64,000 nt of DNA from contig JAGWUP010000003.1 in the NCBI GenBank assembly GCA_028868375.1, forward strand, positions 95,693-159,692. The letters are read 5' to 3'. The stretch's first letter is position 1; each line of letters begins with the position of its first letter. Origin of the DNA: Elusimicrobiota bacterium. Lineage in GTDB: Bacteria; Elusimicrobiota; Elusimicrobia; UBA1565; UBA9628. The notes under the pieces are model-generated. The model worked only from the letters and a program-made list of their open reading frames with translations. It made no database searches and was not told the origin of the DNA. A program made the position numbers and the translations under genes. Shown here in pieces: positions 1 through 64,000 of this stretch.

Positions 1-1
1 C

Positions 2-256
2 ACCCAGAGCCGCTGCCGGCAGGACCACGGTCCCATCGATCCCGATTGCTCCTGCTTCGTCTGCCGCCGCTACAGCCGCGCCTACCTGGCGCATCTCTTC
101 CGCGCCAAGGAGCTGACGGCTTTGCGGCTGCTCTCCTTCCACAACCTGCGCTGCATGGCCGACCTCTGCGCCGAGATGCGCGGCGCCATCGCGGAAGGGC
201 GCTTCAAGGCCGCCTGGCGGGCCTTCCGCGAGTCGCAAGAAAACACTGGCGCTTGA
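2..256 (+). CDS. tgt: Queuine tRNA-ribosyltransferase, C-terminal part (5'-truncated by window edge)
   Basis: Frame 2 reads ...PIDPDCSCFVCRRYSRAYLAHLFRAKELTALRLLSFHNL...*. This is the CxCxxC..H zinc site and the YSRAYL/HNL motifs of TGT. Its usual neighbours yajC-secD-secF lie downstream. Confidence 0.93.
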   Translation, partial: TQSRCRQDHGPIDPDCSCFVCRRYSRAYLAHLFRAKELTALRLLSFHNLRCMADLCAEMRGAIAEGRFKAAWRAFRESQENTGA

Positions 257-297
257 CCGCAAAATCGGCTACACTCCGCCATATATAAGGAGGAGCA

Positions 298-774
298 ATG
301 ATTAAAACCGTCCGCCGCCTCGCTCGCGGCCGTCAGGGTTTCACGCTGATCGAACTGCTCGTCGTCATCCTGATCATCGGCATCCTCGTCTCGATCGCCC
401 TGCCCCAATATTTCAAGGTCGTCGAAAAAGGAAAGGCCTCGGAGGCCTTCGCCTATCTGGACGCGGTCAAGGGCGCTCAAGAGCGCCTCCTTTTGAAAAC
501 CGGCTCCTATTACAGCGGCGCCCTCGATCCCTCTCCCACCGCCTTCGACACCACCTTGCCCACCTTGAAGTATTTCACGGCGGGCAGCTGCACGACGGCC
601 AGCGTCGGCACCACCCCGACCTACGCCTGCACCGTGACCAGAGGAACGGGCAGCAGCCCGGCGCCATCCTCCTATGGTTCCTACGTGCTGACCTACGACA
701 GCGGGGCCAATCCCGCGCTGACCTGCACCGGCGGAAGCGACGCCGCCGCCTGCACGACCGACCTTCTGCCGTAG
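298..774 (+). CDS. Type IV pilin (PilE/PilA-like, N-methyl-Phe leader)
   Basis: RQG|FTLIELLVVILIIGILVSIALPQY class III signal with Glu5; 4 Cys in the globular head; AGGAGG RBS at 288-293. Confidence 0.93.
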   Translation: MIKTVRRLARGRQGFTLIELLVVILIIGILVSIALPQYFKVVEKGKASEAFAYLDAVKGAQERLLLKTGSYYSGALDPSPTAFDTTLPTLKYFTAGSCTTASVGTTPTYACTVTRGTGSSPAPSSYGSYVLTYDSGANPALTCTGGSDAAACTTDLLP

Positions 775-791
775 CCGGCCGCGCCTCAAGC

Positions 792-831
792 AAGGGCCTC
801 CTTCCTCGTTGGAAGGAGGCCCTTTTGTTTT
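792..831 (+). terminator. Rho-independent terminator after the pilin
   Basis: Perfect 14-bp stem AAGGGCCTCCTTCC / GGAAGGAGGCCCTT with a 5-nt loop, followed by TTGTTTT. Confidence 0.9.
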
Positions 832-841
832 AACGACAGCT

Positions 842-870
842 TTGACAGGCTTGCGAAAAAATGCCTTAAT
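842..870 (+). promoter_or_regulatory. Possible sigma70 promoter for hppA
   Basis: TTGACA (842-847), 17 bp spacer, imperfect -10 CTTAAT preceded by TG. Confidence 0.4.
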
Positions 871-925
871 AGCGCCCTCCTTATTAAAAGAAGATGATAC
901 TCCCTGACATTTCCTGGAGGCGGCG

Positions 926-3079
926 ATGGACCTTTCCCTCTCGATGAAACCGGCCTTGGCGCTGGTGTTCGGCATCTCTCTCTTGTCCTTGGGCGTGGCC
1001 TTCTGGCTGATCCAGTGGGTGATGGCGCGCGACACCGGAACGCCGGAGATGCGAAAGATCTCCGACGCCATCAAGAGCGGGGCGGAGGCCTTCCTGCGCC
1101 GGCAAAACCGCACCATCGCCATGCTGGCCTGCCTGCTGGCGGCGGTCATCTTCGTGCTCTACGGCTTCGTGCGCTCACACCAACAGTACGACGCGGCCTC
1201 CCCCATGACCCTGGCCCTGGTGACGACCCTCTCCTTCTTGATCGGCGCGGCCTGCTCCATGGTCGCGGGCTACATCGGCATGTGGGTGTCCATCCGCTCC
1301 AACATCCGCACGGCCTCCTCCGCGCGCACGTCCCTTAACGACGCCCTGCGCATCGCCCTGCGCGGGGGCGCCGTCTCCGGCATCTTCGTCGTCTCGATGT
1401 CCCTCTTGGGCGTGGGCGGAATTTTCGCGACGCTCAAGCTGATGGGCTACGCCTACCAAAAAATCCCCTATCTGATCGTCGGCTACGGCTTCGGGGCCTC
1501 CTTCGTCGCCCTCTTCGCGCAACTCGGCGGCGGCATCTACACCAAGGCCGCCGACGTCGGGGCGGACCTAGTCGGCAAGGTCGAGGCCGGCATCCCGGAG
1601 GACGACCCGCGCAACCCGGCCGTCATCGCGGACTTAGTCGGCGACAACGTCGGCGACTGCGCCGGCCGCGGAGCGGACCTCTTCGAGTCCACCGCCGCGG
1701 AGAACATCGGGGCGATGATCCTGGGGGTCGCCTTGGCCCCCTATTTCGGCTGGCGGGGCGTGCTCTTTCCGCTGGTGGCGCGCGCCCTGGGCATCGTCGC
1801 CTCGATCGTGGGCGTGCTCGTCGTGCGCACCAAGGAGGACGCGGACCCCATGCAGGCCCTCAACCGCGGCTACTACGTGACCTCCCTGCTCGCCGCGATC
1901 GGCTTCGCCGGGGCGGCCTACTGGCTGCTTTCCTCCGACCTCGCCCCGAACGCCTGGAAGTACTACACCCTCTGCGGCATCATCGGCATCGCCACCTCCC
2001 AGGCCTTCGTCTACATCACCCAGTACTACACGGAGTACAAGTACCGCCCGGTCCAGGAGATCGCCAAGGCCTCGGAGACCGGCCCGGCCACCAACATCAT
2101 CTCCGGCGTGGCGGTGGGCTTCGAGTCCACGGCGGTGCCCGTGCTCGTGATCTCGGCGGCCATCCTCGCCTCCTACAAGCTGGGAATTTTGGCCATCGGC
2201 TCCGAGGGCGGCCTCTTCGGCACCGCGGTGGCGACGATGGGCATGCTCAGCACCGCGGCCTACATCCTGGCCATGGACACCTTCGGCCCCATCACCGACA
2301 ACGCCGGCGGCATCGTCGAGATGAGCCGCCAGCCCGAGGAAATCCGCAAGAAGACCGACCGTCTGGACGCCGTCGGCAACACGACCAAGGCCCTGACCAA
2401 GGGCTACGCCATCGGCTCCGCGGCCCTGGCCGCCTTCCTGCTCTTCTCGGCCTACTTGGACGAGGTCTACAATTACGCCGGGCGGCATATCGGCGTCGAC
2501 CTGGCCAAGCCGGAGGTCTTCATCGGCGCGATGCTGGGCGCGATGCTGGTCTTCCTCTTCTCCTCCTTGGCCATCCGCGCGGTCGGCAAGGCCGCCTACG
2601 CCGTCATCAACGAGGTCCGCCGCCAGTTCCGCGAAAAGCCGGGGATCATGGACGGCAGCGAGCAGCCCGACTACGGCCAATGCGTCGACATCGTGACCCT
2701 GGGCGCGCTCAAGGCGATGGTCGCCCCCGGGCTTCTGGCCGTGGCCGGCCCGATCATGGTCGGCCTGGCCTTCCGGGTCTTCATCACTCCGGCCAATCCG
2801 ACGATCGCGGCCGAGTCGGTGGCGGGCCTGCTCATGATCGGCACCGTCGCCGGCATACTGATGGCGCTTTTCCTCAATAACTCCGGCGGAGCCTGGGACA
2901 ACGCCAAGAAGTTCATCGAGACCGGCGCCCACGGCGGCAAGCGCTCCGACCCCCACAAGGCGGCCGTCGTCGGCGACACCGTCGGCGACCCCTTCAAGGA
3001 CACCGCCGGCCCCTCCCTGCACGTGTTGATCAAGCTCCTGGCGACGATCACGCTGGTGCTGGCCCCGCTGTTCCTGTAG
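926..3079 (+). CDS. hppA: Membrane-bound proton-translocating pyrophosphatase, K+-independent type
   Basis: GGGIYTKAADVGADLVGKVE, DNVGD, DNAGG and GDTVGDPFKD motifs. GNTTKA carries the Lys that marks the K+-independent class. Confidence 0.95.
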   Translation: MDLSLSMKPALALVFGISLLSLGVAFWLIQWVMARDTGTPEMRKISDAIKSGAEAFLRRQNRTIAMLACLLAAVIFVLYGFVRSHQQYDAASPMTLALVTTLSFLIGAACSMVAGYIGMWVSIRSNIRTASSARTSLNDALRIALRGGAVSGIFVVSMSLLGVGGIFATLKLMGYAYQKIPYLIVGYGFGASFVALFAQLGGGIYTKAADVGADLVGKVEAGIPEDDPRNPAVIADLVGDNVGDCAGRGADLFESTAAENIGAMILGVALAPYFGWRGVLFPLVARALGIVASIVGVLVVRTKEDADPMQALNRGYYVTSLLAAIGFAGAAYWLLSSDLAPNAWKYYTLCGIIGIATSQAFVYITQYYTEYKYRPVQEIAKASETGPATNIISGVAVGFESTAVPVLVISAAILASYKLGILAIGSEGGLFGTAVATMGMLSTAAYILAMDTFGPITDNAGGIVEMSRQPEEIRKKTDRLDAVGNTTKALTKGYAIGSAALAAFLLFSAYLDEVYNYAGRHIGVDLAKPEVFIGAMLGAMLVFLFSSLAIRAVGKAAYAVINEVRRQFREKPGIMDGSEQPDYGQCVDIVTLGALKAMVAPGLLAVAGPIMVGLAFRVFITPANPTIAAESVAGLLMIGTVAGILMALFLNNSGGAWDNAKKFIETGAHGGKRSDPHKAAVVGDTVGDPFKDTAGPSLHVLIKLLATITLVLAPLFL

Positions 3080-3094
3080 GCCCGGCATCCGCCG

Positions 3095-3114
3095 TGCCCG
3101 CGCGGCCGCGGGCA
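3095..3114 (+). terminator. GC hairpin after hppA (weak terminator or stabiliser)
   Basis: TGCCCGCG-CGGC-CGCGGGCA 8-bp stem; no clear U tract. Confidence 0.4.
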
Positions 3115-3188
3115 TTCATCCGGAGATTGTGGAGGCCGCGGCAAATTAGTAAAATTCCCCGTCATTTTATTCTCTGTTTGGAGATTCC

Positions 3189-3485
3189 ATGCAACCGCAA
3201 CCGAATCCGATCATCAGCCTGATCCCGATCGCGGCGATCTTCGTCATCTTCTACGTGCTGCTGATCCGCCCGCAGCGCAAGCAGCAGCGCGAGCACGAGC
3301 AGATGCTGGCCGATTTGAAGAAGGGCGACCGGGTCCTGACGACCGGCGGACTCTACGGGACGATCGTCGGGATCAAGGGCAACGACCTTGAGGTCAGCTT
3401 CTCCCAAAGCGTCAAGCTGACCGTGGCGCGCTCGGCGGTCTCCCAAAGGCTGGCCGCGGCGGCCGCCGTTGGAGGCGCGCAATGA
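3189..3485 (+). CDS. yajC: Preprotein translocase subunit YajC
   Basis: IFYVLLIRPQRKQQ...LKKGDRVLTTGGLYGTIV signature; directly upstream of secD. Confidence 0.96.
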   Translation: MQPQPNPIISLIPIAAIFVIFYVLLIRPQRKQQREHEQMLADLKKGDRVLTTGGLYGTIVGIKGNDLEVSFSQSVKLTVARSAVSQRLAAAAAVGGAQ

Positions 3486-4897
3486 GCAAGTTCCAGATGA
3501 AATGGGCGGGAGTCGTCGCGTTGCTGGCCCTGGCCGTGGCCCTTCTCTATCCGACGGTCAACTGGTACATGCTGGCCCCCTCGGAGCGCGCCCAGTTGGA
3601 GGCACAGCGCAGCCGGCCCAAGTGGCTGCTCAACCTGGGCCTGGACCTGCGCGGCGGCACCTACCTGCTCATGGAGCTGGACGTCAGCAAGCTCGATGCC
3701 AAGGCGGACATCAACGACGCCATCCAGCGCGCCATCGAGATCATCCGCAACCGCGTCGACCAGTTCGGCGTGGCCGAGCCCCTGATCGCCAAGCAGGGAG
3801 ACCGCTGGATCGTCGTGCAGCTCCCCGGCATCACGAACTCCGCGCAGGCCAAGGAGCTGATCGGCAAGACCGCCTTGCTGCAGTTTCGGATGGTCGACTC
3901 CAGCGACGCCGCCCAGAAGGCCCTGGCCAAGATCTCGGAGCTGCCCGATCCCTTCGTCGGCAACCGCGCCTCGGCGGCGGCGGCCAAGCTGGTGCCGAAG
4001 GGCCTCGAGTTGTTCAAGGGCAAGGACGGCTCCTTCTATCTCTTGAGCGCGGACGTCCCCCTGACGGGGGCGCAGCTTGAGACCGCCCGGGTCGACACCG
4101 GCGGCAACTACGGCATGCCGGAGGTCGCCTTCAAGTTCAAGCCGGAGGCGGCGACCAAGTTCAGCAACCTGACGGCCGCCAACATCGGCAAGGACATGGC
4201 GATCGTCCTCGACGACGTCGTCTACTCGGCGCCCGTCATCAAGGGGCGCATCTCCGGCGGCTCCGGGGTCATCGAGGGCCAGTTCTCCATCGACGATGCC
4301 AAGGACCTCGCCATCGTGCTGCGCGCCGGCGCCTTGCCGGCCCCGGTCCGGGTCATCGAGGAGCGCACGATCGGGCCGACCGTCGGCGAGGACTCGATCA
4401 AGGCCGGCGTGCGCGCCACCCTCATCGCCGGCGCCTTCATCTTCATCTTCATGGCCTTCTACTACCATCTGGCGGGAGTGGTGGCGGACATCGCCCTGGC
4501 CTTGAACCTTATCTTCCTCTTGGCCTGCATGTCCTACTTCGGCTCCACCCTGACCCTGCCCGGCATCGCGGGCATCGTCCTGACCATCGCCATGGCGGTC
4601 GACTACAACGTGCTGGTCTTCGAGCGCATCCGCGAGGAGCTGGCCCTGGGCAAGCCGGTGCGCATCGCTCTCGACCACGGCTTCGACAGGGCCTTCACGG
4701 CGATCTTCGACTCCAACATCACGACCTTGATCTCATCCGTCTTCCTCTTCCAGTTCGGCAGCGGCCCGATCAAGGGCTTCGCGGTCACCCTGGTGCTGGG
4801 CTTGGCCATCGCCATGTTCACGGCGGTTTGGCTGACGCGCCTGATCTTCCAGAGCTACCTGCAGAACCGCGACATCACGACCATCAGCATCGGCTAG
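3482..4897 (+). CDS. secD: Protein translocase subunit SecD
   Basis: LGLDLRGG, IRNRVDQFGVAEP, LTLPGIAGIVLTIAMAVD.NVLVFERIREE. Confidence 0.97.
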   Translation: MSKFQMKWAGVVALLALAVALLYPTVNWYMLAPSERAQLEAQRSRPKWLLNLGLDLRGGTYLLMELDVSKLDAKADINDAIQRAIEIIRNRVDQFGVAEPLIAKQGDRWIVVQLPGITNSAQAKELIGKTALLQFRMVDSSDAAQKALAKISELPDPFVGNRASAAAAKLVPKGLELFKGKDGSFYLLSADVPLTGAQLETARVDTGGNYGMPEVAFKFKPEAATKFSNLTAANIGKDMAIVLDDVVYSAPVIKGRISGGSGVIEGQFSIDDAKDLAIVLRAGALPAPVRVIEERTIGPTVGEDSIKAGVRATLIAGAFIFIFMAFYYHLAGVVADIALALNLIFLLACMSYFGSTLTLPGIAGIVLTIAMAVDYNVLVFERIREELALGKPVRIALDHGFDRAFTAIFDSNITTLISSVFLFQFGSGPIKGFAVTLVLGLAIAMFTAVWLTRLIFQSYLQNRDITTISIG

Positions 4898-4907
4898 CGA
4901 GGATTCC

Positions 4908-5867
4908 ATGTATCTATTTCCCAAGACCAACTTCGATTTCCTAAGGCTGCGCTGGGCCTTCTTCCTCATCTCCGGCACCCTGCTCGGAGCCAGCGTCCTC
5001 TCCCTGGCCACCCGCGGAGTGCATTACGGCATCGACTTCACCGGGGGAACCGTCGTGGAGCTCAAGTTCGACAAGAACGTCGAGCTCAAGGACCTGCGGC
5101 AGGCGTTTAAAAAGGCCGGCGTGGCCGACGCCGCCATGCAGCGCTATACCGGCACCAACATCTTCTCCATCCGCATCCAGGCCAACGCCCAGCGCTCCTC
5201 CGAGCGCATCGACCAGGAGCTGGCCTCGGTGCAGGCGGATTTTCCCGGCAACGCCATGACGCTCGACAGCAAGTCCTACGTCGGCCCCGCCGTGGGGCGC
5301 CATCTCTTCCAGCAGGCGGTCTGGGCCATCGTGCTCTCCTTGGCCGGCATCATCATTTATCTGGGCTTCCGCTTCTCCAATCCGATCTGGGGCGTGGCCG
5401 GCATCATCGCCCTCTTCCACGACGTCCTGGCCACCTACGGGCTTTTCTCGATCATGGGCATGGAGGTCGACCTCTTGATCGTCTCGGCCATGCTGACCAT
5501 CGGCGGCTACTCGATTCACGACACCATCGTCATCTTCGACCGCATGCGCGAGAAGCTCAAGCACATGCGCAAGGAGCCCTTGGACCAGGTCATGAACGAG
5601 AGCATGAACGAGACCCTCTCGCGCACCCTGATCACCTCCTCTACCGTCCTGATCGTCGTGACGATCCTCTATTTCTTCGGCGGGCCGGTGATCCACCACT
5701 TCGCCCTGGCGATGGTCTTCGGCACCCTGGTCGGAACCTACTCCTCGATCGCGGTCGCCACCCCCCTGGTCTACGAGTGGACCCAGCGCGGCGCGCGCCG
5801 CCAGCGGCAGGCCCAGTCGGCCGCTCCAGCGCGCCCGACGAGCAAGCCCAAGCCCCTGAAGAAATAG
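4908..5867 (+). CDS. secF: Protein translocase subunit SecF
   Basis: YGIDFTGG, GYSIHDTIVIFDRMRE, TLSRTLITS, GTYSSI. Confidence 0.97.
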   Translation: MYLFPKTNFDFLRLRWAFFLISGTLLGASVLSLATRGVHYGIDFTGGTVVELKFDKNVELKDLRQAFKKAGVADAAMQRYTGTNIFSIRIQANAQRSSERIDQELASVQADFPGNAMTLDSKSYVGPAVGRHLFQQAVWAIVLSLAGIIIYLGFRFSNPIWGVAGIIALFHDVLATYGLFSIMGMEVDLLIVSAMLTIGGYSIHDTIVIFDRMREKLKHMRKEPLDQVMNESMNETLSRTLITSSTVLIVVTILYFFGGPVIHHFALAMVFGTLVGTYSSIAVATPLVYEWTQRGARRQRQAQSAAPARPTSKPKPLKK

Positions 5868-6436
5868 TGCGCAAGATCATCGGCTTCAAGCTTCCCCACA
5901 AGGTCAAGGAAATCCAGCGCCGCGCCAAGCGCGCCGGCCTGGACTTGGAGGCCCTGGGCCTAAGCGAGCCGGAGCTCTGCCTGCTGCTGGAAGGCGCCGC
6001 GCGCGCCTTGAAGCCCGCGGTGCTCTTCGACACGTTCTCCCAGCCGGACGCCGACGCCCCGGCGCTGGCCCCGGTGCAGGGGCTGGCCTACAGCCTGGTT
6101 TTGGCGACCCTGGGCCCGGGATTCTCCGCCGAGCGCGAGAAGGCGCGCCGGGAATCCCCGGAGCGCCTGCCCCTCTGGGAGCTCGCCCAACAGGTCGCCC
6201 TGGAGGAGGCGGTTCGCTTCGCCACCGCGATCCTGGAGGACGAGGCCGCCAAGGAGTCCTGCGAACTCTCCCCCCTATCGCCGATCAGCGAGGCCTCGGC
6301 GCTGGGGGCGCTGGTGCGCAAGCTCGACGGCTCCAAGATCGGCGTCGAGGCCTCCGGCGGCGCCCTCACCCCCGAGGCCACGACCGCCTGCGGCGTGAGC
6401 TGGCTGTCGAAGACGAAGGCTCGGGGCAGGAAATAG
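5867..6436 (+). CDS. Hypothetical protein resembling a degenerate B12-methionine-synthase activation domain
   Basis: GTG start overlaps the secF stop. Pattern P.VLF..F / LATLGPG / ALEEA / LDGSKIGV...LTPE.T recalls stand-alone MetH reactivation-domain proteins, but the R(F/Y)SPGY motif is missing. Confidence 0.5.
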   Translation: MRKIIGFKLPHKVKEIQRRAKRAGLDLEALGLSEPELCLLLEGAARALKPAVLFDTFSQPDADAPALAPVQGLAYSLVLATLGPGFSAEREKARRESPERLPLWELAQQVALEEAVRFATAILEDEAAKESCELSPLSPISEASALGALVRKLDGSKIGVEASGGALTPEATTACGVSWLSKTKARGRK

Positions 6437-7066
6437 TTGCGCAGGCTGCTGCCGTACCTCGCCTTCTCCTACGTGAGCCTGGTCGGAGCGACGACCCGCC
6501 TTATGGTCGTAGGCGAGGAGCGGCGGCGGCGGCTGCGCGCCGGCGCTCAGCGCTTCCTCTACGCCTTCTGGCATCAGCGCCAGGTCTTCTTCACCTACTC
6601 CCATCGCGGCGAGCGCGCCGCGGTCCTGGTCTCTCGCAGCCGCGACGGAGAGCTCATCGCCGAGACCATGCGCCTCTCCCGCATCGCGTCCTGCCGCGGC
6701 TCCTCCTCGCGCGGGGGCGCCGCCGCCGCGCGCTCGATGATCGAGAGCGTCCGCCAGGGCTACGACCTGGCCATCACGCCCGACGGCCCGAAGGGCCCGG
6801 CGCGCGAGGTCAAGCCGGGCGCCTTGTTTTTGGCAAGAGAGCTGGGCATACCGATTCTTCCCCTGACCAACGCCCTGTCCTTGCGCCTGGAGTTTTCCCG
6901 CTCCTGGGACCATTTCCAGCTGCCGCTGCCCTTCGGCCGCGCCGCCATCGTCTACGGCGAGCCGATCTGGGTGGGCCCGGACGATCAGCTGGAGGAGAAG
7001 GCCGCCGAGCTTAAGGCCTCGCTCGACTTAATCACCGCCGAAGCGGAGCGCCTGGTGGGCCGCTGA
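6437..7066 (+). CDS. DUF374 / lysophospholipid acyltransferase family (LpxJ-like lipid A secondary acyltransferase candidate)
   Basis: FWHQR, VLVSRSRDGELIA, RGSSSRGG, ITPDGPKGP, SWDHFQLPLPF motifs; coupled to waaA. Confidence 0.85.
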   Translation: MRRLLPYLAFSYVSLVGATTRLMVVGEERRRRLRAGAQRFLYAFWHQRQVFFTYSHRGERAAVLVSRSRDGELIAETMRLSRIASCRGSSSRGGAAAARSMIESVRQGYDLAITPDGPKGPAREVKPGALFLARELGIPILPLTNALSLRLEFSRSWDHFQLPLPFGRAAIVYGEPIWVGPDDQLEEKAAELKASLDLITAEAERLVGR

Positions 7067-8343
7067 TGGCGCTTCTGCTGCTGTTAGAGGACCTCTTGGC
7101 CCCCTTCGCCGCCGCGGCCGTCGCCCTGCGCTTTCTCCTGTCTTCGCGGCGCTCGGCGCTCAAGGGCCTGCGCGCGGAACTGCCCGAGCGTCTCGGCCGG
7201 CCGGCCCTGCCGCCGGGGCTGGGCAACGAGCGCGTCTGGCTGCACTGCGCCTCGGCCGGCGAGGTCAACGCGGCGGCGGCGCTCGTCCGGGAACTCTCGC
7301 GGCGCGGCAAGGCCGTGCTCCTCACCGCGACCACCGCCGCCGGAAGGGAGCGCGCCCGCGCGCTGGAAGGCGTGGCCGCGGCATTCCTGGCCCCGCTGGA
7401 CTGCGGACCGGCCGTCTCCTCCTTTTTGTCGCGCGCCAAGCCCGGCCTGCTGCTGGTCGTCGAGACGGAATTGTGGCCGCGCATGCTGGAAGCCTCGCTG
7501 CGGCGGGGCCTGCCCTGCGCCGTCGTCAACGCGCGCATGAGCCCCCGCTCCTTTAAGGGCTACCGATTGCTCTCCCCCTTGCTGCGGCCACTGCTGGGCA
7601 GGCTCTCCCTGGTGGCGGCCCAGAGCGAGGAGGACGCCCGGCGCTTCCGCGCCCTGGGGGCCGCTCGCGTCGAGGTGATCGGCAACATGAAATACGACGC
7701 GCCGCTTCCGGCGGCCTCGCTCGAGGCTCAGGCGCGCTTTAGCCTCCTGCGCTGGGAGGGCCGCGCGGTTTTCTGCGCCGGAAGCACCCATGCCGGCGAG
7801 GAGGAGGCCCTGCTCGACGCCTTCGCCGCGCTCGAGGGCGAGCTTAAGCCTTCGCCGCGATTGATCCTGGCCCCCCGGCATCTGGAGCGCGCGCAGGAGT
7901 TGGCGCGGCTCTTGGAGCGCCGGGGCCTCGCCTTCTGCCGCTGGAGCGCCCCCGATCCCGCGGCGCGCATCCTGCTCTTGGACGAGCTGGGGGCCTTGGC
8001 CGCCCTCTACGCCCTTTCCGACATAGCCTTCGTCGGCGGAACCCTGGTCCCCGTCGGAGGCCACAACCTCTTGGAGCCCGCGTTGGCCGGCCTGCCCGTG
8101 CTCTTCGGGCCTCATACCGAGCATCAGGCCGAAACCGCGCGGCGCCTGGAGCGCGGCGGCGGCCTGCGCGTCGAAAGCCCCGAGCGGCTGGCGCCGTTGC
8201 TCTTGGAGCTCTTGGAGCGGCCCGAGCGCAGGCGCAAGCTCGGAGCCGCGGCGCGGCGCACGGCCGAGGACATGCGCGGCGCGACCAGCCGCGCCCTGGC
8301 GCTTCTTGGGCCCATTCTCTCGCCTCAAGTTCTGGGCCCTTAG
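7066..8343 (+). CDS. waaA: 3-deoxy-D-manno-octulosonic acid (Kdo) transferase
   Basis: WLHCASAGE, ETELWP, NARMS, GNMKYD, AGSTH.GEE, APRH.ER, FVGGTL..VGGHNLLEP. Confidence 0.95.
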   Translation: MALLLLLEDLLAPFAAAAVALRFLLSSRRSALKGLRAELPERLGRPALPPGLGNERVWLHCASAGEVNAAAALVRELSRRGKAVLLTATTAAGRERARALEGVAAAFLAPLDCGPAVSSFLSRAKPGLLLVVETELWPRMLEASLRRGLPCAVVNARMSPRSFKGYRLLSPLLRPLLGRLSLVAAQSEEDARRFRALGAARVEVIGNMKYDAPLPAASLEAQARFSLLRWEGRAVFCAGSTHAGEEEALLDAFAALEGELKPSPRLILAPRHLERAQELARLLERRGLAFCRWSAPDPAARILLLDELGALAALYALSDIAFVGGTLVPVGGHNLLEPALAGLPVLFGPHTEHQAETARRLERGGGLRVESPERLAPLLLELLERPERRRKLGAAARRTAEDMRGATSRALALLGPILSPQVLGP

Positions 8344-8559
8344 GACCTGTGACACGATTATATAGACGATTTGGAGGCATGAGCTTGAGGCGATTTCAAG
8401 GCGCGAGGAGGGAGCATGGCGATAGCCATGTGACCGACGAGCAACGAAGAAATCGGCCAAGATCATGCCTCTGCCCTACGCCCGGGCGATTTTGGGCTGC
8501 GCCTGCGTCGCTCCAAAATCGCCTCGGCCAAATTGTCTATATAATCGTGTCACAGGTCC
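8343..8559. mobile_element. MITE-like / palindromic element, 217 bp, 32-bp terminal inverted repeats, flanked by TTA direct repeats
   Basis: GGACCTGTGACACGATTATATAGACGATTTGG (8343-8374) versus CCAAATTGTCTATATAATCGTGTCACAGGTCC (8528-8559): 31/32 complementary. TTA at 8340-8342 and 8560-8562. Several internal stems; no transposase. Confidence 0.8.
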
Positions 8560-8648
8560 TTAGGCCTAAATAGACCTAGGCTCACTGGCGCATGAGAGGA
8601 AGGCCCTGCGGCCCTATTTCTTCCCCCGCGGCCTTTCTAGAATCGGAT

Positions 8649-17897: not shown

Positions 17898-18712
17898 TCC
17901 GCTTGGCGGCTGCCCTGGCCCTTTTGGCGGTCCCTCCGACGGCTTCTCTTTCGGCCGCCGAGGTCCGCATCTCCAAGTCCAGCGCCGGGCCTCAAGAACT
18001 TATGGGCCCGCTCTTGCCGGACTCCACCGCCTATCAGCGCCTCACCGCCTTCCCCGAGAAGCTGTCCTACGACGTCGCCTGGGGGCCCATCGGCGTGGGG
18101 CACGCCACACTGGAGGTCTCCCAAATCGTCGAGTTCAACGGCAGGCCCGCCTACCACATCGTCTCGCGGGCGCGCTCCAACCGCTTCTGCGACGCCTTCT
18201 ACAAGGTGCGAGACCTCAATCAATCCTGGATGGACGCGCGGACCTTGAGCTCCCTGGGCTACTCCAAGCAATTGCGCGAGGGGCATTTCTTCCGCGACGA
18301 ATGGGTCCTCAACCAGGACGGACGCTGGGTGGGCAAGTGGGCCGGACGAGATCTCAATTACAACGTCGCGGTGGGCACCGCTCCCATCGGCGTGCAGGAC
18401 GTCCTCTCGGCGATGTATTTCCTGCGCCGCAAAACCTTGTCGGCCGGCAGCTCCATCGTGCTCGACGTCAACACCAGGCAGAATTGGCCGCTGATCGTGC
18501 GGGTCCTGCGCAAGGAGCGCGTGCGCACCCCGGCGGGGCGCTTCGACGCCTGGCTGGTCGAGCCGGCGCTGCGCAAGGAGGGCCTGTTCATCCAGAAGGG
18601 CAACCGCCTGCGCGTGTGGCTGAGCGACGATCCCCGGCATACGCCGGTGATGATGAAGGTGGACGTTTTCTTCGGCTCGATCACGGCGCGGCTGGCCAAA
18701 ATGGTACACTAA
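17894..18712 (+). CDS. Exported DUF3108-family protein
   Basis: Signal peptide; EKLSYDVAW..I.VGHA, FYKVRD, QDVLSAMYFLR, TPAGRFDA, VWLSDD...PV. Confidence 0.75.
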   Translation: MIRLAAALALLAVPPTASLSAAEVRISKSSAGPQELMGPLLPDSTAYQRLTAFPEKLSYDVAWGPIGVGHATLEVSQIVEFNGRPAYHIVSRARSNRFCDAFYKVRDLNQSWMDARTLSSLGYSKQLREGHFFRDEWVLNQDGRWVGKWAGRDLNYNVAVGTAPIGVQDVLSAMYFLRRKTLSAGSSIVLDVNTRQNWPLIVRVLRKERVRTPAGRFDAWLVEPALRKEGLFIQKGNRLRVWLSDDPRHTPVMMKVDVFFGSITARLAKMVH

Positions 18713-18720
18713 CCCGCGGC

Positions 18721-19728
18721 ATGGGTGTGACCAGCTCCAGAACGACCGCGGCCGAGAATTCCCGCCTGCGCCGCTTGGTCGAGCGCTTTCCGGCAAAGAG
18801 CGTGCTGGTCGTAGGCGACTTGATGCTGGACCGCTACATCCGCGGCCACGCCGACCGCATCTCCCCGGAAGCCCCCGTCCCCGTCGTCCGCGTCTCAGAA
18901 GAGAGCTGCATTCCCGGCGGCGCCGGCAACGTCGCCGTCAACATCGCCGCCCTGGGAGGCTCCGTCTCCGTGCTGGGAGTCATCGGCCCCGATGAGGCCG
19001 GCGCGCAGCTGCGGGCCCTGCTCTCCAGCCGCGGCGTGGCCGTCTCCGGGCTCATCCAGGACGCAAAGCGCCTGACCTCCCAAAAATGCCGGGTGATCGC
19101 GGAGCGCCAGCAGGTCGTGCGCTACGACAGCGAGACGCGGGAGCCGCTCTCGCCCCAGACCGAGGCCGCCCTGCTGAACTTGCTGCCGCGCGCCGTGGAG
19201 ACCTGCTCGGCGGTCGTGCTCTCCGACTACGGCAAGGGGGTGCTGCGGCCCCGCCTGCTAGGCGCCGCCGTCCGCTGGGCCAGGCGCCTGTCGCGCCCGG
19301 TGGCGGTCGATCCCAAGCCGGAGCATTTCCGGCTTTATCGGGGCGTGACCTGCGTGACCCCCAACCTGCGCGAGGCCTTCGCGGGCATGCGGCGCGAGGA
19401 AAACGCTTCGCTTGAAGCCGTCGTGGCCTTGGGAAGCGACATCGTGCGCCTGCTGGGCTGCCGCTCGGCCCTGATCACGCGCGGGCCCGACGGAATGTCG
19501 CTCTTCGGCAGAAACGGCAAGCCACGCCACATCCCGACCCGCGCCAGGGAGGTCTTCGACGTCAGCGGCGCCGGCGACACCGTCATCGCCGCGCTGGCGC
19601 TGGCCTTGGCCGCCGGAGCCAGGATCGAGGACGCCGCCGCCCTGGCCAACCACGCGGCCGGCATCGTCGTGGGAAAGCTCGGGACGGCCACCTGCTCGCC
19701 CGCGGAGCTGCTGCGGGAGCTGCGATGA
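18721..19728 (+). CDS. hldA: D-glycero-beta-D-manno-heptose-7-phosphate kinase (HldE/RfaE domain I)
   Basis: VGDLMLDRY, RISPEAPVPVV, GGAGNVA, SDYGKG, DPK, TPN, DVSGAGDTV, VVGKLGTA; no cytidylyltransferase domain fused. Confidence 0.92.
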   Translation: MGVTSSRTTAAENSRLRRLVERFPAKSVLVVGDLMLDRYIRGHADRISPEAPVPVVRVSEESCIPGGAGNVAVNIAALGGSVSVLGVIGPDEAGAQLRALLSSRGVAVSGLIQDAKRLTSQKCRVIAERQQVVRYDSETREPLSPQTEAALLNLLPRAVETCSAVVLSDYGKGVLRPRLLGAAVRWARRLSRPVAVDPKPEHFRLYRGVTCVTPNLREAFAGMRREENASLEAVVALGSDIVRLLGCRSALITRGPDGMSLFGRNGKPRHIPTRAREVFDVSGAGDTVIAALALALAAGARIEDAAALANHAAGIVVGKLGTATCSPAELLRELR

Positions 19729-20450
19729 AGGCCCTCCTGGTCGTTCCGGCGCGCCTGGGCTCGACGCGCTTTCCGCGCAAGGTGCTGGCGCCTCTGGGAG
19801 GCAAGCCCCTGGTCCAATGGTGCTGGCAGGCCGCCCGCGCGGCCGGGATGGGAGAGGTCCTGGTGGCCACGGAATCCCAGGAGGTCGCGCAAGCCGTCCG
19901 CTCCTTCGGAGGAGAGGCCGTCCTGACTTCCCCCTCCTGCCGCTCCGGCAGCGATCGGGTCCATGAGGCGGCGAAGGGCCGGCGGGAGGAGTTGATCGTC
20001 AACGTCCAGGGCGACCAGCCCTTCCTGGACCCCGAGGCCATCCGCTCGACCTTGCTGCTCTTGGAGCGCGAGCCCTCCCTCGACATCGCCACCGCCGTCT
20101 CGCCCTTGACGGAGCGAAGCAAGCTCGAGGACGCCAACGTCGTCAAGGTCGCCATGACCGAGGCCGGCCGCTGCCTCTATTTCTCGCGCGCCCCGATCCC
20201 CTTTGAAAGAAGTCCCGGCGCGCTGCGCTGGGAGCATGTCGGCCTCTACGCCTTCCGCCGGGCCGCGCTGGGGCGCTTCGTCGCCCTGCCGCCCTCGCCC
20301 CTGGAGCTGGCCGAGAGCCTGGAGCAACTGCGGGCGCTGGAGGCGGGCATGACGATTTCGGCGGCGGTCGTCTCGCGCTCGCCGCTGGCCGTCGACGTCC
20401 CGCGGGACCTGGAGCGCGCGCAATCCATGCTGGCAGGGAGAGAGCGATGA
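19725..20450 (+). CDS. kdsB: CMP-Kdo synthetase
   Basis: [46 protein letters not shown]. Confidence 0.96.
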
Positions 20451-22061
20451 CGAAGTTCATTTTCGTGACCGGAGGGGTGGTCAGCTCGCTGGGCAAGGGG
20501 ATCAGCGCCTCCTCCATCGGCAAGCTGATGCAGGCCCGGGGCCTGTCGGTGGCGATGCTCAAGTGCGACCCCTACATCAACGTCGATCCCGGGACGATGA
20601 ATCCCTTCCAGCACGGCGAGGTCTTCGTCACCGAGGACGGCGCGGAGACGGACCTGGACCTGGGCCATTACGAGCGCTTCTTAAACCAGGAGATGCACCA
20701 CATCAACAATTTCACGGCCGGCAAGGTCTACGAGACCGTGATCGCGCGCGAGCGCCGCGGCGATTTTTTGGGCAGCACGGTCCAGGTCATCCCGCACATC
20801 ACCGACGAGATCAAGAGCCGATTCCGCGCCATCGCCAAGGGCGTCGACGTGGCCATCATAGAGATCGGCGGCACGGTCGGCGACATCGAGAGCCTTCCCT
20901 TCCTGGAGGCGGCGCGCCAGATGGGGCTTGAGCATGGGCGCGACAACGTCCTCTTTTTGCACGTGACCCTGGTCCCCTACATCCGGGCCTCGGAGGAGCT
21001 TAAGACCAAGCCGACCCAGCATTCCGTGGGCAAGCTGCGCGAGATCGGCATCAGCCCGGACATACTGATCTGCCGCACCGAGAAGGCGATCTCTCCGGAA
21101 TTGAAGGCCAAGATCGCCCTGTTCTGCAGCGTGCAGAAGGAATCGGTCATAGAGGCACCGGACGTAGAGAGCATCTACGAGGTGCCGCTGGTCTTTCACA
21201 AGCAGGGCTTGGACGAGCAGATCGTGATGCTGCTGCGGCTGCGCACCAAGTCCAGGGACCTGGAGAACTGGACGGAGCTGGTGCGGCGGCTCAAATCCCC
21301 CCGCCACCGCGTCAAGATCGCCATGGCCGGAAAATACACCGACTACAAGGACGCCTACAAGTCGGTCAACGAGGCCCTGCTGCACGGAGGCGTCGCCAAC
21401 GACGCCCATGTCGACATCCGCTTTTTAGACACCAGCGATCCGGACATCCACAGAAAGATCTCCGACGTGCACGGCATCCTGGTGCCCGGCGGCTTCGGCG
21501 ACCGCGGCATCGACGGCAAGATCCGCGTCGCCCAGCTGGCCCGCGAGGGCAACATCCCCTATTTCGGGCTCTGCCTGGGGCTGCAGATCGCCGTCATCGA
21601 ATTCGCGCGCAACGTCCTCAAGCTCGCCGGGGCGCATTCCACGGAGTTCGACCCGAGGACGAAATACCCCGTCATCGACCTGCTGCCGGAGCAAAAATCG
21701 GTCAAGGAAATGGGAGCCAGCATGCGCCTTGGAACCTACGAGTGCGCCCTGCGCAAGGGCTCGCTGGCCTGGAAGGCCTACGGGCGCGCCAGCGTCAGCG
21801 AGCGCCACCGGCACCGCTACGAGGTCAACAACAAGTTCCGCAAGCTCCTGGAGGAGGCGGGCCTCAAGGCCAGCGGCATCCACGCCTCCAAGGATCTGGT
21901 GGAGATCGTCGAGCTGCGGGAGCATCCCTGGTTTCTGGCCGTGCAGTTCCACCCGGAGTTCAAGAGCCGCATCGAAAAGCCGCACCCCCTGTTTGCCAGC
22001 TTCATCGCCGCGGCCGTGGAGCGCGCGCGCATCCTGGAGCCCTCTCCCAGCGAGTCCTCGC

Positions 22062-22072
<11 letters not shown>
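20447..22072 (+). CDS. pyrG: CTP synthase
   Basis: [58 protein letters not shown]. Confidence 0.98.
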
Positions 22073-22912
<840 letters not shown>

Positions 22913-22916
<4 letters not shown>

Positions 22917-23221
22917 AGTGCATGAACTGCGGCCAGCAAAACAAGGAAACCGTCAAGGCCTGCCGCAAATGCGGCCGTGACCTGGCCGTGCCGCCGGCCT
23001 GGTTTCCAGACGCCGCCTGGCATTTAAAAACCCTGGGCATCATCTACGCGGCCCTGATCGTCTTCTACCTGGGTGTCAGCGCGGCGCTCAAGCAGCTTCC
23101 CAAGCCCTACAACATCCGCAAGATCCCCGTCGAGCTGACCCCCTGGCTGAGGCACGGCCGAACGTATCTGCCGGAGGACGAGCTCAAGCCTCCGGCGCAT
23201 GCGGCGGAGCCGGCTCATTGA
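22913..23221 (+). CDS. Small zinc-ribbon membrane protein
   Basis: MKCMNCG...ACRKCG followed by one TM helix (LGIIYAALIVFYLGV); 4-nt overlaps with both neighbours. Confidence 0.7.
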
Positions 23222-23724
23222 GGATATTCTGCGCGCTCATGGCCGCCCTCTGCCTGGCCTCCTGCCGCTCCAAGAACTCGGCTTCGACAGAGCCGGCGCA
23301 GAGGATGGAGGGCGTGCGCCTCTCCGAGCAGACCCTGGGCCGTCCCGCCTGGCGTCTTAAAGCCAGGCAAGCGAGCCTGGAGCGCGGCGACTCCATGGCC
23401 CTGCTCTCCCAACCCAAGATCCAGTTCTTCGAGAACGGGCGGGAGGTCTCCGAGGCTTGCGCGGACTCGGCCCGGATCGACACCGCCAACGACGACGTGA
23501 CCCTCTCCTCCGGGGTCGTGGTGCGCTCGCTTAAGGACAGCACGACCCTGCGCACCGAAAGCCTGCATTACTCCTCGGCGCGCAAGCGCTTCTTTAGCGA
23601 CCAAGACGTGCTGGTGCGCCGCCCCGGCGGCATCATGCGCGGCCGCGGGCTGGAGGCCTCCGCCGACCTCTCCGACATCCGCGTCTTCCGGCAAAGAACG
23701 CGACTGAAAAGGGCCCCGCGATGA
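23218..23724 (+). CDS. lptC: LPS export protein LptC
   Basis: N-terminal anchor/lipobox-like LASC; W.LKA..A, P.IQFF, TLRTESLHY, MRGRGLEA; precedes lptA and lptB. Confidence 0.8.
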   Translation: MRIFCALMAALCLASCRSKNSASTEPAQRMEGVRLSEQTLGRPAWRLKARQASLERGDSMALLSQPKIQFFENGREVSEACADSARIDTANDDVTLSSGVVVRSLKDSTTLRTESLHYSSARKRFFSDQDVLVRRPGGIMRGRGLEASADLSDIRVFRQRTRLKRAPR

Positions 23725-24416
23725 CGGCCTTCCTCCTGGCGCCTCTCTTGTCGCTGGCCTGCGCGGCGCGCTCCGAGCCCCCGGAGCTGGCCGGCGGCGT
23801 CGTCCAAAGCCAGGAATGGCATGTCGCGCGCTCCACGGCCGGGGTCGAGCGCGAGGAATTCATCGGGGAGGTGCGCTACCAAGCGGGGCAGACCGCGGCG
23901 CGCTGCGACCATGCCCTCTACCGGCATGCCGAGCGGACCTGGAGCCTGGACGGCCACGTGCGGCTAGACAAGCGCCTGCCTTCCGGCGATCGCCTGCAAG
24001 CCCAGGGCGATTCCGCCTTCCTTAATATGGGGCGGCGCTCAGGCTGGCTGGAAGGCAAGCCCGTCCTCCTCTCTCGCCAACCGGAGCAGGGCGGGCCCAG
24101 CGATTACGCCTGCGCCGAGCGCCTCGAGTGGCGGGAAGGCCGCGAGGTCTCTCTTACGGGCGAAGTCCACTCCTGGGGGCCGCGGCTTGCGAGTTGGTCG
24201 GACCGCGCCGACTACGACGAGGCCGGCGGTCTCATGGTTCTTTCCGGCGGCCGCCCCGTGCTGCTCAAGCAGCCCGGCTGGAGCGGCGACGATGCCTGGT
24301 CTGCCGCCTTGAAGGCGGACACGGTGCGCGCCTGGAAAAGCCCGCGGCGCCTTACGGCCGACGGCTCCGTCGTCGGCTGGCTGCGTTTTGCCCGCGCGCC
24401 GGGAGGCTCCTCGTGA
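23721..24416 (+). CDS. LptA/OstA-like periplasmic LPS transport protein
   Basis: Signal peptide; repeated beta-jellyroll-like units (F.GEV, CDHALY, L.GHV, DRADYD, LSGGRPVL); lies between lptC and lptB. Confidence 0.65.
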   Translation: MTAFLLAPLLSLACAARSEPPELAGGVVQSQEWHVARSTAGVEREEFIGEVRYQAGQTAARCDHALYRHAERTWSLDGHVRLDKRLPSGDRLQAQGDSAFLNMGRRSGWLEGKPVLLSRQPEQGGPSDYACAERLEWREGREVSLTGEVHSWGPRLASWSDRADYDEAGGLMVLSGGRPVLLKQPGWSGDDAWSAALKADTVRAWKSPRRLTADGSVVGWLRFARAPGGSS

Positions 24417-25132
24417 AGCTGTCCGCCCGCGGCATTCGCAAGCGCTACGGCGAGAGGGAGGTCGTGCGCGGCATCACCCTGGACGTCACCTCCGGCGAGA
24501 TCGTCGGCCTGCTCGGGCCCAACGGAGCCGGCAAGACGACCACCTTCTACAGCCTCGCCGGCTTCATCCGCCCGGAGCACGGCGCCGTCCTCATCGACGG
24601 AGAGGACGTCACCGAGCAGCCGATGTTCGCGCGCGCGCGCAAGGGGCTGGGCTACCTGGCCCAGGAGCCGACCGTCTTTCGCGGCCTGAGCGTGGAGGAA
24701 AACCTGCGCGCCGTCCTGGAGCGCACGCTCTCCAGCCGCTTCGAGCAGATGCGCCGGGTCAAGGCGCTCTTGGAGGAGTTCGGGCTCTGGGAGCTGCGCC
24801 GACAGAAGGCCTGGACCCTGTCCGGCGGAGAAAAAAGGCGGCTCGAGGTGGCGCGGGCGATGATCCACGAGCCCAAGCTGATTCTCCTCGACGAGCCCTT
24901 CGTCGGCATCGACCCCATCACCGTCGGCGAGCTCAAGGCCATGATCACCAAGCTCAAGAGCCAGGGCATCGGCATCCTGATCACCGACCACAACGTCCGC
25001 GAGACCCTGCCCATCATCGAGCGCGCCTACCTGATCTACGAGGGCCAGATCCTGGTCGAGGGCAGCTCCCAGGCCCTCCTGGATGATCCCAGGGCCAGGG
25101 AGCTCTACCTGGGCGAGGACTTCACGATTTAA
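24413..25132 (+). CDS. lptB: LPS export ABC ATPase
   Basis: GLLGPNGAGKTTTFY, LSGGEKRRLEVAR, LDEPFVGIDP, ITDHNVRETL, YLGEDF. Confidence 0.96.
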   Translation: MKLSARGIRKRYGEREVVRGITLDVTSGEIVGLLGPNGAGKTTTFYSLAGFIRPEHGAVLIDGEDVTEQPMFARARKGLGYLAQEPTVFRGLSVEENLRAVLERTLSSRFEQMRRVKALLEEFGLWELRRQKAWTLSGGEKRRLEVARAMIHEPKLILLDEPFVGIDPITVGELKAMITKLKSQGIGILITDHNVRETLPIIERAYLIYEGQILVEGSSQALLDDPRARELYLGEDFTI

Positions 25133-25142
25133 CGCCGGGCCC

Positions 25143-25171
25143 TTGACAGATCCGCGCCCGGAGTCTATGCT
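25143..25171 (+). promoter_or_regulatory. sigma70 promoter for the DUF3455 gene
   Basis: TTGACA-17 bp-TATGCT. Confidence 0.75.
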
Positions 25172-25232
25172 CTAGCCGCCACATGACCTGCGTCATATAT
25201 GGTTCATGCCGTCCAAGACACGGAGGAATGAG

Positions 25233-25979
25233 ATGAGACACGCTCGACTCGGTTTTTCACTTCTGGCCTGCGGCTTGATTATGGCGGCGACAGTGGCGCC
25301 GAGCCTGGCCGACGAGGCTCCCATGAGCAACGTCGTCATGCCTCCCGGCAAGAAATACAAATTCTATTTCAAGGCCCCGACCATCACTCTTGATCGCTGC
25401 ATGCAAAGGGAGGGCGGCGTCGCGGGGCTTCGGGATATGCGCCCCAGGGTCAGCCGCCGCTTCGACGTTCCCGCCAGCCAGGAGCTGGCCCTGGCCGTGC
25501 ACGCGGTCGGAGTCCAGATCTACAAGTGCGTCGAACATAAATGGAAATTCTACGGGCCGGCCGCCAACCTCTACTGCGGCAAGGACGAGAGCAGCCCAGT
25601 TGTCGGCAAGCACCTGGCCTTGGAAAACGACGACCTGCTGCATCTTACGGGCACCGCGCCCATCTGGCATCTCTATTCCGACGCCAATCCACAGCACAGC
25701 CTCTACTTCATCAAGAACAATCCCGTCGTGAAGCTGCGCGCGCCGAAAGCCTTGGGGCCGGTGCAGAACGTGGCCTGGCTCAGGGTTCCCGCCATCCTCC
25801 GAAAGAACTTCCACCGCGACGAGCTGCTCTCCCCCTTCAGCTACGTGCAGCGGGTCTTCACCTCCGGCGGCGGCGACTGGGCCTCCAAGAGCCTGCCCGA
25901 CTGCGTCGACGGCGCCACCCAGGCCTCCCGCTACGAGGCGACCTACTTGTTCTACGAGCCGAAGCCGAAGGAAGAGTAG
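25233..25979 (+). CDS. Secreted DUF3455-family protein
   Basis: GGAGG RBS and signal peptide; AVGVQIYKC, W.F.GP.A.L, GKH, VAWL, YVQRV.TSGG, YEATYLFY. Confidence 0.75.
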   Translation: MRHARLGFSLLACGLIMAATVAPSLADEAPMSNVVMPPGKKYKFYFKAPTITLDRCMQREGGVAGLRDMRPRVSRRFDVPASQELALAVHAVGVQIYKCVEHKWKFYGPAANLYCGKDESSPVVGKHLALENDDLLHLTGTAPIWHLYSDANPQHSLYFIKNNPVVKLRAPKALGPVQNVAWLRVPAILRKNFHRDELLSPFSYVQRVFTSGGGDWASKSLPDCVDGATQASRYEATYLFYEPKPKEE

Positions 25980-25990
25980 CAGGCGGCGAG

Positions 25991-26595
25991 TTAAGGCGCT
26001 CGGGCGCAGACCCGGCAGGCCTTAAGCCTCTCCACGCCATTGCCCGTCGCCGCCTCGGCGCAAGCGTAGACCAGGTCGTCCTCCCGCGACGCGTGGGGGT
26101 CGTTGTGGACCATCGCCGGCTTGTTGTCCGCTCCCGCGACGTGGAGCAATTCGTGCACGATCACCTGATAGTCGCCGGAATGGCCGCCGGCCTCCCGATA
26201 CATGTCCCGCAACTCCGGGATTTTCATGGAAGAAGCCTTGCGAAGGCTCATCTCATGGTCGACATACACTGTGAATATTACAGAGGCGATCTTGACTGGC
26301 GCGCCCAGGAACAAAGCCCGGGGGTTCGTGGTGGTCTCGCCGTAGGCTCCGTTCAGGTCTCGGCGGCAGACGAAATGCTGGCGGCGCGCGGCCAAGCGGC
26401 GCAGCAGATGGGAGGTGAAGCCCGGATTGACGCGGTAGAGCTCTGAAAAGCCGGCGCTGAAGGCATCGACGACGTCCTGGCGCAGGAAACCTGGGCGGGC
26501 TCGCCGCCGGGCTTAAACCAAGGCTGATCGAATCCCTGGGCGCCGAGCGGAGGCAGGACAGAAATGGCCGCGAGGACGAGGGAAAGCATCTTCAT
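25991..26595 (-). pseudogene. Frameshifted secreted HEXXH-motif protein (about 201 aa if repaired)
   Basis: GGAGGA RBS and signal peptide MKMLSLVLAAISVL... The coding-like frame switches near 26490 to FLRQDVVDAF...VIVHELLHVAG. Span of 605 nt is one base short of an intact ORF. Confidence 0.65.
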
Positions 26596-26620
26596 GTATC
26601 CTCCAAAATATCTCCGACCT

Positions 26621-27481
26621 CTACCTCGCCAACTCCAGGAAAATCCAAGGCAGGACGACCACTCCGTCGACGAAGAGAAGGTAGTACCAGATCGGGACGC
26701 GAGCTCGGCCGTAGAACCTCAGGATGGCCGCCCCCAGGGCCAGGAGGGCTAGCGCCAAGGCGCGCTCCGGGGCGGCCCGCAGGCTCCAGAACCAGGCGCC
26801 CAGGAGCAGGCTGAGCGCCTGGCAAGCCGCGGCGACGCGGGCGGGAGAAAAACGGTTGGCGAGGGTGACGATGCCGGCCCGGCGATCGTTCTCCCTGTCC
26901 TTGAAATCGAAGAGCACGGTGTTCAGGGCGACGAGCGTCCAGACGCCGCCCGCCAGGCGCCACTGCCCCGCTCCCCGCGGCAGCACGCCCAATAAGAGAA
27001 GGCTGGTGCCGACCACGACGGAGGGCACGTAGAAGCTCTTGAGATACGGAATGGATTTCATGCGCCGCCCCAATAGGGGCAGGTCCAGGACGTAAGCCGC
27101 GGTGAGCGCGCCCCCGAAGAAGAACCCCGCCGCCAGGCTGGGCCAGTTCCAGAGCAATGCCGCCGTCGCCAGGAAGGCGGCGGCGAACATGCCGGCGAAG
27201 AGGCGGCGGTGCCTGGAGGCGTAGCGCAGCAGGCGCAGATCGGCTCCGGCCGCGGCCTGGTCCTCGGGATGGATGACCCAGCGATCGAAGGCGTAGGCCG
27301 CCCAGCCAGCCAGCAGCAGGGCCAGCAGGGCGGGGCCATCCACGCGGTTCGTCAGGGCCTGCCCTAAATATCCCCCCAGAAAGACGATCTCAGCAGCGAC
27401 CAAGAACTGAAGCTGGATGGACAGGGTGAGGCCGGCCACAAGGGCGGAGCGCAGCGCGCCGAGGCCGCGGTTTAGCGCCAT
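26621..27481 (-). CDS. UbiA-family prenyltransferase-like membrane protein
   Basis: YAFDR...PED, K.IPYLKSFYV, NTVLFDFKDRENDRRAGIVTL Asp-rich motif; multiple TM helices. Confidence 0.75.
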   Translation of the reverse strand: MALNRGLGALRSALVAGLTLSIQLQFLVAAEIVFLGGYLGQALTNRVDGPALLALLLAGWAAYAFDRWVIHPEDQAAAGADLRLLRYASRHRRLFAGMFAAAFLATAALLWNWPSLAAGFFFGGALTAAYVLDLPLLGRRMKSIPYLKSFYVPSVVVGTSLLLLGVLPRGAGQWRLAGGVWTLVALNTVLFDFKDRENDRRAGIVTLANRFSPARVAAACQALSLLLGAWFWSLRAAPERALALALLALGAAILRFYGRARVPIWYYLLFVDGVVVLPWIFLELAR

Positions 27482-28548
27482 CAGGTGTAGCTCTCAAGAT
27501 GCGCATGCAGCCCCGCGCGGCGGGACCGGCGCAGCCCGGAGTCGAACAGCCGCTCCGCCTGCGCGCCGCGACCCTGGGCATGCCGGGCGCCGGCCAGCGC
27601 CAGCCTGGAGAGGGCGGCGCCGCGATTCTCGCTTGCGGCTTCAAAAGCCTTCAAGGCCAAGGACAGGCGGCTGACGGCCTCGGGCAGGCGCCCGCGTTGC
27701 AGGGCGATCTTGCCCAGCCCCCAGTCGACATAAGCCAGGTCCACGGCATCGCCCAACTTGGAGTAGAGGACGTGGGCGCGCAAGTAGAGGCGCTGGGCCT
27801 CGCTAAGTCGTCCCTGCTGGCGCAGGGCGTTGGCCAGCCCGCAATGTGCGTAGGCCCGGCCGAAGAGATCGTCCGCGCCCGCCAGGGCGCGGCCGGCCCG
27901 CGCGTAGAAACGCTCGGAGTCGCGCAGCCGGCCCTGGATGCGCGAGACCCCGCCCAAGCCGAAGAGGGCGTAAGCGCTAGCCGAGGCGTCGCCGGCGCGC
28001 CCGGCCATCGTGAGGGAGCGCTTAAAATCCCCCTCGGCGCCGGCCAGATCTCCCGAGAAGCGCCGGGCTCCACCCCTGGCCCACAGAAGAAAGGCGGCGG
28101 CTTGCCAATCGCCAGCGCCGCAAGCCCGCCGCAACAAGCGCGTCAGCTTTAAGAGGCAGCCCGCCCAGCGCCCGGCCGCGCGCTCGATCATGGCCTCCTC
28201 CAGCTCGAAGCGCCAGGCCGGCTCGCCGCGGCGCTTGGCGGCAGCCCAGGCCCGCCGCAAGCGCGCGCGCGCCGCGGCCACCTCTCCCAGGCTGCGGTGC
28301 ACGCTGGCCAAGCCCAGGCCCGCCTCTATCGCCAAGGCCGGATCGGCTTGCCCGCCGGCCAAAAGCGCCTGGTAAAGCTGAGCCGCGCGCCGAAAATAAC
28401 CCTGGCCGCGCAGGGCCTCGGCCCGCAGGAAGGCGGCCTCCGTCGACAATGCCCCTGGCCAGCGCCCCGCCAAAAGCCGCAGCGCCGCCGCCGGGCGGCC
28501 TTCTTCCATGAGGCGCTGGGCTTGCTCCAGCCGGCGGGCGAAATCCAT
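27481..28548 (-). CDS. Tetratricopeptide repeat protein
   Basis: Repeated A.A..GLG/GLA....G...EA...Y..A helical units; TGATG coupling to the UbiA-like gene. Confidence 0.8.
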   Translation of the reverse strand: MDFARRLEQAQRLMEEGRPAAALRLLAGRWPGALSTEAAFLRAEALRGQGYFRRAAQLYQALLAGGQADPALAIEAGLGLASVHRSLGEVAAARARLRRAWAAAKRRGEPAWRFELEEAMIERAAGRWAGCLLKLTRLLRRACGAGDWQAAAFLLWARGGARRFSGDLAGAEGDFKRSLTMAGRAGDASASAYALFGLGGVSRIQGRLRDSERFYARAGRALAGADDLFGRAYAHCGLANALRQQGRLSEAQRLYLRAHVLYSKLGDAVDLAYVDWGLGKIALQRGRLPEAVSRLSLALKAFEAASENRGAALSRLALAGARHAQGRGAQAERLFDSGLRRSRRAGLHAHLESYT

Positions 28549-28583
28549 GAGCCGCTATTATACCGCTTTGCCGGCCATCTTTC

Positions 28584-28615
28584 TTATTGAAATTTTATCT
28601 CAATAAGGGTATACT
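28584..28615 (+). promoter_or_regulatory. Fur-like iron box overlapping the feoAB sigma70 promoter
   Basis: Dyad TTATTGA-AATTTTATC-TCAATAA (28584-28606). TTGAAA (28587)-17 bp-TATACT (28610-28615), ending 6 nt before the feoA ATG. Confidence 0.75.
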
Positions 28616-28621
28616 GGGCCC

Positions 28622-28849
28622 ATGACGTTGGCCGAGCTGCCCCTTCAGTCGCGCTCGCGCATCATCGGGCTGGGCGGGTTGCCGCAGCGGGAGCGCCATC
28701 GCTTGGGGGCGCTGGGCCTGCGCGAGGGAGCCTCGATCGTCAAGCTGCTGCATACGCCCCTGCGCGACCCGGTGGAATGCCTGGTCGGCCCCCAATTGCT
28801 GGCCCTCGAAGCGTGGCTGTTGGAACGCATCGAGGTCGAGGCGGCGTGA
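28622..28849 (+). CDS. feoA: Ferrous iron transport protein A
   Basis: MTLAEL...RLGALGLREGASI...PLRDP...LAL; precedes feoB. Confidence 0.9.
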   Translation: MTLAELPLQSRSRIIGLGGLPQRERHRLGALGLREGASIVKLLHTPLRDPVECLVGPQLLALEAWLLERIEVEAA

Positions 28850-30705
28850 GCCCGGCCGTCCTGCTGGCGGGACGGCCGAACACCGGAAAGACCACCCTCT
28901 TCAACGCCCTGACCGGCCTGCGCCAGCGCGTCGCCAACTTCGCCGGCTGCACGGTGGAGCGCGCCGAGGGCCTGGTGCGCGTGGCCGGCGGCGAGTTCGA
29001 GGTCGTCGACCTGCCCGGCACCTTCTCGATCTCCTCCGGCTCCCAGGATGAGTCCATCGCCTTCTCCTTCTTGGCCCAAGCGGCGGCCAGCCGGGCCCTG
29101 CTGGTCTTATGCGTCGCCGAGGCCAGCAATCTCGCCAACGACGCGGCGCTGGCCTGCGCCCTCAAGGCCGCCGGCTACCCCGTCCTCCTGGTCGTCAACA
29201 TGATCGACGAGGCGCGGCTCAACGGCATCGAGATCGACGCCGCCGCCTTAAGCCGCGAGCTGGGCATGCCGGTGCACCTGATCTCGGCGCGCAAGCGCCA
29301 GGGCCTGGGAGAGTTGCGGGCGGCGTTCAAGCAGGTCTCGGACTGCCCGCGGGCACTCGACCTGGAGGGCGCCCCGCGCGAGCGCCTGGAGGAGCTCCAC
29401 ATCTGCGCCACGCGCAGGGCGGAGGCCGCCTGCCTAAAAGCGGTCCGCGTTCCCGGGCGGCCCATCCTCAAGACGATCTCCCGCTCCATCCGCGTCGACC
29501 GCTGGCTCTTCCATCCCCTCCTGGGCCCGCTGGCGCTGGCGCTGACCTTGTTTCTCGTCTTTCAGTCCCTCTTCGCCCTGGGCGAGCCGGCGAAGGACTG
29601 GCTGGCCGCCCTGATGGACTCCGCCTCACTGTGGCTGCGCCCGCATCTGCCGGGAAGCCTGCTTCCCGGCCTCGTCTGCGACGGCTTCATCGCCGGCTTC
29701 TCCGCGGTGGCCACCTTCGTGCCCCAGATCGCCATCCTCTTCCTGCTGATCGGAGCCCTCGAGCAGAGCGGCTACCTGCCGCGGGCGGGGGCGATGGTCG
29801 ACCGGGCCCTGCGCCCCTTCGGCCTGGACGGCAAGGTCTTCATCCCCTTTCTCTCCTCCTTCGCCTGCGCCATCCCCGGCGTCATGGCCGCGCGCACCAT
29901 CCCCAACGAGAAGCGCCGCCTGACCGCCGTCCTGCTCTGCCCGCTGATGACCTGCTCGGCCCGACTGCCCGTCTACGCCTTGATCATCGCCGCCTTCGTT
30001 TCCCCCGCCTTCCGGCCGCTGGGCTTGGACGGCCGCGCCGTCGTCATGGGCGGGCTCTACGTCTTCGGGGTGCTGACGGCCCTGCTCATCGCGCTGGCAT
30101 TGCGCTGGACCAGCCTCTACGAGGCCCAGCCGATGCCGGTCACCGTCTTGCCGCCCTACCGCCTGCCCAAGCCCTCGGAGCTGGCGCGCTACGTCTGGAC
30201 GCGCTGCTGGCACTTCATCTCTCGGGCCGGCCGCGTCATCTTCATGCTGAGCCTGCTCTTGTGGGCGCTGGGCTCCTTTCCGCGCGCTCCGAAAGGCTCG
30301 GCCCCCTCGGTCCAGATCGAGCAGAGCCTGCTCGGCCGCGCGGGGCGCCTGGTCGAGCCGGTCTTTCGCCCCATCGGCTACGACTGGAAGATCAGCGTGG
30401 GGGTGCTCTCGTCGCTGGCCGCCCGGGAGGTCTTCGTCGGCACGATGGGCTCGCTGACCGCCATGAGCGGGCGGGCGGCGACCACCGAGGAGCTGGCGCG
30501 CACCCTGCAGCGCGACTACGGCCTGCCCACGGCCGTCAGCCTCTTGCTTTTCTTCGCCGTCGCCCTGCAATGCGTCTCCACCATCGCCATCGTCCGCCGC
30601 GAGACCGGCGGCTGGAAATGGCCGCTCATCCAATTCGCCTGCCTCTTCGTTCTCGCCTACGCCCTGTCCTTCGCCGGCTACCACCTGACCAAGTTCCTCG
30701 TCTAG
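28846..30705 (+). CDS. feoB: Ferrous iron transport protein B
   Basis: GRPNTGKT, NFAGCTVE, DLPG, NMID GTPase motifs; LEQSGYLPR, FACAIP, MTCSARLPVY, AAREVFV. Confidence 0.95.
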   Translation: MSPAVLLAGRPNTGKTTLFNALTGLRQRVANFAGCTVERAEGLVRVAGGEFEVVDLPGTFSISSGSQDESIAFSFLAQAAASRALLVLCVAEASNLANDAALACALKAAGYPVLLVVNMIDEARLNGIEIDAAALSRELGMPVHLISARKRQGLGELRAAFKQVSDCPRALDLEGAPRERLEELHICATRRAEAACLKAVRVPGRPILKTISRSIRVDRWLFHPLLGPLALALTLFLVFQSLFALGEPAKDWLAALMDSASLWLRPHLPGSLLPGLVCDGFIAGFSAVATFVPQIAILFLLIGALEQSGYLPRAGAMVDRALRPFGLDGKVFIPFLSSFACAIPGVMAARTIPNEKRRLTAVLLCPLMTCSARLPVYALIIAAFVSPAFRPLGLDGRAVVMGGLYVFGVLTALLIALALRWTSLYEAQPMPVTVLPPYRLPKPSELARYVWTRCWHFISRAGRVIFMLSLLLWALGSFPRAPKGSAPSVQIEQSLLGRAGRLVEPVFRPIGYDWKISVGVLSSLAAREVFVGTMGSLTAMSGRAATTEELARTLQRDYGLPTAVSLLLFFAVALQCVSTIAIVRRETGGWKWPLIQFACLFVLAYALSFAGYHLTKFLV

Positions 30706-31453
30706 GCGGACGATCAGCGCGCGCAGCAGGGCTGCCGGCAAGGCAAGCGGCGCCATGCCGGCAGCCTGTTAAAAGCGGGCAGGCCGCGCAAGCCGGCCGA
30801 ACGCGGCAGTGCCGCTTGGCCAGCTCGACGACGAGGGCGTGAAATTCTCCGTAAAGCTCCGGACGGCGCGCCAGCGCGCGCGTGAAAAAATCCTGGGCCT
30901 CGGCGTAGCCCGAGCGCGGGGCGAACCAGCCCAGCCTGCGGCCCAGGCGCAGGGTGTAGGCGTCGACGACGAAGGCGGGGCGGCCCCCGGCGTAGAGGAG
31001 GATGGAGTCGGCCGTCTCCGGCCCCACGCCCCAGAGCCCCAGCAATTCCTCGCGCAGCTCGGGCAGGGGGCGAGACAGCCAGCGCGACAGCCTCCCCCGC
31101 TCTCGCGCGCGCTCGGCGAAGATCCGCAGCTTGCGCGCCTTCTGGCGAAAGTAGCCCGAGGGACGGATCAGGGTTTCTAGCCGGCGCGGCGGCAGGGCCA
31201 GCAGGGCCTTGAAGTCGCGGGCATCCGCCGCGCGCAGGTTCTCCAAGGCGCGCAGGACGTTGCCCCAGGCCGTGTTCTGGGTGAGGATCGCGCCGACGCA
31301 GATTTCCGCGCGCTGGCGCTCGCTTAACTTTCCCCAAACGCCCGGGCGATAGGCCGGGGCGGAGCTTGCGCCGCTGACCGGCCACCAGCCCCGCCGGCCG
31401 AAGGCGCGCAGGAGGCGCCGGTAGACCCAGGGCGGCGAGGCGGGCCGCCTCAG
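30626..31453 (-). CDS. Endonuclease III-related HhH-GPD DNA glycosylase (COG2231-like), probable CTG start
   Basis: GWWP, EICVGAILTQNTAW.NV, IRPSGYFRQKA, LWGVGPETADSILLYA, VVDAYT, FHAL, C-terminal Cys cluster. Conserved residues extend upstream of the ORF-track start. Confidence 0.85.
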   Translation of the reverse strand: MRRPASPPWVYRRLLRAFGRRGWWPVSGASSAPAYRPGVWGKLSERQRAEICVGAILTQNTAWGNVLRALENLRAADARDFKALLALPPRRLETLIRPSGYFRQKARKLRIFAERARERGRLSRWLSRPLPELREELLGLWGVGPETADSILLYAGGRPAFVVDAYTLRLGRRLGWFAPRSGYAEAQDFFTRALARRPELYGEFHALVVELAKRHCRVRPACAACPLLTGCRHGAACLAGSPAARADRPPRRGTWSGGSRRRTGRRRERRGRRIG

Positions 31454-31968
31454 AGCAGTATCCGCGAGCCGCGGCGGTGGCGCCCGGCCAGGCGGACGTA
31501 GCCTTCGGCGCTCTCATGCAAGGAGCGGACCTCGGCGGCGCTCAAGGGCCGCGCGAGCTTGGCCGGCAGGCCGAGGATGAGGCTGCGCGCGGGCGCCGAG
31601 AAGCCCTTGGGCACCAGCGCCCCGGCCGCGACGACGCACTCCCGCCCCAAGCGCGCCTCCATCACGACGGCTCCCATGCCGATCAAGCAGTAGTCGCCGA
31701 TCACGGAGCCGTGGATGATCGCCGAGTGGCCGACGGTCACGCCGCGGCCGATGACTGCCGGACGCCCCGCCCGGCAGTGGACGACGACGCAGTCCTGCAG
31801 GTTCGTCCCGGCGCCGACGCGGATGCCGTCGACGTCGCCGCGCAGGACCGCGTGGGTCCAGATGGAGGCCTCTCGGCCGACGACGACGTCTCCGATGACC
31901 TCGGCGGAGTCGTGGACGAAGGCCGTCGCGTGCAGCCGCGGGCGGCGCTTCTCGAAGGAGCGGATCAT
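31450..31968 (-). CDS. Gamma-carbonic anhydrase family hexapeptide-repeat protein
   Basis: AFVHDSAEVIGDV, VLRGD, TNLQD..VVH, TVGHSAIIHG, LIGMGA. Confidence 0.92.
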   Translation of the reverse strand: MIRSFEKRRPRLHATAFVHDSAEVIGDVVVGREASIWTHAVLRGDVDGIRVGAGTNLQDCVVVHCRAGRPAVIGRGVTVGHSAIIHGSVIGDYCLIGMGAVVMEARLGRECVVAAGALVPKGFSAPARSLILGLPAKLARPLSAAEVRSLHESAEGYVRLAGRHRRGSRILL

Positions 31969-32007
31969 CAGGCCTATTATGATAAAATCTGAATCGTCCT
32001 CCAAGCC

Positions 32008-33609
32008 ATGGATACCCGCAGCGATTTTCTCGTGATCGGAAGCGGGATCGCCGGCCTCTTGGCGGCCCACAAGCTCTCGGCCCTGGGTTCGGTCGCCGTC
32101 CTCACCAAGAAGGAGGCCGCGGAGTCCAACACCAACTACGCCCAGGGCGGCATCGCCGCCGTCATCAGCCGCGCCGACAGCTTCGACTCCCACGTCGCCG
32201 ACACCCTGGGCGCCGGAGCCGGGCTTTGCGACGAGCGCATCGTGCGCCTGGTGGTGGAGGAGGCGCCGGAGCGCATCCGCGAATTGCGGGATCTCGGCGT
32301 GCGCTTCTCGGAGTCCGGCGGACGCCCCGATCTGGGCTTGGAGGGCGGGCATTCGCGCCGGCGCGTTTTGCACGCGGGAGACATCACCGGCCGCGAGATC
32401 GAGCGCGCGCTGCTCTCGGCCTGCCGCTTAAATCCCCGCCTGCGCTTCTTCGAGGGGCATGTCGCCGTCAACCTGATCCTGGACGGCGCCGGCCGCGCCC
32501 GCGGGGCCTACGCCATGGAGCGCCACAGCGGCCGCATCCAAGCCTTCTCGGCCGAGCGCACGATCCTGGCCAGCGGCGGGGCCGGCAAGGTCTATCTCTA
32601 CACCTCGAATCCCGACATCGCCACCGGCGACGGGATGGCGATGGCCCTGCGCGCCGGAGCCAGGCTGGCCAACATGGAGATGGTGCAGTTTCATCCGACC
32701 TGCCTCTTTCATCCCAAGGCCAAGTCCTTCCTGCTCTCCGAGGCCCTGCGCGGCGAGGGCGGCCGGCTGCTGCTCAAGGGCGGGCGGCGCTTCATGCCCG
32801 ACTACGATCCCCGCGCCGAGCTGGCCCCGCGCGACGTCGTCGCGCGCGCCATCGACTCGGAGCTCAAGAAATCGGGGGACGACTGCGTCTATCTCGACAT
32901 GACGCATAAGACCGTCAAGTTCCTGCGCGCGCGCTTTCCCAACATTTACGGCAAGCTGATGGAGCTGGGCCTCGACATGGCCGCGGAGCCCATGCCGGTC
33001 GTGCCGGCCGCGCATTTCTTCTGCGGGGGCGTGCGCGTTAACGAATGGGCGCGCTCGGACATCCCCCGCCTCTATGCGATCGGAGAGGTCGCCCACACCG
33101 GCTTGCACGGGGCCAACCGCCTGGCCTCCAACTCCCTCTTGGAGGGCTGCGTCTTCGCCCACCGCGCCTTCTTGGACATCGAGAAAGAGACCCTGGGCGG
33201 CCGCGGCCGCTCCCTGCCGCGCCGGCGCCCGCCGCTCTGGAATCCCGGCAAGGCCGAGCCGCTGGACGAGGCCGTCGTCATCACCCAGAATTGGGACGAG
33301 ATCCGGCGGCTGATGTGGAACTACGTCGGCATCGTGCGCAGCGACAGGCGCCTTGAGCGCGCCCTGCGCCGGCTGCGCCTCCTGCGCGAGGAGATCGACC
33401 AGTATTACTGGAACTTCATTCTCACCCCGGACTTAATCGAGCTGCGCAACCTGGCCGAGGTCGCCGGCGCCGTCGTCGTCTCCGCGATGGCGCGCAAGGA
33501 AAGCCGCGGCCTGCACTACACCCTGGATCATCCCCGCGCCCGCCGCGGCGCTCGCCGCGACACCCTCGTCGACCGCGAGCTGGTTGCCCGGGCCCTGCGG
33601 CGGGCTTAA
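32008..33609 (+). CDS. nadB: L-aspartate oxidase
   Basis: [67 protein letters not shown]. Confidence 0.96.
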
Positions 33610-33626
33610 CCGATCGATGGAGGACC

Positions 33627-36478
<2,852 letters not shown>

Positions 36479-36482
<4 letters not shown>

Positions 36483-36874
36483 GGCTTGGGCCCCGCTTTC
36501 AGGCGGCCGGCCTCCACCAGCAGGATGTCGAGCTTCTCCACGAAGGAGGGAAAGTCGATCGGCTTGCTGGCGTAGCGGCGCAGGGGAGACTCCGGGAAGC
36601 GCCGGCGAGCCTCCTCCAGCGGGATGCTGGTGCAAAACAGCAGCGGGATGCCCCGCAAGGATTCGCTGGCCTGCAGCGCCGCCACCGCCACGTCGGCTCC
36701 CCCGGCCGGCATCTGCAGGTCCATGATGACGATGTCCGGCGAGATGAGCTTGACGCGCGCCAAAAAGGAGACCGGGTCCGGGGCCGTGTAGACCTCATGC
36801 CCCAGGCCGCCGATGAAATCCTTGAGCAGCTCCAGGACTATTTCGTCGTCGTCTACGACCAATATCTTAGCCAA
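36479..36874 (-). CDS. Single-domain response regulator (receiver)
   Basis: KILVVDDD, PDIVIMDLQMP, SKPID; TTG start with GAGG-type RBS. Confidence 0.9.
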
Positions 36875-36883
36875 GCGCCCTCC

Positions 36884-37693
36884 TCATCCGCCCAAGGCTC
36901 CGGCCACTCGACGCGGGTTTAACCCCGACAGCCAGGCCAGCCAGGCCTCCTGCAATTGCCGATAGCTTCGATAATGATAAACCAGCCACAAGGCCTTCTC
37001 GACCTCGACGCCGTCGCGCAGGTCCTTGCACAGGCTCTTGAACTGCAGCGGGGAATGCTTGCGCAGCAGGAAATAGACCAGGGAGTAGGACTGGACGTAC
37101 CAGGCCGACACGCGGGCTCTGCGATCGTGCAGGTCCGCGGTGGGCGAGAGGCTCATCAAGCGCTTAAGATCCAGGGTGTCGCTCTTGGGCAGCGCGGCCA
37201 TCGCCTCGTACCAGTCCGAATGGCCGATCTGCTCGGGCGGCGCCTCCTCCACCATCGCCAAACCCTCGTTGAGCCAATCCGGCGGGTTCTGGCGGCTGCC
37301 CTCGGCCCACCAACTCTCGAAGAGGAGATGCGTCGTCTCATGGGCGATGACGGCCAGCAGCTTCTTCTCGCTCGGCTGGTCGTAGACGGCGACGACGCGC
37401 CGGGAGTAGAAGGAAATCCCGTTGGACCAGGGCGGCGGCGCGAAGCGTCCCTCGGCGTAGGATTGACGGTCCTTGTATAGATAGAGGTTGATGCGCTCCG
37501 CAGGGCCCTGGGGAAAGTAGCCCATATCCATGCGCAGCCGCTCGTGGATGTCCTCCACCTCCAGGGGAAGGCCGGTGGGCAGGAAGGCGTTTTGATGGAA
37601 AATCTCGAAATGAGGAGTCAAGGTCGAGTTCCAGGAGACCGCCGCCCCCGCTCCGCCGGCGACGAGGCAGGACAGCGCTAGCATCGCCCCCAT
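36884..37693 (-). CDS. Exported gluzincin (peptidase MA-like) metallohydrolase
   Basis: Signal peptide; TPHF.I, HETTH, P.WLNEGLA, YVQSYSLVYFL. Confidence 0.8.
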   Translation of the reverse strand: MGAMLALSCLVAGGAGAAVSWNSTLTPHFEIFHQNAFLPTGLPLEVEDIHERLRMDMGYFPQGPAERINLYLYKDRQSYAEGRFAPPPWSNGISFYSRRVVAVYDQPSEKKLLAVIAHETTHLLFESWWAEGSRQNPPDWLNEGLAMVEEAPPEQIGHSDWYEAMAALPKSDTLDLKRLMSLSPTADLHDRRARVSAWYVQSYSLVYFLLRKHSPLQFKSLCKDLRDGVEVEKALWLVYHYRSYRQLQEAWLAWLSGLNPRRVAGALGG

Positions 37694-37804
37694 GGGCCCA
37701 GCTTAGCAGATGTGCCGCGAGGACGCCAGCGCTGCGGCGGGTACCCCGCAATTTGCTAGAATTGAACATTCATGACGCAGCGACCCTCGGAGGTCCGCTC
37801 CCCT

Positions 37805-39235
37805 ATGCATAAGCGCACACTGTTCCTCAATCCCCCCTCCTTCTCCGGATTCGACGGCGGCGCCGGAGCGCGCTACCAGGCCCGCCGCGAGATCAAATCC
37901 TTCTGGTTTCCGACCTGGCTGGCCCAACCGGCGGCCCTCATCCCCGGCTCCAAGCTCATCGACGCCCCGGCCGACGACCTCTCGCTGGAGGAGGTCCTGA
38001 AGCGGGCCAAGGGCTTCGAGCTCTGCGTCTTTCACACCTCCACCCCCTCCTTCGACAACGACTGCCGGGTGGCCCAAGCCCTCAAGGCGCAGGACCCGAC
38101 GATCATGATCGGGTTCGTCGGGGCCCATGTCGCCGTCCTGCCGGAGGAATCCCTCACCGCCTGCCCCGCCATCGATTTCGTGGCGCGCGAGGAGTTCGAC
38201 TACACCCTGCTTGAAGTGGCGCAGGGCAAGCCCTTCTCCCAGGTCTCCGGCCTGTCCTACCGCGAGGACGGCCAGGTCCGCCACAACCCGGACCGGGCCC
38301 TGATCCCGGACATGGACGCCCTGCCCTCCGTCGTCGACGTCTACAAGCGCGACTTGACGATCGAGAACTATTACATCGGCTATCTCAAGCACCCTTATCT
38401 CTCCCTCTACACCGGCCGCGGCTGCCCGGCGCGCTGCACCTTCTGCCTGTGGCCGCAGACGGTGGGCGGGCACGTTTATCGCACCCGCTCGGCGGAGTCG
38501 GTGATCGCGGAATTGACCCGCGCCAAGGCCCTGTTTGCGCAGGTCAAGGAATTCTTCTTCGACGACGACACCTTCACCGCGGACCTGCCGCGAGCGGCCG
38601 CCATCGCCCGCGGCCTGGGGCGCGCGGGGATCACCTGGTCCTGCAACAGCCGGGCGAACGTCCCATACGAATATCTGAAAATCTTCAAGGAAAACGGCCT
38701 GCGCCTGCTGCTGGTGGGCTACGAGAGCGGAAACCAGCAGATACTCAACAACATCAAGAAGGGCATACGCCTGGACATCGCTCGGGAGTTCACCCGCAAT
38801 TGCCGCAAGCTCGGCATCATCATCCACGGCACCTTCATCCTGGGCCTGCCCGGCGAGACGGAGCAGACGATCGAGGAATCGATTCGCTTCGCGCGCAAGC
38901 TGGACGTCGAGACGATCCAGGTCTCCCTGGCGGCCGCCTATCCGGGAACCGAGCTCTATCGGCAGGCCATGAGCAACAAGTGGTACGACGAGAAGGTGCT
39001 GGTGCGCAACGACGGCACCCAAGCCTCCGCGATCCAATATCCGCACCTCTCGGCCGCGCAAATCGAGACCGGCGTCAAGAGATTCTATTCCCGCTTCTAC
39101 GCGCGCCCCCGCCCCATCCTGCGCATGCTGGCCGCCATGGCCAAGGATCCCCAGGAGCGGCGCCGCCGCCTGCGCGAGGGCAAGGAGTTCCTCGACTACC
39201 TGCGCGGGCGCCAGAAGCCGCCCGTCGCGGCCTAA
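37805..39235 (+). CDS. hpnJ: Hopanoid-associated radical SAM protein HpnJ
   Basis: TLFLNPPSFSGFDGGAGARYQARRE...WLAQPAA; RGCPARCTFCLWPQT; FFDDDTFT; IHGTFILGLPGET. Alternative start at 37772. Confidence 0.9.
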   Translation: MHKRTLFLNPPSFSGFDGGAGARYQARREIKSFWFPTWLAQPAALIPGSKLIDAPADDLSLEEVLKRAKGFELCVFHTSTPSFDNDCRVAQALKAQDPTIMIGFVGAHVAVLPEESLTACPAIDFVAREEFDYTLLEVAQGKPFSQVSGLSYREDGQVRHNPDRALIPDMDALPSVVDVYKRDLTIENYYIGYLKHPYLSLYTGRGCPARCTFCLWPQTVGGHVYRTRSAESVIAELTRAKALFAQVKEFFFDDDTFTADLPRAAAIARGLGRAGITWSCNSRANVPYEYLKIFKENGLRLLLVGYESGNQQILNNIKKGIRLDIAREFTRNCRKLGIIIHGTFILGLPGETEQTIEESIRFARKLDVETIQVSLAAAYPGTELYRQAMSNKWYDEKVLVRNDGTQASAIQYPHLSAAQIETGVKRFYSRFYARPRPILRMLAAMAKDPQERRRRLREGKEFLDYLRGRQKPPVAA

Positions 39236-39236
39236 C

Positions 39237-40412
39237 GTGGCCTGGCTGCTGTCCGGCGCGACCGTGCTGGCCCGCCTAAGCGGAGCTTTCACCATCCTCT
39301 TTAGCCTGCTCGCGGCCCTAGCGGCCTCCCGCTTGCTGCGCCGCCGCCATCCGGCCTGGCGGCAGGCCCCCCCGGTGACGATCATCAAGCCCCTCAAGGG
39401 CCTGGATCGCGGGCTCTACGAGAACCTGCGCGGCTTCTGCCGGCTCGACTACCCCAGTTATCAGCTCTTGTTCACGCTGGCCAGCCCCGACGATCCCGCG
39501 CTTGCCCTGCTCAAGCGCTTGCGCGCGGAATTCCCAGATCTCGACATGGAGGTCGTCGTCTCCGGCAAGCTCATCGGCTTCAACCCCAAGGTCAACAACG
39601 CCTCCAACGCCGCGCCCTTCGTCAAGCACGACCTAATCCTCCTGTCGGACTCCGACGTCCGCGTGCGCGAGGACTTCCTGCGCCGCATGACCGCGCCGCT
39701 AGGCGACCCCGGCGTCGGCCTGGTCACCGCCTTCTACCGCGCGGGGCCAGCCGCGGGCTTCTGGAGCCGCCTGGAGTCGCTTTCCGTCAACGCGCAGTTC
39801 CTCCCGCAGGCCCTGGTCGCGGCGGCCTTCGGGATGCGCTTCGCCATGGGCGCCGCGATGCTGGTGCGCCGCGAGGCCTTCGAGAGGGCCGGCGGATTCC
39901 AAGGCATGGCCAACCACTTGGCGGACGACTTCATCCTCGGGGAGGGTGTTAAGTCCGCCGGCTATCGCATCGCCCTGGCCGATTGCGTCGTCGAGTCGAT
40001 GCCGGACGGCGGCGGAGCCCTGGAATGCCTCGGCCACCAGGCGCGTTGGGCGCGGACCATCCGGCTCTGCAATCCGGAGGGCTACCTGGGCTCGATGCCG
40101 CTCCACGGTTTTTCCTGGCTGACCGCGAAGCTCCTGATGATCGGCTTCGATCCCTGGAGCGCAGCGCTGGCCCTGGGCGTGCTCCTGGCCAAGGCCGCCT
40201 CCGGAGCCTTCATCGCGCGCTTGTGCGAGAGCGCCCCCGATTCCGCCCTCCTCTTGCCGTTGAGCGAGTGGCTTTCCTGCGGGGCCTGGCTGTTCGGCTT
40301 CCGCTCCACGAAAGTGCTCTGGCGCGGGCAGCTCTACGAGGTCGAGCCGCGCGGACGGCTCGTCCCGGCGCGAGAGCCCGCCCGGCTGGCGGAGCCCATT
40401 GCCGCGCCCTGA
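39237..40412 (+). CDS. hpnI: HpnI / ceramide-glucosyltransferase-family GT2
   Basis: IIKPLKG, NPKVNN, SDSDVRV, FAMGA, LADDF, HQARWARTIR, VLWRG. Confidence 0.85.
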   Translation: MAWLLSGATVLARLSGAFTILFSLLAALAASRLLRRRHPAWRQAPPVTIIKPLKGLDRGLYENLRGFCRLDYPSYQLLFTLASPDDPALALLKRLRAEFPDLDMEVVVSGKLIGFNPKVNNASNAAPFVKHDLILLSDSDVRVREDFLRRMTAPLGDPGVGLVTAFYRAGPAAGFWSRLESLSVNAQFLPQALVAAAFGMRFAMGAAMLVRREAFERAGGFQGMANHLADDFILGEGVKSAGYRIALADCVVESMPDGGGALECLGHQARWARTIRLCNPEGYLGSMPLHGFSWLTAKLLMIGFDPWSAALALGVLLAKAASGAFIARLCESAPDSALLLPLSEWLSCGAWLFGFRSTKVLWRGQLYEVEPRGRLVPAREPARLAEPIAAP

Positions 40413-40421
40413 GCGCAAGCC

Positions 40422-41444
40422 ATGAAGACGCTGGAGCGCTTGATCCTGCTTGCCGGCGTCGCCACCATCCTCCTCTTGCTGTGGCATTTTAATCCGCGGC
40501 AGGTCTGGGGCATGGTCTCCCGGGTCGGGATCTGGGGGCTGTTGGCGATCCTCTCCTTTCAGATCTGCGACCATACCCTCAACGCCCTGGGCTGGCGCAT
40601 GGCCTTTCCGCGCGAGGACGCCCGCGGAGTGCCGCTTTGGCTGCTGATCAAGGGCCGCCTGGCCGGAGACGGGGTCAACTACCTCACCCCCAGCGGGCAG
40701 ATCGTCGGGGAGCTGGTGCGGCCGGGAATGCTGGGCAAGACGGCCAGCGAGCACGCCAAGAACAGCAGCGTCGTCATCGCGAAGCTCGCCCAGACCATGG
40801 GGCAGGCCTTGTTCATCCTCCTGGGGCTGCTCTTCGTGCTGCAAGGCAAGCTGGACTTTCTCAAGGGCCGCGAACGGGACGCCGCCCTGGCCGTGGGGCT
40901 GGCTCTTTTTTGCCTGGTGGGCGCGGGGCTGTGGTGCCTGGCTTGCGAGAAAACCCCCCGCTGGCTTGCGCGTTTCCGCAAGCTCGAGGGGCTGCGCTCG
41001 CAGTCCCGCTCCTACCTACGCGAGCATCCCGGGCGCTACCTCGCTTCCGTGCTCTTTTTCATGGCCGGCTACGGCTGGGGCGGCTTGGAAACGCTTTTGA
41101 TCTGCCATTTCATGCGCGTCTCCGTCGGCGTCGTCACCGCCTTCGCCATGGAGATACTCTCCAATCTCGTCGACGCGGTCATGTTCATGGTGCCGGCCAA
41201 GATGGGCACGCAGGAGGCGGGCAAGACGGCGATCTTTCGCGGCTTCGGCTATCCCGGCTCTGTCGGCCTGGCCTTCGGCCTGATCCGGCATCTGCGAGAG
41301 TTCGCCTGGGCGAGCGCCGGTTTCTCGCTCTACGCCGCCAATCGCCGCGCCGGCAAGGACTCCTCAATATCCAGTCTTCTGCCGCAGGACGACGCCGCGC
41401 TGCCGCAGCGCCTCCCGGACCCTGGGACTGAGCAGGCTGCGTAG
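40422..41444 (+). CDS. HpnL-like / lysylphosphatidylglycerol-synthase TM (flippase-like) membrane protein
   Basis: NALGW, R.AG..VNYLTP...VGELVR, FMVPAKMGTQE, L.R..RE; located in the hpn cluster. Confidence 0.75.
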   Translation: MKTLERLILLAGVATILLLLWHFNPRQVWGMVSRVGIWGLLAILSFQICDHTLNALGWRMAFPREDARGVPLWLLIKGRLAGDGVNYLTPSGQIVGELVRPGMLGKTASEHAKNSSVVIAKLAQTMGQALFILLGLLFVLQGKLDFLKGRERDAALAVGLALFCLVGAGLWCLACEKTPRWLARFRKLEGLRSQSRSYLREHPGRYLASVLFFMAGYGWGGLETLLICHFMRVSVGVVTAFAMEILSNLVDAVMFMVPAKMGTQEAGKTAIFRGFGYPGSVGLAFGLIRHLREFAWASAGFSLYAANRRAGKDSSISSLLPQDDAALPQRLPDPGTEQAA

Positions 41445-42155
41445 CTCGGTCAGGGTGTGGTGGGTGGGCGTAGGAACATCCTCGACCTCGCTGCCTGAGC
41501 GGGCGCTGGGGTGCAGATAGATTTCGGTTTCTCCTGGAGGCAGTCGTTCGATAAGCCAGAGGAGATAGTCCTCCGTCATAGTGCCGGAGCGCAGCAGGCC
41601 GAAGGTCCGCTCCGGCACCTCCACGTTGCCGCGGCGCGGCCGCAGCCCGGCTCGCAGCGTCCCGAAGGCGGCGGCCAGGCCCGAGCGCGAGAGCGCGTGG
41701 TCGCGGCGGTAGCCCAAGCAAGCGGAAAGCTCGCCTCCCGGCAGGCGCAGGCGCGGCACGCCCCGCCGCTCGCAGGATCGGCGCAGCAGCGGGAAAATCA
41801 CCGGATGGACGTGGATGTTGAAATGGCCGTCCGCGTGCGTCGGAGAAATTCCCAGGGCGCCCAACTTGTCGAACTGGCGCTCGATCTCCGGCTTGATGCG
41901 CGCTCGATCGGAGGGCGAGAAAAAATAACGCATCCCCCAAAGTCCGGGATGGTCCCCGCAAAGCTCCAGGTGCAGGCCCACCCCCAGCCCGGGATTTTCC
42001 CGCGCCAGCCGCGCGGCTTCTTCGGCCCCGGGGCGGTCGACCATGAGGCTGGCGTAGCGCAGCACTCCCTCCCGGTAGGCACGGATGACGGCTTCGTTGA
42101 CCGCGGAATCGTAGCCGAAGTCGTCTGCGGTGACGATCAAGGAGCGCGTCGTCAC
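41364..42155 (-). CDS. hpnK: HpnK / ChbG-YdjC family deacetylase
   Basis: LIVTADDFG...VNEAV, ASLMV, VGLHL, THADGH..IHVHP, FGLL.SG.M, TEIYLHP. Confidence 0.85.
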   Translation of the reverse strand: MTTRSLIVTADDFGYDSAVNEAVIRAYREGVLRYASLMVDRPGAEEAARLARENPGLGVGLHLELCGDHPGLWGMRYFFSPSDRARIKPEIERQFDKLGALGISPTHADGHFNIHVHPVIFPLLRRSCERRGVPRLRLPGGELSACLGYRRDHALSRSGLAAAFGTLRAGLRPRRGNVEVPERTFGLLRSGTMTEDYLLWLIERLPPGETEIYLHPSARSGSEVEDVPTPTHHTLTELRSLLSPRVREALRQRGVVLRQKTGY

Positions 42156-42529
42156 GGGCAGGCGCCGCTCTTATAGGGAGCCGTGCAGACGTCTATTTGG
42201 CAGGCGCTTCCCACCGGGTGGGCGTAGACGCGCGGACTGCCGGAATTGGACGTCAGCACGCAGCCGCAGACGCCGGGATTAGCCGAGCCGGAGAAGCCGC
42301 TGATGGGAGAGCAGACCTTGCCGGAGCCGCCCGAAGCGGCGTTCCAGTCCTGCAAGGCGTTGCTCAACCCGCCGAAATCCTGGAGCTTCTGCCGGGAGCC
42401 GTCGATGGCGCGCTGGGAGGCCGTGTAGCGCAACAGCAGCATCTGGGCCAAGCCGACCGCGATCAGCGCGATGATCAGGGCCGTGACCAGCACGTACACG
42501 AGGATGAAGCCGCCTTGGCGAGATTTCAT
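42152..42529 (-). CDS. PilX/GspK-type minor pilin (no Glu5), short
   Basis: RQGG|FILVYVLVTALII; 6 Cys. Confidence 0.7.
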   Translation of the reverse strand: MKSRQGGFILVYVLVTALIIALIAVGLAQMLLLRYTASQRAIDGSRQKLQDFGGLSNALQDWNAASGGSGKVCSPISGFSGSANPGVCGCVLTSNSGSPRVYAHPVGSACQIDVCTAPYKSGACP

Positions 42530-43236
42530 CAGTCCATGGTGTCGGTATAGGATTTGCTCATGCCGACGCGCAGGTTGTATTTGTAGGAGACGGGAGTCGT
42601 CTGCAGCGGTCCGGTTCCGGCTCCGGAGACCGTGGGGGTGCCCACTCCGATGATGAAGTGCAGCGCCGCGCCCGAGACGCCGTCATCGCGCTCGAAATAG
42701 TAATTGTAACCATCCATTCGATAGAAACCAGGCTTTCCATAGACGACGACCTCCCCGCCCGCCCCGCAGCTCGGCGCGGGTATGGCCCTGGTCGTCGAAC
42801 ACTGAGAATAGCGCATTAATTCCGGGCCCGCCGCCGCGTTGGCCACGCAATAATAAAAGCATTTCACGTTGCCGGAGCCGCTTTGGCAATCCGTCTCGTT
42901 GGGGGCGTTATCGTCGATGCGCTGCCCTCCCGCCGCCGGATCGCCCAGCACGCTCCAATTCGTGCAGGCCGCCAGGACGTCGCCGCGGTTGGAATGTCCC
43001 GTCGCCGCGCAACGGCTGCCGGGGCACTCCAGATCGGTGGCGTCGGCCAAGTCTTTCTTTAAGCGCTGCACGGCGTAAACTGCTCCTCCCGTGCCGCTGC
43101 CCTGCTCGATGGAGTCCATCTGGAACTTGACCATGGAGGTCGCCAGCATCATGACCCCCACCAAGACCAGGGAAGAAAGGGCGAGGGCGACGAGCAGCTC
43201 CAACAAGGAGAAGCCGCAGCGCCCGCGCAAGTTCAT
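42529..43236 (-). CDS. PilW/GspJ-type minor pilin
   Basis: RCG|FSLLELLVALAL, LKKDL; 8 Cys in the mature part. Confidence 0.8.
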   Translation of the reverse strand: MNLRGRCGFSLLELLVALALSSLVLVGVMMLATSMVKFQMDSIEQGSGTGGAVYAVQRLKKDLADATDLECPGSRCAATGHSNRGDVLAACTNWSVLGDPAAGGQRIDDNAPNETDCQSGSGNVKCFYYCVANAAAGPELMRYSQCSTTRAIPAPSCGAGGEVVVYGKPGFYRMDGYNYYFERDDGVSGAALHFIIGVGTPTVSGAGTGPLQTTPVSYKYNLRVGMSKSYTDTMD

Positions 43237-43763
43237 GGCTCGCTCCAATAAGTGAAGACCTGGACCAAGGGGGCGCTGGAGCCGGCGGGATAGGAGACTG
43301 TGTAATAGATGTAGCCGTTATAGGGCGAGGCGCGCAGTTTCGCGGGCATGAAGCACTCGCTCTGCGCAGCCCCCGCCTGGCAGACCAGCGCGTGGCAGCC
43401 GGCCGCCAGGGCATAGCGCGGAGCGGGGCCGTAAATCGTCGTCGAGGAATCGGCGGCGGAGGCGGGCCCGGAGCAGTTATGGTCCACCTGGTTGGCGGTG
43501 GAAATATACCAGGTGGCGGCGCCGGAGCCCGGCGAGGGGCCGTTGATTCCAAAAGCGGAAGCAGCCCCGGAATAATCCCCGCTGACATAGCCTTTGAGCG
43601 CGTCGCTTAAGGCCTGCGCCGCACCGTTCGCCAGCATCTTGCGCTCGGCCTTGCCGCCGCCCTGGCGGCTGGAGAGGGCCACGCTGAAGATGGCGCTGAC
43701 CATCACGGCCGTCAGCAGGATCGAGACGACGACCTCGACCAGGGTATAGCCTCTAGCCTCCAT
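43233..43763 (-). CDS. PilV/GspI-type minor pilin
   Basis: ARG|YTLVEVVVS; C-terminal V.V.TYW. Confidence 0.8.
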   Translation of the reverse strand: MEARGYTLVEVVVSILLTAVMVSAIFSVALSSRQGGGKAERKMLANGAAQALSDALKGYVSGDYSGAASAFGINGPSPGSGAATWYISTANQVDHNCSGPASAADSSTTIYGPAPRYALAAGCHALVCQAGAAQSECFMPAKLRASPYNGYIYYTVSYPAGSSAPLVQVFTYWSEP

Positions 43764-43766
43764 GGC

Positions 43767-44273
43767 CTATTGCGTGGGCGAGGGAGGGGCGTCGCCGCCG
43801 CAAGCGACCGCCGCCCCCCCCATCGTGCAGGTGATGGCGCCGTTTGCGTCCACGTTGTAGCCCCACTGGGTGTAGGGATAGCTCGAGGCGCCAGCGGGGC
43901 CGGAGGTGCGCCGGCGGGCGCAAGCCACGATGCCGGAGCCGCAGGACCCTGGCCCTTCGGAGACGACGTAGGGCTTCTGGTCGTAGTCGGAGGCGGCGAG
44001 GTACTTGCAGTTGACCAGGTCGCAAGCGTTGCCGTTGCCCGCGCAGGAGGCGCTGCCGCAAGAGCTGGTCAGCAGCCCCGAGACATAGGCTCCGTTGTGA
44101 TCGAGGGCATACATCCGGTTGGTCGTGGCCACCATGTTGACCAGGGCGGCCGCGTCGTCCGCCTTGCTGTCCTCCATCGACCTGAGGTAATTGGGGATGG
44201 CGAAAGCGGCGAGAATGCCGATGATCAGGATGACCACCAAGAGCTCCATGAGCGTGAAGCCTTTGGCTTTCAA
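43767..44273 (-). CDS. Type IV pilin (PilE/PilA-like)
   Basis: AKG|FTLMELLVVILIIGILAAFAIPNY; 8 Cys. Confidence 0.9.
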   Translation of the reverse strand: MKAKGFTLMELLVVILIIGILAAFAIPNYLRSMEDSKADDAAALVNMVATTNRMYALDHNGAYVSGLLTSSCGSASCAGNGNACDLVNCKYLAASDYDQKPYVVSEGPGSCGSGIVACARRRTSGPAGASSYPYTQWGYNVDANGAITCTMGGAAVACGGDAPPSPTQ

Positions 44274-45493
44274 TGGGCCCCCATCGTCGACAATTTGAAG
44301 ATCGGCAAGAATACCGCCAGGACGATCACTCCGACCAAGCCTCCGATGCCGACCACCAGGATGGGATCGATGATGGCGGTGAAGCGCCGGGTGAACTGGT
44401 CGATTTGCTCCCGGTAGAATACGGAGAGGGTGGCGAGCATGTCCGGCAGCCTGCCGGATTCCTCTCCCATGAACATCATCTCCGTGACCAACGGCGGCAA
44501 TTGCCCCGCCCTGCGGAAGGCCGCGGAAATCGACTTGCCCCCGGCCACGTCGTCGCGCACTTGGCGCAGCATCGCCGCGAAGAGGATGTTCCCGCCGAAG
44601 ACCCCTTCCAGCACGGCGATGGCGTTGAGGATGCTGACCCCGGACTCGATCAAAGTCGAGAGAGTCGTCAGCAAACGCTCGATCATGACGTTATGGATGA
44701 ATTCGCCGAAGAAGGGAACGGCGAAGATCAGCCTCCATTTCGCGGTCTTGCCGGCGTCCGTGGAGGCGTAGGCTTCCCAAGCGATCCAGGCCGCCGCCCC
44801 CGCGAAGACCAAGGCCCAGAGATGATGGACCACGAGATTGGAGACCCCGATGATAAGGATCGTCAGCGGCGGAAGCTTGACCCGGAAGCTCTTGAAGATG
44901 CCGGAAAAGACGGGAACGATCTTGATGATGAAGAAAGCCAGCACGCCCAGCGACATGCAGGCCAGCACCGAGGGATACGCCAGGGCGGTCACGACCTTGC
45001 CGGTCAGCTCGGCTTGGGCCGCCAAGTAGGCGCCGATCTGCTTGAGGACCTTGGGCAACTGCCCCCCCAGCTCGCCCGCCTGCACCAGGGAGACCCAAAG
45101 GGTGTTGAAGACCTTGGGATGCCGCTCCAGGGCCTTGTAGAGGGCCGTGCCGCTGGCCACGTCCTTGGTCACCTGGGCGAGGGCGTCATGGAGGCCCTTG
45201 GAGCTGGAATGCTCACCCAGCAGGGAGAGGGCCCGCACCAGCGGCACGCCGCCGTTCAGCAGGGTCGACAACTGCTCGGCGAAGAAGACCAGGTCCCTGG
45301 TGCCGACCCCCCGACCGCCCAATGCCTTGCCCAAAGCGCTCGCCGGCGCGGACTTTTCCGCGTTCAACGCCAGGATGAAGTAGCCCTTTCCCTGAAGAGC
45401 CTCTATCGCCTCGTTCTCGTCATTGGCCTCGAAAACACCCGAGGCGGTCTCTCCCTTGGCGTCTTGAACGGTATAGGAATAGCGCGCCATCAC
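44270..45493 (-). CDS. pilC: Pilus/T2SS inner-membrane platform protein (PilC/GspF)
   Basis: QLSTLLNGGVPL, HPKVF, AGELGG.L, ALAYP, LPPLT, GEESGRL, LPIF. Confidence 0.93.
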   Translation of the reverse strand: MMARYSYTVQDAKGETASGVFEANDENEAIEALQGKGYFILALNAEKSAPASALGKALGGRGVGTRDLVFFAEQLSTLLNGGVPLVRALSLLGEHSSSKGLHDALAQVTKDVASGTALYKALERHPKVFNTLWVSLVQAGELGGQLPKVLKQIGAYLAAQAELTGKVVTALAYPSVLACMSLGVLAFFIIKIVPVFSGIFKSFRVKLPPLTILIIGVSNLVVHHLWALVFAGAAAWIAWEAYASTDAGKTAKWRLIFAVPFFGEFIHNVMIERLLTTLSTLIESGVSILNAIAVLEGVFGGNILFAAMLRQVRDDVAGGKSISAAFRRAGQLPPLVTEMMFMGEESGRLPDMLATLSVFYREQIDQFTRRFTAIIDPILVVGIGGLVGVIVLAVFLPIFKLSTMGAH

Positions 45494-47241
45494 TCCTCCA
45501 CCGTCACCGACAGGACTTCATCGGAGCTGGTCAGTCCGGCCAACACCTTTCGCCAAGCGCTGGCGCGCAGGCTCCACATCCCGCTGCGGGCCGCGATCTC
45601 GCGCAATTTCGCCAGGTCCCCGCCGTGCTTATAGATCGACTCCCGCATCTCCTGCGTCATGAGATAGACCTCATAGACCGCCCTCCTGCCCAAGTAGCCG
45701 GTGCGCGCGCAGCGCTCGCAGCCCTGCGGCTGGTAGAATGTGATGGCGGCGGCATCCGGGAACTTGTCGGCCAGCATCGACTCCTCCCGGCAGCGCTCAA
45801 GCTCCGCGCCCCCGGGCTTGTAGGGCTTTTTGCAGCCGGGGCAGAGCAGCCGCACCAGCCGCTGCGCGGCGACCAAGTGCAGGGAGTTGGCCAGCAGGAA
45901 GGGCTCGATGCCCATGTCGATCAAGCGCACGACCGTGGAGATCGCGTCGTTGGTGTGCAAAGTCGAGAGCACCAGATGCCCGGTCAGCGCCGCGCGCAGG
46001 CAGGTCTGCGCGGTCTCCTGATCGCGCACCTCTCCGACGAGGATGACGTCCGGGTCCTGGCGCAGGAAGGAGCGCAGTGCGGCGGCGAAGGTCAAGCCGA
46101 TGGAGGAGTGCACCTGGACCTGGTTGAGCCCCTCCATCTTGATCTCGACGGGATCCTCGATCGTCATGAAATTCATGTCCGCAGACTTGATGGTGTTGAG
46201 GACGGAGTAGAGGGTGGTCGTCTTTCCGGAGCCCGTGGGCCCGGTCAGGAAGATCAGCCCGTGCGGCCGGCGCGCCGCCTTGAGAAAGTCCTCCTTCTGC
46301 CGCGGCTCGAAGCCGATCTTGTCTATGTCCAATTCCACCGACCCCTTGTCGAGCACGCGCATCACCACCTTCTCTCCGAAGACCGTCGGGCAGATCGAGA
46401 CGCGCAGGTCGATCGTGCGGTTCTGCACCCGAATGGAAAACTGCCCGTCCTGCGGCAGGCGGCGCTCGGCGATGTCGAGCTTGGACAGAATCTTGATGCG
46501 CGAGATCAGGGCGTTGAAGGCGGAGCGCTGCGGTGCGGGGCGCTCGTAGAGGACGCCGTCGATGCGAAAACGCAGCTGCACCGCCTCGTCGTAGCTTTCC
46601 AGGTGGATGTCGGAGCAGCGCTCGGAGATCGCTTGCTTGAGGATGGCGTTGACCAGGGAAACGACGTTGGCCTGCTTGCCGGAAGGCGTATGATCGAGGT
46701 CCAGCACGCGCTCGGCCTCATCCGGGTTCTCCTCGCTCTCTCCCGCGCCCACGCCGGCCTTCTCCTGCATCCGCATCGTCTTGGCGATCGCCCCCCCGCC
46801 GGCGGAGTAAAGCTCGTCGATCGCGTTGAGGATCTGGCTCTTGGTGGCGATGAAGGCCTGGATGTCCTTCTGCGTCATCACCCGGAGATTGTCCTGCAGC
46901 AGCATGTCGTCCGGGGCGCTCATCGCCACCGCCAGGACGTTCTCTTCCAGGAAAAGAGGGACGATGAGATGCTCCCTTGCGAAGCTCTCGGGAACGATCC
47001 GCTCCAAAGCCTGCGAGCGCTCCACTCTGAGAATCTTGTTCTCGCGAGAGGCGTAGGGAACGTGCAGGTGCCTGGAGACGGCGACCGCTATGGCCTCCTC
47101 CGAGGCCAGTCCCAGTTTGACGACGGCGTCGGCGAGCGGCAAGCGGGACTGGGCCGCGGCGTTGGCGGCCTTATCCCTCTGCTCCTCGCTGAGCAACCCT
47201 GCCGTCACGAGGATCTCACCCAGCTGCGGATTCCCCCTCAT
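45490..47241 (-). CDS. pilB: Pilus assembly ATPase (PilB/GspE)
   Basis: LGEILV (MshEN-like), SDIHLE, LDIAERRLPQDG, GPTGSGKTTTLY, EDPVE, LRQDPD, TGHLVLSTLHTN, CxxC pairs. Confidence 0.94.
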   Translation of the reverse strand: MRGNPQLGEILVTAGLLSEEQRDKAANAAAQSRLPLADAVVKLGLASEEAIAVAVSRHLHVPYASRENKILRVERSQALERIVPESFAREHLIVPLFLEENVLAVAMSAPDDMLLQDNLRVMTQKDIQAFIATKSQILNAIDELYSAGGGAIAKTMRMQEKAGVGAGESEENPDEAERVLDLDHTPSGKQANVVSLVNAILKQAISERCSDIHLESYDEAVQLRFRIDGVLYERPAPQRSAFNALISRIKILSKLDIAERRLPQDGQFSIRVQNRTIDLRVSICPTVFGEKVVMRVLDKGSVELDIDKIGFEPRQKEDFLKAARRPHGLIFLTGPTGSGKTTTLYSVLNTIKSADMNFMTIEDPVEIKMEGLNQVQVHSSIGLTFAAALRSFLRQDPDVILVGEVRDQETAQTCLRAALTGHLVLSTLHTNDAISTVVRLIDMGIEPFLLANSLHLVAAQRLVRLLCPGCKKPYKPGGAELERCREESMLADKFPDAAAITFYQPQGCERCARTGYLGRRAVYEVYLMTQEMRESIYKHGGDLAKLREIAARSGMWSLRASAWRKVLAGLTSSDEVLSVTVEE

Positions 47242-47286
47242 GCGCTTGAAGTATACCTCCGGGCTCCGAGGTGTCAAGCCCGCCGC

Positions 47287-49062
47287 TTAGTCGTTGACGA
47301 TGGTCGGAGTGATGAAGATGACCAGATCGAGGTTGTCGTGCTCGTCCGTGGTCGAGGTGAAGAGCCAGCCGATCAAGGGGATATAGCCCAGGAAAGGCAC
47401 CTTGCGCACGACCTTGGTCTCCTCGGATTGGAGCAGTCCGCCGAGGACCAGGGTCTGGCCGTTCTTGACCCTAACCAGAGTGGAGGCGCCGCGCGTGACG
47501 GCGTCGAATACCTTGTTGGTGGCCGTGCTGATCGCCGAGGCCTGCGTGGCGGTGAAGGAAGGCTGGACCAGCATCGTGATGTAGCCGTCCTTGTTGACTT
47601 GGGGGGTGACCTTGAGGATCAAGCCGGTCTGCGTGCGCTCGACCGTCTGGCCGCTGGTCCCGAGATTGCCGCCCACGCTGGTCTGGGTGGTCTGTATCGA
47701 GGTCGCCTCGTTGCGCGCGATCTGGATGATGGCGGTCTTATTGTTGAGAGTCAGGATCTTCGGCTTGCCCAAGAAGCGCGCCTCCGAGCGCTGGACCAAG
47801 GCGCGCAGGGTGACCTGGAGCGAGGTCAAGTCCAGCACGCTGGTCTTGACGAAGCTCTGACCCGTCAACAGGGCGGTGCCGGCGGTGGAGCCAGCCGAGC
47901 TGGAGGAGCCGGCGTTGCCGAGCGTGCTGATGATGGAGCCCGGACCGGTGGGGTCGAGAAAGCGCGTGCGCCCGAGATTGTTGGGCAAGACGAGAGGAAA
48001 ACTGGTGTCGCGCGCCCCGCCCGTGAAGGTCGCCAGCTCCCCGTTGGGGCCGCCCCAATCGAAGCCCAGGTCCTTGGCCCTCGTCGAGTCGATCTCGACG
48101 ATCTGGGCCTCGATCATGACCTGCGGCGCCTTGCGGTCCAGCTCGGCGATGATCTGCTCGACCTGCGGGAAGACCTCGGGGATGTCGGTGACGATTAAAG
48201 AGTTCGTGCGCGGCTCGATGGACACCTTGCCGTTCTTGGAAAGGATGGAACGGATCACCGGGACGATGGCGATGCGAGAGCTCGCGTTCGATTCCGTCCC
48301 GTTGCCGGCGCCGCCGCCGGAAAGGCCCTGCATCCCCATCCCCTGGCTGCCGGAGGGGCCTCCGAACTGCGTGATCCCTCCGGAGTTGCTGCTCTGCGGG
48401 GTCAGCGCCGACTGCTCCGCGCGCGAGGTTTCCAGCGGGATGAGCGGTATATAGGACAGGGTATAGATGCGCGTGATCAGGTTCTCGACGCTCTTGGAGC
48501 GCGGGGAGACGATGTAGGTATTGCTGTCGCCGACCCGCTCGTAGGTCAAGCCCTTGATCTCCAGCAAGACCTGAAGGGCCTCGCGCACCGTGACGTTCTG
48601 CAAAAATGCCGTGACCCGCTTGGACTCAAGGCCCTCGGTGATGATGAAGTTGACCTTGGCCTGCGCCGAGATCGTGTCCAGGAAAGTCGCCAAGGGAGCG
48701 TTCTTGACGCGCACGGTCACCCGCGTGTCGAGCGTCGAGACTTTCTCCGGCGCCGCCGGCGCCGGCGCGCTCGTGCCGATCTGGACGCCTTGAACGGGAC
48801 GCTCGGTCGAAAATCCTTGGGGAGAGGCCAGCGCCGCGGCTTGAGCCGCCGCCTGGTCCAGGGGAGCCCCCGACAGGGCTCCGGCCGTTCCCGAGCTCTG
48901 GAGGTTTTGCTGGAAAGACGGATTGGCCTCAGGCTCGGCGCTGCGGGACTGCGCCCATGCGGGAGCCGCCGTGCCCGAAGCCAGGGCCGCCGCCAGCAGG
49001 CAAGCAAGGACGCGCTGGAACGTCCGCCCCCAGTCCGCCAAGATGTCGATCAACGTTGTCAT
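47287..49062 (-). CDS. Outer-membrane secretin (PilQ/GspD family)
   Basis: STN/N domains, RTNSLIVTD, QVMIEAQIVE, GLILKVTPQV, VKNGQTLVLGGL, KVPFLG.IPLIGWLF, LVIFITPTI. Confidence 0.92.
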   Translation of the reverse strand: MTTLIDILADWGRTFQRVLACLLAAALASGTAAPAWAQSRSAEPEANPSFQQNLQSSGTAGALSGAPLDQAAAQAAALASPQGFSTERPVQGVQIGTSAPAPAAPEKVSTLDTRVTVRVKNAPLATFLDTISAQAKVNFIITEGLESKRVTAFLQNVTVREALQVLLEIKGLTYERVGDSNTYIVSPRSKSVENLITRIYTLSYIPLIPLETSRAEQSALTPQSSNSGGITQFGGPSGSQGMGMQGLSGGGAGNGTESNASSRIAIVPVIRSILSKNGKVSIEPRTNSLIVTDIPEVFPQVEQIIAELDRKAPQVMIEAQIVEIDSTRAKDLGFDWGGPNGELATFTGGARDTSFPLVLPNNLGRTRFLDPTGPGSIISTLGNAGSSSSAGSTAGTALLTGQSFVKTSVLDLTSLQVTLRALVQRSEARFLGKPKILTLNNKTAIIQIARNEATSIQTTQTSVGGNLGTSGQTVERTQTGLILKVTPQVNKDGYITMLVQPSFTATQASAISTATNKVFDAVTRGASTLVRVKNGQTLVLGGLLQSEETKVVRKVPFLGYIPLIGWLFTSTTDEHDNLDLVIFITPTIVND

Positions 49063-49073
49063 AGGGCCTCCGG

Positions 49074-49808
49074 CTATTTTCCGACGCTCTTGATGAACCT
49101 CTTATTTCGATACGAGAAAACGACTTCCGACTGAGTGATCTTGAGGACCTTGACCCCGGCGATCGTATCCCCCGCGGCTACGGTCTGCCCGTTGACGATC
49201 GCCCGCCCTCCGCCGCCCTTGATGGCGATGATGCCCTGAAGCTCGACTCGTTCCGCTCCCGTTAGCTCGCGGCGGCGCCGAACCCGCTGGCTCGGGCGCT
49301 TGGCCCGCCGGCCGCCGCTGCGGCGCAGCGCCTCGGCCTGGGCAAGCTCGAGCCTATCGGCGGGCGAGAGCATCGGGTCGCGCGGCAACTCGACGGAAAA
49401 ATCCGGGGCGGCCGGCGACGCCGGCGTCGCCGGCGTCGCCGACACGACGCTCATCGTCTGTGGGACCGAGGCCGGCTTGCGCGCCGGCGGCCGCTCGGGC
49501 GCGGGGGGCGCCGACGGTGCTGGAACGGAAACTTTGACGCTCCGCCGCGCGGGTTGAGCGGGCTGAGCGGGCCGACGCAGCTGCGCGGCGGCCGCTTGAG
49601 TCGCCGCGACGATGGGGTTGCGCAAGCGGGCTTGATCGGGAGCGTCTCCGAAGATCGGTTCTCCATTCGGCAAGCTTCGCCGCACCCCCCGCCGCAGTTC
49701 GGCCGTGCTTTGATGGTTCAAGCGAGCGTGCCAGTTGTAGAAGAGAAATCCGGGCACCGCCAGCACCGCGATCAAAATCAGCCAGGCCGGAGAAAATTTA
49801 ATCGCCAT
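49074..49808 (-). CDS. PilP/GspC-like alignment protein
   Basis: N-terminal TM, Pro/Ala linker, RDPM motif, LQGII...AIVNG...GDTI.G.KVLKI. Confidence 0.7.
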   Translation of the reverse strand: MAIKFSPAWLILIAVLAVPGFLFYNWHARLNHQSTAELRRGVRRSLPNGEPIFGDAPDQARLRNPIVAATQAAAAQLRRPAQPAQPARRSVKVSVPAPSAPPAPERPPARKPASVPQTMSVVSATPATPASPAAPDFSVELPRDPMLSPADRLELAQAEALRRSGGRRAKRPSQRVRRRRELTGAERVELQGIIAIKGGGGRAIVNGQTVAAGDTIAGVKVLKITQSEVVFSYRNKRFIKSVGK

Positions 49809-50379
49809 GGGCCAGGGCCTGGAGCGGTATGATGGTGCTGATGCCGGCGGACACCGAGTACGTGCCGACGCCCGCGCCCTTGACGACGTCGAGCGAGGAG
49901 ATATGGAGGTATGGGCGGTGGGCTTCCACGCGAGCCAGCCACGGCAGCAATTGGGCAAAACCGGCCTGCAGTGAAACGGTGATCTTCTGGTAGCGCAAGC
50001 CGGCCTCCACGGATTCCTCCGGGGGCTGGATGGATTCGGAAGTCAGCCCGGAAGAACGCAGGGTCTCCACGATCGCGTCGGTGAGGAAATGATCCTTGCT
50101 TTCCGGCCCCGGCAAGACGGCGGCGGCGGCGTCGAACTGGAGCCGGGCCTGCTCGAAGGAGTCGGCGCTCTGCGCGATCGCTTGGACTGAGAGCAGGCGA
50201 GCCTGCAGGACTCCCAGCTTCCTTTTCGGAGCGCTCGCCAGCATCGCGCCGGCGAGCAGAAGACCGGCGCAGAGCAACAGGACGCGCTCGAAGCGCTTGC
50301 GTCCCTTGGCCTTGAGCAGCCCGAAGATGAAGGAGACCTCCTCGATCAAGGAGCTGGCGGCGAGACGCGGATCGATCAC
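49798..50379 (-). CDS. PilO/GspM-like protein
   Basis: TM plus coiled coil, LP...., ITVSLQAGFAQL..WLARVE...I.SL.V; position in the operon. Confidence 0.7.
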   Translation of the reverse strand: MIDPRLAASSLIEEVSFIFGLLKAKGRKRFERVLLLCAGLLLAGAMLASAPKRKLGVLQARLLSVQAIAQSADSFEQARLQFDAAAAVLPGPESKDHFLTDAIVETLRSSGLTSESIQPPEESVEAGLRYQKITVSLQAGFAQLLPWLARVEAHRPYLHISSLDVVKGAGVGTYSVSAGISTIIPLQALAHGD

Positions 50380-52010
50380 TGCCCCTTCTCCTTCATCGTC
50401 ACCTGGAAAGAAGTACGCTCCTCCAGGCGCCGGCGCAGGATGTCGGGGGCGACCCCCTGCTGCTTGGCGTCGACCGCCTTGCCGGACAAGGCGATCTGTA
50501 CGTCGCCGAAAGTCTTGGCGAGCTCCGGAGTCTTAAGCAGCTGCTGGCGGAACGCGAAGGCCATGTCCTGCTCGGCCGCGACGCTGGGCCCCTGGGCGCG
50601 CCCCGAGAGGATGATCTCCGGGGAGTCCTCCATCATATCCTGCCGCCGCAGGGGGCTGTTTACTTTCAGCTCCGTCAACCAAAGATTATCCGGCATCGCC
50701 TTGACGATATCCTGAATCAGGGCCGTCGTCTTTGGAGCATGGCGAAGGGCCAGGCTGGCCGCTTGGGCCTGGCCGCCCATTTTATCCAGCAGGGCGGCGA
50801 TCTGGGTCTGGCTCTTGCCCTGAAAAGCGGCCGCGGCCATGGGAGGAATCTGCTCGCGGCGCAAGCGACGTTCCAAGGAGCGGCAGTCAAGAAAGCGCCA
50901 AGCCCCGAGCAAGGACAGGAAGAGGGCGATCGCCGAGGAAACCGCCAGCAGGTCGCGGGCCGCGCGGCGCTCGTCTTCTCCGACGCGGCCGATCCGGCCG
51001 AGATCCAGGGTGATCGCGGAGGGAGTAGACAGTCTCAAGGAAGCGCCGATCGCGGCATAGCCGCCCCAATCGCAAGCCTTGACTCCGAGCCGACGCGGCA
51101 AGTCCTGAGCCTGCGCCGGCATGCCGAGCTCGCTGGAAAAAGCGTCGCTCCATTGCTTTAAGTCCGGAGCATTCCCGCTGAGCAGCAATTGAGACTGAAC
51201 CCTGGAGGAAAGCTGTTTTTGGGCGAACCTGACGCAGCCGGAGAGGTCGATCTTGCGCTGGTCGGACAGGGATGCCTCGGCGCCGAGGAAAAGCTCGCGG
51301 AAGAAAATGGGCAGGCCCCTGTCCGCCAGAAGGATGCGGATGTTTCCGCCGTCGAAATGCACCTGGCCGTAGGCCGAGCCCGAGCGGCCGGGATCCAGGG
51401 TCTCCAAGAGGCGCAGGACGGAACAAGGGGCCACCTCCAGGCCGAGCAGGGTCAAGCCCAGCTTGTCGAGCAGGCTGGTGACGCTGAGAACGGTCTTTCG
51501 CTGCGCCACCGCCACCAGAGCGCCCTGCCTGGGCCTGTCCTGAACGTCCGGCGGCAAGGAGGCGACCTGAAAGTCATGGCTCAAGGAATCCAGCGGGATC
51601 GGGATGTATTTCTTGGCCTCCAGCAGCACGGCCGCGCTCCAGAAACGGGAGGCGATGGACGGCATGGTGAAATAGCGCAGCAGGCCCAACTGATGGGAGA
51701 GGGTGACGAAGACCCTCTTCGAGCTCCAGCGGACCTGCGAGAGCGATTGCTTCAGCGCGGCGAACAGCCTCCCCTCCTCCCCGAGGGTCTCGGCGCTCAG
51801 GGTCCCCGTGGCCGCGGAGGAGAGAGGCTTGTCCGCGGCGGGCAACGGCACGCGCAGCAAATGTTCGACGGCCACCGCGCCGGCATCCAGGCGCGCCTGG
51901 CAAACATAGATCATCTCCGGGCTCAAATAAAGCCCCAGGGCGGGCCCCGGCTTGGAGGGCGCCTTGCCGAAGGCGACGCGGTCGATCCAGTCGTCCAGGG
52001 AAGGCATCAT
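50376..52010 (-). CDS. PilM-PilN fusion (GspL-like architecture)
   Basis: Actin-like PilM motifs (EAKKYIPIP...DFQ, LEVAPCSVLR, LLSG), then ITLDL, a TM and PilN-like MPDNLWLTEL...LSG.A. Confidence 0.75.
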   Translation of the reverse strand: MMPSLDDWIDRVAFGKAPSKPGPALGLYLSPEMIYVCQARLDAGAVAVEHLLRVPLPAADKPLSSAATGTLSAETLGEEGRLFAALKQSLSQVRWSSKRVFVTLSHQLGLLRYFTMPSIASRFWSAAVLLEAKKYIPIPLDSLSHDFQVASLPPDVQDRPRQGALVAVAQRKTVLSVTSLLDKLGLTLLGLEVAPCSVLRLLETLDPGRSGSAYGQVHFDGGNIRILLADRGLPIFFRELFLGAEASLSDQRKIDLSGCVRFAQKQLSSRVQSQLLLSGNAPDLKQWSDAFSSELGMPAQAQDLPRRLGVKACDWGGYAAIGASLRLSTPSAITLDLGRIGRVGEDERRAARDLLAVSSAIALFLSLLGAWRFLDCRSLERRLRREQIPPMAAAAFQGKSQTQIAALLDKMGGQAQAASLALRHAPKTTALIQDIVKAMPDNLWLTELKVNSPLRRQDMMEDSPEIILSGRAQGPSVAAEQDMAFAFRQQLLKTPELAKTFGDVQIALSGKAVDAKQQGVAPDILRRRLEERTSFQVTMKEKGQ

Positions 52011-53740
52011 GGTTCCTTGACGAAGGTGACGCGGGCGCGGCTGCCCGGCTCATCGGTCACGGAAGAGCTCAGTTGTATCTTTTTTGGATCAATCTGGTAC
52101 TTATTGACCAAAAGCCCCGCCAGCAGTTTGGCGCGCGCATCCGCCAGATGCGCGGCATTCGCCTCGCTGGATTGGGCGAAACCCTTGATGAGCAGGCCAT
52201 CCTTGGGATGATCCCCCAAGATCCTGGCGATCCTGGCCAACAGCCGCCCGCCCGCGCTGGTCAGTTGATGGCTCCCGGGCTTGAAGGCAAGCTCATAGCC
52301 GTTGGCGGCGATCGCGATGGGCCGATGCTTGCCGGCCAGCGACTTGTGTCGAGCCCGCCGATGGCGCCTTGAAATCCTGCGGTGGCGCAGCCTTTCCTTT
52401 ATAAGTGAAGCCCTGGAGCCCTTGGAGGGCAATTCCGCCTCCGGCGCCCCGCTGGCACGGGAAGCCTTCTTGCGGGTCTTGGCCCGCGCGGCGCGGGCGG
52501 GAGGCGGCGCAGCGAGCAAATGGATCCAGCGATGCAGCGTGCGCTGGCGGTTCTTTCCGTCTGTGGCCGTCAACACGGCCTCGTAGCTGCCCGCGGGCAG
52601 CATGGGACCGAAATAATTGCGGTGGCCGTTCCAGTAAATCTGGTGAAAGACCGGGCTGTCGCCGACCACCTCTTGCAGGACCGAGAGGTCCGAGCCTCCC
52701 GCGGGCTCGGGAGAAAGCAATTGGAAACGCCAGGAAACCAGGCGGGAGGGCGAATCCTGCACGGAGAACTCTATGACTGCGCCTTCCCCCTTGGCGGGGC
52801 GGATCGTGTCTGGATAAATCCCCAGCGAGATCGGCGGCCCGGCCTCATCGCCGATCGCGCTGTCGACGGCAAGCCGCAGCGGCTGATCATATTGAAAAAG
52901 CACGATGATTCCCTTGAAATCGAGCAGCGGCCGGGGGATATCCACCTGCGTATTGAGAAGATTCACGCTGACGCGGGGCGGAGCCACCCCGGCCGAGAAA
53001 AGATAGGCCGATATGCCCATCGTTCGCCGCATGTCGAGGATCTTGGCGTCCCCGTCCGCCGTGCCTTGGGGCAGTATCTCGACCTGCGCCCCCCCCAGCC
53101 CGAAAACCACGTCGGCCAGCGCGCGCAGCAGCGTCCCGGCTCTCCTTTGGAAAACGATGCCGGAATGAAAGAGCAGGCTGGAAGGAATCCCCAAGGCCTG
53201 CGGTTGGCCGTTCGACATGACCAGCAGGCGCACCCCGTGAATCTTGCGCAAACGCGCCAAGCCGTCATCCACGCGTTCGCGCAGCTTGGCCTCGATCTCA
53301 AGCCTCATGACCTCCTTGGAGGGACCAGCGGGCATAGCCGACGGCGCCTGCCGCGAGGGCGCGGGCGGCGCCTGGACGGCCGTCCCTGCGGGAACCGAGG
53401 GAGACGGAACGTTCAAGGCGGGCGCGCTCGTCACCGCGGGCGCGCTTTCCTGCGGGCGGCGCATGAACGCCCCCTTGTCGTCGACGTTCATGCGCCGAGT
53501 CAAGAGGTTGATGTAATCGTTGGCCATCGAGCGCTCGCCCGGATCGCCCTTCGTCAGCACGTCCATGAACCGGTCCATGGCATCCAGGTCGTCGCCCTTC
53601 TCGAAATATTGGATGCCCATCCGTAATTGGCGGCTCATTCCGGAAGAGGTCTGTGCCTCTTGTCCAGATACGGCCATGCCGCAGGCCAATAACAGGCCAG
53701 CGGCCAAGCTCGCGCGCGCGGCAAGAAAGGCTCGTTTCAA
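52007..53740 (-). CDS. Exported protein with TPR-like, two OmpA/MotB-like and one FlgD-Ig-like domains
   Basis: Signal peptide; IPSSLLF...GVAPPRV; IYWNG...LPAGSY.AVLTATD; LAFKPGSHQL...LADARA...YQIDPKKI. Confidence 0.6.
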   Translation of the reverse strand: MKRAFLAARASLAAGLLLACGMAVSGQEAQTSSGMSRQLRMGIQYFEKGDDLDAMDRFMDVLTKGDPGERSMANDYINLLTRRMNVDDKGAFMRRPQESAPAVTSAPALNVPSPSVPAGTAVQAPPAPSRQAPSAMPAGPSKEVMRLEIEAKLRERVDDGLARLRKIHGVRLLVMSNGQPQALGIPSSLLFHSGIVFQRRAGTLLRALADVVFGLGGAQVEILPQGTADGDAKILDMRRTMGISAYLFSAGVAPPRVSVNLLNTQVDIPRPLLDFKGIIVLFQYDQPLRLAVDSAIGDEAGPPISLGIYPDTIRPAKGEGAVIEFSVQDSPSRLVSWRFQLLSPEPAGGSDLSVLQEVVGDSPVFHQIYWNGHRNYFGPMLPAGSYEAVLTATDGKNRQRTLHRWIHLLAAPPPARAARAKTRKKASRASGAPEAELPSKGSRASLIKERLRHRRISRRHRRARHKSLAGKHRPIAIAANGYELAFKPGSHQLTSAGGRLLARIARILGDHPKDGLLIKGFAQSSEANAAHLADARAKLLAGLLVNKYQIDPKKIQLSSSVTDEPGSRARVTFVKEP

Positions 53741-53806
53741 AAAAAGCTCCTTGAAAGCGTTCGCATTTTAGACCGCTGCCGTTTCCGAATTATTACAGCA
53801 TCAGCG

Positions 53807-56353
53807 TTATTTGACAATGCCTGAAAGCTGCGCCAAGCGCTTGCGCGCCTGGGCGTTGCCCGGATCGAGGCGAAGCACGGCTTGTTCCTGGGCAGCGGCG
53901 TCCTGCGGCCGCCGCAAGGCCAGGTAGGCCTCGGCCAGATTGACCCTGGCCCAGACCTGGTCGGGTTGCCGCGCCACCACCCATTCCAACAGACGCGCCG
54001 CCTCCCCGGGCCGACCGCGCGCCATATACAAGCTGCCGAGGAAAAACCGCACCTTGGGGTTGTCGGGAAACCGTCGGTCAAGCCGCTGCGCCAAGGCCAG
54101 CGTCGCGGGGGAATAATCGTGGCGCAGAATGCGCCCTTCAAGCTCGCCCACTCCAGCGATCGCGTCGAGCTGCGCCGGGTGCGGCCGGCCCGTCTGGCGC
54201 AGCAGGGTCTCTAGATTCACCCTGGCCGGCTTGAGTTCCGGGTCGAGCGCCAAGGCGCGCAGATAGGCCGCCTGCGCCTCGTCGTAGCGCTTGGCCAGGC
54301 TGCAGAGGTAGCCCAGATTGCTCCAGTGCACCGCGTTTTCCGGAAAAATCCGCACTGCCTGCCGCAACAGGTCGATGCCTGCGTCGCGGTAGCGGACGGG
54401 ATCGGAGAGGTAGACGTCGCCCAGGTTGACGTAAATCTCCGGCGAGATTGGGTTGATCCACTGCGCCATGCGGTAGAAGGGCAAGGCCTGGCGCGGCTGC
54501 CCCAAACGCGTGCTCTCGATGGTCCCGATGTTGAAGTAAATCTCGTCGTAGCCGGCGTTGGCCCGCAGGGCCTGGCGATAAGCCGTCAAGGCGTCCTGAT
54601 AGCGCCCCGACTGGGCGTAGGCGTTGCCCAGCTCGTAGAGGGCGTTGACCTCGCGCGGCCCCCAAGCGCGCGAGCGCTCCAGCTCCTCGATCGCGGCCTG
54701 CGGGCGTTTTTCGCGCAGCAGCTTGAAGCCGGCGAAATAATGAGCCTCCCGAAACCAGACGCAAACCCAAAACCAGGTCAAGACGGCCAAGGCCGCCGCG
54801 GCCGCGCGCAGGCCCCAACGCCAGAGCCCCGAGGCCTTCCGCCGCGCCGCCTGGGGAAGGCCCGCCCCGGCGCAGCTGCCGACGGTCCACCAAAACAGCA
54901 GCGCCGGCACCGCGAAGTGCAGCGAAACGTTGAGCATGTTGTCGACCAGCATCCCCGCAACGCCCGCGACGCAAGCCGCCCACTGCTCCGCCTGCCTGGC
55001 GGCGCAGGCGAAGCGGCGGCGGGCCATGAAAAAGAAGGTCGCCCACAGCCAGGCGAAGATCCCCAGGCCGACCAGCCCGGTCTGGGACCAGACCTCCACG
55101 ATCTCGTTATGCGCGTTGTTGGCATGGGTGCGCAAATGCCTGAACAGGTCCAATGCGAAGAGCAAGTGCCCCTGGTAGAAGGGGTAGAACAGCTCGAAGA
55201 GTCCGAAGCCCTTGCCGGTCAAGGGGTTCTCTGCTCCCATCTGCCAGCCGCAGGTCCAGATCAAGACGCGCTGGTAAAATGAGCTGTAGCGAGAGTGGGT
55301 GTGTACAGCGACGATCACCTCCTTCAGCCGCCCGATGACGCTGGGCGCGTAGCCGCTGGCGATCAGAGAGGAAGGCCACAGCAAGGCCATCGCCACGCCC
55401 AGGCCGGCCAACAACCCGTGCGGGCGAGGCTCCTCCATGACGAAGCGCCGCACGCCAGGCCAAAACGCCAGCACGGCCAGCGCCGCCAGCGCCCCCGCCC
55501 AGGATGAGCGCGTCAGGCTGCAGAGCAAGGCCGCCTCCAGGGTCAAGAATAAAATGCCGTAAGTCCAACGACGCCCTCCTCTGGAGCGGGAAAAGAATAC
55601 GGCCGCCATCGGCAGCAGCAGGACGTTGAAGGAGGAAAGGAAGTTCGGGTTGCCGAAAGTCGAGACGGAACGCCCCCCGTACGGATTCAAGACATGCGGC
55701 CAGATGGGATCGATGTTGAAATACTGCAGGACCGCGTAGGCGGAAGCCAAGAACCCCGTCGCCAGGGCCAAATGCTCCAGGTCGATCCAGCGGCCGCGCC
55801 GGCACAGCCAGAGCGCCGCGGCCAGACCGCAGGCCCAGACCACGACGCCATAGCCGTCCCAGACATGCCCCCACAGGTCGGCCGCAGGCGCGGAAGGGGC
55901 CCGCAACTGCGGAAAGGCCAGCCACAACATGCCCCAGCCCAGGACGAAGACCGCCCAAGCAGCCAGGGAGACCTCGTCCTCTCCCGCCTCGCGGCTGAAA
56001 CAGGCACCCAGCAGGAACGGGAGCAGGGCGTTGGCTCCCAGAAACAGGAACGCCAGGGCGCCCTGCGCCGCTATCGCGGGCCGGAAAAAAGCCCTATGAA
56101 AGACGTAGGCCACGCACCAGCTCAACGCGCAAGCCACGATCCAGGCCGCCAGCGGAAGGTTCAAGGGCGTCTGCGGCAGCTCGGAAGGACCCAGGACGGA
56201 GGCGCGCCAGAGAAGCGCCGCGCCGGCCAACAGCAGGGCGATGTTGAGCAGGCAGATCTGCGTGATGTAGGGGTTGCGGGTCAGGTCGGTGAAGAAAATC
56301 AGGGGACAGACGAAAAAAGAGACGACGAGCAGGCTGCGCTGGAGCTGGCGCAC
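53807..56353 (-). CDS. O-antigen-ligase (Wzy_C/PglL-like) membrane protein with C-terminal TPRs
   Basis: STFGNPNFL, LTRSSW, R..IW, P.TG.G.G.F, AHNE...W...G..G; multiple TPRs. Start uncertain (56353, 56365 or 56404). Confidence 0.85.
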   Translation of the reverse strand: MRQLQRSLLVVSFFVCPLIFFTDLTRNPYITQICLLNIALLLAGAALLWRASVLGPSELPQTPLNLPLAAWIVACALSWCVAYVFHRAFFRPAIAAQGALAFLFLGANALLPFLLGACFSREAGEDEVSLAAWAVFVLGWGMLWLAFPQLRAPSAPAADLWGHVWDGYGVVVWACGLAAALWLCRRGRWIDLEHLALATGFLASAYAVLQYFNIDPIWPHVLNPYGGRSVSTFGNPNFLSSFNVLLLPMAAVFFSRSRGGRRWTYGILFLTLEAALLCSLTRSSWAGALAALAVLAFWPGVRRFVMEEPRPHGLLAGLGVAMALLWPSSLIASGYAPSVIGRLKEVIVAVHTHSRYSSFYQRVLIWTCGWQMGAENPLTGKGFGLFELFYPFYQGHLLFALDLFRHLRTHANNAHNEIVEVWSQTGLVGLGIFAWLWATFFFMARRRFACAARQAEQWAACVAGVAGMLVDNMLNVSLHFAVPALLFWWTVGSCAGAGLPQAARRKASGLWRWGLRAAAAALAVLTWFWVCVWFREAHYFAGFKLLREKRPQAAIEELERSRAWGPREVNALYELGNAYAQSGRYQDALTAYRQALRANAGYDEIYFNIGTIESTRLGQPRQALPFYRMAQWINPISPEIYVNLGDVYLSDPVRYRDAGIDLLRQAVRIFPENAVHWSNLGYLCSLAKRYDEAQAAYLRALALDPELKPARVNLETLLRQTGRPHPAQLDAIAGVGELEGRILRHDYSPATLALAQRLDRRFPDNPKVRFFLGSLYMARGRPGEAARLLEWVVARQPDQVWARVNLAEAYLALRRPQDAAAQEQAVLRLDPGNAQARKRLAQLSGIVK

Positions 56354-56455
56354 GGCAGGCATCATATAAGAAATGCCGGATAGCCGCAATGCTTGGCGAC
56401 GCAACGCCTCCGCTTATTGGCAGCGCCGCCCCAATAAAGCTACAATGGCCCCGCC

Positions 56456-56527
56456 GCCGGGATAGCTCAACGGTAGAGCAATCGCTTCGTAAGCGATAGG
56501 TTGTGGGTTCGAATCCCATTCCCGGCT
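56456..56527 (+). tRNA. tRNA-Thr (anticodon CGT)
   Basis: GCCGGGA/TCCCGGC acceptor stem, D arm AGCTCAACGGTAGAGC, anticodon arm ATCGC-TTCGTAA-GCGAT, T loop GTTCGAATC; CCA not encoded. Confidence 0.95.
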
Positions 56528-56613
56528 TATTTTATTCCCTCCTTGCCGCGCGCCGCCTTTTAGGTATAATCCCGCCGACGCGCAGGACGCGTCGATTCGA
56601 GACAAGGAGCGCC

Positions 56614-58146
56614 ATGAAGAATCTCTTCGCGACCAAGCCCTTGAAGCTGTTGCTCGAGGAAATGCGGGGCGAGAACCGCCTCCGGAGGGTGCTCAGCGCG
56701 ACGCACTTGACCAGCCTCGGCGTTGGCGCCATCATCGGAACGGGCATCTTCGTGCTGACCGGGGTGGCGGCGCATGATAAGACCGGTCCGGCCCTGATCC
56801 TTTCCTTCGTCGTCGCGGGCGTCGTCTGCGTCTTCGCCGCCCTCTGCTACGCCGAGTTCGCCTCCATGGTCCCGATCGCGGGCTCAGCCTACACATACGC
56901 CTACGCCACCCTGGGAGAGCTCTTCGCCTGGATCATCGGCTGGGATCTGATCCTGGAGTACACCGTGGCCTCCGCGGCGGTGGCGCACGGCTGGTCCCAT
57001 TATTTCCAGGACTTCATCGGCAGCTTCGGGCTGGCCATTCCAAAAGTCTTCACAACCGCCCCCTTCGATTTTAATCCCGTGCTGGGAAGGCTCATGGCCA
57101 CCGGCACCTGGTTCGACCTGCCGGCGATCGTCATCACCGCGATCGTGGCGACGATCCTGGTCATCGGCATCCGCGAGAGCGCCCGTTTCAACACGATGAT
57201 CGTGACCTTCAAGGTGGCGATCGTCCTGTTCGTGATCGTGGTCGGCGCCTTCTACGTCAAGCCCTCCAACTGGGTGCCCTTCGCGCCCTTCGGCTACACC
57301 GGGGTCTCGTTCTTCGGCAAAACGCTTCTGGGCCGCACCGGCGCCGGGGGACAGCCCTTGGGCGTCTTGGCGGGGGCGGCGATGATCTTCTTCGCCTACA
57401 TCGGCTTCGACTCCATCTCCACCCACGCCGAGGAGGCGGTCAATCCGCAAAAGGACGTGCCGATCGGCATCATCACCTCGCTTCTGGTCTGCACCGCGCT
57501 CTATATCGCCGTCTCCGCCGTGCTGACCGGCATGGTGCCCTACAACCACATCAATATCGACGCTCCCGTTTCCGACGCCTTCCGCCAAGTCGGCCTGCCC
57601 TGGGCGCAATCCCTGATCGCGCTGGGGGCGATCGCCGGCATCACTTCCGTGCTGCTGGTGATGATGCTCTCGCAGCCGCGCATCTTTCTCGCCATGGCTC
57701 GGGACGGCCTGCTGCCGGAGAGCTTCTTCGGGGCGGTGCACAAAAAATTCCGCACCCCCTACAAATCCACGATCCTGACCGCAGCCGTCGTGGCGACGAT
57801 GTCGGCCTTGGTGCCGCTGCGCATCCTGGCGGAATTGGTCAACATCGGCACCCTGCTGGCCTTCCTGATCGTCTGCGCGGCCGTGCTGATCATGCGCAAG
57901 ATCAACCCCGACGCCCCGCGCCCCTTCCGTTGCCCTTGGGTCCCAGTGGTGCCCATCGCGGGCGTGGCCACCTGCCTGCTGCTGATGTTCTCGCTGCCGG
58001 CCGAGAACTGGGCTCGCCTGATCATCTGGCTGGCGATCGGCCTGGTGATCTATTTCGCCTACGGGCGCCACCACAGCGTCATGGCCAGGCTGCGCCGGGG
58101 CGAGGTCTTGCGGCGGGACGACGCGGCCGAGGCCCTGGCCAAGTGA
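56614..58146 (+). CDS. APC-family amino acid permease
   Basis: LGVGAIIGTGIFV, YAEFAS.VP.AGSAY.Y, FFAYIGFD, MARDGLLP, NIGTL; AGGAG RBS and TATAAT at 56565. Confidence 0.93.
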   Translation: MKNLFATKPLKLLLEEMRGENRLRRVLSATHLTSLGVGAIIGTGIFVLTGVAAHDKTGPALILSFVVAGVVCVFAALCYAEFASMVPIAGSAYTYAYATLGELFAWIIGWDLILEYTVASAAVAHGWSHYFQDFIGSFGLAIPKVFTTAPFDFNPVLGRLMATGTWFDLPAIVITAIVATILVIGIRESARFNTMIVTFKVAIVLFVIVVGAFYVKPSNWVPFAPFGYTGVSFFGKTLLGRTGAGGQPLGVLAGAAMIFFAYIGFDSISTHAEEAVNPQKDVPIGIITSLLVCTALYIAVSAVLTGMVPYNHINIDAPVSDAFRQVGLPWAQSLIALGAIAGITSVLLVMMLSQPRIFLAMARDGLLPESFFGAVHKKFRTPYKSTILTAAVVATMSALVPLRILAELVNIGTLLAFLIVCAAVLIMRKINPDAPRPFRCPWVPVVPIAGVATCLLLMFSLPAENWARLIIWLAIGLVIYFAYGRHHSVMARLRRGEVLRRDDAAEALAK

Positions 58147-59048
58147 TGTCAGCGCGCGCCGTTCTCCTGGCGGCCCTGGCCGCGGTGGCGCTCTGGTTTT
58201 CCGCCTACTGGCTGCGGCGGCTATCGGCCGAGCGGCGCTCCGGCCTTGACGCCGCGGACCCTCTGCGTTGGCCCAGGCCATTGGAACTGGCCATCGGTTT
58301 CGGGACCGATTTCTTCGACACGCTGGGCATCGGCTCCTTCGCGCCGACGACGACCCTCTTCAAGTTCTTCGGCCTGGTCCCGGACGAGGATATTCCCGGC
58401 AGCCTCAACATCGGCCACTCCATCCCCACCTTCGTCGAGGCCCTCATCTTCATCTCCATCGTCAGCATCGACGGCAGGACCCTGGTCCTGATGATCCTGT
58501 CCGCGGTGGCCGGAGCCTGGCTGGGCTCCGGGGTCGTCGCCTCCTGGCCGCGCCGCAACATCCAACTCGGCATGGCCGCGGCCTTGATCGCGGCGGCGGC
58601 CTTCTTCGCGATGAAGAACCTCGGCCTGTTTCCGGCGGGAGCGGACGCCTTGGGGCTTTCCGGCCTTCGCCTGGCCGCGGGCCTGGCCGGCAACTTCGTC
58701 CTCGGAGCGCTGATGACCCTGGGCATCGGGGCCTACGCCCCCTGCATGATCCTGACCAGCCTGCTGGGGATGAACCCGCAGGCGGCCTTTCCGATCATGA
58801 TGGGCTCCTGCGCCTTCTTGATGCCGGCCGCCTCCCTGCGCTTCATGGCGCGCAAGCGCTACAGCCGCGCGCCCTCCCTGGGCCTGACCTTGGGCGGAGC
58901 CCCGGCCGTGCTGATCGCGGCCTACATCGTCAAATCCATGCCGCTCTCGACCTTGCGCTGGCTGGTCGTGTTCGTGGTGCTCTACGCCGCGGCGGCGATG
59001 CTCCGTTCGGCGCGCCGCGAAGCGGCCCAATCCGCCGTCGCCGCCTAG
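58146..59048 (+). CDS. TauE/SafE-family (TSUP) membrane transporter
   Basis: FFDTLGIGSFA, IPGSLN, LMTLGIG.YAPCM, AFPIMMGSCAFL. Confidence 0.8.
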   Translation: MSARAVLLAALAAVALWFSAYWLRRLSAERRSGLDAADPLRWPRPLELAIGFGTDFFDTLGIGSFAPTTTLFKFFGLVPDEDIPGSLNIGHSIPTFVEALIFISIVSIDGRTLVLMILSAVAGAWLGSGVVASWPRRNIQLGMAAALIAAAAFFAMKNLGLFPAGADALGLSGLRLAAGLAGNFVLGALMTLGIGAYAPCMILTSLLGMNPQAAFPIMMGSCAFLMPAASLRFMARKRYSRAPSLGLTLGGAPAVLIAAYIVKSMPLSTLRWLVVFVVLYAAAAMLRSARREAAQSAVAA

Positions 59049-59050
59049 CC

Positions 59051-59746
59051 CTAGGAGCCGCGGCCGGCGGCTTCTAGGGCGCGGATCTCCTCGATCTGGA
59101 GGCGGGCCCGCGGATGATCGGAGGCGGCGGCCGGATCATCGAGGATATCGCGCCATATCTCCAACGCCTTGGCGTAGCGCCCTTGGCTCTTATAGAGATT
59201 GGCGAGGATTTCCTTCATCAGGGTCGGAGTCCCGGGATCCTTCAGGGTCGAATCGAGCAGGGCGATCATCTTGGGCACGTCTCCTTCCTTCTTATAGGCC
59301 AGGGCTGCGATGTAGAGCAGGTAAAGGCGCTGGCCGGGGTCGCGGCGCAGGCCCTCCTGCAGCAAGGCCACGGCCTGCTCGGGGCGCGCCACCTGCGGAA
59401 ACCAGCCGAGGACGCTGGCGCCGTAAAGATAGGCGCGGTGAAAGGAGGGGTCCAGGCTGACGATGCGCGAGGCCAGGACGGCGATATGGGCATAGGGATG
59501 CCCGGGCGCATCCGGCAGCTGCGGCAGGCCGTTGCCCATGTACTCCAGCATCTGCACCCAGGCCAGATCGGCGGCGGCGGCGCGAAATCCCAGCTCGACC
59601 AACGCCGCATCCTGCGCGCAAAAGGGAGTGGCCGGCAGCTCGGTCAAGGGCGGAAACCGCCGCGACAGCCGTCCCAACGGGCCGTCGACTGCAACGGCCA
59701 CGACCGCGGACAGGGCGAAAACCGCCAGCGCCCGAGCCGCCGGCAT
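59051..59746 (-). CDS. Membrane-anchored TPR protein, PilG/Xap-like
   Basis: N-terminal TM, ADLAWVQMLEY.G, LDP.F..AY.YG, TPRs; last gene of the ABC module. Confidence 0.65.
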   Translation of the reverse strand: MPAARALAVFALSAVVAVAVDGPLGRLSRRFPPLTELPATPFCAQDAALVELGFRAAAADLAWVQMLEYMGNGLPQLPDAPGHPYAHIAVLASRIVSLDPSFHRAYLYGASVLGWFPQVARPEQAVALLQEGLRRDPGQRLYLLYIAALAYKKEGDVPKMIALLDSTLKDPGTPTLMKEILANLYKSQGRYAKALEIWRDILDDPAAASDHPRARLQIEEIRALEAAGRGS

Positions 59747-60507
59747 CAAAACTCCTTCTGCTCGAAGAGCTCCGCGGAGAGCGCCAGGCAGGCCGTGCCG
59801 TAGGCCAGGACGTAGAGGACGGCCCAGGCCGCCCAAGCCGCAGGCGTGCCGGCATGCCGGGCGCCGGCGTAATCGAGGCGGGAGAAGTCTGGCGCCGCGC
59901 GCGCGAAGGCGAGGATGAGGCCGCGCAACGGCCCGCTGCCGGAGCGCTCGGCGATGTAGCGCAATTCGGGGGTGAAATGCCCGAGGACCCAGAAGAAGAC
60001 CGAGAAGGCCATGGCCGCGGCCTCGGAGGTCAGCGCCAGCGACAGCAAGAGCGCCAAGGCTCCCATCAACGCCACCTGCCCCAAGATCGAAACCCAGGCC
60101 AAGGCGTAGGAGCCGGCGGGCGCCCAGCCGAAGGCTTCAAGCAGCAGCCAGTGGACCAGCCCCATCCCGGCCATCCCTATCGCGACGGCGGCCAGGGTGC
60201 CGAAGAAGCGTCCGAGGAGATAGTGCCAGCGGCGCACCGGATGGGTCAGGATCAAGAAGACGGCGCGGCTCTCGATTTCCTGCAGGACCAGGCGCACCGT
60301 CAAGAAGACCATGGAGACCAGGCCGATGGCCAGGATCGCGGCCAGTCCCAGGTCGAGCACCATGCGCCCCCGCTCGTTGACGGCCAGGACGGAAGCGATC
60401 GCTCCCGCGCCGAGGAGCACCAGTCCGAAGAGGGCCGCGCTCAGCCAGGCTCGGCTGCGGACATGCTCGCGCAGGGTGTAGTCGAAGACGGCCTTGATCG
60501 TGTCCAT
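59746..60507 (-). CDS. ABC-2 permease, PilI-like
   Basis: TLRE..R, DLGLA, EIESR.VFLIL..PVRR..YLLG.F.G, F..KEF. Confidence 0.85.
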   Translation of the reverse strand: MDTIKAVFDYTLREHVRSRAWLSAALFGLVLLGAGAIASVLAVNERGRMVLDLGLAAILAIGLVSMVFLTVRLVLQEIESRAVFLILTHPVRRWHYLLGRFFGTLAAVAIGMAGMGLVHWLLLEAFGWAPAGSYALAWVSILGQVALMGALALLLSLALTSEAAAMAFSVFFWVLGHFTPELRYIAERSGSGPLRGLILAFARAAPDFSRLDYAGARHAGTPAAWAAWAVLYVLAYGTACLALSAELFEQKEF

Positions 60508-60517
60508 GCCAAGGTCC

Positions 60518-61282
60518 TTAATCGAGGCGTATCTCCCCGACGCCGTCGGTGCGGGTCACGGAGGCCGCGAAAGCCTCCTCGAGCGCGCCGGGGCGGCCCT
60601 GCCACTCCTCCTGCGTCATCACGCGCGCAAGCCTCCCCCCGCTCAAGATTCCGATGCGGTCGCACACCTTCTCGACCTCGGAAATGTCGTGCGAGGAAAA
60701 AAGCACGCTCTTGCCCTTGCCCTTGAGCCAGAGGATGAGCGCGCGGACCTCCTTGATCGCCAAGGGATCCAAGCCCGTCACCGGCTCGTCCAGGATGACG
60801 AGCTCCGGCTCGTGGATGAGCGCCTGGGCCAGGCTGACGCGCTGCAGCATCCCCTTGGAGTACTCCGAGAGGCGCTGATCCATCCCCCGCTCCAAGCCGA
60901 CGCGCCGCAGCATGGCCAGGACCCGCGCCTCGCGCTCGCAGGCCGGGATGCGGGAGAGAGCCGCGAACAGCCTGATGTTCTCGCGGCCCGTCAGGGCGCG
61001 GTTGAGATAGGCGGCCTCCGGAGCGTAGCCGATGCGCGCTAAGCTCTCTATGTCCGGAACGGGCTTGCCGAAAACCTCGACCGTGCCGCAAGTCGGCAGA
61101 TGCAGCCCCATCAGCAGTTTGATGGCCGTCGTCTTGCCGGAGCCGTTGAGGCCGAGCAGTCCGAAGACCTCGCCGCGCTCCACCTCGAGGTCGAGGCCGT
61201 CCAAGCCGACCGTTTCCGTCAGGCGGCCCAAATGGGAGCGGCGGTAGACCTTGCGCACTCCGCGCAAGGCCAAGACCTTCAT
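60518..61282 (-). CDS. ABC ATP-binding protein, PilH-like
   Basis: GLLGLNGSGKTT, YSKGMLQR, LDEPVTGLDP, FSSH. Confidence 0.92.
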   Translation of the reverse strand: MKVLALRGVRKVYRRSHLGRLTETVGLDGLDLEVERGEVFGLLGLNGSGKTTAIKLLMGLHLPTCGTVEVFGKPVPDIESLARIGYAPEAAYLNRALTGRENIRLFAALSRIPACEREARVLAMLRRVGLERGMDQRLSEYSKGMLQRVSLAQALIHEPELVILDEPVTGLDPLAIKEVRALILWLKGKGKSVLFSSHDISEVEKVCDRIGILSGGRLARVMTQEEWQGRPGALEEAFAASVTRTDGVGEIRLD

Positions 61283-62379
61283 CTGGGCCCCCAGGACGCC
61301 AGGGCCGCCGCGCAGACGATCAGCAAGCCCGTCGCCGCCAAGCGCCGTCGCCCCTCGTAGAGCCGCGCGGCGCCGGACTGGGAGATGAGGGCCAGCCGCC
61401 GCAGCTCGCAGGCGCAGGCCAGCGCCCCGGCCAAGAGCAGGGCCATCGCGGCGGCCAGCACTCCCGCCCAGACGCCCAGTCGCTCCATCGCTTGCGGAAG
61501 GGCGGCCGGCAAGGCGGCCAGCGCCGCGGCGGCCCAAAAACGGGACAGAGCCGCCAAGGCGGCGGCCTCCAGCCAAGCGGCCGAGGCGGCCGCCAACCAG
61601 CGGCCGGCGGCCAACGCCGCCGCCAGACCGGCCGCCCATGGCAGCCAAGAGGGCGCCGGCAAAGGGGCTACGGCTCCAAGCAGGGCGGCGGCCATCAGCG
61701 CCAAGGCCCTCCGAAGCGAGAAGCAGCCGGGGCCCAAAGACAACGCCAGCGCCGCCAGCGCGGGCCAGCCCTGGGCCGCCAAGCTCGACCAGGCGCCGGC
61801 CCCCAAGGCGCGCCACAAGCGTTGGGCCCGGCCCGGCAAGGCGTCGGCGACCGCAAAGGAAAAATCGTCTTTCCCCGGAGTCAGCACGAAACGCCGCGGC
61901 CTGCGCCCGGCCACCGAGAGGACGGTGCGAAAATCCATGATCGGCAACAGCGGCTGCCTCGCAACCAGACGCTCCTGCCGGTATTCGCTGAAGAAATCGG
62001 CGCTGCCGGAGATGACGGCGGCCTCCGGAACGGCGGGATAGACCAGGCGCAGATGGAAAGTCCCCTGTTCGTAGACCTGCCAGGGCCGCTGGACGTAGAC
62101 GGCCCGCAGCAGACGCCCCTCCAGGGGCTTGCCGTCGACTTGCAGGCGCAAGTGGGCGTTGACGTAGTTCTGGGCGCTCAACATGGCGTTGCGCGGCCAG
62201 TTGCGGGAGGGCATCGGCTCCAGCCGCACGACCTCCTCGATCCAATAGATCGAATCGCTGGTCACGTCCGCGACGATGCGGTCCGACGCTGCATGCAGAA
62301 CAATGTGAACCGGGCGGATGGGATAATCGTCGGCCCGCGCCGGGCAAACGAGCAGGACGCAAGCCAGCCAAGCGAGCAT
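61279..62379 (-). CDS. Hypothetical protein: exported N-domain plus multi-TM C-terminus
   Basis: Signal peptide, about 190-aa soluble region, Ala/Leu-rich TM segments; ATGA overlap with the ABC ATPase. Confidence 0.6.
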   Translation of the reverse strand: MLAWLACVLLVCPARADDYPIRPVHIVLHAASDRIVADVTSDSIYWIEEVVRLEPMPSRNWPRNAMLSAQNYVNAHLRLQVDGKPLEGRLLRAVYVQRPWQVYEQGTFHLRLVYPAVPEAAVISGSADFFSEYRQERLVARQPLLPIMDFRTVLSVAGRRPRRFVLTPGKDDFSFAVADALPGRAQRLWRALGAGAWSSLAAQGWPALAALALSLGPGCFSLRRALALMAAALLGAVAPLPAPSWLPWAAGLAAALAAGRWLAAASAAWLEAAALAALSRFWAAAALAALPAALPQAMERLGVWAGVLAAAMALLLAGALACACELRRLALISQSGAARLYEGRRRLAATGLLIVCAAALASWGPR

Positions 62380-62431
62380 TGAAGGATTGTGCCACTACTG
62401 CGAGAAGGGCGTCAATCGGAGCGCCGGAGGC

Positions 62432-62460
62432 TTGACAAGGAGACGGACGGGCACTACACT
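62432..62460 (+). promoter_or_regulatory. sigma70 promoter
   Basis: TTGACA-17 bp-TACACT. Confidence 0.75.
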
Positions 62461-62498
62461 GGCGCCCGCTCGCTCAAAATTCCGACACCGGAGGACTT

Positions 62499-63113
62499 GT
62501 GAAAAAAATCTCTCGCTGGATCGGGCTGGCGGCCGCCGCGGCGCTCTTGTCCGCCTGCGCCCACAACATCGTCGTCAAGCAGGACGGGCTGTCGTTCCAG
62601 GATCGGCAGGACGGCATCGCCATGAACGCCGGGCTCTCCCTGGACGAGGCGACCCGCAATTACGTTTATACGGAGCGCCGGCTGGGCGAGACCTACAGCT
62701 TCAACCTCGGCGCGGCCCTGGAGTCCGGCGCCCAGGCGTCCCTGCTCAAGGTCTTCCCCAACCTGAAGATGTCTCCTGACGGCAGCGGCGTCGAGCGCCT
62801 GGTCAAGCTCAAGTTCGGACCGGCGACGAGTTTCCAGCTTGGCGCCACGACCCTGTCCAAGAATCATGCCGCCGTCGAGCTGGACTGCGAGGTCGACGAC
62901 CAGCAAGGCCGGCCGCTGTGGAACGGGCAGGCGATGGGCAGCGCCGATGAATCCGTGGGAGCCATGGGCGCCATGCCCGCCCTGTTCGGCTTCTTCGGGC
63001 AAGGCCCGCTCTACAAGGCCTACGGGCGCGTCTTCAACGACGCTCTCGTCGCCTCCTTGGAGAATCTCAACTCGCAGCTGGCCTCGGCCAGGCCGGCCAT
63101 CGCGGCCCAATAG
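62499..63113 (+). CDS. Hypothetical lipoprotein
   Basis: GGAGG RBS; MKK...LLSAC lipobox. Confidence 0.75.
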   Translation: MKKISRWIGLAAAAALLSACAHNIVVKQDGLSFQDRQDGIAMNAGLSLDEATRNYVYTERRLGETYSFNLGAALESGAQASLLKVFPNLKMSPDGSGVERLVKLKFGPATSFQLGATTLSKNHAAVELDCEVDDQQGRPLWNGQAMGSADESVGAMGAMPALFGFFGQGPLYKAYGRVFNDALVASLENLNSQLASARPAIAAQ

Positions 63114-63115
63114 TG

Positions 63116-63832
63116 ATGCCGCCGGCGCCAGGACTCGGCAGGGCCGGCCTTCTGCTCTTGAGCCTGGCGCTGGCGGCCGTTCCGGCGCGCGCCCGGGATC
63201 AATCCTGGCGGCAGTTCGATCTCTCCGGCCTGCCGGCGAGGCCGACGACCTTCGAGGAGCAGTCCCTGCTCGAGTCGGCCAGAAGCCCGGCCGCCGCCGA
63301 TCGGCGCCAGGCCGCGCGCATCCAGCGCGCCCTGGCCAGCTATTACCGAGCCCACGGCGACGCCGAGCGCTCGCGCGTGGCCGAGGCCAGGGCCGCGGCG
63401 GCGGAACAGGAACAGATGGAACTCCCGCGGCTGAGGCGGGCTGCGGCCAAAAAGCCTCCGCGGGCGCGCCTGGCCGCGCCCGCTGGACGATCCGGCTTCA
63501 GCGGCCGCTTCTACGGCATGTCGGGAAGGACCCTCAACACCTGGGACTTCAACCCCGATGGAACCTTCTACCACGCGACGATCGCCTCGGGGGCGGGGAC
63601 CAGCGTGCGCAACAGCGAGCGCGGCAGCTTCGAGGTTCATGGCGCCTGGATGATCCTGCGCGTCCAGAATACGGCCGGCGGCTTCGTCACGCCGGGAGCC
63701 GGGCGCTCCGTCCAGTTGGGCGGCGCCGCCGCCTCATCCGCCTCGCTCCGCCGCCTGTCCCTGCGCAAGCTGCCGCACGCCTCGGGGGCGATCCTGCTGG
63801 GCGGAGAGCGCCTGAAAGTCAAAAGCTGGTAG
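63116..63832 (+). CDS. Hypothetical exported protein
   Basis: Signal peptide (LLLLSLALAAVPARA); C-terminal WDFNPDGTF...RGSFEV.G beta domain. Confidence 0.6.
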   Translation: MPPAPGLGRAGLLLLSLALAAVPARARDQSWRQFDLSGLPARPTTFEEQSLLESARSPAAADRRQAARIQRALASYYRAHGDAERSRVAEARAAAAEQEQMELPRLRRAAAKKPPRARLAAPAGRSGFSGRFYGMSGRTLNTWDFNPDGTFYHATIASGAGTSVRNSERGSFEVHGAWMILRVQNTAGGFVTPGAGRSVQLGGAAASSASLRRLSLRKLPHASGAILLGGERLKVKSW

Positions 63833-63886
63833 CCCGACCGCCTGGCGGTTTGAAAGCCTTTCCAGGCATGATATAATTTACGCCTC

Positions 63887-64000
63887 ATGATCAGGTCCAT
63901 CATGTCCGGTTGGTGGCCGGCCGGCTACCGCAAGCCGGAGGGCTGGGCCCAGAACCTCAAGCCCTCGGCGCGGTCGCCGCAGAGCGAGGACCGGGCCCCC
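63887..64000 (+). CDS. Possible CDS start, truncated at window end
   Basis: TGATATAAT (63869-63877) then an ATG with an open frame to the window edge. Confidence 0.4.
   Translation, partial: MIRSIMSGWWPAGYRKPEGWAQNLKPSARSPQSEDRAP

Follow-up and report, generated by a model that had tools for sequence, protein, structure and literature searches.

Correia (NEMIS) and ERIC (IRU) elements are palindromic intergenic repeats that form long hairpins, are co-transcribed with their neighbors and use TA-containing targets. Their range is limited to a genus or family, their duplication is TA, and each is a single stem of ∼100 to 160 bp; both have been reported to affect the protection of upstream mRNA or the insulation of genes. 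REPINs are shorter, leave their target unduplicated and occur on either side of their RAYT, and the Rickettsia palindromic elements (RPEs) are known for inserting in frame into genes. Tourist elements such as mPing have TTA or TAA duplications, and the subgroups of the IS5 family have characteristic duplication lengths; ends such as GGGCTTGTT... and ...AATAA... are ones that we take to resemble IS5-family ends. MITEs are generally regarded as reduced versions of a single insertion sequence, with conserved, functional ends and a dispensable interior, a pattern that is reversed in the family described here. Canonical Harbinger elements duplicate 3 bp of their target and have the IS5 family as kin (PMC12730594).

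The window, a stretch of 64,000 nucleotides from a 65% GC genome of 2.9 Mb, harbors a palindromic element of 217 bp with 32-nt TIRs (positions 8343-8559, from a repeat search of the window) at the stop codon of a Kdo-transferase gene. The repeat search returned two inverted arms of 37 nt that are 95% complementary (8338-8374 and 8528-8564), and these arms are made up of the 32-nt TIRs together with the CCTTAGG junctions. The sole mismatch between the TIRs is a G/A difference, which is G-U compatible, and a 25-mer from the TIR occurs at two sites in the window, both in the element, with none expected in shuffles. The element is flanked on each side by TTA, and the TAG stop of the Kdo-transferase gene (8341-8343) is formed by the last two letters of the left TTA and the first G of the element; the empty site is predicted to read CCTTAGGCC, in which the Kdo-transferase stop would be unchanged. 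The coordinates, the TIRs and their mismatch, the TTA repeats and the CCTTAGG junctions are all as given in a preliminary description of this DNA. Compared with full-length copies of ∼268 bp, the window copy lacks the upper part of arm B, which was also deleted independently in other copies. It lies between two genes on the same strand, 32 nt from the downstream start, and contains neither a σ70-like promoter nor an intrinsic terminator. In a protein atlas, the nearest clusters are mostly Kdo transferases of Pseudomonadota, which gives no guide to the taxon. The coordinates are collected in Table 1.

Table 1. Features of the element at the Kdo-transferase stop codon and its neighbors (window positions), and the two Y1 genes of the same genome (contig positions)
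Feature	Position	Strand	Evidence or remark
Kdo transferase gene, waaA/kdtA-like	7066..8343	+	ORF; PF04413 Glycos_transf_N, E = 8e-54
Left TTA target copy, context C-TTA-G	8340..8342	.	Sequence; TTA/TAA identical on both sides in 17/27 copies
Left TIR, subfamily A, starts GGACCTGTGACA	8343..8374	+	Helix 1 of consensus fold; 27/27 pairs compensatory
Arm A: basal stem and M1 module	8375..8471	+	Fold; helices 2 and 3
Purine-rich core hairpin of ∼47 nt, M1 top	8400..8446	+	Column frequencies; metagenome and Desulfobacterales copies
Central spacer; short GC hairpin here in most family members	8472..8479	+	Alignments
Arm B: inverted second module M2, truncated	8480..8527	+	Alignment with full-length copies
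Arm-B gap: ∼48 nt of M2 top absent between 8507 and 8508		+	Comparison with ∼268-bp copies
Right TIR	8528..8559	+	Repeat search
Right TTA target copy	8560..8562	.	Sequence
PDZ and S41 peptidase gene, downstream, co-directional	8592..10526	+	ORF; PF03572 and PF17816
Y1 gene	C37:168611-169366		Beside element copy at 169434
Y1 gene	C31:19111-20007		Beside element copy at 18881-19102

No named family had been recognized in the preliminary description, and the searches agree with this. Rfam gave no match at E ≤ 1 for positions 8000-9000 of the window and none at E ≤ 0.1 for six metagenomic single-module loci, and for three full-length copies it returned only RtT, with 19.8 bits at E = 0.6, where the gathering score is 45. 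A literature search found no description of the element family, and a literal motif search found only unrelated primers.

The element belongs to a family that occupies 63 places on 28 of the 41 contigs of its genome by profile search (61 places by BLAST, so the sequence is not single-copy). Of these, 27 are full internal copies of ∼268 bp, 28 are half-copies at which a contig ends and 8 are fragments inside contigs. Over the element, contig depth is ∼7 to 20 times the flanking value in four runs from two studies; the genome occurs at mine-drainage and soil sites. In addition, 28 of the 82 contig ends of the assembly break inside element copies; the family is thus the cause of much of the assembly fragmentation. 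In complete chromosomes copies are few, with three in G310 and one each in G160 and G366, which is not enough to compare their orientation along the chromosome. Perfect TTA pairs flank 12 of the 27 full copies and perfect TAA pairs flank 5, while two copies of subfamily F have CTAG on both sides, which brings the perfect duplications to 19 of 27. The target consensus is C-TWA-G: of 15 sites, 9 have C at position −1 and 11 have G at position +3. Both TTA/TTA and TAA/TAA pairs are present within each subfamily, and this, together with the agreement of the two sides, is as expected from a palindromic-type target that is hit in either orientation. Three copies are nested in another repeat, and here the junctions are non-canonical (empty CCCC-GGA-AGTG, occupied CCCC-AAA/CGTA-[element]-TC-AGTG).

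The family therefore shows the traits of a MITE, namely a size below ∼500 bp, the absence of coding capacity, TIRs, a target duplication and dispersed copies, and the trait of IS5 and PIF-Harbinger elements, a 3-bp TWA (or 4-bp CTAG-type) duplication at a TA-centered target. It is very probably a MITE with a target duplication. The preliminary description had proposed a non-autonomous mobile element, a structured RNA or both, and had likened the TTA repeats to the TWA duplications of IS5/PIF-Harbinger-type transposases; the copy number, the TWA flanks of 17 of the 27 copies and the covariation described below bear this out. It had also looked to empty sites, and none was found for the Kdo-transferase locus: the same-genus genome (∼68% identical) has a different downstream gene, and among the contigs of the four runs, none joins across the element, all of them entering it from both sides, although contigs drop rare variants and so say nothing about the absence of an empty allele.

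As RNA, the plus strand of the window copy folds with a minimum free energy of −137.4 kcal/mol (z = −14.5, with none of 200 shuffles as good) and the minus strand with −119.4 kcal/mol (z = −12.6). The pairings that had been read from the letters, in arm A as well as in arm B, are present in the RNA fold of minimum free energy. Across the family, the consensus interior is a Y-shaped fold that contains two inverted copies of a purine-rich hairpin of ∼47 nt, and a transcript of either orientation would therefore read a purine-type module first. The covariation across copies that the preliminary description had called for is strong, as compensatory changes are found in 76 of the 87 consensus pairs in the family alignment across lineages. 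Of the cells at consensus pairs, 92.9% are paired compared with 73.4% in shuffles, and the covariation score is 0.511 compared with 0.166, with none of 500 shuffles matching the observed value on any covariation measure, though kinship alone can lift related sequences above shuffles. In slid-partner controls, which preserve relatedness, the corresponding values are only 33 to 44% and 0.06 to 0.10. Support for the internal helices is as good as that for the TIR helix. Moreover, columns of tandem A.G/G.A mismatches are kept in 36 to 38 of 38 diverse copies, while the pairs beside them switch among GC, CG and AU. The interior of the element is thus conserved, folded and strongly covarying.

The family is present in 22 of the 41 genomes of relatives and in 61 of the 401 genomes sampled from its phylum, which is probably Elusimicrobiota. 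Among the loci listed for a degenerate pattern (at least 117), the full-length matches in named records were three Elusimicrobia MAGs, with three further partial matches. Throughout this range the termini vary by lineage, with classes that include GGNNNTG, TGTAG, TGATG, CTGAG, GTGCT, GCGTCC and TGGCC, and the interior is conserved. In an IQ-TREE phylogeny of the core, in which cores cluster by host lineage, TGTAG termini need four changes, at least three of them forced by strongly supported branches, and TGCT termini need two. The terminus classes are therefore polyphyletic on the core tree, and one core has been joined repeatedly to different ends.

The hairpin extends beyond these hosts. In a Desulfobacterales MAG (G411) it is the core around which single-module elements are built; it has 49 matches there at 86 to 100% identity, and perfect TTA or TAA flanks are present on 9 of the 11 copies fetched. 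A metagenome scan for the hairpin returned at least 122 loci, many of the metagenomes being from soil and groundwater, and among the metagenome matches listed the hairpin top alone was matched at 98 of 127 places. Among the same listed matches, CTAG or TNA stands on both sides of ∼43 of the 78 elements with resolvable ends (27 by script and 16 by reading the ends by eye), where ends were placed by diagonal extension and a palindromic CTAG was sometimes swallowed into the element; the flanks of the matches listed are mostly CTAG, TTA or TAA. In a permutation control on these flanks repeats were found in 363 of 1,539 pairs, a control that carries no information because one flanking motif is common to most elements, and for the CTAG class a fixed flanking tetranucleotide is indistinguishable from a duplication.

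Collectively, we hold with good confidence that the family is a C-TWA-G-inserting MITE with a conserved hairpin core that is moved in trans. An IS5/PIF-Harbinger-type DDE transposase, supplied in trans, would make 3-nt staggered cuts and move the element by cut and paste; mobilization by such a DDE (IS5-type) enzyme is favored with moderate confidence. The hairpin would act as a folded single strand, either as RNA in read-through transcripts or as extruded or single-stranded DNA. It would probably be bound by a protein and be kept by selection because it helps the element to spread or to persist without harm; a highly stable fold placed in the 3′ untranslated region, directly behind a stop codon, would be one example. 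The polyphyly of the ends and the retention of the hairpin across the phylum and in metagenomes point to a function carried by the interior, and the ∼47-nt hairpin is probably a selected functional module. Such an interior function would be open to direct test. More tentatively, the 47-nt G.A hairpin may be an undescribed nucleic-acid module, of RNA or single-stranded DNA, that docks a protein, possibly a mobilization factor such as the neighboring HUH Y1 enzymes discussed below, and that has repeatedly gained IS5-type ends while spreading over several phyla; the cargo would then be the unit of selection.

The position of the copies relative to genes bears on a different reading of the fold. 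A called stop is abutted by 10 of the 27 full copies, in a 5:5 orientation relative to the abutted gene, and because the target contains TAG or TAA, copies often lie exactly on stop codons and leave the protein unchanged. This landing of C-TWA-G insertions on stop codons matters for gene calling and for the reading of 3′ ends in GC-rich MAGs. Such positions could suggest that the fold is mainly a host-level RNA device after stop codons and not a requirement for mobility, which would protect mRNA 3′ ends or insulate genes and whose core would be kept by host selection. The placement of the window copy between two co-directional genes, the extreme stability of the fold on both strands, the equivalence of either orientation that the inverted modules provide and the grouping of cores by host lineage, which suggests long residence, would all fit such a device. 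So would the excess of GU over AC cells in the base of arm A (22:6). However, GU and AC cells are about equal in number in the TIR helix (28:27), AC cells predominate in the base of arm B (11:17, with two invariant G.U columns set aside), and the window copy has no terminator-like or promoter-like site. In addition, stop codons are expected to account for 12.3% of non-internal CTWAG sites and 5.4% of TWAG sites, and although at least 9 of 27 copies at stops has a probability of 0.004 against the CTWAG background and 7e-6 against the TWAG background, the CTWAG target in itself explains much of the preference for stop codons. One hairpin shared by unrelated hosts and joined to differing termini is also hard to explain by host benefit. 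An RNA device of the host is thus unlikely, though it could account for several of these features.

A MITE mobilized in trans would require an enzyme, and the preliminary description had proposed a search for a transposase with the same ends. This search came back empty in the genome itself, its relatives, G310, G411 and the neighbors of metagenomic elements. Marker genes put the completeness of the genome of the window at 99.8%. None of PF01609, PF13359, PF13586, PF13340, PF13358 and PF00665 has a match in it, and self-BLAST found no long high-identity repeat in it. PF01609 is absent from the element-rich relatives G006, G010, G022, G025 and G030, and PF13359 had no match in five genomes. Searched with the element profile, 17 DUF4096 and 30 DDE_Tnp_1 loci from relatives gave no match. 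A search of plasmids gave no match either, and none of 10 pattern matches in viral contigs was real. Among the 119 ORFs listed beside metagenomic elements there is one transposase, of the IS110 type. Three specific candidates were rejected: the module as the leader or N terminus ("TDEQ") of a DUF4096/IS427-type transposase gave nothing at E ≤ 10 in the 17 loci; an IS present in seven copies in the complete genome G310 differs in its ends, which are unrelated, and in its duplications of 8 to 9 bp; and the solo termini in G411, considered as ends of an autonomous element, adjoin ordinary genes. The absence of a transposase is weak evidence, because MAG binning can lose IS contigs.

The lack of a DDE partner is compatible with another route, single-strand movement by an HUH Y1 (IS200/RAYT-like) enzyme that would recognize the hairpins, with TWA being a cleavage or target motif and not a duplication. 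The genome has two Y1_Tnp matches, and both genes start 6 to 70 nt from a copy (Table 1), whereas among 1,840 called genes only 27 begin within 100 bp of one. That both Y1 genes do so has P ∼2e-4 in a test that was post hoc. Both proteins match NCBIfam REP_Tyr_transpos below its cut-off (60 vs. 80 bits), and one of them retains the HUH and Tyr motifs. The two adjoining copies lack perfect duplications, and the covariation of the hairpin is compatible with recognition of a folded strand. Nevertheless, in relatives a copy lies within ∼1.5 kb at none of 30 Y1_Tnp loci and at none of 29 loci of homologs of the C37 protein, and the loci without copies include some from element-rich genomes. Y1 genes are present in 36 of 41 genomes irrespective of the element, and G010 has the element and no Y1 match with either query. 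The two flanks agree in 17 of 27 copies, with both motifs in each subfamily, as noted. Finally, element orientation shows no bias relative to the sign of GC skew (23:18, p = 0.53, with skew a weak proxy, as its correlation with gene strand is r = −0.07) or to the strand of local genes (14:15). Movement by a Y1 enzyme is therefore distinctly improbable.

A further reading concerns the covariation that supports the MITE with a selected core. As every part of the element is palindromic, compensatory changes could be an unselected by-product of palindrome dynamics, that is, of template switching or repair, and the shared core could reflect common descent. The equality of GU and AC cells in the TIR helix is what such a DNA-level process would predict, and related sequences may exceed shuffles with no structural constraint. 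However, correction of one arm by the other should erase mismatches, yet the G.A columns persist in nearly all of the diverse copies, and the slid-partner controls fall far below the observed pairing. Moreover, the 47-nt hairpin is kept, with termini and lower stems replaced, across phyla and on more than 120 metagenome contigs. We regard this by-product reading as very unlikely.

The preliminary description had also been reminded of RPEs by one frame that is open across nearly the whole element. That frame exists (8349-8573, 74 amino acids), but the likeness drawn from it does not hold, as it is an effect of GC content and copies do not lie in frame within genes. Because random sequence of a GC-rich genome is usually open, the frame is uninformative: a fully open frame is found in 91.5% of 2,000 random 268-mers of this genome compared with 14 of 27 copies. 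The open frame differs between copies, and 1-nt indels in hairpin loops shift it between subfamilies. The copies occupy intergenic sites or stop codons, and where a called ORF overlaps a copy, as two do (C31:18881 and C32:265962), it begins inside that copy. An RPE-like element translated within host proteins, or one encoding its own small peptide, is thus exceedingly improbable, with no in-frame insertion into a gene among the called ORFs that overlap copies and no Pfam match for the 74-residue frame.

Comparison of the C-TWA-G-inserting MITE with the described systems reveals partial likenesses to each. It resembles the RPEs in being small, palindromic and multi-branched; in contrast to them, its copies lie between genes or on stop codons, and its open frames are no commoner than chance. 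Like the REP/REPIN-RAYT system, it consists of hairpin repeats that persist for long with no multi-copy transposase, and both Y1 genes here abut copies and match the RAYT model weakly, below its cut-off. However, unlike REPINs, the present elements have duplications in 17 of 27 copies, are ∼268 bp long and have two arms, and the Y1 adjacency is one-sided and is absent at 59 loci in relatives. The Correia (NEMIS) and ERIC (IRU) elements are, like this family, palindromic intergenic MITE-like repeats with long hairpins, and neither turned up in the Rfam scans, but in a comparison made by description the present elements differ in their TWA or CTAG flanks, their two-armed Y and a core hairpin found across phyla. 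With the Tourist-like PIF/Harbinger elements such as mPing and the IS5-derived MITEs, the family shares its small size, noncoding nature, high copy number and TIRs starting with GG, as well as the 3-bp TTA or TAA duplication, with CTAG in one class. The present family differs from those elements in that the genomes and loci searched yielded no autonomous partner sharing its ends. The interior differs as well: it is not what deletion has left of an IS and instead consists of a covarying hairpin that is common to elements with unrelated termini.

Size, inverted ends, flanking triplets and junctions of the element at the end of the Kdo-transferase gene are all as the preliminary description gave them (see table), and the basal stem and arms A and B named there were recovered in the plus-strand RNA fold (-137.4 kcal/mol, z = -14.5; minus strand, -119.4 kcal/mol, z = -12.6). 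The terminal 25-mer occurs at only two places in the 64-kb window, the element's own ends, where chance would place none. The Kdo-transferase TAG stop (8341-8343) takes its TA from the left TTA and its G from the first base of the element; since TTAGG is present in the right flank too, the same stop is expected at the uninterrupted site. The 3' part of the gene (8200-8217) harbors a 9-nt perfect tandem duplication (CTCTTGGAG twice), in frame and adding three residues.

Features of the element copy in the window and of related loci in its genome (G000; C, contig; L, fetched locus; M1, hairpin module of arm A; X, a second repeat family)
Feature	Position	Strand	Remarks
Element	window 8343-8559		217 bp
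Terminal inverted repeats	window 8343-8374 and 8528-8559		32 nt each, one G/A difference
Flanking TTA	window 8340-8342 and 8560-8562		CCTTAGG at each junction
Kdo transferase ORF, upstream	window 7066-8343		PF04413, E = 8e-54
PDZ/S41 peptidase ORF, downstream	window 8592-10526		same strand as Kdo transferase ORF
M1 core hairpin	window 8400-8446		
X copy occupied by element	C35:224102		
X copy occupied by element	C13:61653		
X copy occupied by element	C35:218635		
HUH Y1 gene	G000:C37:168611-169366	-	L255/L287 and L256, given jointly for both Y1 genes
HUH Y1 gene	G000:C31:19111-20007	+	L255/L287 and L256, given jointly for both Y1 genes

The element is a multicopy mobile element: BLAST of its own genome (2.9 Mb, 41 contigs, 65% GC) located it at 61 places, and a profile of aligned copies raised this to 63, of which 27 are full copies and 8 are fragments lying within contigs, and 28 are half-copies at contig ends. 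Of the 82 contig ends, 28 thus fall close to the middle of a copy, which makes the family one of the chief reasons why the assembly is fragmented; the small contigs C24, C26, C2 and C12 are no more than intervals between two copies. In Logan contigs from four mine-drainage and soil metagenome runs (two studies), summed depth over the element is ~7-20x that of its flanks. The full-length form is ~268 bp. The window copy lacks ~48 nt at the top of the second arm (gap between 8507 and 8508), a part deleted independently in other copies, and mini-derivatives of ~80 and ~177 bp are also present in this genome. In the window stretch 8388-8485, the sequence GGCGATTT is directly repeated, once at 8389 and again at 8485. 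Each of the four runs yields contigs of a form in which 8388 is fused to 8485 and 96 nt (arm A) are missing; the ~177-bp genomic copies that lack M1 (C12:1276 and C31:93781) match this form, which indicates deletion between the 8-nt direct repeats.

Covariation across copies, which the preliminary description had made a mark of a structured element, is pronounced. In the Y-shaped RNAalifold consensus of 38 diverse copies, the two termini pair as a basal helix, arm A holds module M1, and a short central hairpin precedes arm B with module M2. Compensatory double changes are found in 76 of the 87 consensus pairs. Overall, 92.9% of cells are paired, compared with 73.4% for shuffled alignments and 33-44% for slid partners, the covariation scores being 0.511, 0.166 and 0.06-0.10, respectively; none of 500 shuffles reached the observed value on any measure. 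The internal helices, in which 14/20, 10/12 and 17/20 pairs show double changes, cannot be explained by the symmetry of transposase binding sites.

Column frequencies of the alignment resolve the apparent internal loop of M1 into a continuous helix. Near-invariant tandem A.G/G.A mismatches (alignment columns 70-71/92-93, 66-67/96-97 and 63-64/99-100) alternate with one or two freely switching Watson-Crick pairs, such as 65-98 (CG 23, GC 13, AU 2) and 69-94 (GC 17, CG 14), and more purine-purine or C.A positions follow below. M2 is an inverted, diverged copy of M1 with its purine-rich version on the minus strand, so that a transcript of either strand would present a purine-type module first. 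The ratio of G.U to A.C cells is 28:27 in the terminal helix, 22:6 in the arm A base and, with two invariant G.U columns set aside, 11:17 in the arm B base. On the 3' side of the hairpin (window 8428-8433), and in all relatives, ATG is always directly followed by TGA or TAA, ~16-20 nt past a GGAG-rich purine run; judged by its sequence, the motif may represent a minimal start-stop unit, or it may simply follow from the G.U and G.A pairs.

Our comparisons place the element in 22 of 41 genomes of its order-level neighbourhood and in 61 of 401 sampled across the phylum, in many families. Among named genome records, full-length matches are confined to three MAGs labelled Elusimicrobia, whose copies nest among those of phylum relatives in a maximum-likelihood core tree (columns 31-271, 38 rows); the host thus probably belongs to Elusimicrobiota. 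The own genome alone contains at least six subfamilies, whose termini share little past the first bases; within each, left and right ends still pair with each other, and similarity between the interiors is 80-90%. In the core tree the cores cluster by host lineage and terminus classes are scattered, TGTAG termini requiring 4 changes (at least three forced by strongly supported branches) and TGCT termini 2. This scatter indicates either that one core was joined to different ends several times or that cores were homogenised within genomes.

Once copy boundaries were adjusted for the 1 nt by which the profile falls short, identical 3-mers were found to flank 17 of the 27 full copies (12 TTA, 5 TAA). 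CTAG stands on both sides of both copies of one subfamily, flanks differ at one position in four copies and four show no match; the reconstructed target is C-TWA-G. A conservative GC3-based gene call (1840 genes covering 71% of the genome) places ten of the 27 directly against a stop codon, with the same overlap between stop and duplicated triplet that is seen at the Kdo-transferase gene; orientation relative to the abutted gene is 5:5. The fraction of sites overlapping stops is 12.3% for non-internal CTWAG and 5.4% for TWAG, giving probabilities for at least 9 of 27 of 0.004 and 7e-6, respectively. In a GC-rich genome, most of this preference follows from a target that reads TAG on one strand and TAA on the opposite one; the excess that is left, roughly three-fold, could reflect selection or missed genes. 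In a same-genus genome the Kdo-transferase gene lacks the element, but identity is ~68% and the convergent neighbour is a different one, so this is not a clean empty site. No contig from the four runs joins across the window element; all enter it 28-30 nt from both sides.

Paralogous empty sites are available in X, a palindromic repeat family outside the window (for example G000:C35:64000-64173, plus 12 other loci). Its ~95-nt GC-rich core, >95% identical in 13 copies and often set within an outer inverted repeat, is not detected by the element profile; its minus strand is purine-rich and reminiscent of M1. Three element copies of two subfamilies lie in the X apical loop with identical, non-canonical junctions. 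The 13 empty copies read CCCC-GGA-AGTG (one has GTA); in the three occupied ones, CCCC-AAA or CGTA precedes the element and TC-AGTG follows it, a junction that is not a simple TWA duplication.

Related elements extend beyond the phylum. Three contigs (L103, L114 and L125) of a 2.7-Mb MAG labelled Desulfobacterales bacterium S7086C20 carry a shorter, ~157-bp relative with GGGTTCG-type termini and a single M1-like module. This genome contains 49 matches at 86-100% identity, with perfect TTA or TAA on both sides in 9 of 11 fetched copies, as well as mini-derivatives (~64-96 bp) and solo termini, which suggests recent activity in another phylum or, possibly, a MAG binning error. A specific two-part pattern found the hairpin at no fewer than 122 loci in a metagenome collection. 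Among the matches listed, full two-arm elements occur at 2 places, contig ends cut 27, and the hairpin top alone matched at the other 98, where it forms the apex of single-module palindromic elements, each with its own termini (median length 158 bp, median GC 64%). A script found clean flanking repeats for 27 of the 78 listed elements with resolvable ends (CTAG 16, TTA 6, TAA 3, TGA 1, TCA 1), and 16 more were read by eye from printed ends where inverted-repeat extension had run through a palindromic CTAG or TNA, giving ~43/78 among those listed, ~29 of them CTAG, a class in which a fixed flanking motif is inseparable from duplication. In a permutation control on the listed matches, 363 of 1539 pairs showed repeats, the flanking motif being common to most metagenomic elements.

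A transposase with the same ends was found neither in the own genome nor at 47 transposase loci of relatives, in G310 (a complete genome of the same class) or beside the listed metagenomic copies. The own genome has no long high-identity repeat and no match to DDE_Tnp_1, DDE_Tnp_4, DDE_Tnp_1_2, DUF4096, DDE_3 or rve; DDE_Tnp_1 and DUF4096 are absent from several element-rich relatives too, and the element profile matched none of the 47 loci. Solo termini in the Desulfobacterales genome adjoin ordinary genes, the 119 ORFs beside listed metagenomic copies include one transposase, of IS110 type, plasmid records gave no match, and none of 10 pattern matches in viral contigs was real. These absences weigh little because of MAG binning and short contigs. 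The DDE_Tnp_1 IS of G310 (contig C1; 1273 bp, seven near-identical copies at seven loci; L247, L250, L252-L254) was rejected as partner, its ends being unrelated and its duplications 8-9 bp.

The only transposase-like genes of the own genome are two HUH Y1 genes, and a minority reading is that such an IS200/RAYT-like enzyme mobilises the element. Each begins 6-70 nt away from an element copy (P ~2e-4 within this genome in a post hoc test, given 27 of 1840 genes whose 5' end is within 100 bp of one), perfect duplications are missing from the neighbouring copies, and both proteins match the NCBIfam RAYT model, but below its cut-off. In one protein the HUH and catalytic-Tyr motifs are preserved; in the other the motifs are degenerate and the tail is a DnaA-type helix-turn-helix. 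However, no copy lies within ~1.5 kb of 30 Y1_Tnp loci or 29 homologue loci fetched from relatives, Y1 genes occur in 36 of 41 genomes irrespective of the element, and the element-bearing relative G010 has no Y1 match. Copy orientation is also unbiased with respect to GC-skew sign (23:18) or local gene strand (14:15).

We consider a trans-mobilised DDE-type MITE most likely, with the hairpin a selected, protein-recognised single-strand structure that may serve mobility or RNA-level effects on neighbouring genes. Duplication lengths in the IS5 family differ between subgroups. The length and sequence of the duplication and the general look of the ends point to a putative IS5/PIF-Harbinger-type enzyme. 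According to PMC12730594, canonical Harbinger elements make 3-bp duplications and are kin of the IS5 family. No Rfam family matched, in keeping with the earlier failure to recognise a named family, and titles and abstracts in the literature yielded no description of the element. The suggested analogy with Rickettsia palindromic elements fails because open frames are no commoner than in random sequence. In behaviour the element resembles Tourist-like or IS5-type MITEs, showing every testable MITE-defining feature save an identified autonomous partner. Its distinguishing traits are that conservation and covariation reside in the interior hairpin, not in the ends, and that several lineages carry this hairpin combined with many different ends.
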